A stretch of DNA of 64,000 nucleotides from Squalus acanthias (lineage: Eukaryota): NCBI GenBank assembly GCA_030390025.1, contig CM059431.1, positions 116,748,001 to 116,812,000 of the forward strand, written 5' to 3'. The number at the start of each line of letters is the position of its first letter. Positions within the stretch are counted from its first letter, which is position 1. Position numbers and translations under genes: made by a program. The notes under the pieces were generated by a model. That model did not search any database. It was given only the letters and a program-made list of their open reading frames with translations, and was not told where the DNA came from. Positions 1-64,000 of this stretch are shown here, in pieces.

Positions 1-303
1 CTGTTCCAGTGCAGCTACAACACTGACATCTATTCGACAATGTGGAAAACTGCCCAGGTATGTCCTGTCCACAAAAAGCAGGACAAATCCAATCCGCCCA
101 ATTACCGTCCCTTCAGTCTACTCTCAATCATCAACAAAGTGATAGAAGGTGTCGTCGACAGTGCTATCAAGCGGCACTTACTTACCAATAACCTGCTCAC
201 CGATGCTCAGTTTGGGTTCCGCCAGGGCCACTCAGCTCCAGCCTTGGTCCAAACATAAACAAAAGAGCTGAATTCCAGAGGTGAGGTGAGAGTGACTGCC
301 CTT
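1..303 (+). mobile_element. CR1/L2-group non-LTR retrotransposon, RT fragment (runs off window start)
   Basis: ORF 40..258 WKTAQVCPVHKK..NYRPFSLLS..QFGFRQGHSA is the pre-RT/RT domain 1-2 region; it ends at the sequence encoding VRVTAL. Confidence 0.9.
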
Positions 304-1493
304 TTTTTTTTTTATTCGTTCATGGGATGTGGGTGATGCTAGCAAGGTCAGCATTTATTGCCCATCCCTAGTTGCCCTTGAGATGGTGGTGATGAGCCAC
401 CTTCTTGAACCGCTGCAGTCTGTGTGGTGAATGCACTCCCACAGTGCTGTTAGGGAGGGAGTTCCAGGATTTTGACCCAGCGACGATGAAGGATCGGCGA
501 TATCCTTCCATGTCAGGATGGTGTGTGACTTGGAGGGGAACTTGGAGGTGGTGGTGGTGTTCCCATGCGCCCGCTGCCCTTGTCCTTCTTGGTGGTAGAG
601 GTCGCGGGTTTGGGAGGTGCTGCCGAAGAAGCCTTTGCGAGTTGCTGCTGTGCATCTTGTAGATGGTACACATTGCATCCATGGTACGCCGGTGGTGGAG
701 GGAGTGAATGTTTAAGATGGTCGATGGGGTGACAATCAAGCGGGCTGCTTTGTCCTGGATGGTGTCGAGCTCCTTGAGTGTTGGAGCTGTGCTTATCCAG
801 GCAATTGGAGAGTATTCCAAAACATTCCTTACTTGTGCCTTGTAGATGGTGGTAAGGCTTTGGAGAGTCAGGAGGTGAGATACTTGCCGCAGAATACCTA
901 GCCTCTGACTTGCTCTTGTTGTCACAGTATTTATGTGGCTGGTCCAGTTAAGCTTCTGGTCAATGGTGACCCCCAGGATGTTGATGGTGGGGGATTTGGC
1001 AATGGTAATGCCATTGAATGTCAAGGGGGTGGTGGTTAGATTCTCGCTTGTTGGAGATATTCATTGCCTGGCACTTGTATGGCATGAATGTTATCTGCCA
1101 GTTATCAGCCCAAGCCTGAATGTTGTCCAGGTCTAATTACATGTGTGCATAGACTACTTCATTATCTGAGGAGTTCTGAATAACACTGAACACTGTGCAG
1201 TCATCAGCGAACATCCCCATTTCTGACCTTATGTTGGAGGGAAGGTCATTGATGAAGCAGCTGGAGATGGTTGGGCCTAGGACACTGCTCTGAGGAACTC
1301 CTGCAGCAATGTCCTGGGGCTGTGATGATTGAGCTCCAACCACCACAATCATCTTCCTTTGTGCTAGGTATGACTCCAGCCAGTGAAGCGTTTTCCCCCC
1401 AATTCCCATTGACTTCAGTTTTACTAGGGCTCCTTGATGCCACATTCGGTCAAATGCTGCCTTGATGTCAAGGGCAGTCACCCTCACCTCACC
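302..1493 (-). mobile_element. Same LINE family, RT C-terminal half plus 3' end with poly(A), inverted
   Basis: ORFs 1137..1487 (ALDIKAAFD, GVPQSSVLGP, MFADD) and 368..1024; poly(T) at 302-313 is the poly(A) tail on the minus strand. Confidence 0.92.
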
Positions 1494-1564
1494 ACCTTCT
1501 CAAGGGCAATAAAAGTGCTGGCCTTACCAGCGACGCCCACATCCCATGAACAAATACAAAAAAA
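1488..1564 (+). mobile_element. Second copy of the same LINE 3' terminus with A-tail
   Basis: caccttctcaagggcaat..gcccacatcccatgaacaaatacaaaaaaa matches the reverse complement of ~302-395. Confidence 0.85.
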
Positions 1565-1822
1565 CTATCTATTTTGAAGAAGATCAGGAGAGTTACCCCC
1601 GATGTCCTGGCCAATATTTGTCCCTCAACCACCATCACTAAAACAGATTATCTGGTCATTTTCACATTGCTCTTTGTGGGAGCTTGCTGTGTGCAAATTG
1701 GCTGCCATGTCTCCTACATTACAACAGTGATTACAGTTTCAAAAAATGTACTTCATTGGCTGTAAAGCTTTGGGACATCCAGTGGTCATGAAAGGCGCTA
1801 TATAAGTGCATATCTTTCTTTT
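1565..1822 (+). mobile_element. Deu-domain SINE, 3' half
   Basis: Body acagattatctggtcatt..gtgcaaattggctgc and tail gaaaggcgctatataa shared with copies at ~8 kb, ~17 kb and ~59 kb. Confidence 0.8.
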
Positions 1823-2884
1823 AGTGGTTAAATATACATTTTGCAATGATTGTATTCCTATCCTTTAAAATAAAGTCTAAATTCAAAACAATTTCTTCAT
1901 ACCTTTTGGCACTGTAGGATAAATTTTAAATTTTCACCCCTGGCATACTCCCATGAATGGAAAATACTCTGAGGTCCCCTTACCTCCATACTCGAATTAC
2001 TGATATACACGCCTGGTGGGTGAAGATCTGTAGCAGGAGTGCAAAATTCATAAAAGTGAAAGGTAAGGTTCATGAAGTCGAGCTCCTGGCGGGGAGCTTC
2101 AACTGGTGGGAGCACACGTCAGGAGTTCAGGCAAGGAGTTAGCAAACCCTACGGCATTTTTCATCCAATAATTTTAATGGATGGAAAATCCTATGGGACT
2201 ACGTGACCTCCAGCCCAAATGCGACGGGCAAGGAGCTGTGCCTTCTATCACAACATACCAGAAATATATGCACATCTTGCCCATGATTTTCCAAATTTAA
2301 TAGTGGACAGGACTTGCCCAAATTTCCAATATATCCTCCCAGCCGTAGAGCAGAATGAATATATAAAAATTACCCTATAAGCTTTAGCAGCCATTAAGGG
2401 ACTTCAGACAGAGGAACATATATCACATATTTGCCATTTTTGTCATTTCAGCATTATTTTGGATAGATATAAATTTATTTCCTATATAAGTTTGTTTCTG
2501 TCTTTCTTACTTTGTACATTACTTTTCTTTTGGTTTAGCTGGTTCAATAATACCCAACAGCCATATATCTACATTCAGAATATCATTTTACTGGGACAAA
2601 GTATTCTTATGTTTTGGTTCTAAGCTTCTGAGTAAATTATAATTTGATTGTAATTTAGGCACTGTTGCAATTCCTTATATGGTTTCATATTTTGCTCTAT
2701 ACAGTCATATTTGGTGATTATTTTAAAAAGTCAATTACATTTTCTGAGTGATTATTTGCACTGCATTTTTGACCCTCTCTGCGCATGCGCGCCCATTTGG
2801 TACCACACATGCGTACTAGATCTGGTCACGCATGCGCAGTACCAAACGGTGCAGTGGCTGCGGCCTGCACCGCCACATATCCCT

Positions 2885-3570
2885 CGGAGAAGTTCGGGGG
2901 GGTGGGGGGGCAGAGGATCAAAGGGGGGGGGGGGAAGATTGAAAGCGGGGGAGAATCAAAAGCGGGGGAGAGAGAGGGTCGAAGGAGTAGCCTTTGGGGA
3001 GCGCTCCAATTTGGTTCTAATTGCCGATGGCCCAACAAACGGGTGGGAGTTCCGGGCCAGGGGTAGTGGTGGGCCCGAACACTTGCAGAAGAAAATGATA
3101 TTGGGAGGCAAAAACTTTGACTGCCATCCTTGGTTGAATGGTGGGCATCCGTGCGTTTACCCCAAAAATTGTAGCCCTGTAACCAGGGCTTGAAAGAACC
3201 AGAGTATAATGATTCAAAGTGGCCCTTCGGTGGTGCTGTTTTTTTATAGCCTCAGTGTCTTATGCAGCCATAACTGAAACCCAACAGGTGTTTGTAATCC
3301 CAGTCAGATCTGCAATATCAGAGAGGCGAGGGAATCGAAGGGGGGAGAGAAGAAGGGATCGGAGGAGGGGTGAGAGGAGCTTGGAGAGAGAGGAGCTCGA
3401 CAAGAGGAGCTCGGAGAGGGTGGAGAAGGTCAGGAGCTTGGGGGGGGGGGGGAAGGTCAGGAACTCGGAGAGAAGGTCAGGAACTTATTGGGGGGGGGGG
3501 CGGGAGCATGGTGAGAAGAGTAGGGGGGGGAGGGGGAAGAACGCATTCCAGGTCTAAAGGAGGCCGGGGA
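2885..3570 (+). repeat. G/purine-rich low-complexity tract
   Basis: Several G8-G12 runs and GGAGA-rich repeats. Confidence 0.7.
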
Positions 3571-3699
3571 TGAAAACAAGAACGAGATCTAGATAAATCA
3601 CGTTCTCCCACCCTCTATTAGGCTTAGATCACATTCTTCCACCCCACCCCCTTTGCACGTGCACCATGTTCTCCCTCTCCTCCCCCCACCCCCAGGCCG

Positions 3700-3765
3700 C
3701 AACGGTTCAAGAAGGCAGCTCACCACCACCCTCTCAAGGGCAACTCAGGATGGGCAATAAATAAA
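3700..3765 (+). mobile_element. 3' tip of the poly(A) CR1/L2-group LINE
   Basis: cggttcaagaaggcagctcaccaccaccctctcaagggcaac..gggcaataaa matches the family 3' end. Confidence 0.75.
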
Positions 3766-3834
3766 TGATTTTTTAAAAATGAGAGCGTATTCTGTGTTGA
3801 CCCTACAACATGCATAACATTACATTTATGTGTT

Positions 3835-4135
3835 ATTTGCCGAACTCGACTATTCCAATGTTCTCCTGGCCGGCCTTTCATCTTCCACCCTCAATGAACT
3901 TGAGCTCATCTAAAACATTACTGCACGTATCCTAACACGCAGCAAGTCCCGTTCACCCGTCACCCCTGTGCTTGCTCTGCTGCGCGGCCGTGCGGCTGTC
4001 TGGAGGTGACATTCAGCTCGTTAAAGGGACTGCGCACACAAAATAAATTAGGGAACACATTGTCCACCAACACCTTGATTTTAATATTCTCATGCTCCTG
4101 TTAAAATCCCTCCATGGCCTCACCCCTTCCTATCT
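3835..4135 (+). mobile_element. L2 LINE 3' fragment, interrupted
   Basis: ctcgactattccaatg..cttgagctcatc..cacccctgtgct..ttgattttaa is homologous to 42848-43100. Confidence 0.7.
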
Positions 4136-4230
4136 GAACTCGGCAGTGTGAGCGCTCCTAACCCAGCAGTGTTAGCAGTGAGCGCTCTGGAGCTGGATGT
4201 CAATGAACAGATTGAATTACACATTACAAA

Positions 4231-4289
4231 AGTGAGAAGTCACACAACACCAGGTTATAGTCCAACAGTTTTATTTGAAATCACAAGCA
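4231..4289 (-). mobile_element. 59-bp Penelope-like 3' fragment with 13-bp TSD
   Basis: Matches the 3' end of the elements at 24.9 kb and 54.3 kb; TSD TACACATTACAAA at 4218-4230 and 4290-4302. Confidence 0.88.
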
Positions 4290-4660
4290 TACACATTACA
4301 AAGATTTTGATTACTCAGATCTAATTACACATTCCAGACAAACTGCTGGGTGTGGCTTATCCTCCAAGGGGACCAATCAGAAATCTGGTCTTGTCCTCCA
4401 AGGGGACCAATCAGAACTTTGGTGTTACAAATAGTTACAGCCTGAAATTTTACTATGTAGTGACAAGTGTTGTCCTTTGCTGTAAAAAAGTGTCACCGTT
4501 AGAAAATCCTTGCTAAAATCATTTTTCTCAGTGACAGTAATTGGAGCAGTAAGTATGGTTTGTCAATTTAAGTCAAAATCTATTTGTTGTTATTTGTTAC
4601 TTAACCATTTAAATTAACAAATATATATTTCACTAATGGTTACCGTCTAAGTTAGACAAT

Positions 4661-5304
4661 GGCCCGTAATTTCCGATAGGAGGCTTCCTGCGTGCGGATG
4701 CCTCCTATCGGAAAAAAATCTACGCTCTTACCTGAGGGCTCCCGAGGTCCGGACACTTCCGCTCCTGGGCCGCTCCACAGTCGAAATGCGCAGGGCCCAC
4801 GTATCCCCGGGGGCGCATGTGGTTCGCAAGCGTCCCTGGGATCACGTGGGCCAGGCCGTCAAAAGTATGAATGGAGATCACCCCAAAAACACATCAAAAC
4901 ATTAAATACATTTTTTAAAAACCCATCACGTTTTTAAAATGAGTTAAAATTACATTAAATTAAATATTTTAAACAAAAATTTTATTTTTTGAAAAAATAA
5001 TTAACGTTTTTTACCGGGCTAAAAATAAACTTACCATTTTTAAAAGTATTTTAAAATTATAAATGAGTGAAATTTTTTTTTTTTTACTTTTTTTTCAACT
5101 CTTATGCTGGTAAAAGCAGGACTTAAGATTTTTAAGTGTTTTCAGCAGGCGGAGGTTCTGCAGAAAGAGGAACTATCCGCCTGCAGAGGCCCTTCTCCAG
5201 GGCAGGCGTGTAATGTGTCAAGAGCATTCTTGACAGATTGGAAATGCCGGTTTTCAGCGCATGCGCTTCGCATGCCTGGAACCGGCATTTCCGATGTCCC
5301 TATG
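4661..5304. mobile_element. Harbinger-type MITE family A, right end missing
   Basis: Colinear with 41805-42558; GC-rich ends and AT-rich core. Confidence 0.8.
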
Positions 5305-5307
5305 GTA

Positions 5308-7628
5308 GACCGTGATTTTGCAAATGGATGCGGCTTGGGAGCGGGTTAGCTGGTTTCTGGGTTCCAGTCCTGCCCCCAACTGCATCCGGCCACCGGACGT
5401 GATTTTACGTCGATTGGCCTTGTTAAGCCCGCCCTGCTCCCTTGTAAGGTTTCCAAAATTTGCAGATCCCCAAAACCTAAGGAAAAAGGACTTTGGAACT
5501 ACCTCAGAGTGATAATATTGTATTTGAGCCTAACCTAAGAGACTGTAAGACCAAAAACCAAGTTTTGGCATTTTAAAACTATGACTGGGCCTGTAAAGGA
5601 ACAAGAGGTGGGTTCAACCTCTGTAAAAGCAGTTTTGGGTATTGCAGTTAATTGCAATGTCTGGGGAACCGGGATGACCTCGCTCAAAGCCCCAGCAAGC
5701 ATTAACATTTTGACAATAAACCCTAGGAGAAGACAGTCCCACCCAAAACAACAGGTCCCATCAAACCGATTACAGGGCCCATCAGGAAACATGCATAATA
5801 CAGAGCATCCAGGACTAGGCTATAGATCAGCCTAGGAACCCAAAACACGAAACCAATCACCAGTGATCAGCCAAGAAGATCGACAGGATGCAAACCATCC
5901 CAAAACCCATTTGACACTTACAGAGCAGTTACTGGTAGCAGGCCCGCCAAATTCAGACAATGAACTGAACAGATTTGGTGGGTAGATAAGGCCATATTCA
6001 ATGGGTGAGATTGAAGGCCTGTTAAGACCCAGTTAACGTGCTAGTAAATCGTTACCGATTTACGAGCCCGCCAAAACTAGACAATGAACAGAGTAGAATT
6101 GGCGGGTAGGTAAGGCCACTTCAATTCTGTATAATTGAAGGCCCACCAAGCACACACCAAGAGGAAGAGAGAGAGACAGCACAGTCCAAAGTTGGGGGTC
6201 GAGCAGTCAGTCGCAACCGGTAGTCATCAGAAAGAGGAGAGACCAAGAAGAAGAAGGCCCGAGCTGGAAGCGTGTTGGCATCGCTCACCACTCAGACACA
6301 CCGGAGTCCAGCTCGTGAAGACACCACCTCGACGGACCTCCAACACCGTCACCCGGAGCAACAAGCAGCAACAAGTTACCGACGGCTCCATGAGGTCGAC
6401 CGACACACAAAACAAGGCCTAAAGCCATCGCGGAAACCAAAGGCCTCACGAAACCAACAACCGCGCATTACCCCCAACTGACCAGGTAATAGCAGGCCAC
6501 TGCGACCAACAAAGACCAACTCCAGGGAAGAAAACCCAAAGAATCGCAAAGTTTCCACACTACAAACTACTCCTGACTTACTCCTGGGTAAGATTTTCCC
6601 CAAAGACTCTAAGCCCTGCTGCTAAACTAAAGAAATTGGTTACTCACCAGATAAATCCACAACGACATCCTACTGCATCAGCGGACTCGCGAAGACTGAC
6701 CAGAGACCCAGGTGAAGTCCTCTACCGCGTACGGGGTACGGCAGACACTAACCACCATAAATAGCGAACCCCAAAACCGCAATTTAGCCCAACTGTCAAA
6801 GGATTGGTGAACATTATCCCTGGTCCTTCAAAACCTAACTTAGCTAGTAAAGTGGGGTTGGGAGGGGTGAAGTATTGTTCTACTGTCATTTCCCTCGCTT
6901 GTACCGAAGTGTTCCCCACCTTTAGAGTGATAAGAGTGTTATTATTTGTGTCTTACCTTTTAATAAAGATTGAAGTTCTTTCATCAAACTCAGTTGTCTG
7001 CTGCACCTTTTGTATCACAACCCCCAAATAAGTCAAAGGTCTAGAACCATAGGAGTGGGAGCGATTCGAACCGCTCAGAAGTCAGAGGTAAAGCTGACAC
7101 AAACCACCATCCCCTACACCCTCCATAGGCTACAACAGATGGCAGCTGCAGGTGAAGTTACAGAAGCGACCTGGCACTGGTGAGAGAGGTTCTCCCAATG
7201 AGGTGGGACTGGACAGCCAATTCAAAACTTGTTACCTACAGAAAAGTGTAAATGCATTAAAAATGATTTTCCCAACATTTTCTTACCTCTAAAACTCACC
7301 AGTGCACCATTGGATCCTTCACACCACTTCTGCAGCTGTCATCAATGCAGAAACATTACAGCAGACTCACAACACGACACACTTACCTGGCGTGGTGTCC
7401 GGACTTCGAGGAACCCGAGGCAGAAGCGGCAAAATTGAAAAAGAGCCTGTTAACAAGTATCAAGTACCTGTTAACAGGCAGGTAAGTGGTTATAATCCTC
7501 TTCCCGCCACTAGGTGTCGGGTCCATGCGCAAATCGGGGACCCGACACTTGGGAAGATTGATTAGTGGTGGGTTGACAGCGGGTCCCGCCTCCAATCCTG
7601 TACTCTGAGGACCGGCAAAATTCCGGCC
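5308..7628. mobile_element. Non-autonomous Harbinger family B, split by a solo LTR
   Basis: TIRs GACCGTGATTTTGC / GCAAAATTCCGGCC; GTA TSD at 5305-5307 and 7629-7631; both halves align to 53205-54063. Confidence 0.85.
5443..7118 (+). mobile_element. Solo LTR (ERV or Gypsy type), 1676 bp
   Basis: TGTA...TACA termini; CCCT TSD at 5439-5442 and 7119-7122; AATAAA near 6962; internal direct repeats; no gag/pol. Confidence 0.85.
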
Positions 7629-7964
7629 GTAGAATCTAAAAGGTGCTATTATGCTACTGGTACTGGTTTTAAGATCATATCTGCTTAATGTAATGTGGAG
7701 ATGGCAGTACTGACTTATACTGGTCTCCCATGACCTTCTCTGACCAGGTAGTGCTGAGGTCACAGGTATCCACAAGCCACCTAATGTTGTTAGGAAGCTT
7801 GGGTTTTTGCCAACATTAAACAACATAGAACATGAAGATCGAAGAGGTTCCAACAGGTGGTCAATTTTACTACAGCCAGTGCAAAGCCAAAGCAGTTGGA
7901 GACTGTATCCTCAAAGTGGTCTAACATCCAGAATTTCATCTTGCTGGCTTTAGTCCATGTTATA

Positions 7965-8360
7965 AAAGCACTTTACAGCCAATGAAGTACTTTTTGAAGT
8001 GGAGTCACTGTTGTAATGTGGGAAATGCAGCAGCCAATTTGAACACAGCAAGCTCCCACAAACAGCAATGAGATAATGACCAGATAATCTGTTTTTGTTA
8101 TGTTGGTGGAGGGATAAATATTTGTCAGGACACAGGGGATAACTCCCCTGCTCTTCTTTGAAATAGTGCCATGGGAGCTTTTACGTCCACCTGAGAAAGC
8201 AGACGGGGCCTCCGAAAGATGGCACCGCCGAAAATACAGCACTCCCTCAGCACTGCACTGGAGTGTCAGCCTAGCTTTACATGCTCAAGTTCCTGGAGTG
8301 GGACTTGAACCCACGACCTTCTGACTCTGAGGCCTGTGCGCTACCAACTGAGCCACTGGC
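7965..8360 (-). mobile_element. Near full-length tRNA-headed Deu-domain SINE
   Basis: Minus strand has box A TGGCTCAGTTGG and box B GGTTCAAGTCC, followed by the shared SINE body. Confidence 0.88.
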
Positions 8361-9064
8361 TGACACGACATACTACATAGTTTGTGCTGGTGCTTAGCTG
8401 AAAACACTTTGCATCAATGTAAACTGTGTGGTATGGTAGGCCGAGAAGTGGCTAAATGGTTAAAGGAGGTGATCCAGTAGCTTTGGAGAAGAAATTTACT
8501 AATATTGCATAAAATTGGTTAAACCTACCAAAGAAAGTTGTGATGTATTTTATCTGCTCTCCCACAAAGGTGAAGGCCTGTCCGGACCAACTCATGCTGG
8601 GTATATATCAGTTCCTCCCAACCTCAAGTGTGAATGCCTACAGGAAATGTCTGACATAAGATAACAAATTTCCTATTGTCCCAGATTGTTCTGGTTAACA
8701 GTTTCAGTGGCTGCTCATTAACTCTCAGCTGAGCTCACTAACATATCAATCCCAATGGCTCAGCATGTCGCTGTCAGGTGGATTTCAAACCTTTGTGAAC
8801 TCACTTTAACTTAAAGCAACACTGCAACATAAATCATATCCAAATCCTTTCCACAAAAAATGCTCAAAAATAATGAAACACAACACTTGCCAATAGTAGT
8901 GCCTCTTGAGGCATTCTCATATATTAACACTGACTGTGGTCATAGAAAGATCCATGAATTGTGCAGTGATACAATATCAGTTTGGCTCAGTGGTAACATG
9001 TTTGCCTCTGAGTCAGAAGCCTGCAGATTGAAGGACCATTTCAAGTCCTGAGCTCAAAACATAG

Positions 9065-9240
9065 TCGTTTCTCAATCCCTCCACTGATTCCAACCCTCTG
9101 GCCACTCTATCAGGCTGAACCAGACTGTTTGCTACCTTGGTGTCCTGTTTGACCGTGAGCTGAGCTTCTGACCCCATATCTTTTCCAACACAAAGATCGC
9201 CTATTTCCACCTCTGTAACATCGTCCACCTCTGACCCTAC
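9065..9240 (+). mobile_element. L2 LINE fragment, preceded by a SINE head near 8975-9060
   Basis: ccttggtgtcctgtttgacc..tgagcttc..cctatttccacctctgtaacatcg resembles an L2 ORF2 segment. Confidence 0.6.
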
Positions 9241-9399
9241 TTCAGAGTTTGCAATTGATGAGGAAATGGTGCCTCTTGCTCTCCGACTTCTGAAGACTGA
9301 TTTGTAATATAGATCGGTAATGTATTCTCCATCAAACTATTCCTACTTCCCATCGCGCTGCAAAAAAAGGCAAGCTACTTTCGCACAATAAAAGATACA

Positions 9400-10090
9400 A
9401 GGCTAGAAATTTGGCTCCATAGTGGCTGGTTTTTCGGTGCTACAGGTGCCATTTTGTATCCAAAATGGCGTCCGTGCCGCTTGCCACAATTCTAGTGCAG
9501 TGCACGCCGGACGCTATTTTGCTAAAGGCCAAACAAGGGGTGTCCTTTACCCACATCTGAAGCAGGCGTTAGGCCATTAATATATGTAAATAAGGCGCCT
9601 AATGCCTGCTTCTGTCTTGCAACTTTGGTTTGTGTCTGAGGACGCCAGCACAGTGCGGAGTGCCTTCGGGAAAACCAATGCTAAACAGCATGGAACTAAA
9701 ATAATCACTGCCGCTCCCAGTCTCCGAGATTGCTGACCTCACTCCCGACTCTGACCGCCAGACCCCCACGAACTCCCCCCGGGCCCCGGGCCCGACCTCC
9801 TAGCGCCCACCCCCCCCACTCGACAGCACTCCTGACCCCCCAACAATGCTCCAGACCCCCGCAATCTTCTTCCCCAACTCCCGACAGCCCCTCCAATCGC
9901 ACTCTGAGACCCAGCCGTTCCTCCTCCAGACCACCGCGATCCTACCCAATCACTTACCTGAAAATTAGCGCACAAACCTGTGTGGGCTCCTACCACTGTT
10001 CCATCTACATGATAAATGAGGTCCAATTGAGGCCCAAAATCCGGGGCTCCTCGGACCTCCCCATTTGAATGGGGGCCAAATTTCTAGGCC
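9400..10090. mobile_element. Harbinger-type MITE
   Basis: TIRs AGGCTAGAAATTTGGCTCC / GGGGCCAAATTTCTAGGCC; imperfect 3-bp TSD (ACA/GCA). Confidence 0.75.
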
Positions 10091-10699
10091 GCAGTGTTTT
10101 CCTTATTTTCTTCACAACTGGTATATCTAATAACTGAACACATGATGCTTACTTATGCCTGACTGCACAATGTGTCATATTTTGGTCACAGTCCCATTGA
10201 CTGTTCTGGTGATAAATGTCGTAGATTGACCCTGAAGAATGCCATCCTGTTACTCAGTAAACATTGCTATCAATATCTTTAAATCTAGTTTGAAGTCTGC
10301 GTTGGTTGAGTGTGTATATCCAAACAATATGGCAGCAGAAAAGATTACCACAGACAATGTTACTAATATCTTGAAAGCTATTGAGGAAGGTGATTACAAT
10401 GCCTACACTGCTTTTCACTTTTGCTAAGTTTTGGTCCTAAGCAATATTCTGCACAACTCTAAACGAGCAGTGAATTTTCAGGCTGATGGAACAAGTATCT
10501 CAACTTGCATGAAGTGTTATTTGGATGTCTGAAGTGCTGAAGTGTACAGCTTGAGAAATATATGTCAGGATGCAGATAGCTGAATTTAGCAGAGACAAGT
10601 GTTATTTTTACACGGCGGATTTGGAGCAGTAATACCACTCCTGAGAAGTTTACTGCTGTTAGCAAATAGGAAATTCACAGGAACCATTTAATGGGCCAC

Positions 10700-12765
10700 G
10701 GCAATAAAAGCAGAAAATGCTCAGTAGGTCAGGCAGCATCAATGGAGAGAGAGAGACAGAGTTAACGGGCTGAATTTTGCCGACGCTCAGAGTGCGGGTT
10801 TGGAGGCGAGTCCGCTATCAAAATCACAATGATTGACAGAGGGTTGGTATCCCGCAGTAAACCTGCCTGCTTGTCAGTTTCCCAAGTATCAGGTCTGTCA
10901 TCCCTGAACACACCCGACACCAAGCGGCGGGTCAGCCAATTTAGATAGTCAAAGGCTTATTAAAAGGTAGTTAAGAATCATTTTCTCATGTACTTACCAT
11001 TTTACCAGGTTTTCAACGAGGAGAGCGGCTATCACGTCAGGTAAGTATGTCGGGTTCTCAATGATTGTGGATTGCTGTGAATAGGTGATAGCTGCAAAAG
11101 TGGTCTAAAACCTACCATTTCACAGCTGTTCACTTCCCAATCTTAGAAGCTGGAGCATTAATGATTTGGAACCAACCTTATGCACTTTTGAAATGTTTGG
11201 AGTAATTTCTCTATCCACTGTCACCTCCTTGGAACAACCTATCTCAACATTGACAGATTACTTATGTCATCTCAAATTCACCTGCCATCTGTTCCATCAG
11301 CATCGGTGCCCTTGAAAAAATCTCATCTTGGTCCTCAGAATCCCAAAATGATCAGCTCCAACATCAGCATCACCGGGCACACCAGCAGCACCAACATCCA
11401 CACCAACCTTCTCCGCAATTAACTGATGCTGCACAGGACACAGGGCATCATCACCCATGCATATTGTTGCCCGGGATGCCAGCGATGGCCTCACCATGTC
11501 CAGATTTGCTTCACTTAGCACTGTACACCCTGGCTACCACATGATGCGCCAGGTTGGCACCACCTCACACCAGCACCATACAGCATTCCTACAATGTCCA
11601 AGGCATTCCTTTCACACCCATCACCATTGGCGGGAGGAGACGTTATGTCTCACCATTCACTGGAACTCACTAACACACTTTCAAAGGTGCACACAAATCT
11701 GTCCAAGAAGGCAAAGTGGTGACAATAAGGATTTCAATGCTTGACAACACATTAACAGAAGGTTTACATGAACATTGGCTAAAACATCCAAGTGCCTACC
11801 GCTGTGTGTTGTTAGTTGGTATGATTGGATAAGGATGAGGGGGAGTGTGAGGGGTGGCTAGTGAGATGGAGAAGTGATAATGTAGAAAGAGAGAGATGGG
11901 TGGAGGTGTAAGGTAAGTTGGTGTGAGTAAGGATGTGCAGGAGTAGGGTAGGGAAGGCAGAGTGATGGGGATGTGATGAGTGGCACAGCAGGATGAGATT
12001 GAGTGTGGCTTTGCAGTAACATTTTGTGATCTATTGAGATCATTGAAAGGTTTGCGCCACTGCAGCCTGGTCCCCCTGATGACATCCCTGCTCGTGTCCT
12101 CCTGTGCAATGTGCAACCAGGCTGTGTTGGTGTCTGAGGAGGTGTCTTCCGTCCATTGGAAGGGAAGAGAATTTCCCTGCGTGCTGTGACTCCCTCCATA
12201 AGCATATGGAGGGAGTCATGCAGGAGCCTGGGTGCAGCCGTGTACCTTTGTACAGTGCTTGTCAGTGTTTGCAGCACCTCAATGCTGTAGAACACTGACA
12301 GCACAACTGTCAAAATCATTTTGGCCACGGCCCCTTTAAGGAAACCGGCTGATGACGCGTCATCAAATGACGTCATCAGACCTGCTTCCTATTAATTGTC
12401 CGGGAACTTCGCAGGGCGGGCTTAACAAATCCAATCAACGTAAAATCTTGTTGGAGGCCGGGATCGAGATAGATGCGAGGTTCCCACACGCCATGGACGT
12501 TGCCCACCACGGACCCACCGAGGTTGGAAAAATCAAGCCCAACGTTTCATGTCGATGACGTTTCATCAGAACTGCAAATGTAAAAGATGAACAGTTTTTA
12601 GGCAAATGCAGAGTCGAGAAAAGGTGGGGATGGCGGGCGCGGCAAGAAAAGAACAAAATGGAGAGGTCTGTGATAGGATAGAGAGCAGGAATGATTAAAT
12701 GACAAAAGTAATGATGGTGCAAGGCAAAATGTGGTGATAATAAGACAAGTAAAGAAACAAAGGAG
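10700..12765 (-). mobile_element. Penelope-like 3' end with hammerhead (family 2), split by a Harbinger derivative
   Basis: Rejoined flanks read gtt-CTGATGA-aacgtcatcgacat-GAAACGTT-aactc on the minus strand, homologous to 46010-46140. Confidence 0.75.
10767..12540. mobile_element. Harbinger internal-deletion derivative
   Basis: TIRs GGGCTGAATTTT / AAAATCAAGCCC; AAC TSD at 10764-10766 and 12541-12543; Myb exon-1 remnant on - (PRLLHDSLHMLMEGV..EILFPSNGR) and transposase N-terminal remnant on +. Confidence 0.9.
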
Positions 12766-12796
12766 GTATAAATACTTACAGCAGAATAGCAGAGGT

Positions 12797-13020
12797 ACAT
12801 AGAACAGGAGTAGGCCATTCAACACCTCGAGCCTGTTCCACCAAACAAATAGATCATGGCTGATCTGTACCTCAATACCATTTACCCGCCTTTGCTCCAT
12901 ATCCCTTAGTACCCTTACCTAACCAAAATCTACCTATCTTAGTTTTGAAATTTTCAATTGACCTAGCCTCAACAGCCTTTTGGGTCAGAGAGGTCCAGGT
13001 TTCCACTATTCTTTGAATAA
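12797..13020 (-). mobile_element. CR1 LINE 3' end
   Basis: caggagtaggccattc..ctcgagcctg..gatcatggctgatc, the CR1 3' UTR module. Confidence 0.75.
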
Positions 13021-13705
13021 AGGGGCACAGGTGTTTCTACAGAGCAGTAGACAGCAGTGGCCAACATTTCTGACAGCTTAGCAGCCTCAGGAGTGTCAGC
13101 AGCTGGAAAGGTCCCCAGATTCTTCAATGCTTCTGTTAGGTCCTCCTGTCTGTTGGGCAATGAGAGCAGGAAGCCCCATTAAAAGGTGTGGAGGGAATAT
13201 GTGAAGATTATTCTGCACATTGATCTTTTTACTCCTACCATTCCTCGGCAGTGTAGTCAGAAAAACACTGTTGATTAAATGAAATCTAGCAACATTACAT
13301 TGAAGTCAGTCACAGTATTATAGTCAAAGTTTCTCGCAATTATTAGTGGGTACATGCATTGTGTTTCCTGGCACCTAAGCCATACAGAGCAGAAGGTCGC
13401 AGGTTTGTTTCCTGTCTATACTGAATGAGAACGCTGAGTTAGGGAGGGAAATATCAGCCATTATTTCCACTCTTGATCAATACTGTCTAGGCTCTAACAG
13501 AAGAATGGCCACTTGGGTGTGATACTGGAGGATTATTAGCATCCATTGACCCATACCCTGGCCAAAGTTGATATCTTCAGGAGAGAAGAGACACGTGTAT
13601 TTGAGTGCTATAATATGATAAAGGCATGTGCTTGCACAGATTAAGCAGTGCTTTGTCATTTCGTGTTCTTCTAAACAATGCAAGACCTCAGGAAGATGAC
13701 ATCAT

Positions 13706-14469
13706 GGGCCACAAATTCGGCTCTTGTCGGGTGAGTATGCGTTGTGTACTCACCCGTAAGGCCACCTGAAGTGCCGGTTTCCTGCATGCACTGCGCATGT
13801 GCGGGAAACCGGAACTTCCGTTCCCCTGAAGGGAGGGGTTCAGAAGTCGAACGCGTGCGCGGGAGAGGCTGCACGCACACAGCGAACTTCGTTTTTTTTT
13901 CAGGTTTCTCCGTGAGGGTAATTATGGAAAAGCTGCACATTTAAAAAGGAGGCGCAAGGCCTGTTTTTAACAAGGTAAGTGGTTAATTAATTACAATTTA
14001 AACATTTTTTCAACAGGTTTATCTTTTTTACATACTTTAAAGAAAGGTAAGTTTATTTTTAGCACCGTTAAAAAGTTTAATGAATTTTTTCAAAAATTTA
14101 AATTTTTGTTTAAAGTAGTTAATTTATGTAATTTATAGTTATTTTTAAAAATGTGATGGTTTTTTAAAAATTTATTTGAAGTTTTAGTGTGGTTTTGGGG
14201 CCGATCTCTATTCATAGATTTGACAGGTCTTCCTGTGAAATCTATGAATGAAAATTCCCTGCTAGGATTGGCTCTCCATGGCCCACGTGATCCCAGGGGA
14301 CGCTTCAAACGAACTGCGCCCCTGGGATACGCAAGCACTGCGCGCCGGCAGCTGCAGGAGGCCCAGGACCCGAAGTCCTCGTGGGCCCGAAGCACAACTG
14401 CAGGCGCGGTAGGTAAGTACGCGCACGATGCTTGCACCGCAGGAAGCCAGAGAGCCGAATTTCTGGCCC
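13706..14469. mobile_element. Harbinger-type MITE family A, complete
   Basis: 19-bp TIR GGGCCACAAATTCGGCTCT / AGAGCCGAATTTCTGGCCC; CAT TSD at 13703-13705 and 14470-14472. Confidence 0.92.
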
Positions 14470-15619
14470 CATGACTATACGCTGAGCATCTGTTAACATG
14501 CAAAAGTACTCCTTCTTCTAGCTATGGGACGTGAAGTTGCATGTCACACTTGTCTATTATAATGCCACTGCTTAGCACTGGGCTCAGAATTAGTAAATGT
14601 TACACAGTAATCTCCTTTGTTCATGAGTGACTTACCTGGGTAATTAATTCTTTTTTTCAAATACAGCACACCAAAAAATAGAACAGGCATTTTAAATCAG
14701 TTCTTAACCCAAATGTATGAGTTATTTTGCACATGGCAGATAATAGTATTGTTTTTCTAATGCAGTAATTTCAGTGGAAATTATCTTTGAGAAAACAGTG
14801 ACTAAACAGGGTATCACTGTACAAAGTGTATATTTTTCTATTAAAACAAGACAGAGGGTGGATTTATGAATGGCTAATCCTACCTACACCAACAGACAGC
14901 TGTTGAGTGTTTAATCTTCTTTTACATTAAGAGAAGATGGTGTGCAGAGATTTATTCACATTTGGAGCACACAGGGATAGAATGTCCATGAGCTCTCCCC
15001 CAGTTGCCACTGTAACTTCAGTGGAAGATGGGCAGAAACCTTAGTTAAGCGGCTCTTTAGGTCATTTCTCTAGGGTTTCTGCCAAAGTTTCGGCATACAA
15101 TCGGGAGAACCCCTACAGAAGTTACCGGTGATGGTATGTAATCGATTAAGAGGTTGGTGTCGTTGCATTGTTTTGCCACAATATTGTGGTGCTACCAGCC
15201 ACTTTTGTGCTCAGGAGCAGAGTTGCTGTATTTGATTTTTGTTTCTCACCATATTTATCCATTCTCTCTCCTACTAAAGGCATCGACTTCTTGCTGTCAA
15301 CCTGCTGTACCTTGCCCAAGTGGCTATCTATTCAGATACAAGCCTCGACATTGCATACTAACAGGCTATTCAACGGTGAAGGGCTTTACAGCCAAGCTGC
15401 ATCGTGCCTTGCTCCGATGTCGACATGCACTTTTTCAGCAGAGATCACCAGATTTCCCCCTCCCTCGCCTGGGGATGGGATCGGGGAGGTGGTGCCGAGG
15501 ACATTTTTAGCCTTGGCTGTGATCAACAAACTCAACACAAGTCGGCGATGGAAGCCTAGCTTCGATGGTTCAGCTATTCACTGGATAAACTAACTGATCC
15601 ATTGAACAAAGTGCCACAA

Positions 15620-16367
15620 TAGATTGGGAAAAGGGGAAGTGCAACGAGACCTGGGTGTCCTTGTGCACCAGTCGCTGAAGGTAAGCATGCAGGTGCAGCA
15701 GGCGGTTAAGAAGGCAAATGGTATGTTGGCCTTCATAGCGAGAGGATTCGAGTACAGGAGCAAGGATGTCTTGCTGCAGTTGTACAGGGCCTTGGTGAGA
15801 CCACACCTTCAGTATTGTGTGCAGTTTTAGTCGCCTTATCTGAGGAAGGATGTTCTTGCCATGGAGGGAGTGCAGCGAAGATTCACCAGACTGATACTTG
15901 GGATAGCAGGAATGACGTATGAAGAGAGATTGGGTCGATTGGGCTTGTATTTGCTAGAGTTTAGAAGAATGAGAGGGGATCTCATTGAAACTTATAAAAT
16001 TCTAACAGGACTAGACAGACTAGATGCAGGAAGGATGTTCCCGATCGCGGGGGAGTCCAGAACCAGGGGTCACAGTCTAAGGATAAGGGGTAAGCCATTT
16101 AGGACTGAGATGAGGAGGAATTTCTTCACCCAGAGAGTGGTGAACCTGTGGAATTCTCTACCACAGAAGGCAGTTGAGGCCAATTCATTAAATATATTCA
16201 AGAAAGAGTTAGATATATTTCTTAAGGCTAAAGAGATCAAGGGATATGGGGAGAAAGCAGGGACAGGGTATTGAATTTGGATTATCAGCCATGATCTCAT
16301 TAAATGGTGGAACAGGCTCGAGGGGCCGAATGGCCTACTCCTGCTCCTATCTTCCATGTTTCTATGT
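15620..16367 (+). mobile_element. CR1 LINE, 5'-truncated
   Basis: RDLGVLV..KANGML..LYRALVRPHL..RRMRGDLIETYKI..FFTQRVVNLWNSLP, then the 3' UTR module. Confidence 0.95.
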
Positions 16368-16907
16368 TAATTTTAATATTTTAATCTACCTTCACAGAAC
16401 CTCGTGGTGGCTCAGCAACTTTTTCCACCCCAAATCAATTTCATGGAAGGAAGACATAATTCAATATTTTTATGTCAAATACTATGCAATAATTTGATAT
16501 CAAAATGTCATTTAGAATAAAACCAATTTATTTTTCTGGTGCATGCATTATAAATAACGGTGGAGAAATCAACCAAGTGCTCTCACATTCAGACGAGTGT
16601 TTGTACAGGAAATCAGAGTAAGCAATAAAATGTCACTTCCCTTTTGGTTATTTGTCTGAATCTCCATTGTATATGAGATTATTGCAATATATGCAGAATA
16701 GGAAATATCTTGGTAAATCATGGTGTATTATTTGACACCAAATCTTCCTCCCTCGACTAGTAAACAGATCACATCTTTTGGTTTTCAGAAGTACTCCTTT
16801 TTCTAGATATGGGGCGCAAAGTTACATGTCACACTTGTCTACTATAATGCCACTGCTTAGCAGAAGTAAACAGAATTAATAGTGGTATTAAGCAATATAT
16901 GTGTCAC

Positions 16908-17250
16908 CTGTGGCTCTATTGGTAGCACTCTCACCGACATTAAACCAAGGCCCCGTCTGCCCTCTCAGGTGGACGTAAAACATCCCATGGCTATATTTTT
17001 GATGAAGAGCAGGGAAGGTCTCCCTGGTGTTCTGGACAATATTTATCCTTCAACCAACACCGCTAAAAAACAGATTATCTGGTCATTGTCTCATTGCAGT
17101 TTGTGGGACCTTGCTGTGCGCAAATTGGTTGCCATGTTTCCTACATTACAACAGTGACTACACTTCAAAAATACTTCATTAGCTGTAAAATGCTTTGGGA
17201 CATCCTGAGGTTGTGAAAGTCGCTATATAAATGCAAGTCTTTCTTTTCTT
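16908..17250 (+). mobile_element. Deu-domain SINE with internal deletion
   Basis: Head remnant gtggctctattggtagcactctcacc, shared body, tail cgctatataaatgcaagtctttc. Confidence 0.85.
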
Positions 17251-17764
17251 GATCAACATTACTCAAAGTTCATCAATGAGAAAAATTAATGAGTGGTTTT
17301 GGAAAATAGTATTATATTTTGTCAGTATGTTGTGTGCTACACAGTTTTGGGATTCCCATGACTTAAACCATTCAAGCTTCATTCTCATGTCATCAGAACT
17401 TTTCATTTTGGGGTTTAACTTCCTCTTACTGGACTTTGAGTATGTTAAATGGAAATTAATTGTAACTCCTTTGGGCACTGTGCCACAAAATTCTATTTAG
17501 TGGGCTACCTTTAAGCTCTTATGAGTCAGTGGTAACACAGAACAGAGCAGCCATTCTGGTCTAACCTGCTGTAAAGTTGTTTATTCACTCTTTAACAGCA
17601 TAATTGGCACATAAGAGTTACAACTGGCATACAATAAGTAAACACAGCCCCAGAGTGAGCAAATTTGAAGCATAACGCACAAAACAAGGCTCAAAAATGA
17701 GGAAGAATCCATACCCAAAATGTCAATGTGCTCTCTCCACAGATCCTTCTTTTTAATTAAAACG

Positions 17765-18015
17765 AGAAAACAAAAAGTGCGCCCTTTTTAGAGGGGCGCG
17801 CCTAATAAAAAAAACTTAAAACAAAAACAAGGGAAACTTATAATTTAAATAATAATATAATTTTCCCTATCACCAAGACACTCCAATCCCCGTGGTGCCC
17901 ACCAGTCGCGGAGGCCCCAAGCTTACCGGCAGATACCGCGTGCTCCTTCTCCAGGGCCACCCAGGCATGGACAAAGTAGCTGAAGAGAGGCAGTCAGCCA
18001 GAGCGACAACCCCCA
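17765..18015 (-). mobile_element. Probable L1/Tx1-clade LINE 3' end
   Basis: Minus strand reads VHAWVALEKEHAVSAGKL, followed by a T-rich 3' UTR; recognised by resemblance only. Confidence 0.5.
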
Positions 18016-18087
18016 CAGGCTGCGTCTCCCCACAGATGCTGCCTGACCTGCTGAGTGCTTCCAGAGTTTTCGTTTTTTATTGTAAAA

Positions 18088-18275
18088 GAGGCAGATTTAC
18101 TGATGATCTCCTCCAGATTAGAATTGTAGCTGAGGGAGTAAAGGAATGAAGGGCATCCAACAAATAAGTAATAGATCCAGTCGGCATGGGAGTCAATGAC
18201 CAGCAAGGTCATTGTCGAGTCTTCCACCCATTGTACACGGGAAGATGTAACAAAGAAGATGTTTGATCTATAGAA
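18088..18275 (+). pseudogene. Old Myb/SANT-like (Harbinger-type) DNA-binding domain remnant
   Basis: Broken frames RFTDDLLQI..EGVKE* and SAWESMTSKVIVESSTHCTREDVTKKMFDL* parallel the exon at 37621-37860. Confidence 0.5.
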
Positions 18276-21054
18276 AAGTGTCAGTGTAGAGAAGAAGGAC
18301 GGCTGTCAATCATCTTCCACTGTTACTGAGGTACAATTAACTTACCAAGCAATATTTAAGTCTGAAGGAAAATGATCTTACCTCACAATATATGGGTCTT
18401 ATATAGTGTTATATGGGTATCAGCCAGGGTTTAATGAGTAATTTCACAAAACAATATTGTTAATGTGGCTTTATCCCCAAATGTGTTGCAGGTGCAGCAT
18501 AAAAGACTGGTAACGAGGATATTGTACAAAGAGAAATACTGACTATAATAAATACACAGGCCAAATTGCCACTGAGAATGTCTTAACTATCTGGTTCCAA
18601 TATCTGTAGCTAGCCAGGTATATCCCATTGTAAATATAGCTAGGCTCCATCGATGTTTCAACTGAGATATGTCCTGGCCTGGGTTATTGTTAGGGTCCTA
18701 TCATGCCTAAGCTACAGGTGGTCTTCTCCTTCCCTACCTGGTCCATGGTTTAAGGCTCTCTGGTTGGCAAAGTTGTGCTGCATGGAGAATACAATCATAA
18801 CCTTGGCAAAGCTGTAATATAATATGCTCCAGCTAGGTCCAGGTATATAAAACACTGATTCAAGATGCCTATAGTGAACTCAATAATTATCCTTGTGGCT
18901 GCACGAGCGTATCTTCACTCGGCTGGTGTTCTTGGTTGTTATAATGTTGTTGTGACCAAAGTTGAAAATGATAGTCTTGGTCTCTGAGGGCTGCTCCTTG
19001 AAATAACCGAGGCACAGAGGATTGCTTCAATATGAAGCAATCATGACTGTTGTTTGGAAAGTGAGAATTGACCTGCATGATTCTGAGTTGTTGGTCACTG
19101 GCCACTTAAACATCAATGGAGTGAAAACCCACTGTATGGGATTGTATGTATGCACCCAATGGCCCATTATCTGCCATCTGTAAGGCCCTGGACTTTGTCA
19201 AATCCTGCAATGCAGAAAAATTGTGTTAACACACTGGCAAACAGCACATCATTGACCTGCTTGATGCATCTGTACACTGCCATTTAACAGATGCTGTTGA
19301 TGTTGCCTGAGGTAACTTGGAATGAACCAAAGGCTAAGCATTTCAAGGTTGTCTGCTCCTCCTGGCCCACAAGGGAACCCTAGAAAATGTAAAAAAAAAT
19401 TAAACATGCAGCCTCATTTAAACATCATGTACATTCTACTGTTAAAATGAGGCTAAAAATGCACTTCAGACTGGCCTAAAACTACAGCCAGAAGATTACC
19501 TACTGCACAACTCGGCCAAGCATCCTTCAATATGGATTTCTGCTTAATTTCCATGCCAGCTCTAATGATCCAGCAGATTATATTCAGTGAAACTTTCTAC
19601 TCCAGTCATGCACTCAGACAATTCATTTATCCTGTAGATCTCAATTCCTTTCCTATGGGGTTGAGATTTGTCTCGACAATAATTTTAGCAAAAAAGTCAT
19701 GAATAGAAAATCTCCAATAATGTACTCATGCAGATTTTTTTATGACCAGCGGGAATTTCATCTCAATGATGTAAAATTACATGGCAAAAGCTCAAACCAC
19801 TATTTTTCAGTGAAGGGCAAATTGATAGTGGTTAATGGAGCATAAAAATCAAATGGCAAAACTTAAATGCGGCAGATTAACAATAGCAAGGCATAAGGCT
19901 GTGGGTTGAATTTTCCACGTTAATTGCAGATTTACAATGCAAATACTTTGAAATTATATTGAGTAATATTAGTCTTTGAATGCTTAATGTATTTGTAGGA
20001 AATTCTTTTGTCTGCTATTTAAAAAAAGGCTTTAACCCGACAAAAGGATTTTTATAGAAATGTTTTAAGCATTCAGACACTAGTATCACACAAATTAACT
20101 TTGCTATTATATTATTTTCAAGCCTTTTGTGTTTGTAATGATGAACAAAGTCTGGTTTCCCATCCCCCCCCCCCTCTGCAGCCATGTTGGACTCGGTATT
20201 GGAAAATAGTTGGAGATGATACCGGTCACGGTCCCACATGTCATCCTTGAAAATTGGGTTGGGCCACAAGGGTCAGCTATATCGGGGTCACTTTTAATGT
20301 TACCCGCCCGGGTGGGTGGGCAATTAAAAGCGAGCAGGTTACTTACCCCCTCCGGTCCAGAGCACTTCCAATATGAAAGTGCAGGGTTTTGAAGGTACAC
20401 AAGGTGCCCGTCTAAAGTAGGCGAAGCCCACATAAATGTTTGCAAATCAGGGTCCTATTGCGTCAATAGGACCATGAGGCAGCTTTTACCAGGTCTCTGC
20501 GCTGGGAAGCCGCGGTGGCTTTCCCGCTAGGCAGAGGCCCTGAGGACAGAAGAGGCCCTTCACTTAAGTCCAAAACTTTCCTTTGTGGGGCTTGCCGGCT
20601 GGCAGCCGGTCTATACCCGGTTCATGTCCGTTCCAGGCAGGAAGTAGACTGGCAACATTTAAATGAAGCCTGGTGGTTAAAATCGCCATGGCCTACTGCT
20701 AGAAACACACTCTGATTTAAAACCCATGCTATACAGTTGTACTCTGATCGACACTCTCACATGCTAAACGATTGCAGGTTATCACAGCACGGCTGTTCTT
20801 AAGTTTAATTTAAGCTGTATTTAGTTTCAAACTATACATTTTAATTCCTAATTGCTAATGCCAGAATTGCAGCATTAATGATGCTGCTGCCTTTAATACT
20901 AACCAAAGAATACAACTCTTTCTAAATAATCAATTTAAACAGGCTGACATTTTTAGGCTATGGTGAAAAGGCGCTCCCTAAATGCAAGTCTTTCTATCAA
21001 ATTTGCTCCATCATCCCCCCTGTTGGTGATGCTATAGGAGTCCAGCAGAATAGA

Positions 21055-21588
21055 TAGAACATAAGAAATATGAGCAGGAGTAGGCCTTTGGCCCTTCGAG
21101 CCTGCTCCGCCATTCAATAAGATCATGGCTGATCTTTTACCTCATCTCCACTTTCCTGCACCATCCCCATATGCCTCGATTCCCTTAATATTCAAAAATC
21201 TATCGATCTCTGTCTTGAAGATACTCGACGACTCAGCTTCCACAGCCCTCTGGGGTAGAGAATTCCAAAGATTCACCATCCTCGGAGTGAAGAAATTTCT
21301 CCTCACCTCAGTCCTAAATGGCCAACACCTTATTCTGAGACTGTGACCCCAGGTTCTGGACTCCCCAGCCAGGGCAAATATCCTCCCTGCATCTACCCTG
21401 TCAAGCCCTGTAAGAATTTTGTATGTTTCAATGAGATCACCTCACATTCTTCTAAACTCTAGAGAATATAGGCCTAGTCTGCTCAATCTCTCCTCATAGG
21501 ACAATCCCCCCATCCCAGGAATCAGTCTGGTGAAACTTTGTTGCACTTCCTCTATGCCAAGTATATCCTTCCTTAGGTAAGGAGACCT
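21055..21588 (-). mobile_element. CR1 LINE 3' portion
   Basis: Reverse-complement homolog of 15830-16367. Confidence 0.92.
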
Positions 21589-21589
21589 A

Positions 21590-22170
21590 AATCAAGCGAT
21601 CCACTTCCTTCTTGGAGCGCAAGAGAGGAGGAAGATCGCGACCCAAGGCGCACGGCTCCGCAGCGCCACACACTGGGCCGCGTGGCGCTGACGCGTTGCA
21701 GGGGCTCTTCCCTGAATTAAAGGGAAGGGCCCCATGCTGGGAACTCTGCAATTTATATTTAACTTACCTGCAGCACCGGGGAAGCAGGGGTGTCGCACGA
21801 TCAGCCCGTGTCCGGAGCAAGAAAAATGTTTTCAATAAAGCCGACATTTTTTTCAGGGCAGCCTCGCCACCTCACCTTTAACTTCTCCTGGCTAGCGGCC
21901 GGCCGTCCTGCTCGCGTCCCCTGCAGCAGTCGCTGCCATTGCCCGGTGCTACTGCAGGGGGCGAAGGGGAATTTTTCTGCCGGGGCGATGCGCCCAGAGA
22001 GGATGCCATGATCTCCGGGCGCATGAGATCGGGGCGTAACCCGGTAGCACTGCCGCTAACCTCCCGCGGAATTTAGCGGGAGGCGCGGTTAGCGCCGCGG
22101 CCGGGCAACAAGACCTTTGCGCCCCGTTAGTGCTCCCCACGTGAGGCACAAAGGAGAGGAATTTCTCCCC
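21590..22170. mobile_element. GC-rich MITE, one end truncated
   Basis: Right end GAATTTCTCCCC; shares motifs (cacttcctt..ggagcgcaa, aagggaagg) with 62687-63446. Confidence 0.55.
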
Positions 22171-23253
22171 CATGGTATTCACAGAACCTTTACTGAAACC
22201 ATTCGGCTAGATTTTCAACTTGCTGCCCGGGCATAAAACTGGCATCGCGGATCTGCCACCCTTCATAGAAACCATCCGGTTTTTGATACCAGTGAAAATC
22301 CACCCAGTAGTTTCAGGGATAAGATGACTTTCCCTTTAATGGCACCGATTATACGACAATGCCACTGTAGAATGGACCTGCTGAAATATACAACCTCTAA
22401 CCTACCACGTGTACTACACAGCAGTTCCACTTATACTCGGATACTTGTTCCAAATTGAATTTGATGTTTGTTAAAGCCTATTGCTTCAGCTGTCTTAAGG
22501 CTAATGTAAGGTCAAGGAAAGCAAGATACCACAGCTTCACTTTTAGTACGGTGTAAAAATAAGGTTAAATAAGAATAGAAAATTGCTGGTGTCACATTTC
22601 TTTAAAGGGACTGTTGTCTTGCTAAAGAACCTTGGAGGAAACCCTTTTTATGTCAATATTGAAAGTTATGATTCATTCATTTTGTTCATAGGAATTACCA
22701 AATATTGATACTGCTGACATTTCAAAATAGATGAGACCTAAACATCTGATTAATGTTTCGATTTATCAATCAATTATTGACCATTTATAAACATTATAAT
22801 AATGAAACTATACATTATTAAAAATCATGCAGCCTGTCCACAAACCTTATTTCCTGTTTCATGATTTTTGGTCATATTTTTATGTTCTCATTTAACACAA
22901 ACTGTCAATCTAAACAGTTTTATTAGAACTTGTCAATGCAAACAGATACCCGTTATGGTTTAGATGAACCAATTAAATCACTCAAAATGCTTTGTCCAAA
23001 AATAAATCATCTGCTGTGTTTTCTCAGTAACTTAAAGTTCTGCGTCCAAAATAAGGTTTTTCACAGAAAAAAATAAAAATTTAAAAAATTACATATTTCA
23101 CAATACAGTTAAATTTACCTGTTGAATTTCCTTTTGCGTCTTTTAAAACTTTCCTTATAGTTTTAACATCCTTAGCCTGACTTAAAAGCCTGGGGTTCAA
23201 CTGGAAACTTTTACTTCAGAAAAGTTGCACATCTGTGCACATCTAAGCTTATT

Positions 23254-24014
23254 GGGGCAGAAATTAGGCTCGCCACGGGTGAGTACGCACTATGTACTCA
23301 CCCGTGGACGGAACGAAAGTGCCGGTTTCTTGCATACACTGCGCATGCGCGGGAAACCGGCACTTCCGTTCCCCTGAAGGAAGGGGTTCAGAGGTCGAAC
23401 GCGCACGCCGGAGGGCCAGCGCGTTCGCCTCGCACTTCGGGTTTTTTTCTTTTACAGGTTCCTCCGTGAGGGTAAGCACGGAGAAGATACACATTGAAAA
23501 AGGAGGCGCAAGGCCGTCTTTTAACAAGGTAAGTGTTGATTTTATTAAAATTTAAACTTTTTTCCACAGATTTATCTTTTTTAATTACTTTAAAGAAAGG
23601 TTAAGTTTAGTTTTAGCAATGTTAAAAAGTGTAATTAATTTTTTCAAAAATTTAAATTTTTGTTTAAAATAGTTAATTAATGTAATTTATAGTTATTTTA
23701 AAAATGTGATTATTTTTTTTAAAATTTATTTGTAGTTTTAGGGATGTTTTGGGGCCGATCTGTATTCAGGTCTTCCTGTCAAATCTATGAATGAAAGATG
23801 GTCTGCTGCCATTGGCTCTCCATGGCCCACGTGATCCCAGGGGACGCATCGCACTAACTGCGCCCCTGGGATACGCAAGCACTGCGCGGCGGCAGCTGGA
23901 GGAGGCCCAGGACCGGAATTCCTCGTGGGCCCAGGGGTCAACGGCAGGCGCGGTAGGTAGGTGCGCGCACGATCCTTGCACCCGCGGGAAGCCAGGGAGA
24001 CGAATATCTGGCCA
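23254..24014. mobile_element. Harbinger-type MITE family A, complete
   Basis: Colinear with 13706-14469; ATT TSD at 23251-23253 and 24015-24017. Confidence 0.9.
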
Positions 24015-24920
24015 ATTCAGTTTGTAAAAGTTCCCAAGCTGAAATCTGTGCATCAACAGGAATTGAAAGGTAGAAAGGTGTGTTCCGTCATCTCGCGAAC
24101 ATCTGTAAATTTCTCTTCTTTCCTTGTCAGTAGAATGAAAATGTAATTCTCAAAGATTTAAAATATTAATAATTTTTCTGATACGAAGTGCTCAATAAGG
24201 CAAGACCTCTGTATAGCACGCCTGTGATTAGCGCAGCTGTGATTTCTTTGTTTTCCTAATTGCCAACAATTTTATTTTAATCAAGAATAGAATTTTTTTT
24301 TGTCAATTAATTGGTTAAAATGTAATTAAAAATTTCTCTCCAGAAAATTCTTTTGGGCAGTCAAAGGATTTAAGCTGAAAAAGTGCTCTATTATGTTACT
24401 TTTGAGCATCCTGTGAGATCATTTTAATTTATTTTTGTCTCTGAAAAGGTAAAAGAAGCATTCAAACACAGCATTTTAATTGAATTTTAAATAACTTTAG
24501 GCGATAGGATTTATTCAGACATTGGTTTTTTAACAGACTATGATCACCATCCAACAATATAACAGGCACACTATTGTAAAAACTTATGCCTTAATCCATA
24601 AATACATTTAAATATGAAGTATCTACCGACTTCCCTACCTACCTATATATAATGTAGACCAGAAAAGGGACAGGAAAATAACAGTGGTCGCAGTGAGTAA
24701 GTGTCAGACAAGGAGGAGAAAGCTTCGGCTTTTTTTCATTTGTTCTTGGGATGTGGGTAACATGGACAAGGCAATATTCGTTGCCCACATTTAGTTTCTC
24801 TGAGGACATTTGAAGTCAACCATATACTGTGAGACTGGAGTCAAATGTAGAGCAGACCAGGTAGGGAAGGCACGTCAATCCCTGGTGGACCATAATGAAC
24901 CAATGGGTGTTTATGACAAT

Positions 24921-25147
24921 GATGCGGAGATGCCGGTGTTGGACTGGGGTGGACAAAATTGAGAGGTCGCACAACACCAGGTTATAGTCCAACAGTTTTA
25001 TTTGAAATCACAAGCTTTCGGAGCTTACTACTCCTTCGTCGGGTGAAGTGACTTCACCCGACGAAGGAGTAGTAAGCTCCGAAAGCTTGTGATTTCAAAT
25101 AAAACTGTTGGACTATAACCTGGTGTTGTGCGACCTCTCAATTTTGT
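24921..25147. mobile_element. Short palindromic Penelope-like insertion
   Basis: Perfect inverted repeat 24953-25049 / 25051-25147; 32-nt unpaired tail 24921-24952; TSD TGTTTATGACAAT at 24908-24920 and 25145-25157. Confidence 0.92.
25054..25092 (+). ncRNA. Minimal type-I hammerhead motif with core variant CCGACGA (mirror copy at 25008-25046 on -)
   Basis: tcac-CCGACGA-a-ggagt(agtaa)gctcc-GAAA-GCTT-gtga. Confidence 0.7.
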
Positions 25148-25973
25148 TTATGACAATCCAGGAGCTTTCATGATCATTCTCTGGTGCCAATCCACAAATT
25201 ACCAGATTTATAGAAGTCAATTTCACAACTTACTATGATACAATTAGAACTCTCTGTATCAAGTCCAGTAACATAACCACGAGGCCACTCCACCCTAAAA
25301 TTGTGTCAAGTTGGCTAATGGGAACCAGAAAGTATCAAATAGAGGCTATTACCTTAGGCCCAGAACGTGTGGTACAAAGAAGTGTGCCAACCCAAGATAC
25401 TGCCACCTTAATTTAAAGTTTGTCTTTAACCGATGAACTGTACTGCATGCAATATATTTACCTCATGCCGTACCTTAACCAACTGTGCAGTCAAATCTGT
25501 GCTATAATTCTATAAAAACACAAATTAAAAGAATAGAAACATCAAAGAAAAGAGAGAGGCAGGAGTGCATTACAATGGAATTTTAAAAAGATATACTTTC
25601 CTGTCTGCGTGCTCCTGTTGAGGACTGGCACCTGCAAGAAGTGCTGATCTGGAAATCAATGGTCCATAGCCATTGATTTTCTGCCCATTTACATGAATTA
25701 AAAGAAAGTCAGGGGCTACAGACCCTTGATTTCCCAACCAGCACTCCCAGCAAGCACTGTTCCTTGCCGAGTCTTCCCGATCAGGGAATAAGCTCTACCG
25801 TGTATTCTATTAATAAGTGAGCTAAAAGAGAGTCTGAACAGGGGAAGTAACTGACTGGAAAGAATGGGGTGTCCCAACAGCTTGAAATGAACGAGTTCAA
25901 GTAGCATAGCAAGTAATTAGCACATCAGGGCTAGGCGGCAGGCTTTTTTTCCCCCAAGGACGTTAAAAATAAT

Positions 25974-26725
25974 GGTCCGGAATTTTCGGTGGTAATGACG
26001 GCGAAACGGTCAGTGTTCACTGTCGTTACCCCTCTGAAACTGACCGTAACTTCAGAATTTTGCACATGCATAGATAAATGCGGAAATCCTGAAGTTGCGG
26101 TCAGTCATTTTCTACTCCACCACAGGTTGCACTGTAGAACTCCCCATAGCTGGCAATCACTGAAATCACTTGAACTGATGAAAACTTCCCCTTTTCCACT
26201 CTAAGATCGCTGTTAAATACCCCATAAAATGTTCAGCCTCGTTGAAAGAGGTGTAACTGGGGGTTCAACACTGCAATAACTGCTGACCAACTGTTCTGGC
26301 CCTGAAAAACTAATTTTATATTTGTGGAATGTCAAATTTCACCATTATGATATAAATTACTAAATTTTTAAAATAATAAAAAAATATATATTTTTAAGTT
26401 TGTTTATGATATTTCAACTTCTACCTTAACCCTATATGTAAGCCCAATCTTTATTTTGCTTTCTGTACAAAAAGTGAATGATAAAAGCTGTTTTCTTTTT
26501 CCTGGTTTGCTATCTATGAGAATTCTTCAATGTGATTGGTTACTTAGACAGCTGTTGACATCACTGATGCTGTATGCTGGTGATCCCCCTTTGACAGCAC
26601 TACAATCAATTAAGGTCAAGAAAGCTAAATTTTTTGCCACAGAGATCACGAGATCTTTGTGGGCAGCTTTCCTCGAGGTCAATGGCAAGCGCCGTCGCTT
26701 TGCCACTGACCGCAAATTCCGAGCC
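25974..26725. mobile_element. Harbinger-type MITE
   Basis: TIRs GGTCCGGAATTT / AAATTCCGAGCC with subterminal GACGGCG/CGCCGTC; AAT TSD on both sides. Confidence 0.85.
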
Positions 26726-28049
26726 AATATTTTGGAGTCAACCATATAGTGTGGGTCTGATACAGGTCTTTAAAATTGTGAATGGGTTGGACAGGGTAGA
26801 TGTGGAGAGAATGGGCTGAACTTTAATGGGGAAGGTGGGTTGGGCAGGCAGGGGGGGCTCTGAGGCGGTCGCGGAACCCGGGAGAGCGGGTTTCCCGCAG
26901 GCCCTGCCGAATTTAACGGCAGAGCCGGATTTGCTTGGGAAACCTCGGTTTCCCACCTGCAGCCAGCTAGATTGAGAGGCTGGCTGGCTCCAAGCAGGTA
27001 GGCTTGTGGCATTAGGCCGCACAGAAGAGGCAGGGAGGCATCGTGTGGGGGCCAGGGGGCTGGCCGGAGAAGCAGTGGGTGGGGTGTATCAGCGATCGCG
27101 GGCCGGAGAGGCACGGTGGGGTGGGGGGGGGCTGCTGTATCAGCGATCATGGGCGGGATGGGTGGGGGGGGAGTCGGAAGATGATCGCAGGCCGTGGGGC
27201 AGTTGGTGGAGCGGGTGAGGGGGTGGTCGCTGAAGATCGGGGGCCGGGAGCAGCATGGGGAGGGCTGGAGGAGCGGGTGGCGTGTCAGGACATTTCCCCC
27301 CACCTCCACCAATATGCCCTAAATGCCTAGCCTCTGAGTCAGAAGGTCATGGGTTCAAGTCCACTGCAAGATTTGAATATATCCGAGGTGGAATTTAGCT
27401 TGGAACGGGTTTCTGACGGGACTGCAGCAGGCTAATTTCCTGCCAATGAGAGGCTACAGGAGGCCATGGCAACCTCAATGACCAGGCCTCTTTAAATACC
27501 GTCGGTTCCCTTCCTGCCTGGAATGGGTGGGAAGAAGGGGCATAGTAGTATTCATCCTTCTTTTCTTCCTTCAAAAAGCAGAGATATAGGGTGATTGCCA
27601 TGGGGAAGCCCACTGTGGCACTATTGGAGCTGTTTTTTTTATTTCTATTACAGTCAACGAAAATAAAAATCGGGTGAGATGTAAAAAGGGCTGCCGACTC
27701 AGATTCACCTGGTTTACACTATCGCACAAAGTCAAAATTAACCCCAAGGTTATCCTATCTCTTTTCCCAGCATTTTAGACTTTCTGTGCCTGCCTCACTG
27801 AAAGCCATCACAATTTTTTCTTTAACAAAACCTGACTGTCATGTCCACATGTGTGGCTTTGTTCCCCTCTTTCCTCTCCTTACAGGAATTTGGGGCTCCA
27901 TTGCTGACCCCTTTCCCTGTCAAAGCATTGGCCACAAGATCAAACCTTCTACCATTCCTCCTATCTTTGAAACTAACTTCATGAAAAGCTCAATAAGAAG
28001 GGACATTTCCCCTCCACAGTGTGAATGTTTGCTGGGAGCTGGGTTCCTA

Positions 28050-30060
28050 TAGGTCGTACACACTGTAGCCACGGTGAACCGGCGGTGGAAGGAGTGGATA
28101 TTTGAGTTAGCAGAGAGTTGGGATAAATGGTTCATTCTCAGACTGGCAATCAGTAACTAGTGGTGTTCCGCAGGGGTCAGTGCTGGGACCCCAACTCTTT
28201 ACAATCTATATTAACGATTTGGAGGAGGGGACCGAGTGTAACATATCAAAGTTTGCAGATGATACTAAGATGGGAGGGAAAGTAGTGAGTGAGGGGGACA
28301 TAAAAAATCTGCAAGGGGACATAGACAGGCTAAGTAAGTGGGCAGAGATTTGGCAGATGGAATACAATACTGGAAAGTGTGAGGTTATGCACTTTGGCAG
28401 GAAAAATAGTAGAGCAAGTTATTATCCTAATGGCAAGAAACTGGAAAGTACTGAAGTACTAAGGGATCTGGGGGTCCTGGTGCACAAAACTCAAAAGGTT
28501 AGTATGCAGGTGCAGCAAGTGATTAAGAAGGCCAATGGAATGTTGGCTTTCATTGCTAGGGGGATAGAATATAAAAAATAGGGAGGTATTGCTTCAGTTG
28601 TACAAGGTATTGGTGAGACCGCACCTGCAATACTGCATACAGTTTTGGTGTCCATACTTAAGAAAAGACATACTTGCTCTCGAGTCAGTACAAAGAAGGT
28701 TCACTCGGTTAATCCCGGGGATGAGGGGATGGACATATGAGGAGAGGTTGGGTAGATTGGGACTCTACTCATTGGAGTTCAGAAGAATGAGAGGCGATCT
28801 TATTGAAACATACAAGATTGTGAAGGGGTTGGATTGGGTGGATGTTCCCGATGATGGGTGAAACTAGAACTAGGGGGCATAGTCTTAGAATAAGGGGCTG
28901 CTCTTTCAAAACTGAGATGAGAAGGAACTACTTCACTCAGAGGGTGGTAGGTCCATGGAATATGCTGCCCCAAAAAGCTATAGAAGCTACATCATTACAT
29001 AAATTTAAACAGAAATAGACAGTTTCCTAGAAGTAAAGGGAATTAAGGGTTACGGGGAGCGGGCAGGAATTTGGACATGAGTCTAGGTTCGGATCGGTCA
29101 TGGCCCTGTGGGTAGCGTAGCAGGCCCAGGGGCCGTGTAGCCTGATCCTGCTCCTATTTCCTGTGTCCAATTCTGTTAGGTTCAGGAGATGGTTCTGTGA
29201 TAGTAGATTGGCGGTTAGGACCAGATCAGCCATGATCTTATTGAATGGCGGAGCAGGCTCGAGGGGCCAATTGGCCTACTCCTGCTCCTATTTCTTATGT
29301 TCTTATGTATGTTCTTATGGTCAGACTACCCATCAAGCGGGCTGCTTTGTCCTGGATGGTGTTGAGCTTCTTGAGTGTTGTTGCAGCTGCACCCATCCAG
29401 GCAAGTGGAAAGTATTCCACCACACTTCTGACTTGTGCCTTGTTGGTGATGGAGAGGCTTTAGAGAGTCACAAGGTGAGTCAGTTGCCATAGAATACACA
29501 GCCCCTGACCTGCTCTAGTAGCCACGGCATTTATGTAGTTGGTCCAGTTGAGTTTCTGGTCAATGGCAACTCCCAGGATGTTGATGGAGGATTCGGTGAC
29601 AGTGATGCCATTGAATGTCAAGGAGAGATGGTTGGTCAAACTGATGCTGGAGATGGTCATTGTTATGTGTGGTGTGATTGTTACTTGCCACTTATCAGCC
29701 CAAGCCTGGATGTTGTCCAGGTCTTGCTGCATGCAGGCATGAACTGCTTCATTATCTGAGGAATTGTGAATGGAACTGAACACTGCAATCATCAGCGAAA
29801 AGCCTCACTTCTGACCTTATGATGGAGGGAAACTCATTTATGAAGTAGCTGAAGATAGTTGGGCCTAGGACACTGCCCTGAGGAACTCCTGCAGCAGCGA
29901 TGTACTGAGGCTGAGATGATTGGACTCCAACAACCACAGCCAACTTCCTTTGTGCCAGGTATGACTCCAGACAGTGGAGAGATTGCACCCTGATCTCCAT
30001 TGACTTCAATTTTACTGGAGCTCCTTGGTGCCACACTCGGTCAAAAGCAGCCTTGATGTT
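28050..30060 (-). mobile_element. Poly(A) CR1/L2-group LINE fragment, split by a CR1 insertion
   Basis: ORFs 29752..30111 (IKAAFDRVWH, GVPQGSVLGP, LFADD) and 29460..29792; the continuation lies at ~28050-28110 on the far side of the CR1. Confidence 0.85.
28118..29320 (+). mobile_element. CR1 LINE, 5'-truncated, with double 3' module
   Basis: LGPQLFTIYINDL..KFADDTKMGG; (TTCTTATG)n tail. Confidence 0.95.
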
Positions 30061-32459
30061 ATGGGTGATGGTGCAAAACGGGCGCTTTCGATTCAGGCGC
30101 CCGTTACACATTTCTCCCGATTTTAATTTCCAAAGTCAAAATTACCCTTGTGTTTGTAGGCTCAGCTCCATTTCACTCCTTCCAGGAAAGTCCCAGAACT
30201 CCTGAAGCAATGTAAAAGGCATGGAGCCCTGGTGTTAAGGGTCTCCATCTCTTTGTTGCTCACCTTTGACCTCAGGCAATGGGCATTCTCAAGGGCCAAA
30301 GATTAAGAAAATTTGCATCTATTTAGCACATAAAATGGTTTGTTAACATCCTGCAAATTCCCAAACACCAGCATCTTGCAGTGTCCTATGCTTATGAACA
30401 GAAGAATTCAATATGTGCTCTGAGCAGTTTCACCGCACGATCTGTTCCGCTCTTTGCCTTGTTATTTTGTGCAACTTTAGCCTTAAAACATAAGAATAGT
30501 GTGAAGTAATAAGACAGATTGATTTTCCAGCCTGCGAGGAAATCATTCATCAGTAAATGTGGACATTTAATTAATTACGTAGAAAAATAAAATAACAGCA
30601 CTTAAAGAGGCACTTAAACCTGCCAAATATATCCTTCATGTCTAGCTAGCTTCTCAGCTGTACATTCAGGTAGTTGACTGTTATAATAACTCATTTAGAA
30701 ATTGAAGGCAGGAGCTTAAAGATTCATCTGTCAAATAGGTCCTTCATGATCTTATTAAAAAGTGTTGGTTTTGGCCTTACCTTGGTCATCTTTTCCAGTT
30801 TGTGGAACTTGTTGCAGACCTTCTCCTAGGTCCACTATAACAGAGTGAGAGAGGGACGATATTTGAGCCACAGGTTTTCGCGAGCTATAGGGATACAAAT
30901 TTAAGAATTTGTAAAAAATGTCAGAATGACCAAGGCAAAGTGGTACAGCTTTAAGAAATTGTTGACCTTAATTGCCTTTAATCAGGAGCGTCTCCCAACC
31001 TAGATGGATTAAAGGCAAAGAAATAGTTCAGTTCAGAATGAAGTTGCTGAGCTGGAGAAGGTGTATGCTGGAAAGTAATTACTGTTTAGTTCATCGCTCC
31101 ACTTAAAGACACAACTGCCATGGGTGAATAAACCTCATTTGTTTTAAACTCTAGTCTGCATGTTTAATTGGCCACCAGGTCCTGGGCCTGCTTCAGCTAG
31201 TTACACCACATAGTGATGGACCAAGGATCTCCCTGTCAGCAATTTCATGTTTGATGCTCTTGGTCTTCATGCTGTTGTCACCATGGCTCCCAGACTGAAA
31301 ATTGTAGCATCTTCTCAGTTACATTCAGATCCCAGTCACTGACTGGCAGACAGTGTCTCACGTTTCATGGGAGCATCACTGAGCGATTCAATTCAGCAAT
31401 TGAGCATTCCACAGTTGGATGAGCAAATACTTTTGCCATTTATACCAATTAAATAATGATTTATGTACTTAACAAGTGTAAAGAAGCTTTATCACAGGTG
31501 AGTCCTCATTGGTCAGTTCATTTGTTAACAGATTTGTAAATCACTGAGACTATGCATAACTAATGGCTTGCAGGCACCTTTTTAAAATTGCTCTCTTAAA
31601 TTCTACAAGATACGTGTTCTTAACCCATAATGTGTTGAAAGCGAAAACGTCCTAATAGCTTGATTGCCCCCAAGTGTAAATCAAGTAAATCTGCAAACTG
31701 AAATTATAACTGTGATGAGCATCTGAGCATTCTCCTCAGTGCTGTTGCTGAGGGAAAAATAGCAGCAGCTCATTTATCTTGATTCTGTTTTATTATAGCT
31801 CAAAACACTGTCAGGAATCTTTCGACATGGTGTGGGACTGGGAGACCCATCTTTCTTCCATCTGTTTTCTCGGTGATCTATGAACAGACATCTGGCTCTC
31901 GGGCCTAGGTGCCAGAAAACCTGTTTACAAGAATTGAATGAAGTTGTGCATGACCACGCACGCATACAAATAGTGACATCAGTAGGCAGGCCGGGCACAT
32001 TGAAATTTTGTGGACTTAATGAAACCAAACAGCTGTAAATGAGTTCCCAGTGAATACATGGAAATGCTATAAAGTGAATCTATTATTCAAGCTACACCTG
32101 AATCTGATGTTAATTTATGTTCCATTTGAAGCAGTTCTAAAATACATCCTTGTTTCCCCTACTGCATATCTGTCCTAGTTTTTTAGCCTGTGAGGAGGGT
32201 TTCTAAACAGGGCGTGAAAAAGACTTGCATCCACATAGTCGCTTTAAAGCCAGAGACACTATATTGATGCAAGTGACCATGTGTGAAAACAGTGCACATA
32301 CATGTACAACTTTGCCAGTCAAAACCTTCAATGAGGTTGCGGGAAGAACTAGGACAAATCGGTGAATAAGAAACAAGCACAGATGGGACTGAAGTCCTCA
32401 GTGGACCAGGCAGCCATTTGCATTTCCATTACTAGTTCTGGTTATTGCTTCTGCAAGTT

Positions 32460-33152
32460 TTTTTTTATTGCCAATCGCCAAAATTGCCCTTGAGAAGGTG
32501 ATAGTGAGCCACCTCCATGAACCGCTGCAGTCCGTGTGGTGTAGGTACTCCCACAGTGCTGTTAGGGAGGGAGTGCCAGGATTTTGACCCAGCAATGATG
32601 AAGGAACAGCAATATATTTCCAAGTCAGGATGGTGTGTGACTTGTAGGGGATGTTTGAGGTGGTGGTGTTACCGTGCGCCTGCTGCCCTTGTCCTTCTAG
32701 GTGGTAGAGGGCATGGGTTTGGGAGGTGCTGTCAAAGAAGCCTTGGCGATTTGCTGCAGTGCATCTTGTAGATGGTACACACTGCAGCCACGGTGCGCCA
32801 GTGGTGGAGGGAGTGAATGTTTAAGGTGGTGGATGTGGTGCCAATCAACTGGGTTACTTTGTCCTGGATGGTGTCAAGCTTCTTGAGTGCTGTTGGAGTT
32901 GCACTCATCCAGGCAAGGGGAGAGTATTCCATCACACTCCTGACTTGTGCCTTGTAGATGGTGGAAAGGCTTTGGGTAGTCAGGAGTTGAGTCACTTGCA
33001 GCAGAATACCCAGCCTCTGACCTGCTCTTGTAGCCACAGTATTTATGTGGCTGGTCCAGTTAAGTTTCTGGTCAATGGTGACCCCCCAGGATGTTGATGA
33101 TGGGTTTTTCGACAATGGTAATGCCATTGAATGTCAAGGGGAGGTGGTTAGA
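32460..33152 (-). mobile_element. Poly(A) CR1/L2-group LINE 3' portion
   Basis: ORF 32732..33127 GVTIDQKLNWTSHI..IYKAQVRSVMEYS; homologous to 355-1040. Confidence 0.9.
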
Positions 33153-34134
33153 CTTTCCAAGTGCGATTTCCAGTTTGGTAACAACAGGCAGCACATATTT
33201 GACAGTTTTATCCTTGGGTTTGAAATTGTGTAAACTTTTTTAACAAAGGACTCATATTCAGCTGAGGGGAAACTTTCATCTCATCCAAATAGGCTAGATT
33301 TTGATCCAGATCCCACAGCTCACAGGACGGTGTGCTAACACATCGTACCACTCAGTCCTCTTCAGGTAAAAGTTCTTTGAAAATGTTTGTAATCAATTGT
33401 TCTTTATCAGCACAAGAAATATTTATTTTTAAACAATCCTTATAACTTGCTTGGTGCATTATCCTGTGAGGTGTCTGGCTGCATTACACTATAACTGGCC
33501 ATCATAAATCATAAAGCTAATCCTTGCAGCACACAAAAGGCAAGTGACCTCTTTCATTATCCAAAGTTCATCCATGTAAGCACCTGGGGGATATGATTTT
33601 GGCTGCTTGTGGAATTGCAATTAGTAAATATAAACCCCTTATATACTGAGCTGAAAACAAAAAGAGAAATGATTGCGGTGACAAACATCTTGACTTATTA
33701 GGTGCTAATCGTAATAATTTAGCCGAAATAATTGGCACATTAATGTATTCACAAATGTTATTGCAAGTTTAATTAAGGTGTACTCCTCCCTTAAAATTAT
33801 TATTGTTTCGCTAAACAGAATTGACTATTATCACGATAGCATTAGAACAGCTTGCTTAGGCCATGACAGAAGAACATAGACAGCAGAAGAATACATGGCT
33901 GAGTGAGTGATATTTATGAAACAAATGCATGTAATTATGTTAATGTTTTTCTCAGCTTTGTTCACTGGTCTCCAATTCAGCTTCGACAGTAAAAATGAAT
34001 TCACGGAACAATGGTTTTGGTAGATATTTTCCTATTTCAGTGTCAGATCAGCCATGACGCTTTTGTTAAGTCAACCAAATGTAACAAATTTAGGTGAGCA
34101 TGTTAAAACTACAAACTAACAGCTTCACAGAAAC

Positions 34135-34310
34135 CGAAAGCAAAATACTGCAGGTGCTGGAAATCTGAATCAAAAACCCAAAATGCATGGAATCTCTCAG
34201 CAGGTCAGGCAGCATCTGTGAAGAGAGAAACACAGTTGACTTTTCAGGTCAATGACCTTTCATCAAAGTTCTGCTGAGTGTTTCCAGCATTTTCTCTTTT
34301 TATTTTCACA
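34135..34310. mobile_element. Decayed Penelope-like family-2 3' end with partial inverted arm
   Basis: Minus-strand copy of the 46010 sequence up to ..gacctttcatca, then plus-strand ctgctgagtgtttccagcattttc. Confidence 0.7.
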
Positions 34311-34896
34311 GAAAGGATGGCTACAAATCCTGTTCTATTTACAATTAATCTGTTGTAAGTAACATCTCTCTTGCTCTTTCCTTTGATAACAAAAACAGTT
34401 ACAGTGGTAGGTACCACTACCATTTGATCAAATAAGGGCAGCAAATCATAAGCACTTCGCAAGAACTCCAGCCTCTTGAATGACCGAGAGACATGACCTC
34501 AAGCTCACGGTTTGCTGAAGCAGATAGAAGTGAACAGGGATGTGCACCTCACTGCATTAACGTTTATTTACTTTTCAGTAGATTGGCTGTCAGGTTGTGT
34601 AGGTGAAAGAAATACCATGGTGTCTCAAATTGGACAAGAAGTTGCAGATAGATAGATAACAGTTTCCTTTGCGTGGTAGCACTGGTTGATTCGAATCCAG
34701 AAAGTCACTGAACCTGTTTAACTATAGGAGACATCAGTCAATTTATGCAATGGACCGGGTGGCAAATTACTGTGAGTAATTAGGACTGGATTGTGATCCA
34801 AGGCAGATCTCTGTTGTGATATGTGGATCATTTAAAAAAAAATCTAAAGGCATTATGACTATTGAATTACAGGGAAGTAAGAGAATTGGCATCTTA

Positions 34897-35305
34897 CATT
34901 ACATACATAGAATATATGGCACAGAAACAGGCCGTTCGGCCCAAACAGTCCATGCCGGCGTTTATGCTCTACTCGAGCCTCCTCCCGTCTTTCCTCATCT
35001 AAATCTGTCAACATAACTCTCTATTCCCTTTTCCCTCATATGCTTGTCTAGCTTCCCCTTAAATGCTTCCATGCTATTCGCTTCAACCACTTGCTGTGGT
35101 AGCGAGTTCCGCAATCTCACCACTCTTTGGGTAAAGAAGTTTATTCTGAATTCCCTATTGGCTTTCTTGGTGACTATCTTATATTGATGGCCTCTAGTCA
35201 TGCTCTTCCCCACAAGTGGAAACATTCTCTCTGTATCCATTCTATCAACATTTTTCATAATTTTAAAGACCTCTATTAGGTCACCCCTCAGCCTTTTTTC
35301 AAGTA
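34897..35305 (-). mobile_element. CR1 LINE 3' end
   Basis: ORF 34995..35312 KRLRGDLIEVFKI..FFTQRVV. Confidence 0.9.
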
Positions 35306-35532
35306 ATTTCAAGTTTTCTTGTAATTGGATATTGCCTATTTTGAACTATTTGGCCCTAGGTTAAGCTCCTTTTCACAATTGTTTTGTCATCAGAGTGTGC
35401 ATTGAAGAGTCTGGTTGTATAAGTTAGTAACACAGTTACTTGAATGAGTCATATCAATATGCCAGGAGTTTTGAGAACTTTTTTTAAAGAGGTAGAATTG
35501 GGACAGTGTGCAAATACAGTGAACTGTAAAGT

Positions 35533-36130
35533 TCATAGAATCATACAGCAGGGAAGGAGGCAATTTGGCCCATTGTGCCTGTGCTGGCTCTTTGAAAGAG
35601 CTATCTAATTAGTCCCACTCCCCTGCTCTTTCCCCATAGCCCTGCAAAGTTTTCCTTTTTAGGTAGAGATTCAATTCCCTTTTGAAAGTTACTATTGAAT
35701 CTGCTTCCACCACCCTTTCAGGCTTTGCAGTCCAGATCATAACCTCGTACAAAATTCTGCATAGAATTATCAGAGCCAGAGTGATCTCCTGGACTAGTTT
35801 CTATCACTTAACGGGGTCGGAGAAGAATTTCCCAGATTTCCCCCCCCCCCCAAATTTGCCTGGGTTTTTATCTGGTTTTCCATTTCTCCCAGGAGTAAAG
35901 AAAAATCTCCTCATCAACCCCCCAGGCTCTTTTGCCAATTATCTTAAATTTGTGTCCTTTGTTCACCAACCCTCCTGCCAGTGGAAAGAGTTTCTCCCGA
36001 TCTATTCTATCAAAACCCCTCAGAATTTTGAACACTTCTAAAAAAAAATCTCCCCTTAACCTTCTCTGTTCTAAGGAGAACAATCCCAGCTTCTCTAGTC
36101 TCGCCACGTAACTGAAGTCCCTCATCCCTG
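35533..36130 (-). mobile_element. CR1 LINE 3' end with a short internal insertion
   Basis: ORF 35868..36125 RLEKLGLFSLEQRRLRGD; catagaatcata tail. Confidence 0.85.
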
Positions 36131-37328
36131 TTAGGGATTTATTTGCCTTAAATGACTTCAGTTATTAAATGGTTGATTCAGCTTGAAAAGTGAGTGGAAC
36201 TTGTATTATCAATTCAAATAATGCAGCCTTTTCATGAATATCATTTTGTTTTTTGATTACATTAGTGATGGGGGTAGATTCTGATGCATGTAAAAAAGTA
36301 AAAATAGAATTTGGTGGGATTCACCAATAAATTACTGACCCCTTTCTCCACCCTAGAACACTGACCTTCTAACCATCCTTATGTGCAGCATTAATAAACC
36401 CTTGTGATGACAATACTGTGCTCTGTGTTGATAATAATGACATTGACAAATGTTGTTTGGGTTATGAAGATCACAGTACCTGTAAAATAACGAGAAAAGA
36501 ACAGATTCTTGGTAGATAAGACTGCAGTATTTTCAGCTATGTATGGTGCTATCTAACTTTGATCAGCAAAAGGCAAGAACATTCAGGTTTTTTTTCATCT
36601 ATTAGCACCACAATTTCAAAACAAATGCCAGAAACTTTCACAAGCCACTGATTAAAGTACGTCAATCCACGTTATAATGTGCTGTGTGTTTGGCCATAAT
36701 AATGGAATAAGGATTTAATTTGGTCCTAAATTTTCTATTTAGATAAAAATCAAACCCATCTCAAAATTAGCAATAAGCTCATTCAAATGCAAACCATTTA
36801 TATTTTCTATATAACTCATGTGGCAATATTCCCATTATGGTTCCATGTGGAACAAGTACAATGAATAAAATAGATTGCAATAAATAGGTATATTTGCCAA
36901 TAGCAATAGTATGGTCTCAGCAAAAGTTCGAGGGTGACAAACTAGAAGAACATTTATTGCCTGAAGTACAACTAAACTGCATTCCAAGTTTTAATTTTAC
37001 TGCTGCAAGGCAATAATGCAAAATGCGTATCTAATAAACACTATTAGGGAGGCTCAAGACAATTTTGAATAATAATGACTGAAGGATTGCCGTGTCTCAA
37101 AAACTTGTTGAAGTATTTCAATCCAATTTCTCAGGCTTGCTCTCAGTACAACTCATAACTACCACTTACGATTTAATATGTTTTGCTTCCTTTGTCTTCT
37201 GCAATATGGCAATCTGTTAGTCAAGAAACAAATTGGTCTTCTGCATACCCATAACAGTGGCGCAAAATTGAATGTTACAGATTGAGAGTGAATGATTGAG
37301 CTCTGTTACTTTTCAAACAAGCAAAAGA

Positions 37329-37405
37329 TGAACAAAAGATCACCCGCTGTGAACAAAAGATCACCCGCTGTGAACAAAAGATCACCCGCTGTGAACAAAA
37401 GATCA
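37329..37405 (+). repeat. Perfect 21-bp tandem repeat, about 3.7 copies
   Basis: Unit TGAACAAAAGATCACCCGCTG. Confidence 0.95.
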
Positions 37406-37620
37406 GCTGCAAATATCTCAACAAAATCAGTAATGCCGCTCTGAATGAACTATTTTCCCTTAACTGGAGCCCATCGTGTGCGTTACCCGGGCCAAGGAGT
37501 GTGTTCGGGTCTGCTGCTCGCCTCTGCTGATGTCTTCCATTCAGCTGCATTTAAGGGGCCCATGCAGCCTTGTGGTTTTTCATTCATATTCTGATGCTTC
37601 TCAGTGTGGTACATAGCGAG

Positions 37621-39535
37621 ATGACTGCTTCAAGAGCAAAGGCCTCTCCAAGATTCGACGATGACTCCCTCCATGCACTTGTGGAGGGAGTGAGAGGGCA
37701 CAAAGAGATTCTGTTTCCCTCAAATGGAAGGAGGAAGCCTCCTCAGCAAACCAAGGCAGCCTGGCTGCAAATTGCTGAGGAGGTTAGCGCCAGGTCTTTG
37801 TGCTCACGCAACTGGGTTCAGTGCAGGAAAAGGTTCAATGATCTGCTATGCTCAGCAAAAGTGAGTATAACATCACACTTGCCTTCAATCTGCTCCCCAT
37901 CTCCTCTCATCACCAGCACTCTGCATTGTCAACCTACTCCTGCACATCCCAACTTACCCTTACATCCCTTGCACCCTTAACCATCCCTCTCTCTCTATGT
38001 ACAGAATCACTTCACCATTCTACTATGCGCCCCTCACACTCGCTATCACTGTTATGCAATGACAAAAACTAACAACGCACAGGGAGGGCCCTTGGTATTG
38101 GCACCTCACTCCATCTTTTTCTCCCTCTAAGAATCTATGCTATGGATTCTCTACACTCATTCCAGCATTGTCACTCAAACTCCACTTGTGTCCCTCATTG
38201 CAGGAAAAGAGAGCCCACAATAAGAGGGAGCGGGGGAGGACAGGAGGCGGGCCACCTCCCATGGCGCACTTGACCACCGCTGAGGAGGCTGCTCTCGACA
38301 TTGTCGGAGGTGCTGAGGAGCTGGAAGTGGGGGACGGAGAGACGGGTGTAGTAGAGCAAGCTGGTGACAGAATAGATTTGCAACCCTCTCATTTAGATTG
38401 CATGAATGACTGACATGGCATCTGATGCTCATACAGATTGAGTTATGATCATCTGCACAATTCCATGTGCATGCTTCGTTAATATCACATGTCTAACTCA
38501 TGCCTTTACTCCCCCACAGGACCATCGACAGCCCCCTCCCCACTGTCCAGGAGGAAGAGCCTGAAGACTCCTCAGAGGAAGCTGCAACCTCTGAGGGTGC
38601 AGTGTCAGCAGAATTGAGCGCACCCAGCACCAGCGCAGAGACGCGCACCTCGGCAGGTCATTCGCGAGATAGATTAGTGTTCTCACCTGGTGTATCACAG
38701 CTCACAAGTGAGCATCAGCAGATGGTGGAGACAGGGACAGCAGTGGAGAGTCCTTGTTGGAGGCCACAGGGCGCTCCCAGCTCTGCTCAGCTGCATGTGG
38801 ACCCTGTGCCTCTGGGGCCATCCAGAAAGAGAGCGGTGCTGGAACTTCAGGAACAAGTGCAGGAGTCTCTGATGGGGTTTGCAACCACTGTAACTGCGAG
38901 TGTGCAGAGAATGGAGGAGTCCATCTCAAACATGAGCAATGCCGTGGTGCACTCAATGGCGAATGTAGGTACTGCCATGGAAAGGATGGCAACCTCCATG
39001 GAGGACATAAATCGTTAGATGCAAATGAACATGGTGACTCTTCTAAATAGATGGTCTGCTATGGAGGATAGATGGGCATCTATTGAGGAGAGGAACCAGA
39101 GATACATGGACGTCCCTGTTATGAGGACTGTCAGTACAGAGACAGGTCCTCATGGCCCCACTGATGTGCAGCAAGGTGCTCTCCAGCTACTTGCTAGAAC
39201 TGAAGTGCAGCTGACCCATGAGAGGGATGATGGTGGTCGACAAACAAGGAAGTGTGGGCTCCTCGCCAAGCGCTCACATTCACATGCCACTGCAGAGCCC
39301 TCGGTCAGAGCCCTAGATTCCTCACCCAACTGAGATGGCCGTCTCAGCCCCTGCACAGCCACAGGAGGAGCAGACCGTTGCCGAGCCCTCCCAGGCTCCC
39401 AATCCCAGAGGACGCCCGCCAAAGGTGTTGAAGCAGGTGCAACATGAAAGTGAGCAAGGTGCCTCAACATCTGCTGAATCCCCAGGGGAAGAACCACGTA
39501 GAAGCACGCGTAAGAGAAAGTTAACACACAAATAG
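37621..39535 (+). pseudogene. Harbinger Myb/SANT-like DNA-binding protein gene, three exons, disrupted
   Basis: Exon 1 37621-37860 (PRFDDDSLHALVEGV..AWLQIAEEV..QCRKRFNDL, then GTGAGT); exon 2 38204-38363 (TGGGPP); exon 3 from 38520 with frameshifts and stops; basic C-terminus RRSTRKRKL. Confidence 0.85.
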
Positions 39536-39820
39536 TCACAAGGGTAGTCACTTGGGTGTTTTGATCGAATACAAAGTGAATATTCTCATCGTTATTTCAA
39601 TTATATTAAAGAAATTCAATGGCAAAGATTCAAGGAGTTGGCCTATGTGTGCCCAGAAATGGAAGTGTCACAGTAAGGGGTCAGGTGCCTTTCATCTGTA
39701 ATGATGGTGGTGAGAGTGATAGGAACCCATATTTTTTTGTGCAGATGCTGTATAGTGTGTTAAGAAGGTCGGCCAGACACTCATTTCCATGTGGCAGCCA
39801 CATGTGTTTGCTTCGTAAAC

Positions 39821-41006
39821 TTACGCGAATCTGGCATGGATTCGTGCAACCCTTGCCTCACGGCCAGCAATGTGCTCGCATGCTGGTGGAACTGGCACAT
39901 CCGCCTCCGCAAGGTCTGTCGTCCTCCTCCTCCTCCTCCTTTGAGGAGGCTGTGTACTGAACCACTTGTTCCTCAGGCAGCGGAAGCCACTCTGCTGTGC
40001 GATGTTGTGCAGTGCACAGCAGACCATGATGATTCTGGAGACCCTGGCTGGTGAATACTCTAGGGCTCCACTAGATCAGTTGAGGCCTCTGAATCGCATT
40101 TTGAGCAAGCCGATGGTTTGCTCTATGATGCTTCTGGTGGAAATGTGGCTCACATTGTAGCGCTCCTCATCGGTGTCATTAGCCACGTCTTCAGGGGATA
40201 GCCCTTGTCTCCAAGTAGCCATCCGGAAAGTTGTGTTGGCGGATTGAAGAGCGGAGGGACTGTAGACTGCTGCAGGATGATCAAGTTATGGCAACTGCCA
40301 GGGAACTTGGCGCAAACATGCATAATGTTCTTCTGTGGTTACACACCAGCTGGACGTTAAGGGAGTGGAAGCCTTTGCGGTTGACAAATACAGCTGGGTT
40401 GTGATGGGGTGCCCTAATGTCCACATGTGTGCTGTCTACGGCGCCCTGCACCCTTGGCAAGCCTGCCATATTTGTAAAGCCAACCGCACGCGCAGTTACA
40501 CTTGCTTCATCCGTGGAGAAGTGGATGTAATTGTGCGACTTTGCAAAGAGGGCATCAGTAACCTGCGTGATGCAAGTGTGTGCGGCCGACTGGGAGATGC
40601 CGCTGATGTCTGCTGATGATCCCTGGAAGGACCCTGAAGCAAAAAAGTTGAATGCGGTGGTGACTTTGACAACCACTGGTAAGGAGTGTCCACCTGCTCC
40701 TCTGGGCTCCAGGTGTTGGTGCAGCATTGTGCAGATGTCAGTGACTACCTCTCGCGTAAGTCTCAGCCTCCTTTGGCACTGCTGCTCACTCATGTTGAGG
40801 AAGCTCATCCTCTGCCTGTAAACCCGATGTTGGGGGTATCTCCTGTGGCGAGGTGCAGGCCCTCTGCCCTGTGCATCATCAGGTGGCTGAGGAGAAGGTT
40901 GGCGCTCCTGTTGTTGCTGCTGCTGCTGTGCCTGGTTCTGCTGCTGCCACGGCTGCTCTTCCTCCGATTCTGAGGGCCAGGATGAGAGGGTATAAATGGT
41001 TCCCAT
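39821..41006 (-). pseudogene. Harbinger (HARBI1-like) DDE transposase, frameshifted
   Basis: [30 protein letters not shown]; downstream frames give [22 protein letters not shown] and CCALHNIA. Confidence 0.92.
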
Positions 41007-41519
41007 TCTGCTGGTATATATCTCAGTTGAGGAATAAATGTTATAAGTGCTCAGTCAATGTGGGGAGAGGGTTTTCCAAGGAGGTCACAGTCATATGGAT
41101 CTCAGCTTAAACACTTACAAGCTCAATAGACCTGCAAAATGTGTTCCAAAACCTCAAAACACAAAGTTCTGGCATCTGAAAGTCAGCTATGTTGCAGGTC
41201 TGCTATTATGCTGCATGTGCAGCTGTCAAGAATTCAGCTAGTTGCTGAACCCGGCACAATCAGCTGTCGTGTTTGTCGCACAACATGGAACATGTTAAAA
41301 ATGTAGAATTATGTAGGCATTTAATAAGCTGTTAACGGCCTTAAGTGCCTCTCCCGCCGCTTGGTGTCGGGTCTGATCGGGACTCGCAGACTCTACACTT
41401 TGCAAAGTTGCGTGGAGGCGGGTTGGCGGCGGGTTCGCAACCTGCCATCAATCATTTAGATTTTCACTCCTGACCCGCCTCCAAACCCACCCTCTGAGCG
41501 CCGGCAAATTCGCAGCCAA

Positions 41520-41803
41520 AGTATTTGTTTAATTTCTCTGCCATTTCCTTATTCTCCATTATAATTTTCCTGTCTCAGCCTGTAAGGGACCCACATTTAC
41601 TTTTGCTAATCCTTTCCTTTTTACATACCTATAGAAGCTTTTACAGTCTGTTTTTATGTCTCTCGCTAGTTTACTCTCATATTCTATTTTCCCTTTCTTT
41701 ATCAATTTCTTGGTCCTCCTTTGCTGAATTATAAAATTCTCCCAATCCTCAGGCTTACTACTCTTTTTGGCAACATTATAAGCCTCTTCCTTTGATCTAA
41801 TAC
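41520..41803 (-). mobile_element. CR1 LINE internal fragment
   Basis: gtatttgtttaat..ctgccatttcctt..ggacccacatt resembles CR1 ORF2 between the endonuclease and RT. Confidence 0.65.
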
Positions 41804-41804
41804 T

Positions 41805-42558
41805 GGGCTGGATTTTCCGATTGGAAGCTTCCTGCGTGCGGATGCCTCCAATCGGAAAAAATCTACGAACTTACCTGCTGGCTTCGTAGGTCCCGAGGCT
41901 TGTGATCCTGGGCCTCTGCTCTACGAAATGCGCAGAGGCCCAGGTATCCCAGGGGCGCATGTGGTTCGCAGGCACCCCTGGGATCACGTGGGCCATGGGG
42001 AACCAATCAAAGAAGGGAATCCCCCTTCATACTTTTGACAGGTCTCTACGCACAGATCTGTCAAAAGTATGAATGGGGATCACTTAAAAAAACAGTTAAA
42101 CATTAAATACATTTTTTTTTTAAATCATGTATTTAAAATTAGTTAAAATTACATTCAATTAAATATTTTAAACAAAAATGTAATTTTTTGAGAAGAATAG
42201 TTAAAGTTTTTTACAGGGCTAAAAATAAACTACCTTTTTTAAAGTATTTTAAAATTATAAATGAGTGAAATTAAAAAAAAAATTTTTTTAAACTCTTATG
42301 CTGGTAAAAAGCAGGCCTTATGCAGGCTTTTACCAGGCGTAAGATTTTTAAAGGTTTTCAGCGGGCGGAAGTTGTGCAGAAAGCGGAACTCTCCCCCCGC
42401 AGAGGCCCTTCTCCAGGGCAGGCGGATGATCTGTCAAGAGGATTCTTGACAGATCGCAAGTGCCGGGTTTCAACGAATGTGCTTCGCATGCCTGAAACCG
42501 GCACTTGCGAGGCCCCAACGGGTGCGTACACAACCATGGGGGTCGCAAAATCCGGCCC
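41805..42558. mobile_element. Harbinger-type MITE family A, complete
   Basis: TIRs GGGCTGGATTTT / AAAATCCGGCCC; TSD ACT/ATT. Confidence 0.9.
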
Positions 42559-42847
42559 ATTATTTTTAACTTCTCTTGTTAGCCACAGTTGCACCACTTT
42601 TCTTGTGGTGTTTCTGTGCCTTAAAGGAATGTATATTTATTGTAAATTATGTATTAATTCTTTAAATGCTAGCCATTGCTTGTCTACCATCATACAAAAT
42701 CTTTCTTCTGATGTTAAGTCCTTTCCTCTGGCAGTTAAAAAAAGAAAGAGATTTTTTCAATCTGATCCTAATCGAATATTAACAATCTACCATTTGGGTC
42801 TGGGGAGAGTGAGGGGCAAGACTGATGTGGGGGGGAACCTAAGTCAT

Positions 42848-43370
42848 AAGACTATTCCAATGGTCTCCTGGCTGACCTCCCACCTTGCATCCTCCATAAA
42901 CTTGAGCTCATCCAAAACATTGCTGCTCGTATCCTAACTCGCACCAAGTCCCGTTGACCCATCACCCCTGTGCTCGCTGACCTACAATGACTCCCTGTCC
43001 GGCAACGCCTTGATTTTAAAATTCACATCCTTGTTTTCAAATCTTTCCATGATCTCTCCCCTCCCTATCTCTGTAACCTCCTGCAGCCCTACAATCCTCC
43101 AAGTTCTCTGCGATCCCCAATTTTCAACGCTCTACCATTGGAGGCCATGCCTTCAGCAGTCTAGGCCCCTAAGCTCTGGAATTCCCTTCCTAAACTTCTC
43201 CAGCTCGTCTACTTTAAGGCGCTCCTTAAAACCTACCTCTTTGACCAAGCATTTGGTCACCTGTCCTAATAGCTCTTTATGTGGCTCGGTGTCAAATTTT
43301 GTTTGATAACGTTCCTGTGAAGTGCCTTGGGATGTTTTACTACATTAAAGGTGCTATCTAAAGGCAAGTT
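42848..43370 (+). mobile_element. L2 LINE 3' end
   Basis: gactattccaatg..catcacccctgtgctcgctgacctaca..ttttaaaatt; tail gtgaagtgccttgggatg..aaaggtgctat resembles the SINE tail. Confidence 0.82.
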
Positions 43371-46009
43371 ATTCCTAATCCCAATTTAAAAATGGAATCT
43401 CATACTGCAACAATGTGACTTATTTTCCTTTTGAGACAGCAGTTTCCCTTGGGCTTTCTTTGAATTAAATTGTTATTCAGTATCAAATTAGAGGCAATCT
43501 TGTGCTCTGGGCCGTTGGTCTCTTGAAACTGTGTTCAGATTGCCGGAACTGATTTCACATGAGGATCTGTGTACAGAGACTTTCACCCACTCCTCAGTAT
43601 CTGCCCAGCCATGACTAATTTTCCTGGATCTGGGCTCATTGCATATGCACAGAAAATTTCTGGCAGGATTCTCACCATCAGGATGGAGCCCACAGTGCGA
43701 GCAAGGTACCTCTGGTGGTTCTGCAGCATCAGACCAGGCAGCAAGAGGCCTTACACGGGCACAAGCACTCTGAAGCTCTGAAGAAAGGCTTCCCACACCA
43801 GCAGGTAAGTGTCTGGGGCCAACTGGAGGGAGGGGAGGCCGCTGCAAGGCCTCTCCCTCCACTGGTGAACTCTGGGCCTTTAACACCACTTCCTAAGGCC
43901 TACTGTCACCTTCCACGTGGTAGTGACGGGAACCAGTCGTAACTGGGAAGGACAATCTTCTAGGTACTCCAATCATTGTCATGCAGCAGATGGGGAAGGT
44001 CCTGGTGGGTGTGGAGGGAGGGCAAATCCCAGGTGGGGTGGTGAGGCCTCATGGACCAAATCTCCTGACTCTCATTTTGGGTGGAAAGCGTACAATATCT
44101 TTGATTTTAATTCTATTCTGTTACATGTAGGATAGGGCTAGGCATAAAGCTTATAAAATCATTTGTTGAACAAATAAAAGGTTTGTTCATTTTATTGATC
44201 AAAAATAAATGCAAAATATCCAGTCAAAATTAATTACATTACAGGCGCTTATCCTTTGTAGCAAGTTTGCCTGACAGGGATGTTTTATGATTGATTATTG
44301 ATTTTTTGTTTTCTGGCTGTCCAGCTGGCAGTCAATCCCATTCATTTGTTCAGGTTTGTTTGTGCAGCACTCCAGCAATTCCCCACTCACTCAGCTTGTT
44401 TGAGATTAAAGTCTTGCAGAATTCTCATTGTCCGCAACACTGCAATTAAAGCAATTGCACAACTTAGCTTTGCCAATGAGTCTCAGCATGATAAATTAAT
44501 GAAATGCCTGAAATATCAACTTCACTTTATCTGATCAAGGTATATGCTGTATGTTGCACTTCGTACATGGAAAGGCCACTTGCACCATGACTATACTGAA
44601 AATTCAGAGACCAAACATATGGTCAAGAGGCTGGTTTGGGCATTGTAGTACTCTGTGCTCTGCTAACTGACCTGCCTGGTTTTAATGTTCAATATTAACC
44701 CAAAGTCACTCACTAAAGCCATACTATTGATTTTCTGCATTCAATACTAAAGGTATTGTAATGTTTCTAAAGGAAATTGGTGCATTGGGATCAACCTCAA
44801 TGTTTGTGAATCATGTCAGTATAAACAATGCGCCACCGTTTCTCAACTCTATATCTGGAGAGGATTTTTAGCAGCACAAGATCCATATGAGCCCAGGGTG
44901 TAACCTTGTATACAGGGTTGTGTACATCTCAACGTCATCTCATATATAACATTAAGGATCAGAGTTCAGAAGGTTTCAGGCTCCTAGATTTAGTTTTAGA
45001 GCTTATCAAAGTTAGGCATTCGCTAAGTGAAACAAAATTGTCCCAATATGGCTCTATCCTAAGGTCATCATGAAACACAAACAAAACTCTCCTCTACAAC
45101 ACTTGTGGAACTGTTCAAATGTACAGTAACAACTTCAGATGTGGACTGTAGCTTTCAGACCAATCAGGCTACCAACATTGACAGAGACAGCTGACACATA
45201 CTCTGACATTAGAAATCCAGGGATCAAGGCACCTTTGATGACAGGGAGAGTTTATCTGGTGAGTAGACAAGCCATACAGTATAGCACAATCCAAAGTTTA
45301 ATCTCTGGTCTGTGCTGAATTAGCCAGTCTCTGCCATAGCTGCAGTAGGGACACTGCAAATGCTGCCCTGGGTTTGGGAGGAGGAAGTAATCACTGCTGG
45401 AAATGCCCATGCACAATCATTGAAGGGACTGAAATTCATTGCCAAGGCTAACATATAAATAATGGCCAACTGAAGGAGGTAACAGGGCGCTCCTGGTACC
45501 CATGGAACCATATTCAGCAAGGAATCAATGCCTTCAAGAAAGGAAGGTGAGGATGAAAATTAGGGAGACAATCAAATTCAACAGGGTAGATTTTCAACTT
45601 GCCACTTGGGTGTAAAACTGATGATGCAGATTGGTCGCCCGTTATAGAAACTGACCAATTTTCAATTCCATTGATTTCAATGCTGTTTAGAAGATATAAG
45701 GGTGATTCTGCGATTCGCTGTTGCCAGTGGGAAGTGAAGCTTGCAGGGAACGTATTTTGATGAATGTCAAGCTAGCAACCTATAATTTTATGTCCATTAA
45801 AATTAATGAATCTCCCAAGACATGCTCCCTGCAAGTGCTTCTTCCTGTTGGGATCGTGGACTGTACAATCACCCCTGTATTGTCACCCAAAGATAGACAT
45901 TCTTTCACTCAAAAATGTTTACCTCATTTTAATAACACCTAATTTTTCTGCAGATAGAAATAGAAAACCATCCTATTCTGAGGAACTATGTCTACTGTCA
46001 GTAAAAGAT

Positions 46010-46140
46010 CTGACGAAAGGTCATCGACCTGAAACGTTAACTCTGTTTCTCTCTCCACAGATGCTGCCTGACCTGCTGAGTGTCTCCCGCATTTTCTGTT
46101 TTTATTTCAGATTTCCAGCATCTGCAGTATTTTCTTTTTG
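46010..46140 (+). mobile_element. 131-bp Penelope-like family-2 insertion starting at a hammerhead core
   Basis: CTGACGA-a-aggtc(atc)gacct-GAAA-CGTT-aac; TSD TGTCAGTAAAAGAT at 45996-46009 and 46141-46154. Confidence 0.88.
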
Positions 46141-46410
46141 TGTCAGTAAAAGATTATCTGATTACTGCTTTATGCTGACATTCTTGATTATTTGAACCAA
46201 ACCAATTACACAGAACAGAATAAAAGATACTTCAAGACAGAACACTGCTTCGGTATGTCTTAAGCACTTTTTTAGGGGAGACAGTGTAAGTATCATTCCC
46301 TTAAGCATTTCCTTTCCTAGTGACAATATCATGAATGGACCATATTTGTGTTCTTGAATTTCTGTTTTTTCTCTCATAGAAACCATTTACTTGTTTCTGA
46401 GAAAGAGAAT

Positions 46411-49232
46411 GGGCTGGATTTTACGAACCTCGGAGGGTCTGTGGCGGGAGATGTCGGTGGCGGGTCCCAGCCTCGCTGCCGGCTCCATCCCGGCCTCTGA
46501 AATGAATTGACCGAGATTGGGCTTGTTAAGCCTGCCCAATTAGAGGAAGCGAGTCTGGTGATGTCACTCGATGACATGTCATCAGCCGGTTTCCTTAAAA
46601 GGGACCAGGGCCAACTTTCTTTTGATATTTGTGCTGTCAATGTTCTACAGCATTGAAGTGCTGCAAACACTGACAATCACTGCACAGAGGTGCAGGGCTG
46701 CACCCAGGCTCTCCCATGACTCCCTCCATATGTTTATGGAGGGAGTCACAGCACACAGGGAGGGCCTCTTCCCTTCCCATGGGCGGAAGAGACCTCCCTA
46801 AGAGATCAACACTGCCTGGTTGCACATTGCAGAGGAGGGCGCATGCAGGGATGTGGACCTGGGTAGAGGGCTGCAAACATTTCAATGATCTCAGTAGATC
46901 ATGAAACGTTAGTACAAAGCCATACTCAACCTCATCCTGCTGTGCCTCTCATCACATCCCCATCACTCTGCCTTCCCTACCCTACTCCTGCACATCCTTA
47001 CTCACACCAACTTGCCTTGCACCTCCACCCATCCCTCTCTATCTACATTATCACATCCCCATCTCACTAGCCACCCCTCACACTCACCCTCATCCTAGTG
47101 CAATCATACCAACTAACAACACACAAGGGTAGGCACTTGGGTGTTTATGCAATGTTCATGTAAAGTTTCTGGTAATGTGGTGTCAAACATTGAAACCTTT
47201 ATTTTCAACACTTTGCGTTCTTGGACAGATTTGTGTGCACCTTTGGAAGTGGCTTAGTGAGTTGCAGTGAATGGTGAGACATAACGGTACCCTCCGCAAT
47301 GGTCATGAGTGTGAAAGGAATGGCTTGGGCATTGTAGGGATGCTTTATGGTGTAGGTGTGGGGTGGTGCCAACCTGGCACATCATGTGGCAGCCAGGGTG
47401 TGCAGCGTCAAGTGAAGTCAATCTGGCCATGGTGAGCCATCCTGGCATCCTGGGCAGCAATGTGGTTGGGTGCTGATGCCCTGTGTCCTGTGCAGCATCA
47501 GGTGATTGCGGCGAAGGTTGGTGTTGTTGTTGGTACTGCTGGTGTGGCTGGTGTTGCTGGTGTGCCTGGTGATGCTGGTGTGCCTGGTGCTGCTGGTGTG
47601 CCTGGTGATGCTGGTGTTGGGGCTGATCATGGTGGGATTCTGAGGACCAAGGTGAGAGAGTTTCTTGGGCACCCATGCTGATGGAATAGATGGCAGGTGA
47701 AGTAGAGATGACAGAAGCGATCTGTTAATGGTGGGAGAGGTAACGAGGTCAGACTGGATGGAGACTTGTGTAAAGACTTGCACCATCCTGAATCTGTAGT
47801 GGAAATTCAGTTTCGAGAAGCTATTGGTTAAGGGAACATTTCTCAATCAGCTGGGAGCTTTGACTTGATATTTGAAGCTGTCAACTCATCAGCTGATTCA
47901 ATGGCCACTGACCTCCCACCTCAGTTTCACAGACGAGGTCTAGGCACAGCGGAAAACTGGTGGGAAACCTGTCAAATCCAAAATGCTTGGGAAAAAAACA
48001 TTGATATGCAAGGGGACATAGACAGGCTAAGTAAGTGGGCAGAGATTTGGCAGATGGAATACAACACTGGAAAGTGTGAGGTGATGCACTTTGGCAGGAA
48101 AAATCCTAGAGCAATTTATTATCTTAATGGCAAGAAACTGGAGAGTACTGAAGTGCAAAGGGATCTGGGGGTCCTGGTGCACGAAACTCAAAAGGTTAGT
48201 ATGCAGGTGCAGCAAGTGATTAAGAAGGCAAATGGAATGTTGGCTTTCATTGCTAGGGGGAATAGAATATAAAAATAGGGAGGTATTGCTTCAGTTGTAC
48301 AAGGTATTGGTGAGACCGCACCTGGAATACTGCATACAGTTTTGGTGTCCTTACTTAAGGAAAGACATCCTTGCTCTCGAGGCAGTGCAAAAAAGGTTCA
48401 CTCGGTTAATCCCGGGGATGAGGGGGTGGTCATATGAGGAGAGGTTGGGTAGATTGGGACTCTACTCATTGGAGTTCAGAAGAATGAGACACGATCTTAT
48501 TGAAACATATAAGATTGTGAAGGGGTTGGATCGGGTGGATGCGGGGAGGATGTTCCCGATGACGGGTGAGACTAGAACTAGGGGACATAGTCTTAGAATA
48601 AGGGGCTGCTCTTTCAAAACTGAGATGAGGAGGAACTACTTCACTCAGAGGGTGGTAGGTCCATGGAATATGCTGCCACAAAAAGCTGTAGAAGCTACAT
48701 CATTAAATAAATTTAAAACAGAAATAGACAGTTTCCTAGAAGTAAAGGGCATTAAGGGTTACGGGGAGCGGGCAGGAATTTGGACATGAGTCTAGGTTCG
48801 GATCGGTCATGGCCCTGTGGGTAGTGGAGCGGGCCCAGGGACCGTGTAGCCTGATTCTGCTCCTATTTCGTGTGTGCAATTCTGTTAGATGCAGGAGATG
48901 GTTCTGTGATAGATAGTAGATTGGCGGTTAGGATCAGATCAGCCATGATCTTATTGAATGGTGGAGCAGGCTCGAGGGGCCGATTGGCCTACTCCTGCTC
49001 CTATTTCTTATGTTCTTATGTTCTTATGTAGCTGTAAACAAGCCAGTATTGATTTTAATTGCCTCCCCCGCCGCGGCATGTCTGGTCTGCACAGCGCTGA
49101 CAGACCCGACATTTGGTAAAGGCGTGTGGCGGTGGGTTGACAGTGGGGTCTCGACATGCTGGGGAAAAAAAATACTTTCCTACCCGACCCGCCACCGATC
49201 GCGCCCGCTGACCCCCCCGCAAAATCCATCCC
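46411..49232. mobile_element. Harbinger internal-deletion derivative with nested CR1
   Basis: TIRs GGGCTGGATTTT / AAAATCCATCCC; AAT TSD at 46408-46410 and 49233-49235; inverted homolog of 10767-12540. Confidence 0.88.
47998..49029 (+). mobile_element. CR1 LINE, same subfamily as 28118-29320
   Basis: ORFs 47865..48272 (3' part) and 48232..48789; near-identical 3' UTR. Confidence 0.95.
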
Positions 49233-50127
49233 AATGTTTCTATTACACTGTGAAATATCCAATTCCTTTTTTAGAACAGATTTTTGTAATTTGAGGTAAA
49301 ATCCCATGCTTATCAGGACACAATAGAATTGCAAGACTAACTAAAAACAAATATGACCAGAAAGTGCTGGAAATGTATAATTGGTGCTTTTTGTCTTTAT
49401 AAGAGAAAATATGGGTTATATCTTTTGCCTAAGATTCCTAATTACCAAAGTGCTCAATAGAATGGAAAATCTCAGCTTTTCATGGTATTTGGAATTATGA
49501 TATGATGAGTAAGTTCTTGGATTAAACTAATAAGACAATAAGGTTTTCCAGGAGCTGGCAGGACCTGGATACTCTTGCCTCTCAATAAAAAAATGTAGTT
49601 ACCTTCCTTACATCCTTTCAACCTCTATTGACGTTTGATAAATGGTGCTTCAAGTGCCATTCTCACTTTGTCCTTGTTTATCACGCCTCTCCAGCTATCC
49701 TTGGACGTTCCCACTGTTCTTCTGGTTTGCGTCAGTGCCATTTCTCCCCATAGTATCACCATCAATGTCCACACAATACTTGGATATCTTGGTTGGACAA
49801 AAGAGGAGCTCAGTCAGTTGTGTCAACTGACACTGTATCTATTTACCTTATGCCTTTCCATCTTTTCCACTGTCTGTGCAGTTACTTTGCTCTTCTCCCT
49901 ATTTCACCAGATATTTCTGTCAGCGAAGACTTCCTTAACACATACCTTAAATGTTTACGTTTATTATGCTCTTTTACCCCAAAAAAATCTCCAATAAGGA
50001 AAGTTTCCTCTCATACATATTGTTTAAAATGTATCCAAATAAAAGTAATACATTTTTGCTAAAATTCATGGCTCAAAGTGGCGCTGGGAAGTACCTGTTA
50101 TTCACTGGGCATATTATATCCAAAGAT

Positions 50128-50727
50128 TCATAGAATCACAGAAAGTTACAGCACGGAAGGAGGCCATTTCGGCCCATCGTTTCCGCACCGGCCAACAAAG
50201 AGCTATCCAGCCTAATCCCACTTCCCAGTTCTTGGTCCGTAGCCCTGCAGGTTAGAGCATCCCAAGTGCACATCCAAGTACTTTTTAAATGTGGTTAGGG
50301 TTTCTGCCTCTACCACCCTTTCAGGCAGTGAGTTCCAGACCCCCAGAATCCTCTGGGTGAAGACATTTCCCCTCAAATCCCCTCTAAACCTTCCACCAAT
50401 TACTTTAAATCTGTGCCCCCTGGTTTTTGACCCCTCTGCTAAGGGAAATAGGTCCTTTCTATCCACTTTATCTAGGCCCCTCATAATTTTATACACCTCA
50501 ATAAGGTCTCCCCTCAGCCTCCTCTGTTCCAAGGAAAACAGACTCAGCCTATCCAGTCTTTCCTCATAGCTGAGATTCTCTACTCCCGGCAACATCCTTG
50601 TAAATCTCCTCTGTACTCTCTCCAGTGCAATCACATCTTTCCTGTAATGCAGTGACCAGAACTGCACACAGTACTCTAGCTAAGGCCTAACTAGTGTTTT
50701 ATACAGTTGAAGCATAACCCCCCTGCT
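50128..50727 (-). mobile_element. CR1 LINE 3' portion
   Basis: ORF 50212..50667 QFWSLHYRKD..RRLRGDLIEVYKI. Confidence 0.93.
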
Positions 50728-51769
50728 ACGCTTTGCCCACAAGTGGTTTGAAGTGGAACATTTACCTATCTCATCTGTCCTCGCAGTTTCTGTATTCTGC
50801 TACTGCAGCCGATTCAACCACTCCTGTAGGTTTCAAGCACTCTGTTAAAATATGCACTCTGGTCAGTCAAAATGGAGATGAGAGTGTCGGAGTCTTATTT
50901 TACACAGATGAACAGTTAGATAATAATATTGCAACACATTATCTAGTTTGGCTGGCGAGAGTAGGAAAATAAGGTTGACTGTCAAGTTAAGTGCTCTGAG
51001 ATGCCTCTACGGAATGTGCACTATATAAATGCACATTGTTGTGATATCACCATACTGGTGAACTGTTCTGTGGCTCTTTGAAGGCATTTTATGGGAATTG
51101 GGAGCGCAGTACCCAATTCCACTGTGCTGGCCTGCTATTCCATCCAGTGTAACATTGTGGAGTTTCTGTTTAGTGAAGGCTTCTTCTAAAGTAGAGTTCT
51201 TTGAAAATTCAGTAAATAGTTTTAGAATAAAGTGTATATTTATAGTTTAATTTTTCCATATAATTAGATGGTATGTATTATTTAATGCTGATAATTTACA
51301 TTTGTTTTAATTCCAAAATAATTTTGAAATGCTGATGATACTTTTGCATGTTTTGCAATACATAAACAACACTCAGTTGTAACATTTTAGATGGCATTTA
51401 ACAAAATGTTTTTTTAAATCACCTTTCCCAGTGCATTCTTTTTCCTTTGAAGTCATTATTAACATTTCATATATACAGAAAAAAAATGTTTCTGGCATTT
51501 TCTTTCACTTTTTTTCTCTCCAAGAGGTGCTTTGCAATTTGCTTGCAGTTTTCGTATATGCAATTTAAAATGCACTTTCATATAATGTACACATATTATC
51601 TAAGGCATTATTTGAATTGATTGCTTCATGATGAATAAAGATACTGCATAACATGTTCAATCATTGAGGAACAGCAAACGACAAAGCAAACAGAATGCTG
51701 AAATATATAAGAAAAATGGTAGCTCGTCAGAAAAGAAATATCCTTCTACTGTACAGCACTGATCAAGCC

Positions 51770-52180
51770 CTGAAGGTGGTGCAAAGAGCCTCAAAATGGA
51801 TTCCTGGTGTCAGAAAGTTGAGTTATGATTAAAAAAAAGTGGATAATCTTTGGCTGTTAAACCTTGTTAGAAGGAGACAGAAAGTGAACCTCAAAGAGAT
51901 ATATAATACAGAAAATATTTTAGGAAAAGTTAATTCAGAACAATGTTTCAAATTAAAACAATAGGACAACTGAGAAGAGGTTCAAAGTAGTAAAATGCAA
52001 ATTTAGAACTGATATTAGGAAGTTTATTTCACACAGAGTGATCAATACCTGGAATAGATTTCTGCCTAAGCTAGTGGAGGCAAAAAGCTTTCAATAATTT
52101 AAGAAATAGTTGTAGGATTTCCCTGATTGGTTGCGTAAGATGGGCTAGATAGCCTTGCTCACTCATACCTTTCTTGTGAT
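51770..52180 (+). mobile_element. Old degenerate CR1 3' fragment
   Basis: Decayed remnants such as gtgcaaagagcc..ttcacacagagtgatcaatacctggaatag. Confidence 0.6.
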
Positions 52181-53204
52181 TGCTAAGGTTCAAATATTAT
52201 TTTTGTGTGGGGAGTTTTGTCATAATTTATATTACATTAATCAGGAATCGAGGTACTAGTCCAACTAAGATCCTCTGAATATAGAAAAAAAATTAGAATA
52301 TTATTATAACAGTATTGGGACTGGCCTGACACACCATTTGTTTTCAGTTGTTGCCTTCAATGGTGTATTTTATAGCTCACAATTAACAGAATTTTTAACC
52401 TGTTAAAAAGGAAAAGCCAAGTGAAAGTTGGGTTTACAATAGAGCAACTAGATCCAAATTCACCAAAATCTACCTCAACATTGACTCTGCTCCAACCATC
52501 CCAATCAGTTTGCTGCCACATATACTCCCGTCCAGACTCAGTTCGCAAAAGCACTTCCAGTTCATAGAGAATTTGTACTCCAACCTCCTCCCTCACATAG
52601 TTCACAGACACTCTCCAGCATTCCAATTTTCCCAGTTGATGTTGCCAATTTCTTCCTTCTGCCCCTCAATTCAACCTAGTATCCTCTCCCTCCCTTAGTT
52701 CAAGCCTGCACACTTCCCACCACTCCTCCAAACCTCCCTGTTTGAACTGTTACTCTCCCCCTCCCCCTAGTTCAAGATAAGGCTTTCTTCCACCCCGGTT
52801 CATACTTCACACTGTTTCTCGAACAGGTTCAGGGAATGACAGAAGATATATATAAATTAATGGAGACTGCAGAGTGAAAAAAAAAGAGAAATAATGATAT
52901 CAGAAAGAGAACAATAGAGAAAAGATAGGGGAAGGCGATTCACTCTGTGTGCTAAATGCAACAAAATTGTAAGCGTGCTCTTTATAAGTAGGATTAAGCT
53001 TTACTTACGCTGCAGTGATGATATCAAGCCCCACTGAAACAAAAGAAAAGAGAAAGAAACAAAGGAAAATAACCTGACAACAATAACTGCACTCCATAAT
53101 CATGGCAAGTAGAACATAGGGCAGAAACAAGTACATAGAGTGAATAATTACAAAAAACACTTGTTCAATAAATATTTCTCTACAATTAGCTATTTAAAAA
53201 TAAA

Positions 53205-54063
53205 GGCCGCGATTTTGTCATTGGATGCGGGTTGGGTGCGGGTCAGGTGGTTTCTGGCTTCCAGATCCGGCCCACGGACGTGTTTTTATGTTGATTGACT
53301 TTGTTAAGCCCACCCTGTGGGCTTGCCGGCCAATTAAGAGGAATCCGGTCAGATGACGTAATTTGATGATGCGTCATTTGCCGGTTTTCTTAAAGGGACC
53401 ACACACAATTTTTTTTGACAGCTCATTTCTCAGTGTTTGCCAGCATTGAGGTGCTGCAAACACTGACAATCACTGTACAAAGGTGAGCTCTTGCACCCAG
53501 GCTCTCTAGTGACTCCCTCCATAGGCTGGAACAGATGGCAGCTGCAGCTGAGGTGACAGGAGTGATCTGTCACTTGTGAGAGAGGTTCTCCCAATGAGGT
53601 GGCACTAGCCATCGTTTTCAAAACTTGTTACCTAAAGAAATGTGTAAATGCATTAAAAATGATTTTCCCAACATTTTCTTACCTCTGAGACTCACCAGTG
53701 CACCATTGGATCCTTCACAGCATTTCTGCAGCTGTCTTCAATGCAGTAACATTACAGCAGACTCACAACATGCCACACTTACCTGGCGTAGTGTCCGGAC
53801 GTCGGGAAGCCCGAGGCAGAAGTGGCAAAATTAAAAAAGAGCCTGTTAACTACTCTCAACTACCTATTAACAGGCAGGTAAGTGGCTTTAATCCTCTTCC
53901 CGCCGCTAGGTGTCGGGTCCATGCGCAAATCGGGGAACCGACACTTGGGAAAATTGTTTGGAGGTGGGTTGATGGCGGGATCGTAACCCGCCGTCAATCA
54001 GAATGATTTTAACGTTTGACCCACCTCCAAACCCGTCCTCTCAGAGCCGATAAAATCGCGGCT
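53205..54063. mobile_element. Non-autonomous Harbinger family B
   Basis: TIRs GGCCGCGATTTT / AAAATCGCGGCT in A-rich flanks; homologous to 5308-7628 without the LTR. Confidence 0.88.
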
Positions 54064-54355
54064 AAAGATACTGCAAAGATACAGGAGCAAATACATGCAG
54101 GAAACTATTTTTAAATATTGATGGCACACAAATAGAGGGAAGACTGCCAAATGTTATTTAATATAAAGAAATTCACAATAAAAGTAAAAAGTTCTTTCTG
54201 ACTAAGGATTACAGAAAGAGCAAAACAGTTTTCCACAAAACCAATAGAGACTGACTATAATACAACATGATGTGGAGATGCCGGCGTTGGACTGGGGTGG
54301 ACAAAAATGAGAAGTCGCACAACACCAGGTTATAGTCCAACAGATTTATTTAATT

Positions 54356-54394
54356 TTACAAGCTTTCGAAGCAGTTCGCTCCTTCGTCAGGTAA
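54356..54394 (-). ncRNA. Minimal type-I hammerhead ribozyme (mirror copy)
   Basis: Exact reverse complement of 56492-56530. Confidence 0.8.
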
Positions 54395-54612
54395 GTTAGC
54401 AATGAGAGAATCTCCCAGAATTCACAATTTAAACCCAGGCAAAATCTATTCACATTATTCCCTACAACAAAGAGCATAGCCAAGACAATGAGATGTGTCC
54501 CAGGGGGTCCAACGTGTCAAACCACCTGCTGGCTGCATATCCTGTCAATTTGTGTTCTTGTGTTAGTCTCTTTAAAAAAAAAACACCTGGGAAGACCGGC
54601 CATGATGTCAAG

Positions 54613-55440
54613 TCACGTTCTGTATCGTGACATGAACCCGATATCGCGATTGAGGCCATCCTCATGAGTGCGGAACTTGGCTATCAGTTTCTGCTCTATG
54701 ATTTTGCGCTGTCGTGTATCTCGAAGGCCGCCTTGGAGAACGCTTACCCGCAGATCCGAGGCTGAATGCCCCTGGCTGCTGAAGTGTTCCCCGACTGGGA
54801 GGCAACCCTCCTGCCTGGCGATTGTTGCGCGGTGTCCGTTCATACGTTGTCTCAGTGTCTGCATGGTCTCGCCGATGTACCATGCTCTGGAGCATCCTTT
54901 ACTGCAACGTATCAGGTAGACAACGTTGGCCGAGTCACATGAGTATGTACCGTGTACCTGGTGGGTAGTGTCCTCACGTGTAATGATGGTATCTGTGTCC
55001 ATGATTTGGCATGTCTTGCAGAGGTTGCCGTGGCAGGGTTGTGTGGTGTCTTGGTTGCTGTTCTCCTGAAAGATGGGTAATCTGCTGCGAACGATGGTAC
55101 TTTTGAGGTTAGGCGGCTGCTTGAAGGCGAGTAGTGGAGGCGTGGGGATGGCCTTAGCAAGGTGTTCGTCGTCATCGATGACATGTTGAAGGCTGCGAAG
55201 AACATGGCGTAGTTTTTCCGCTCCGGGGAAGTACTGGACGACGTAGGGTACTCTGTTGGTTGTGTCCCGTGTTCGTCTTCTGAGGAGGTCTATGCGGTTT
55301 TTCGCTGTGGCCCGTCGGAACTGTCGATCGACGAGTCGAGCGTCATATCCCGTTCTTACGAGGGCGTCTTTCAGTGTCCGTAGGTGTCCATCGCGTTCCT
55401 CCTCGTCTGAGCAGATCCTGTGTATTCGCAGGGCTTGTCC
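54613..55440 (-). CDS. PLE RT thumb, Cys-rich linker and GIY-YIG endonuclease (5'-truncated, open)
   Basis: Mirror of the + arm ORF, identical translation from GQALRIHRICS onward. Confidence 0.85.
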   Translation of the reverse strand, partial: GQALRIHRICSDEEERDGHLRTLKDALVRTGYDARLVDRQFRRATAKNRIDLLRRRTRDTTNRVPYVVQYFPGAEKLRHVLRSLQHVIDDDEHLAKAIPTPPLLAFKQPPNLKSTIVRSRLPIFQENSNQDTTQPCHGNLCKTCQIMDTDTIITREDTTHQVHGTYSCDSANVVYLIRCSKGCSRAWYIGETMQTLRQRMNGHRATIARQEGCLPVGEHFSSQGHSASDLRVSVLQGGLRDTRQRKIIEQKLIAKFRTHEDGLNRDIGFMSRYRT

Positions 55441-55445
55441 CCTAT

Positions 55446-56273
55446 GGACAAGCCCTGCGAATACACAGGATCTGCTCAGACGAGGAGGAACGCGATGGAC
55501 ACCTACGGACACTGAAAGACGCCCTCGTAAGAACGGGATATGACGCTCGACTCGTCGATCGACAGTTCCGACGGGCCACAGCGAAAAACCGCATAGACCT
55601 CCTCAGAAGACGAACACGGGACACAACCAACAGAGTACCCTACGTCGTCCAGTACTTCCCCGGAGCGGAAAAACTACGCCATGTTCTTCGCAGCCTTCAA
55701 CATGTCATCGATGACGACGAACACCTTGCTAAGGCCATCCCCACGCCTCCACTACTCGCCTTCAAGCAGCCGCCTAACCTCAAAAGTACCATCGTTCGCA
55801 GCAGATTACCCATCTTTCAGGAGAACAGCAACCAAGACACCACACAACCCTGCCACGGCAACCTCTGCAAGACATGCCAAATCATGGACACAGATACCAT
55901 CATTACACGTGAGGACACTACCCACCAGGTACACGGTACATACTCATGTGACTCGGCCAACGTTGTCTACCTGATACGTTGCAGTAAAGGATGCTCCAGA
56001 GCATGGTACATCGGCGAGACCATGCAGACACTGAGACAACGTATGAACGGACACCGCGCAACAATCGCCAGGCAGGAGGGTTGCCTCCCAGTCGGGGAAC
56101 ACTTCAGCAGCCAGGGGCATTCAGCCTCGGATCTGCGGGTAAGCGTTCTCCAAGGCGGCCTTCGAGATACACGACAGCGCAAAATCATAGAGCAGAAACT
56201 GATAGCCAAGTTCCGCACTCATGAGGATGGCCTCAATCGCGATATCGGGTTCATGTCACGATACAGAACGTGA
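55446..56273 (+). CDS. PLE RT thumb, Cys-rich linker and GIY-YIG endonuclease (5'-truncated, open; possibly Neptune-type)
   Basis: GQALRIHRICS, PCHGNLCKTC, NVVYLIRC..WYIGET..LRQRMNGHR, VGEHF, E..LI..F....GLN; no native start codon. Confidence 0.88.
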   Translation, partial: GQALRIHRICSDEEERDGHLRTLKDALVRTGYDARLVDRQFRRATAKNRIDLLRRRTRDTTNRVPYVVQYFPGAEKLRHVLRSLQHVIDDDEHLAKAIPTPPLLAFKQPPNLKSTIVRSRLPIFQENSNQDTTQPCHGNLCKTCQIMDTDTIITREDTTHQVHGTYSCDSANVVYLIRCSKGCSRAWYIGETMQTLRQRMNGHRATIARQEGCLPVGEHFSSQGHSASDLRVSVLQGGLRDTRQRKIIEQKLIAKFRTHEDGLNRDIGFMSRYRT

Positions 56274-56491
56274 CTTGACATCATGGCCGGTCTTCCCAGG
56301 TGTTTTTTTTTTAAAGAGACTAACACAAGAACACAAATTGACAGGATATGCAGCCAGCAGGTGGTTTGACACGTTGGACCCCCTGGGACACATCTCATTG
56401 TCTTGGCTATGCTCTTTGTTGTAGGGAATAATGTGAATAGATTTTGCCTGGGTTTAAATTGTGAATTCTGGGAGATTCTCTCATTGCTAAC

Positions 56492-56530
56492 TTACCTGAC
56501 GAAGGAGCGAACTGCTTCGAAAGCTTGTAA
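56492..56530 (+). ncRNA. Minimal type-I hammerhead ribozyme in the PLE 3' region
   Basis: ttac-CTGACGA-a-ggagc(gaact)gcttc-GAAA-GCTT-gtaa; palindromic AAGCTT replaces stem III; predicted cut after 56526. Confidence 0.82.
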
Positions 56531-56671
56531 AATTAAATAAATCTGTTGGACTATAACCTGGTGTTGTGCGACTTCTCATTATAATACAACAGACTGAGTA
56601 TATAAATATAAAACACACTGGGAAAATAGCAACTATTGTATACTACCAAGTGTTATGTAACCAAGCATTAT

Positions 56672-57719
56672 GGGCAGGATTTTCCCTGTGGAGGCGGGAT
56701 GGCGGCGGGAGAGCTGGTTGGCGTTTTTCCAGTCCTGCTCCCGTCTGCAGCCCCTCTCTGAAAATGATTTTCCGTAGATTGGCCTTGTTAAGCCCGCCCT
56801 GCGGTGTTCCTGGCTAATTAACAGGAAGCGGGTCTGATGACTTCATTTGATGACGTGTCATCAGCCAGTTTCCTTAAAGGGACCACGGCCACATTCATTT
56901 TGACAGTTGTGCTGTCAGGACGATTTTGCCAGCCCTGGGGAGGTGGGTATGGAGGCGGGATTGCTGGGAAAATTGCAGAATTTGGGGGCGGGTGGCAAAC
57001 CTGCCCCCAACCCATCTCCATGCCATCTTCCCAGGAGGCAGGTTGCTGTCTCGCGCCGGGTCCCGTCTCCTTGGAGGTGGGAAGGGATTAAAACCTATCA
57101 ACTGCCTGTTAACAGGTAGTTAACAGGCAGAAAATAGGATTATCCCGTTTTTGCCCTCACAAGTGCGGGCTTCCCGATGGCTCCAAAACCCGCCAGCGAG
57201 GCGAGGCGAGTACTGGGTCTGTGGGGGTCGGGGTGGTGCAAAAGTGTGCTGTGAAGGTAAGTGAAGGGTGCAAGAGTGTAGAGGTGAGTATCTGAGGTAA
57301 GTCCTAAGTGTTTTTAAAAGTGTACATACCTTTGTTTCTTCCTGTAGGCTTCAGTCGGTTTCTATGCGGGGAGTCTCGCACCTCCGTGTTGCAGATGAGA
57401 GATGGCCGTTGCATTCTCAGATGCAACAAACATCCCAATTCTGTAAAAGAAAGAAGGTTGATGAGGTCTTGTATGCAAGACCTCATCAAACTGCAGAGAA
57501 TGTCACTTTTTGATAGCTTCACAGAGCTGTCAAACAATGACAATTCATCTGTCCAACGCGCCTCCACTCACAAAACCGCTCCCTCAGTGTTCTGCAGCAT
57601 TGAGGTACTGCAAACACTGACAAGCACTGCACAAAGGTCTGCACCCAGGCTCACACATGACTGCCTCCATATGCTTACGCCTCCAAACCCGCCCTCTGAG
57701 CACCGGCAAAGTTCAGCCC
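56672..57719. mobile_element. Non-autonomous Harbinger, internally rearranged
   Basis: TIRs GGGCAGGATTTT / AAAGTTCAGCCC; TAT TSD at 56669-56671 and 57720-57722. Confidence 0.82.
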
Positions 57720-59024
57720 TATGTGACAGACAAACTGTGCCACTTTTAACAAAGAAAACTCCAATCACAGCACCAACCTGCAGGTTTAAGAGGTATTGCA
57801 GATAAATGTGAATATCTTTATAATGGCATTTCCCAATAGTGAATTCTAACGTAAGAGTTTTCAATGCAACGCACACGACATAACCAAATTTAATACTTAA
57901 AATACACACAAACTATTGCTCTTCATTCATTTGATTTTTTTTTGTCTATTTGCCTGGTCTACACTGGATGACACACATTCTTTGATTGTTGTAATTATAT
58001 TGAATGAGAACTATTTATTTTCTGCGGTCAAATAATCATGTAATTCCACGCGAATGGTATCATTAATAGGGAAACTAAAATTAGCGGATAAATAGTTGGC
58101 CAACACTGTTTCAGAAGGAAGAGTCCTGCCTGACCAAACTTCCTTCCATTTGAGGATGTGACATTCCAAGTGGACATTGGAAAGCCTGATGATATATTAT
58201 ACCTGGACTTCCAGGAATCTTTTGCTAATATCACACACTGGCATGAAGGGGAAGGATTCAAGAGGCAGTTAGATGCTATCAAGTCGGTTTCTAAGGAAGG
58301 ATGAAGCTAGATGAGCCAACTGGCCTCCCTCGTCTGTATTTATATTTGTGATCTTTTTAACATTTACCCATTCATGATAAAGATGTTATTATTATTTCAA
58401 ATATAAGTTTCCTTTGCTTTTGTTTAAGCTTTTATTAGGTGTGCCCCTCTATAATGGGGGAACTTTTTGTGAGTTTTCTGTTTGTTTGATGACACGGGCA
58501 ACCCAGTGTCTCCTTATCATTTTGAGTAAAAAGAAGCATCTGTGGAGAGAGCACGCCGATGTTTCGGGAACTATTTCTTCCTCATTTTTGGACTTGTTAC
58601 GTGCGTCATGCTTCAAATTTGCTCACTCTGTGGCTGGGGCTGTGTTCACTTACCGCATGCTAGTTGTAATTCTTATTTGTCAATTATATTGGTTAAGGAG
58701 TGAGTAAACAACTTTACAGCGGGTTAGACCAGAATGACTGCTCTGTTCTGTGTTACCACTGACTCATAAGAAGAGCTCAAAGGTAGCCCACTAAATAAAA
58801 GGATGTGGAACTGTGCCCAAAAGAGTTACAATCAAAGTCCAGTAAGAGGAAATTAAACCCCAAAATGAAAAGCTCTGATGACATGAGAATGAACTTGAAT
58901 CATTTAAGTCATGGGAATCCCCAAACTGTGTATCACACAATATACTGACAAAATATATTATTTTCCAAAACTATTCATTCATTTTTCTTCTATCGATGAA
59001 CTTTGAGTTATCTTGATCAAGTAA

Positions 59025-59330
59025 AGACTTGCATTTATATAACGACTTTCACAACCCCAGAGCACTTGACAGCCAGAGAATTACTTTTCTGAAGTGTAAT
59101 CACTGTTGTAATGTAGGAAATGCAGCAGCCAATTTGTGCACAGCAAGCTCCCACAAGCAGCAATGTGATAAAGACCAGATAATCTGTTATTAGGTGTTGG
59201 TTGAGGGATAAATATTGGCCAGGACACGGGGGAGAACTGCACTGTTCTCCTTCAAAATAGTGCCATGAGATTCTTTACGCCCACCTGAGAGGGCAGACAG
59301 GGTTTAACGTCCCATCTGAAAGTCGGCATC
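59025..59330 (-). mobile_element. Deu-domain SINE, headless
   Basis: aaagacttgcatttatata.. is the reverse complement of the SINE tail and body. Confidence 0.85.
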
Positions 59331-60319
59331 TCTGTGATGTCACCACATATGATGCCATATGCTGTCTCTAATTGGCAGCTGTAAAGATAAAGTGAAACAA
59401 GAAACCAATGAGAGATACCAATAAGTGTATAGGTGTCACACTTTATGACAGTGAAGTTTGGAGATTTCCATCGCATGAATTCTTATATGAGAGTTCACTG
59501 TACTGTTTTTAATTGAAAATGTAAGTGAAATTATAACCATTCTGAGAGGGTAGTTAGTCTGATAGAATATTTAACGAGGGTAGAGTATGGTTAATACCTC
59601 TACAAGTAGCTGATCTGACACTTAATCACCATCAAGATCTATTGCAAACTATATCATGAATACTGATAAAAACTATCAGTGTTAAAAATCTGAAATAAAA
59701 ATAGAAAATTCTTGAAAAGCACAGCAAATCCACCTGCTCCTGTAGAGAGAAAAGATAGGCTAACCTCTTGGGTGTAGAGTCTTCATCAGAACTGAATACA
59801 AAGTTTTATCAGATTGCAGCAGCATCCCAATATTATTCTACTTCTAACACCTTGGAAAAAAAAAATAATTGGTTAATGTCCGTTCAAAACCCATTGAGAA
59901 TATTTCAGCACTACCGATGAATGTTGTCATGTGACAATCCCAAAATACACTAGAAAACAGCATCTTATATTACTGTAGCATGCAAAGGCAGGTTCATCTG
60001 TTGTGAAATGAAAGGCTGTTGTACAGCTGTCAGAGTCTGTGTTTTGTGATATGGAAATCCAACAAATTTCCCAGTTGTTCCTGTTAAAATATGTTTTTAG
60101 AAGTTTCTTACTGCAGATCAAAGAAACAACCAGAACAATGTAAAGGTAGTAATGTGTAATGCAACAGAAAGAATCTTGTGAGGCAGGGTTAGAGAACCCT
60201 ATTATCTCCTTGCTGGGGTATAGTTCCACAGCCATGAAAAACCCTTGGGGATCTTTCCTAAATGAATGGAATTTTAATCTATTTCTTTAATATTGATTCA
60301 GTTGGTTCCTTGTACTGTG

Positions 60320-60944
60320 TAGAATCATAGAATCTTAAAGCACAGAATTCTTCCCGTTGAAAGAGCTGTCCAATTTAGACCCACACCCCAGCTTTTTTCC
60401 CCAAACCATGCAAATTAGTCCTCTTCTGTGTCCATGTCCAATTCCCTTTTGTAAGTTCCTATGAGATCTGTTTCCACCACACTTTCAGGTAGTGCTTTCT
60501 AGATCTTAATCACCCTCTGTGTGAAGAAATTTCTTCTCATTTCCACTCTAGTTTTGACAATGATTTTAAATCTATGAACTCTGGTTACCGACCCACTATC
60601 CAGAGGAAATAGTTCCTGCCTACTTGCTTTATCAAAAACCCCTTATAATTTTGAACACCTCTATTAGGACTTCCCTTAACCTTCTCTGTTCTAAGGAGAA
60701 CAAACCCAGCTTCTCCAGTCTCTCCACATAACTGAAGTCCCTCATCCCTGGTATCATTCTGGTAACATGGTACCCTCTCCATGGCCTTGACATCTTTCCT
60801 AAAGTGTGGTGCCAAGAACTGAACACACTACTCCAGCTGAAGCCTAACCAGAGATTTGTAAAAGTTTAGCATGACTTCCTTGTTTTTGTATTCAATGCCC
60901 CTATTTACAAAGTCAAGTATCCCATATGCTTTCTTAACTGCCTT
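60320..60944 (-). mobile_element. CR1 LINE 3' portion
   Basis: ORFs 60632..60826 and part of 60828..61013 (KKAYGILDFVNRGIEYK); tagaatcatagaatc tail. Confidence 0.88.
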
Positions 60945-61243
60945 AGAAACATAGAAACATAGAAACATAGGAGCAGGAGTAGGCCATTTGGCCCTTCGAG
61001 CCTGCTCCGCCATTCAATATGATCATGGCTGATCATCTAACTCAATACCATATTCCTGCTCTCTCCCCATACCCCTTGATGCCTTTTGTGTCTAGAAATC
61101 TATCTATCTCCTTCTTAAATATATTCAGTGACTTGGCCTCCACAGCCTTCTGTGGTAGAGATTTCCACAGGTTCACCACCCTCTGAGTGAAGTAATTTCT
61201 CCTCATCTCAGTCTTAAATGTCCTACCCCATATCCTGAGACCC
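60945..61243 (-). mobile_element. CR1 LINE 3' end
   Basis: (AGAAACAT)n tail; ORF 61042..61245 EMRRNYFTQRVVNLW. Confidence 0.9.
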
Positions 61244-61517
61244 ATATCAACTGTAGCCTTGCAATTTAGGGTACATTTAGTTATAAGGGGAAATTTTCTG
61301 AGTTTTCATTCACACAAAGATACCTCAATCAGTTCATATTGAAAATTTCTGCAATATGTCCGCGATTTTCCAATATGCATTGGCAGTAGGTGAGATACCT
61401 AGATACAGACAAGGATATAAAAAATCTACCCTGCAGTGTTAAAGTGCAGCCTGAATCTAGAAATAGGGCTTGATCTGGCACCAGTGCGAAGAGGAGTGAT
61501 ATTCTCTGGAGGAGGAG

Positions 61518-61775
61518 GAGATGAGGAGAAATTTCTTCACTCAGAGGGTGGTGAATCTTTGGAATTCTCTACCCCAGAGGGCTGTGGAGGCTCAGTCGTT
61601 GAGTATATTCAAGACATAGATCGATAGATTTTTGAATATTAAGGGAACCAAGGGATATGGGGATAGTGCAGGAAAGTGGAGATGAGGTAGAAGATCGGCC
61701 AAGATCTTATTGAATGGCGGAGCAGGCTCGATGGGCCGAATGGCCTACTCCTGCTCCTATTTCTTATGTTCTTAT
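61518..61775 (+). mobile_element. CR1 LINE 3' end
   Basis: gagatgaggagaaatttcttcactcagagggtgg..cctactcctgctcctatttcttatgttcttat. Confidence 0.9.
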
Positions 61776-62686
61776 TTGCTACCCACTTTGCTTCAGAGTC
61801 AGTTGACCTCCAATAAACACTCCGCAAGTTTATGACTGGTGCAAAGTCGAATCGACTTCACATCAACACGAAATCTGTAGTGTGAATACACCAATAATAT
61901 AAGAGCTACTCGTTTGACGATGTGTAGTATATAAATGGTTACATAAATCCATAAAGTGCAACGTTATTTTTTCATTCCTCTGCGTTCACTTCTCCTGTTT
62001 CATAGGTTGCATCCTTAAAACATTTACACCTCTCTAAATGCTGGGCGTAATTGATAATGTCAAATCAAATCACTCGTAACTGCTAGTTAATGAGTTTCCT
62101 GCCCATCAGTTATAAAAAGCAGTTCTCCGCATGCATTCTGTATTCAGTACATGTATGCATCTGTCCCTTTAGAATGTACATTCCGTGCTGCTTGAAGCAC
62201 TCATGATTGTAATTCATCTTTAAAGGTGTATTGGGTTGGTAAAGGTTTCACTGGTAAGTTTTCATTACATTCTCCTGAGGAACATTTTGATGCAGTAATA
62301 GGCTGCAGGGCAGCAGTGACTCAGGAGAGAACCCTTGCACTGCAGAATTTCTTGTACTAAAATAGCTAACAAGAGGTTTCACGACTGAGGGGCTGTATTT
62401 GTTAATATACAAATGTTGACTTTAGTGGAAGTAAAGAGATGTGATATTGTTTTCAGGGGGATAAGTATTGCAATCAATTCCTGATACCAGAATCAACATT
62501 TGCTTCTCAACCCTGTTGTAAAAACTGCAATAAGGTGAACAGATTTTGCAGCTCAGCATATCATTTTTGATTCTATATCAAGTTGAAATGCAACAGAAAC
62601 TACCCTCTTCCTTCTAGCTTCATATCCTGTTTGTGGTCACTGCAGGACATCGAATATTCTTTCAGAAACCGTCAACTTAAGAGGAT

Positions 62687-63446
62687 GGGCTAGAAATTGG
62701 CCTCCTTAATGCCTCCCGTTATCATCTGCAGGGGGCGATAATGGGGTGCTAAGCACTTACCAACCGGGCGTGGCGAGAAGATCGCCTCCCGCTAAATTGG
62801 GCGGGAGGTTTGCGGTGGCGGTATGGCGTTGCGGCCCGATCTCCTTCGCCCAGAGATCGTGACGTCATCAGCGTGCCCATCGCCCAGGTAGCGCCCCAGA
62901 CCTGAACTTCAGTTCCGCCCCCTGCAGCATCGCCGGGCGAAAACACCGGCAGCTGCAGGAGGCATTCATCGGGAGGCCGGGTGCTTCGGAGGCGATACTT
63001 AAAGGCGAGGTGGCCGAGGTAAGTGGAAAAAATTCTGAAATGCTCGTTATCTTTTTTTTTCATTTCTCTTCGCCAGCGATCGATCAGCCCGGCACTCTGC
63101 TGCAGTGCATCGGGCTGATCAGGCCGGATCACGGCTGCCGTCGGGGGCCAGGTAAGTTTTTTCCTTGCCGAGCCTGCAGCGACGGCCCTTCCCTTTAAGG
63201 AAGGGAAGGAGTCTTCCAACGCAGCAGCGCTGCATGGCCCATTGTACAGCGCTGCTCACCTACCGCCCCGCCTGCTGCCTGCTACGCTCCAGGAAGGAAG
63301 TGGAACGCTTGATTTACTGCTCCACTTCCTTCCTGGAGCGCAAACACCGAATTTTTTAAAAGATGAAAAGCATTAGTGCCTGCCGCTAATTGTTTCAACT
63401 TTTAAAAGTTAGCCCCCCAAACGGGGCGATACCAAATTTCACCCCC
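62687..63446. mobile_element. GC-rich Harbinger-type MITE
   Basis: TIRs GGGCTAGAAATTGG / CCAAATTTCACCCCC; imperfect TSD GAT/AAT. Confidence 0.72.
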
Positions 63447-63734
63447 AATTTGTTTTGTGTTTAAGATCTTTTTCCATGGGCTGCACGTTTTTTGTCCTCT
63501 CCATATGTAACATTTCTTTTGATTTGAACATTACATTGCCAACATTCATCTTCATTTTCAGTAGTTTGTAATATTTTCACTTGTCGCTTCATGACTTGTG
63601 ATCCAACAAGCCTGCCGTATAAGTTCAAAGACTTATGACAGAAATGCTTGAAACTATCCATACGGTAAAGATTTCTCATCCGACTCCAAAATTATTTTGT
63701 GGGTAAAAATTATTCCAAACTCTTCCACAACAAA

Positions 63735-63970
63735 GAGCCATCCCACAACCCCTTTCTCTATTTCCTCATCCTCACCTTCAGTGTAAAGTGTGAGGAGTCC
63801 ATGGATTATTTTGTCTTGAAGACCAAGACTATCACTCAGCTATCTACACCCAGCAACCTTCATATCCCAACCCATCTTCCTTTCACTTTGACTTCCCCGC
63901 CTCTGTCTCCTGTCCTCATCAAGACCATTTCTTCCATGAGGTCCGCCTCTTGTGCTTTTGGCCCTCTTTT
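63735..63970 (+). mobile_element. L2 LINE internal fragment (a CR1 tail begins at ~63971 on -)
   Basis: aagtgtgaggagtccatggattattttgtc..aagact..tccatgagg..cttgtgcttttg resembles an L2 pre-RT region. Confidence 0.55.
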
Positions 63971-64000
63971 AGAAACATAGAAACTAGGAGCAGGAGTAGG

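Follow-up and report, generated by a model that had tools for sequence, protein, structure and literature searches.

How did a retroelement insertion in the shark Squalus acanthias come to be the perfect mirror image of itself? In a 64-kb stretch of DNA (the window), an earlier reading made from the sequence alone had noticed a palindrome of about 2.3 kb, described as two head-to-head Penelope-like copies around a 5-nt spacer, with a tail on the left arm only and one 12-bp target-site duplication (TSD) around the whole structure. We confirmed that the palindrome at 54256-56591 exists as a structure in the assembled sequence. For its origin we lean towards a one-event insertion, in which the first cDNA would have bent back on itself and served as primer and template for its inverted copy, leaving a perfect mirror of a truncated Penelope-like element (PLE).

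Anatomy of the insertion

Self-comparison of the assembled sequence gave two arms of 1135 nt each, complementary at 1135/1135 positions with no mismatch, on both sides of the spacer CCTAT (Table 1). When the whole window was searched for perfect inverted repeats (arms of at least 15 nt, spacers of at most 30 nt), five were found, of which two are conspicuous: the 1135-nt arms described here and a pair of 97-nt arms at 24953-25147. The 12-mer bracketing the insertion is the sole direct repeat of at least 8 nt at both boundaries, has no further occurrence within the 64-kb window, and has a chance probability of about 3e-5, given the local composition and 25 offset pairs. The flanks of the insertion are 67-74% AT. 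The tail is confined to the left arm and measures 38-40 nt with 1-2 nt of microhomology, because family contigs fit from 54266/54267. The spacer, the tail and the exact arm identity were thus read correctly, and the single outer TSD together with a likely empty site in two other samples bears out a single integration event. The description as two head-to-head copies holds for the inverted orientation of the arms, but the structure is rather one truncated copy plus its own mirror.

Self-comparison revealed no direct repeat of the element end inside the insertion, as a partial tandem giving direct pLTRs would leave; such direct pLTRs are needed in the active unit and optional in truncated PLE copies (PMC2377424). 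A DNA transposon with long TIRs (MITE or Foldback) was rejected on account of the asymmetric ends with their one tail, the arm lengths of 1135 versus 97 nt, and the retroelement ORF content.

Table 1. Features of the palindromic insertion and of the other family copies in the window
Feature	Position	Strand	Remarks
Left TSD copy	54256-54267	none	12 bp, AT-rich
PLE tail	54268-54305	-	38 nt, or 38-40 counting microhomology; absent from right arm; outer end is a family-wide 3' boundary
Left arm	54306-55440	-	inverted mirror of the truncated element; probable copied arm
Minimal hammerhead, left copy	54353-54395	-	descriptor scan
Left ORF remnant	54613-55440	-	RT thumb, linker, GIY-YIG, stop
Fold point	55438-55448		3-bp stem 55438-55440 with 55446-55448, 5-nt loop 55441-55445; parental, continuous with right arm
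Right ORF remnant	55440-56273	+	277 aa; lacks a start and the RT catalytic core
Spacer CCTAT	55441-55445		5 nt between arms
Right arm	55446-56580	+	5'-truncated element to tail-less 3' boundary; probable primary cDNA
C-x4-C-x2-C linker motif, Neptune-type	55851-55877	+	translation; conserved in alignment
GIY-YIG endonuclease core, two internal cysteines	55962-56084	+	PF01541
Minimal (dimer-type) hammerhead, right copy	56491-56533	+	predicted cut 56526/56527
Right TSD copy	56580-56591	none	shares 1 nt with right arm
Second palindromic insertion, sister subfamily	24908-25157		about 29 kb away
Second palindrome, TSD	24908-24920 / 25145-25157		12-13 bp
Second palindrome, tail	24920-24952		left only, 33 nt
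Second palindrome, arms	24953-25049 / 25051-25147		perfect, 97 nt, 1-nt centre
Third copy	4218-4302	-	single tail-less stub of about 60 nt; 13-bp direct repeats 4218-4230 / 4290-4302; not palindromic

The element and its hammerheads

The same stop-free frame, the last 277 codons of the ORF, reads outwards from the centre on both arms. With the C-terminal 127 aa as query, GIY-YIG (PF01541) was found at 23.3 bits against a cut-off of 22.6, and the full 277-aa remnant had no Pfam match. The open GIY-YIG frame earlier attributed to each arm is therefore present, but both frames are 5'-truncated remnants, not genes. A search among longer proteins returned 16 matches, of which the best was a Heptranchias perlo protein with 91% identity, followed by those of other sharks. 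The remnant is 91% identical to P0001, which carries RVT_1, a domain present in 6/6 relatives. According to the alignment, the copy starts inside the RT thumb, so that 5' truncation has removed the catalytic core; it is therefore non-autonomous, unable to move itself. The motif VVY-LIRCSKGC-..-YIG places two cysteines between GIY and YIG; C31, C35, R49, H55, H71/H77 and N116 are invariant in alignment A2, and the E was found in the translation. Judged by these sequence features, the insertion is a 5'-truncated, non-autonomous EN+ PLE.

A CX2-5CxxC linker is present in Neptune and absent in Penelope/Poseidon (PMC8557442). By motifs alone the element appears to be Neptune-type, with Nematis as a formal possibility; the Penelope/Poseidon clade does not fit, since the C-x4-C-x2-C linker is present. 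An in-frame ATG at 55884 might begin a hypothetical 129-aa GIY-YIG-only product. Pattern scans of viral, metagenome and prokaryote collections gave 0 matches, a protein-led metagenome scan found three distant loci (29-31%) in plant metagenomes, and a PDB sequence search returned nothing under E 0.3. RNA folding of the tail region is not significant (z -1.0).

A descriptor scan of the whole window found four hammerhead sites, all within the two palindromes. The site at 56491-56533 combines a 4-bp stem I, a CUGACGA core, a bulged A, stem II and GAAA, with a palindromic AGCU in place of helix III. The hammerhead claimed for each arm therefore stands as a minimal motif by descriptor, but Rfam at gathering score had 0 matches in the window. 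We assign these putative hammerheads to the dimer type of PMC4209133: the minimal hammerheads of metazoan PLEs described there share with them the short helix I, the bulged base before helix II, the G10.1-C11.1 pair and the palindromic positions 15.2-16.2, without helix III. Unlike in that type, the two hammerheads here sit on opposite strands, and a dimer pair within one transcript is therefore impossible.

Family boundaries and an empty site in other samples

Contigs from four of 20 runs (X1, X2, X7 and X8) were compared with 53990-55445, which covers the left flank, the left arm and the spacer. The 16,190, 22,662, 2,219 and 2,147 matching records in the four runs indicate that the PLE family is very abundant, copy number not being derivable from them. 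Counts of loose ends come from the 24 of 959 rows that were listed and are lower bounds. At 54266/54267, loose ends with unlike flanks were found in at least 37 contigs of X2, at least 11 of X7 and at least 13+11 of X8; at 54308, the mirror of the right arm's tail-less end, in at least 37 contigs of X1. The family has two 3' boundaries about 40 nt apart, a tail end at 54266/67 and a tail-less end at 54308.

In X1 and X2, one contig each (349 and 343 letters long, at depths of 10.9 and 4.94) spans the unique left flank as far as 54267 and continues for 110 letters past it without matching the element. The expected reach across an empty site, with a repeat beginning at 56672 and 31-letter words leading to 56701, is exactly 110 letters. 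We infer from this length that both contigs likely cross an empty site, the allele for which the sequence-only reading had suggested a search. Both differ from the window at four letters in about 235-239 nt (~1.7%) and therefore represent another haplotype, population or close species, and the palindrome is not confirmed by them. The contigs of X7 and X8 do not cover the unique flank, an absence that proves little.

Age of the insertion

The CpG o/e ratio is 0.91 in the arm versus 0.44 in the window. At the mutation rate of the epaulette shark, 7e-10 per generation (PMC10587355), 0/1135 differences between the arms are compatible with an age of up to 1.9 million generations; if CpG rates are assumed to be raised 5-10-fold, the limit is 0.9-1.3 million. 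From the flank divergence (4 in 239), about 19 arm differences would be predicted; as none is seen, the insertion is younger than the flank split, unless the arms were converted. The evidence supports a young insertion. The stronger wording of the earlier reading, very recent, is overstated, because arm identity allows about 0.9-1.9 million generations; it would rest on palindrome instability, on which PMC13155455 makes a general statement.

The centre of the palindrome belongs to one arm

Across the centre, the right arm reads PYGQ and the left arm HRGQ. In the protein alignment the relatives read KEAIPYGQ or close to it, with IPYGQ in five of six and IVYSQ in P0010, and the left frame breaks from the family at this point. 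Family contigs depart from the left arm exactly behind 55440 (at least four in X1, at least 12 in X2 and at least one in X8), and the parental continuation there matches the bottom strand of the window through the 5-nt loop and three more bases, followed by divergence. In all its 11 nt, the centre continues the parental sequence of the right, tail-less arm, and the junction contains no untemplated bases. The 3-bp stem itself is weak evidence, because 11% of 1105 positions in the arm have a terminal stem of at least 3 bp by chance, and the stability of the centre hairpin is only -1.0 kcal/mol.

How the mirror could have been made

According to the one-event reading that we favour, the element's GIY-YIG would introduce nicks with a 12-nt stagger into the two strands of an AT-rich site. 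Primed by the right-hand nick, reverse transcription would begin at the inner start, which excludes the tail, and would stop after about 1.14 kb in the RT thumb. The 3' end of this cDNA would then snap back on the native 3-bp stem, and its self-extension would produce the identical inverted arm. The left-hand nick would finally prime a second cDNA at the outer start, by which the tail would be added; being complementary to the fold-back strand, this cDNA could anneal to it, and repair would close the insertion. The anatomy and the polarity of the centre (n = 1) are what we observe, and all four steps are our reconstruction from them.

Snap-back fits because the spacer and the 3-bp stem belong to the tail-less right arm as parental sequence. 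The two family boundaries also count for it, since they match the two RT start sites of PAc, the Poseidon element of Anolis carolinensis: this protein cuts either strand and extends it, favours AT-rich DNA, and initiates RT at two neighbouring sites, which mark the limits of the tail (PMC11167929). Head-to-head palindromic junctions of PLEs have been interpreted as self-priming on an antisense template (PMC3846280). A G at 54439 is found in both arms and at depth in 0/4 runs; sharing a letter so rare in the family is as the copying of one cDNA predicts, and alternatively it could be a variant of the source element. Element BLAST found three loci within the window, two of them palindromic in this tiny sample, and the same build at 24908-25157 counts for the one-event fold-back model. 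The idea that the third copy, the stub at 4218-4302, ends at the hammerhead cut was rejected, as it extends 4 nt beyond the predicted site.

Other observations stand against snap-back. Two cDNAs annealing by 3 bp would yield the same junction, and the 1-nt centre of the second palindrome is too short for a loop, unless its parent was quasi-palindromic. None of the 10 joints listed for the four runs changes strand, so no fold-back junction appeared in these contigs, although hairpin unitigs may be dropped or be among the 935 unlisted loose-end rows.

In L1 twin priming, both nicks act as primers, and L1 5' inversions invert a non-overlapping part. Twin priming with run-off is the alternative that survives best, albeit as an unlikely one: both nicks would prime long cDNAs, one from the outer and one from the inner start, on the same or an identical 5'-broken RNA; both would halt at almost the same place, to be joined by 3-bp microhomology. 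The resulting centre would be identical to the snap-back outcome, and a 1-nt centre is easily produced in this way; PAc, a predicted dimer, extends both strands (PMC11167929). However, after 1.14 kb of synthesis the ends of the two cDNAs would have to lie no more than 8 nt apart. Furthermore, the inverted copy of a full-length PLE spans only the pLTR, yet forms a palindromic junction with the main copy (PMC3846280), a junction that we infer to be automatic under fold-back.

It is improbable that the host made the mirror, either by repair of a break end that had folded back or by later arm-to-arm gene conversion that equalised older arms. Inverted duplications with small hairpins and 2-bp homology are found at L1-induced break ends (10.1101/2024.12.14.628481), but the mirrored DNA here is element and not flank, ends at exact family boundaries and leaves the TSD intact. 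Homogenisation could account for the second palindrome, in which the hammerhead core is changed from CUGA to CCGA in both arms, and for four sites that read TpG/CpA in both arms of the large palindrome and CpG in other copies. Those four alleles are nevertheless common in the family, the CpG form making up 30-99% of depth and mostly about half, and therefore look like subfamily variants; the idea that CpGs decayed in both arms after insertion and so prove gene conversion is accordingly not supported. The high CpG o/e of the arm also argues against decay.

A still smaller chance falls to an assembly artefact, in which a fold-back chimera was assembled or polishing equalised two slightly different arms. 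No centre-spanning read or contig was found among the contigs of the four runs, and in none of these runs was the flank haplotype of the window present. Animal assemblies very rarely contain perfect inverted repeats at the kb scale: in a survey of 118,019 genomes, only 25 of them metazoan, the longest perfect arm in human measures 140 bp (PMC13155455), and the 1135-bp arm is about eight times as long. On the other hand, the mirror symmetry does not extend into the flanks, each arm terminates at a different boundary typical of the family, the unit lies between the TSD copies, the two flanks are likely contiguous in the empty allele, and the short second palindrome has the same build. A chimera would not produce these features, and we rejected fold-back sequencing chimeras as a class on the distinct flanks, the 12-bp TSD and the family-typical ends; polishing may still have removed a few mismatches.

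The least probable reading, to which we give hardly any weight, is a working hairpin-RNA locus that yields endo-siRNA, serves as an ADAR substrate or silences the family, as had been proposed together with a hammerhead in the double-stranded RNA. Plus-strand read-through would fold with 1135/1135 arm pairs (-2461 kcal/mol, computed), and small RNAs of PLEs have been reported in rotifer and fly (PMC3846280). In PLEs, however, the pLTR houses the promoter, and transcription proceeds downstream from it (PMC2377424); here such promoters would be expected to face outwards. All 43/43 hammerhead nucleotides pair with the other arm (duplex -78.4 versus -9.5 kcal/mol alone), and a dimer-type hammerhead requires a same-sense partner (PMC4209133). 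Two other samples appear to lack the insertion, which is thus not conserved, and X8, a run that may be RNA, has no contig cover on the unique flank 54088-54234, where absence proves little. By eye, no host exon was recognised in the 16 window frames of at least 150 aa, short exons being possible. A silencing role is possible but unsupported and very improbable. We regard the insertion as one without likely function, fresh and probably unstable.

Beyond this locus, an abundant Neptune-type PLE of sharks may routinely turn its truncated insertions into perfect palindromes, with arms up to kb, via snap-back and a tail-adding second priming, a generalisation that we put forward tentatively and doubt somewhat more than we believe. 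If it were true, the antisense template proposed for PLE junctions would be the cDNA itself and the one-sided tail would be explained; perfect inverted repeats of a length well beyond any human one would be numerous in shark genomes, forming a natural series in which to study how PLEs work and how stable palindromes are. Were such insertions common in sharks, the mechanism could be tested by spacer polarity across the genome, and the decay of the arms would gauge how unstable palindromes are in a vertebrate that mutates slowly.

Comparison with known systems

Inverted pseudo-LTRs with a short tail, named as a known PLE layout by the sequence-only reading, are indeed published (PMC3846280, PMC8557442, PMC8969392). 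Abundant head-to-head palindromic junctions, inverted pLTRs with one tail and a TSD around the unit are described in PMC3846280, where Pen2a_Av and Pen2_Av of Adineta vaga share with our insertion an inverted 5'-truncated copy at the 5' end and a palindromic head-to-head junction. The same EN+ PLE scheme is given in the legend of Fig. 2 of PMC8557442, for form C of D. virilis Penelope (PMC2377424) and in PMC8969392. Common to the inverted EN+ insertions in these sources and the one described here are a 30-40 bp tail at one end, a C-terminal GIY-YIG, a hammerhead in the 3' region and one TSD around the unit, of 8-10 bp there versus 12-13 bp here. In those insertions, what is inverted is for the most part a pLTR of about 200 bp (of variable extent in D. 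virilis), next to a main copy of greater length, whereas here, in a shark, the truncated main copy is mirrored in full, with perfect 1135-bp arms 5 nt apart.

With the Neptune clade (PMC8557442), the element shares the C-terminal GIY-YIG with two internal cysteines, the R, H, E and N residues and the C-x4-C-x2-C linker; it differs in that the RT core is missing from this copy, and the assignment is by motif only. PAc likewise has two 3' boundaries flanking the tail, AT-rich targets and an upstream hammerhead (PMC11167929); by the linker motif it belongs to a different PLE clade, and the tail here has no significant fold. The accessible text of PMC11167929 describes neither whole-insert palindromes nor cDNA fold-back for PAc. 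Fold-back inverted duplications at L1-induced break ends share self-annealing hairpins of 2-3 bp, but copy genomic DNA (10.1101/2024.12.14.628481), whereas here the element is duplicated on itself. In the open-access literature covered, neither whole-insert PLE palindromes in sharks nor snap-back of PLE cDNA was found.

As a single locus, the palindrome is a dead insertion of known layout, whose value is that of a clean record: its centre reveals the parental arm at base level and thereby bears on how PLEs make inverted copies and one-sided tails. What is distinctive is a matter of degree, as the entire insert is mirrored in unusually long and clean arms.

Other copies and repeats in the window

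Besides the main palindrome of the 5'-truncated Penelope-like element (PLE), two further PLE insertions and three short inverted repeats were recorded. The hammerhead core of the second palindrome has CCGA in place of CUGA in both arms, and this hammerhead adjoins the fold point, which lies immediately upstream of it. The single stub has about 5 nt of microhomology at its 3' junction and ends 4 nt beyond the predicted hammerhead cut. Two element remnants (28307-29319 and 48004-49028), which we take to be CR1/L2-like LINEs, are 93% alike, and the frames at 38497-41054 (~38.5-41 kb) are presumably similar to a Harbinger-type nuclease and its partner.

PLE insertions and short inverted repeats in the window
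Feature	Positions	Arms	Centre	TSD	Tail	Context
Second perfect PLE palindrome	24908-25157	97 nt	1 nt	12-13 bp	left only	
Single PLE stub	4218-4302			13 bp	none	
Short inverted repeat, perfect or near-perfect	42019-42080	27 nt				within another repeat
Short inverted repeat, perfect or near-perfect	57091-57141	23 nt				within another repeat
Short inverted repeat, perfect or near-perfect	63285-63340	20 nt				within another repeat

The main palindrome and its family

At position 54439, both arms of the main palindrome carry G; in contigs of the four sequencing runs compared, A accounts for all of the depth. Near 54351 and 54521, too, the window copy, a member of a minor subfamily, departs from the form most common in the family. 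The frame at 55884-56273 (+), like its mirror, opens with an in-frame ATG where relatives have Ile; this ATG lies shortly ahead of the GIY-YIG core, and a putative 129-aa endonuclease-only product could start there.

In contigs from X1 and X2, runs of other samples, the tail end (54264-54273) is joined to internal element positions 54521, 54919, 54926 and 55056 with short inserts between; these joins point to PLE copies elsewhere that were inserted in tandem or nested within one another. Pieces of the PLE ORF also lie inside annotated shark gene isoforms of septin 5a, XRCC5, PPP1R12A-like, FSTL5, USP8 and NOXP20-like (protein matches P0007-P0009, P0011, P0015 and P0016), reflecting either exonisation or annotation artefacts.
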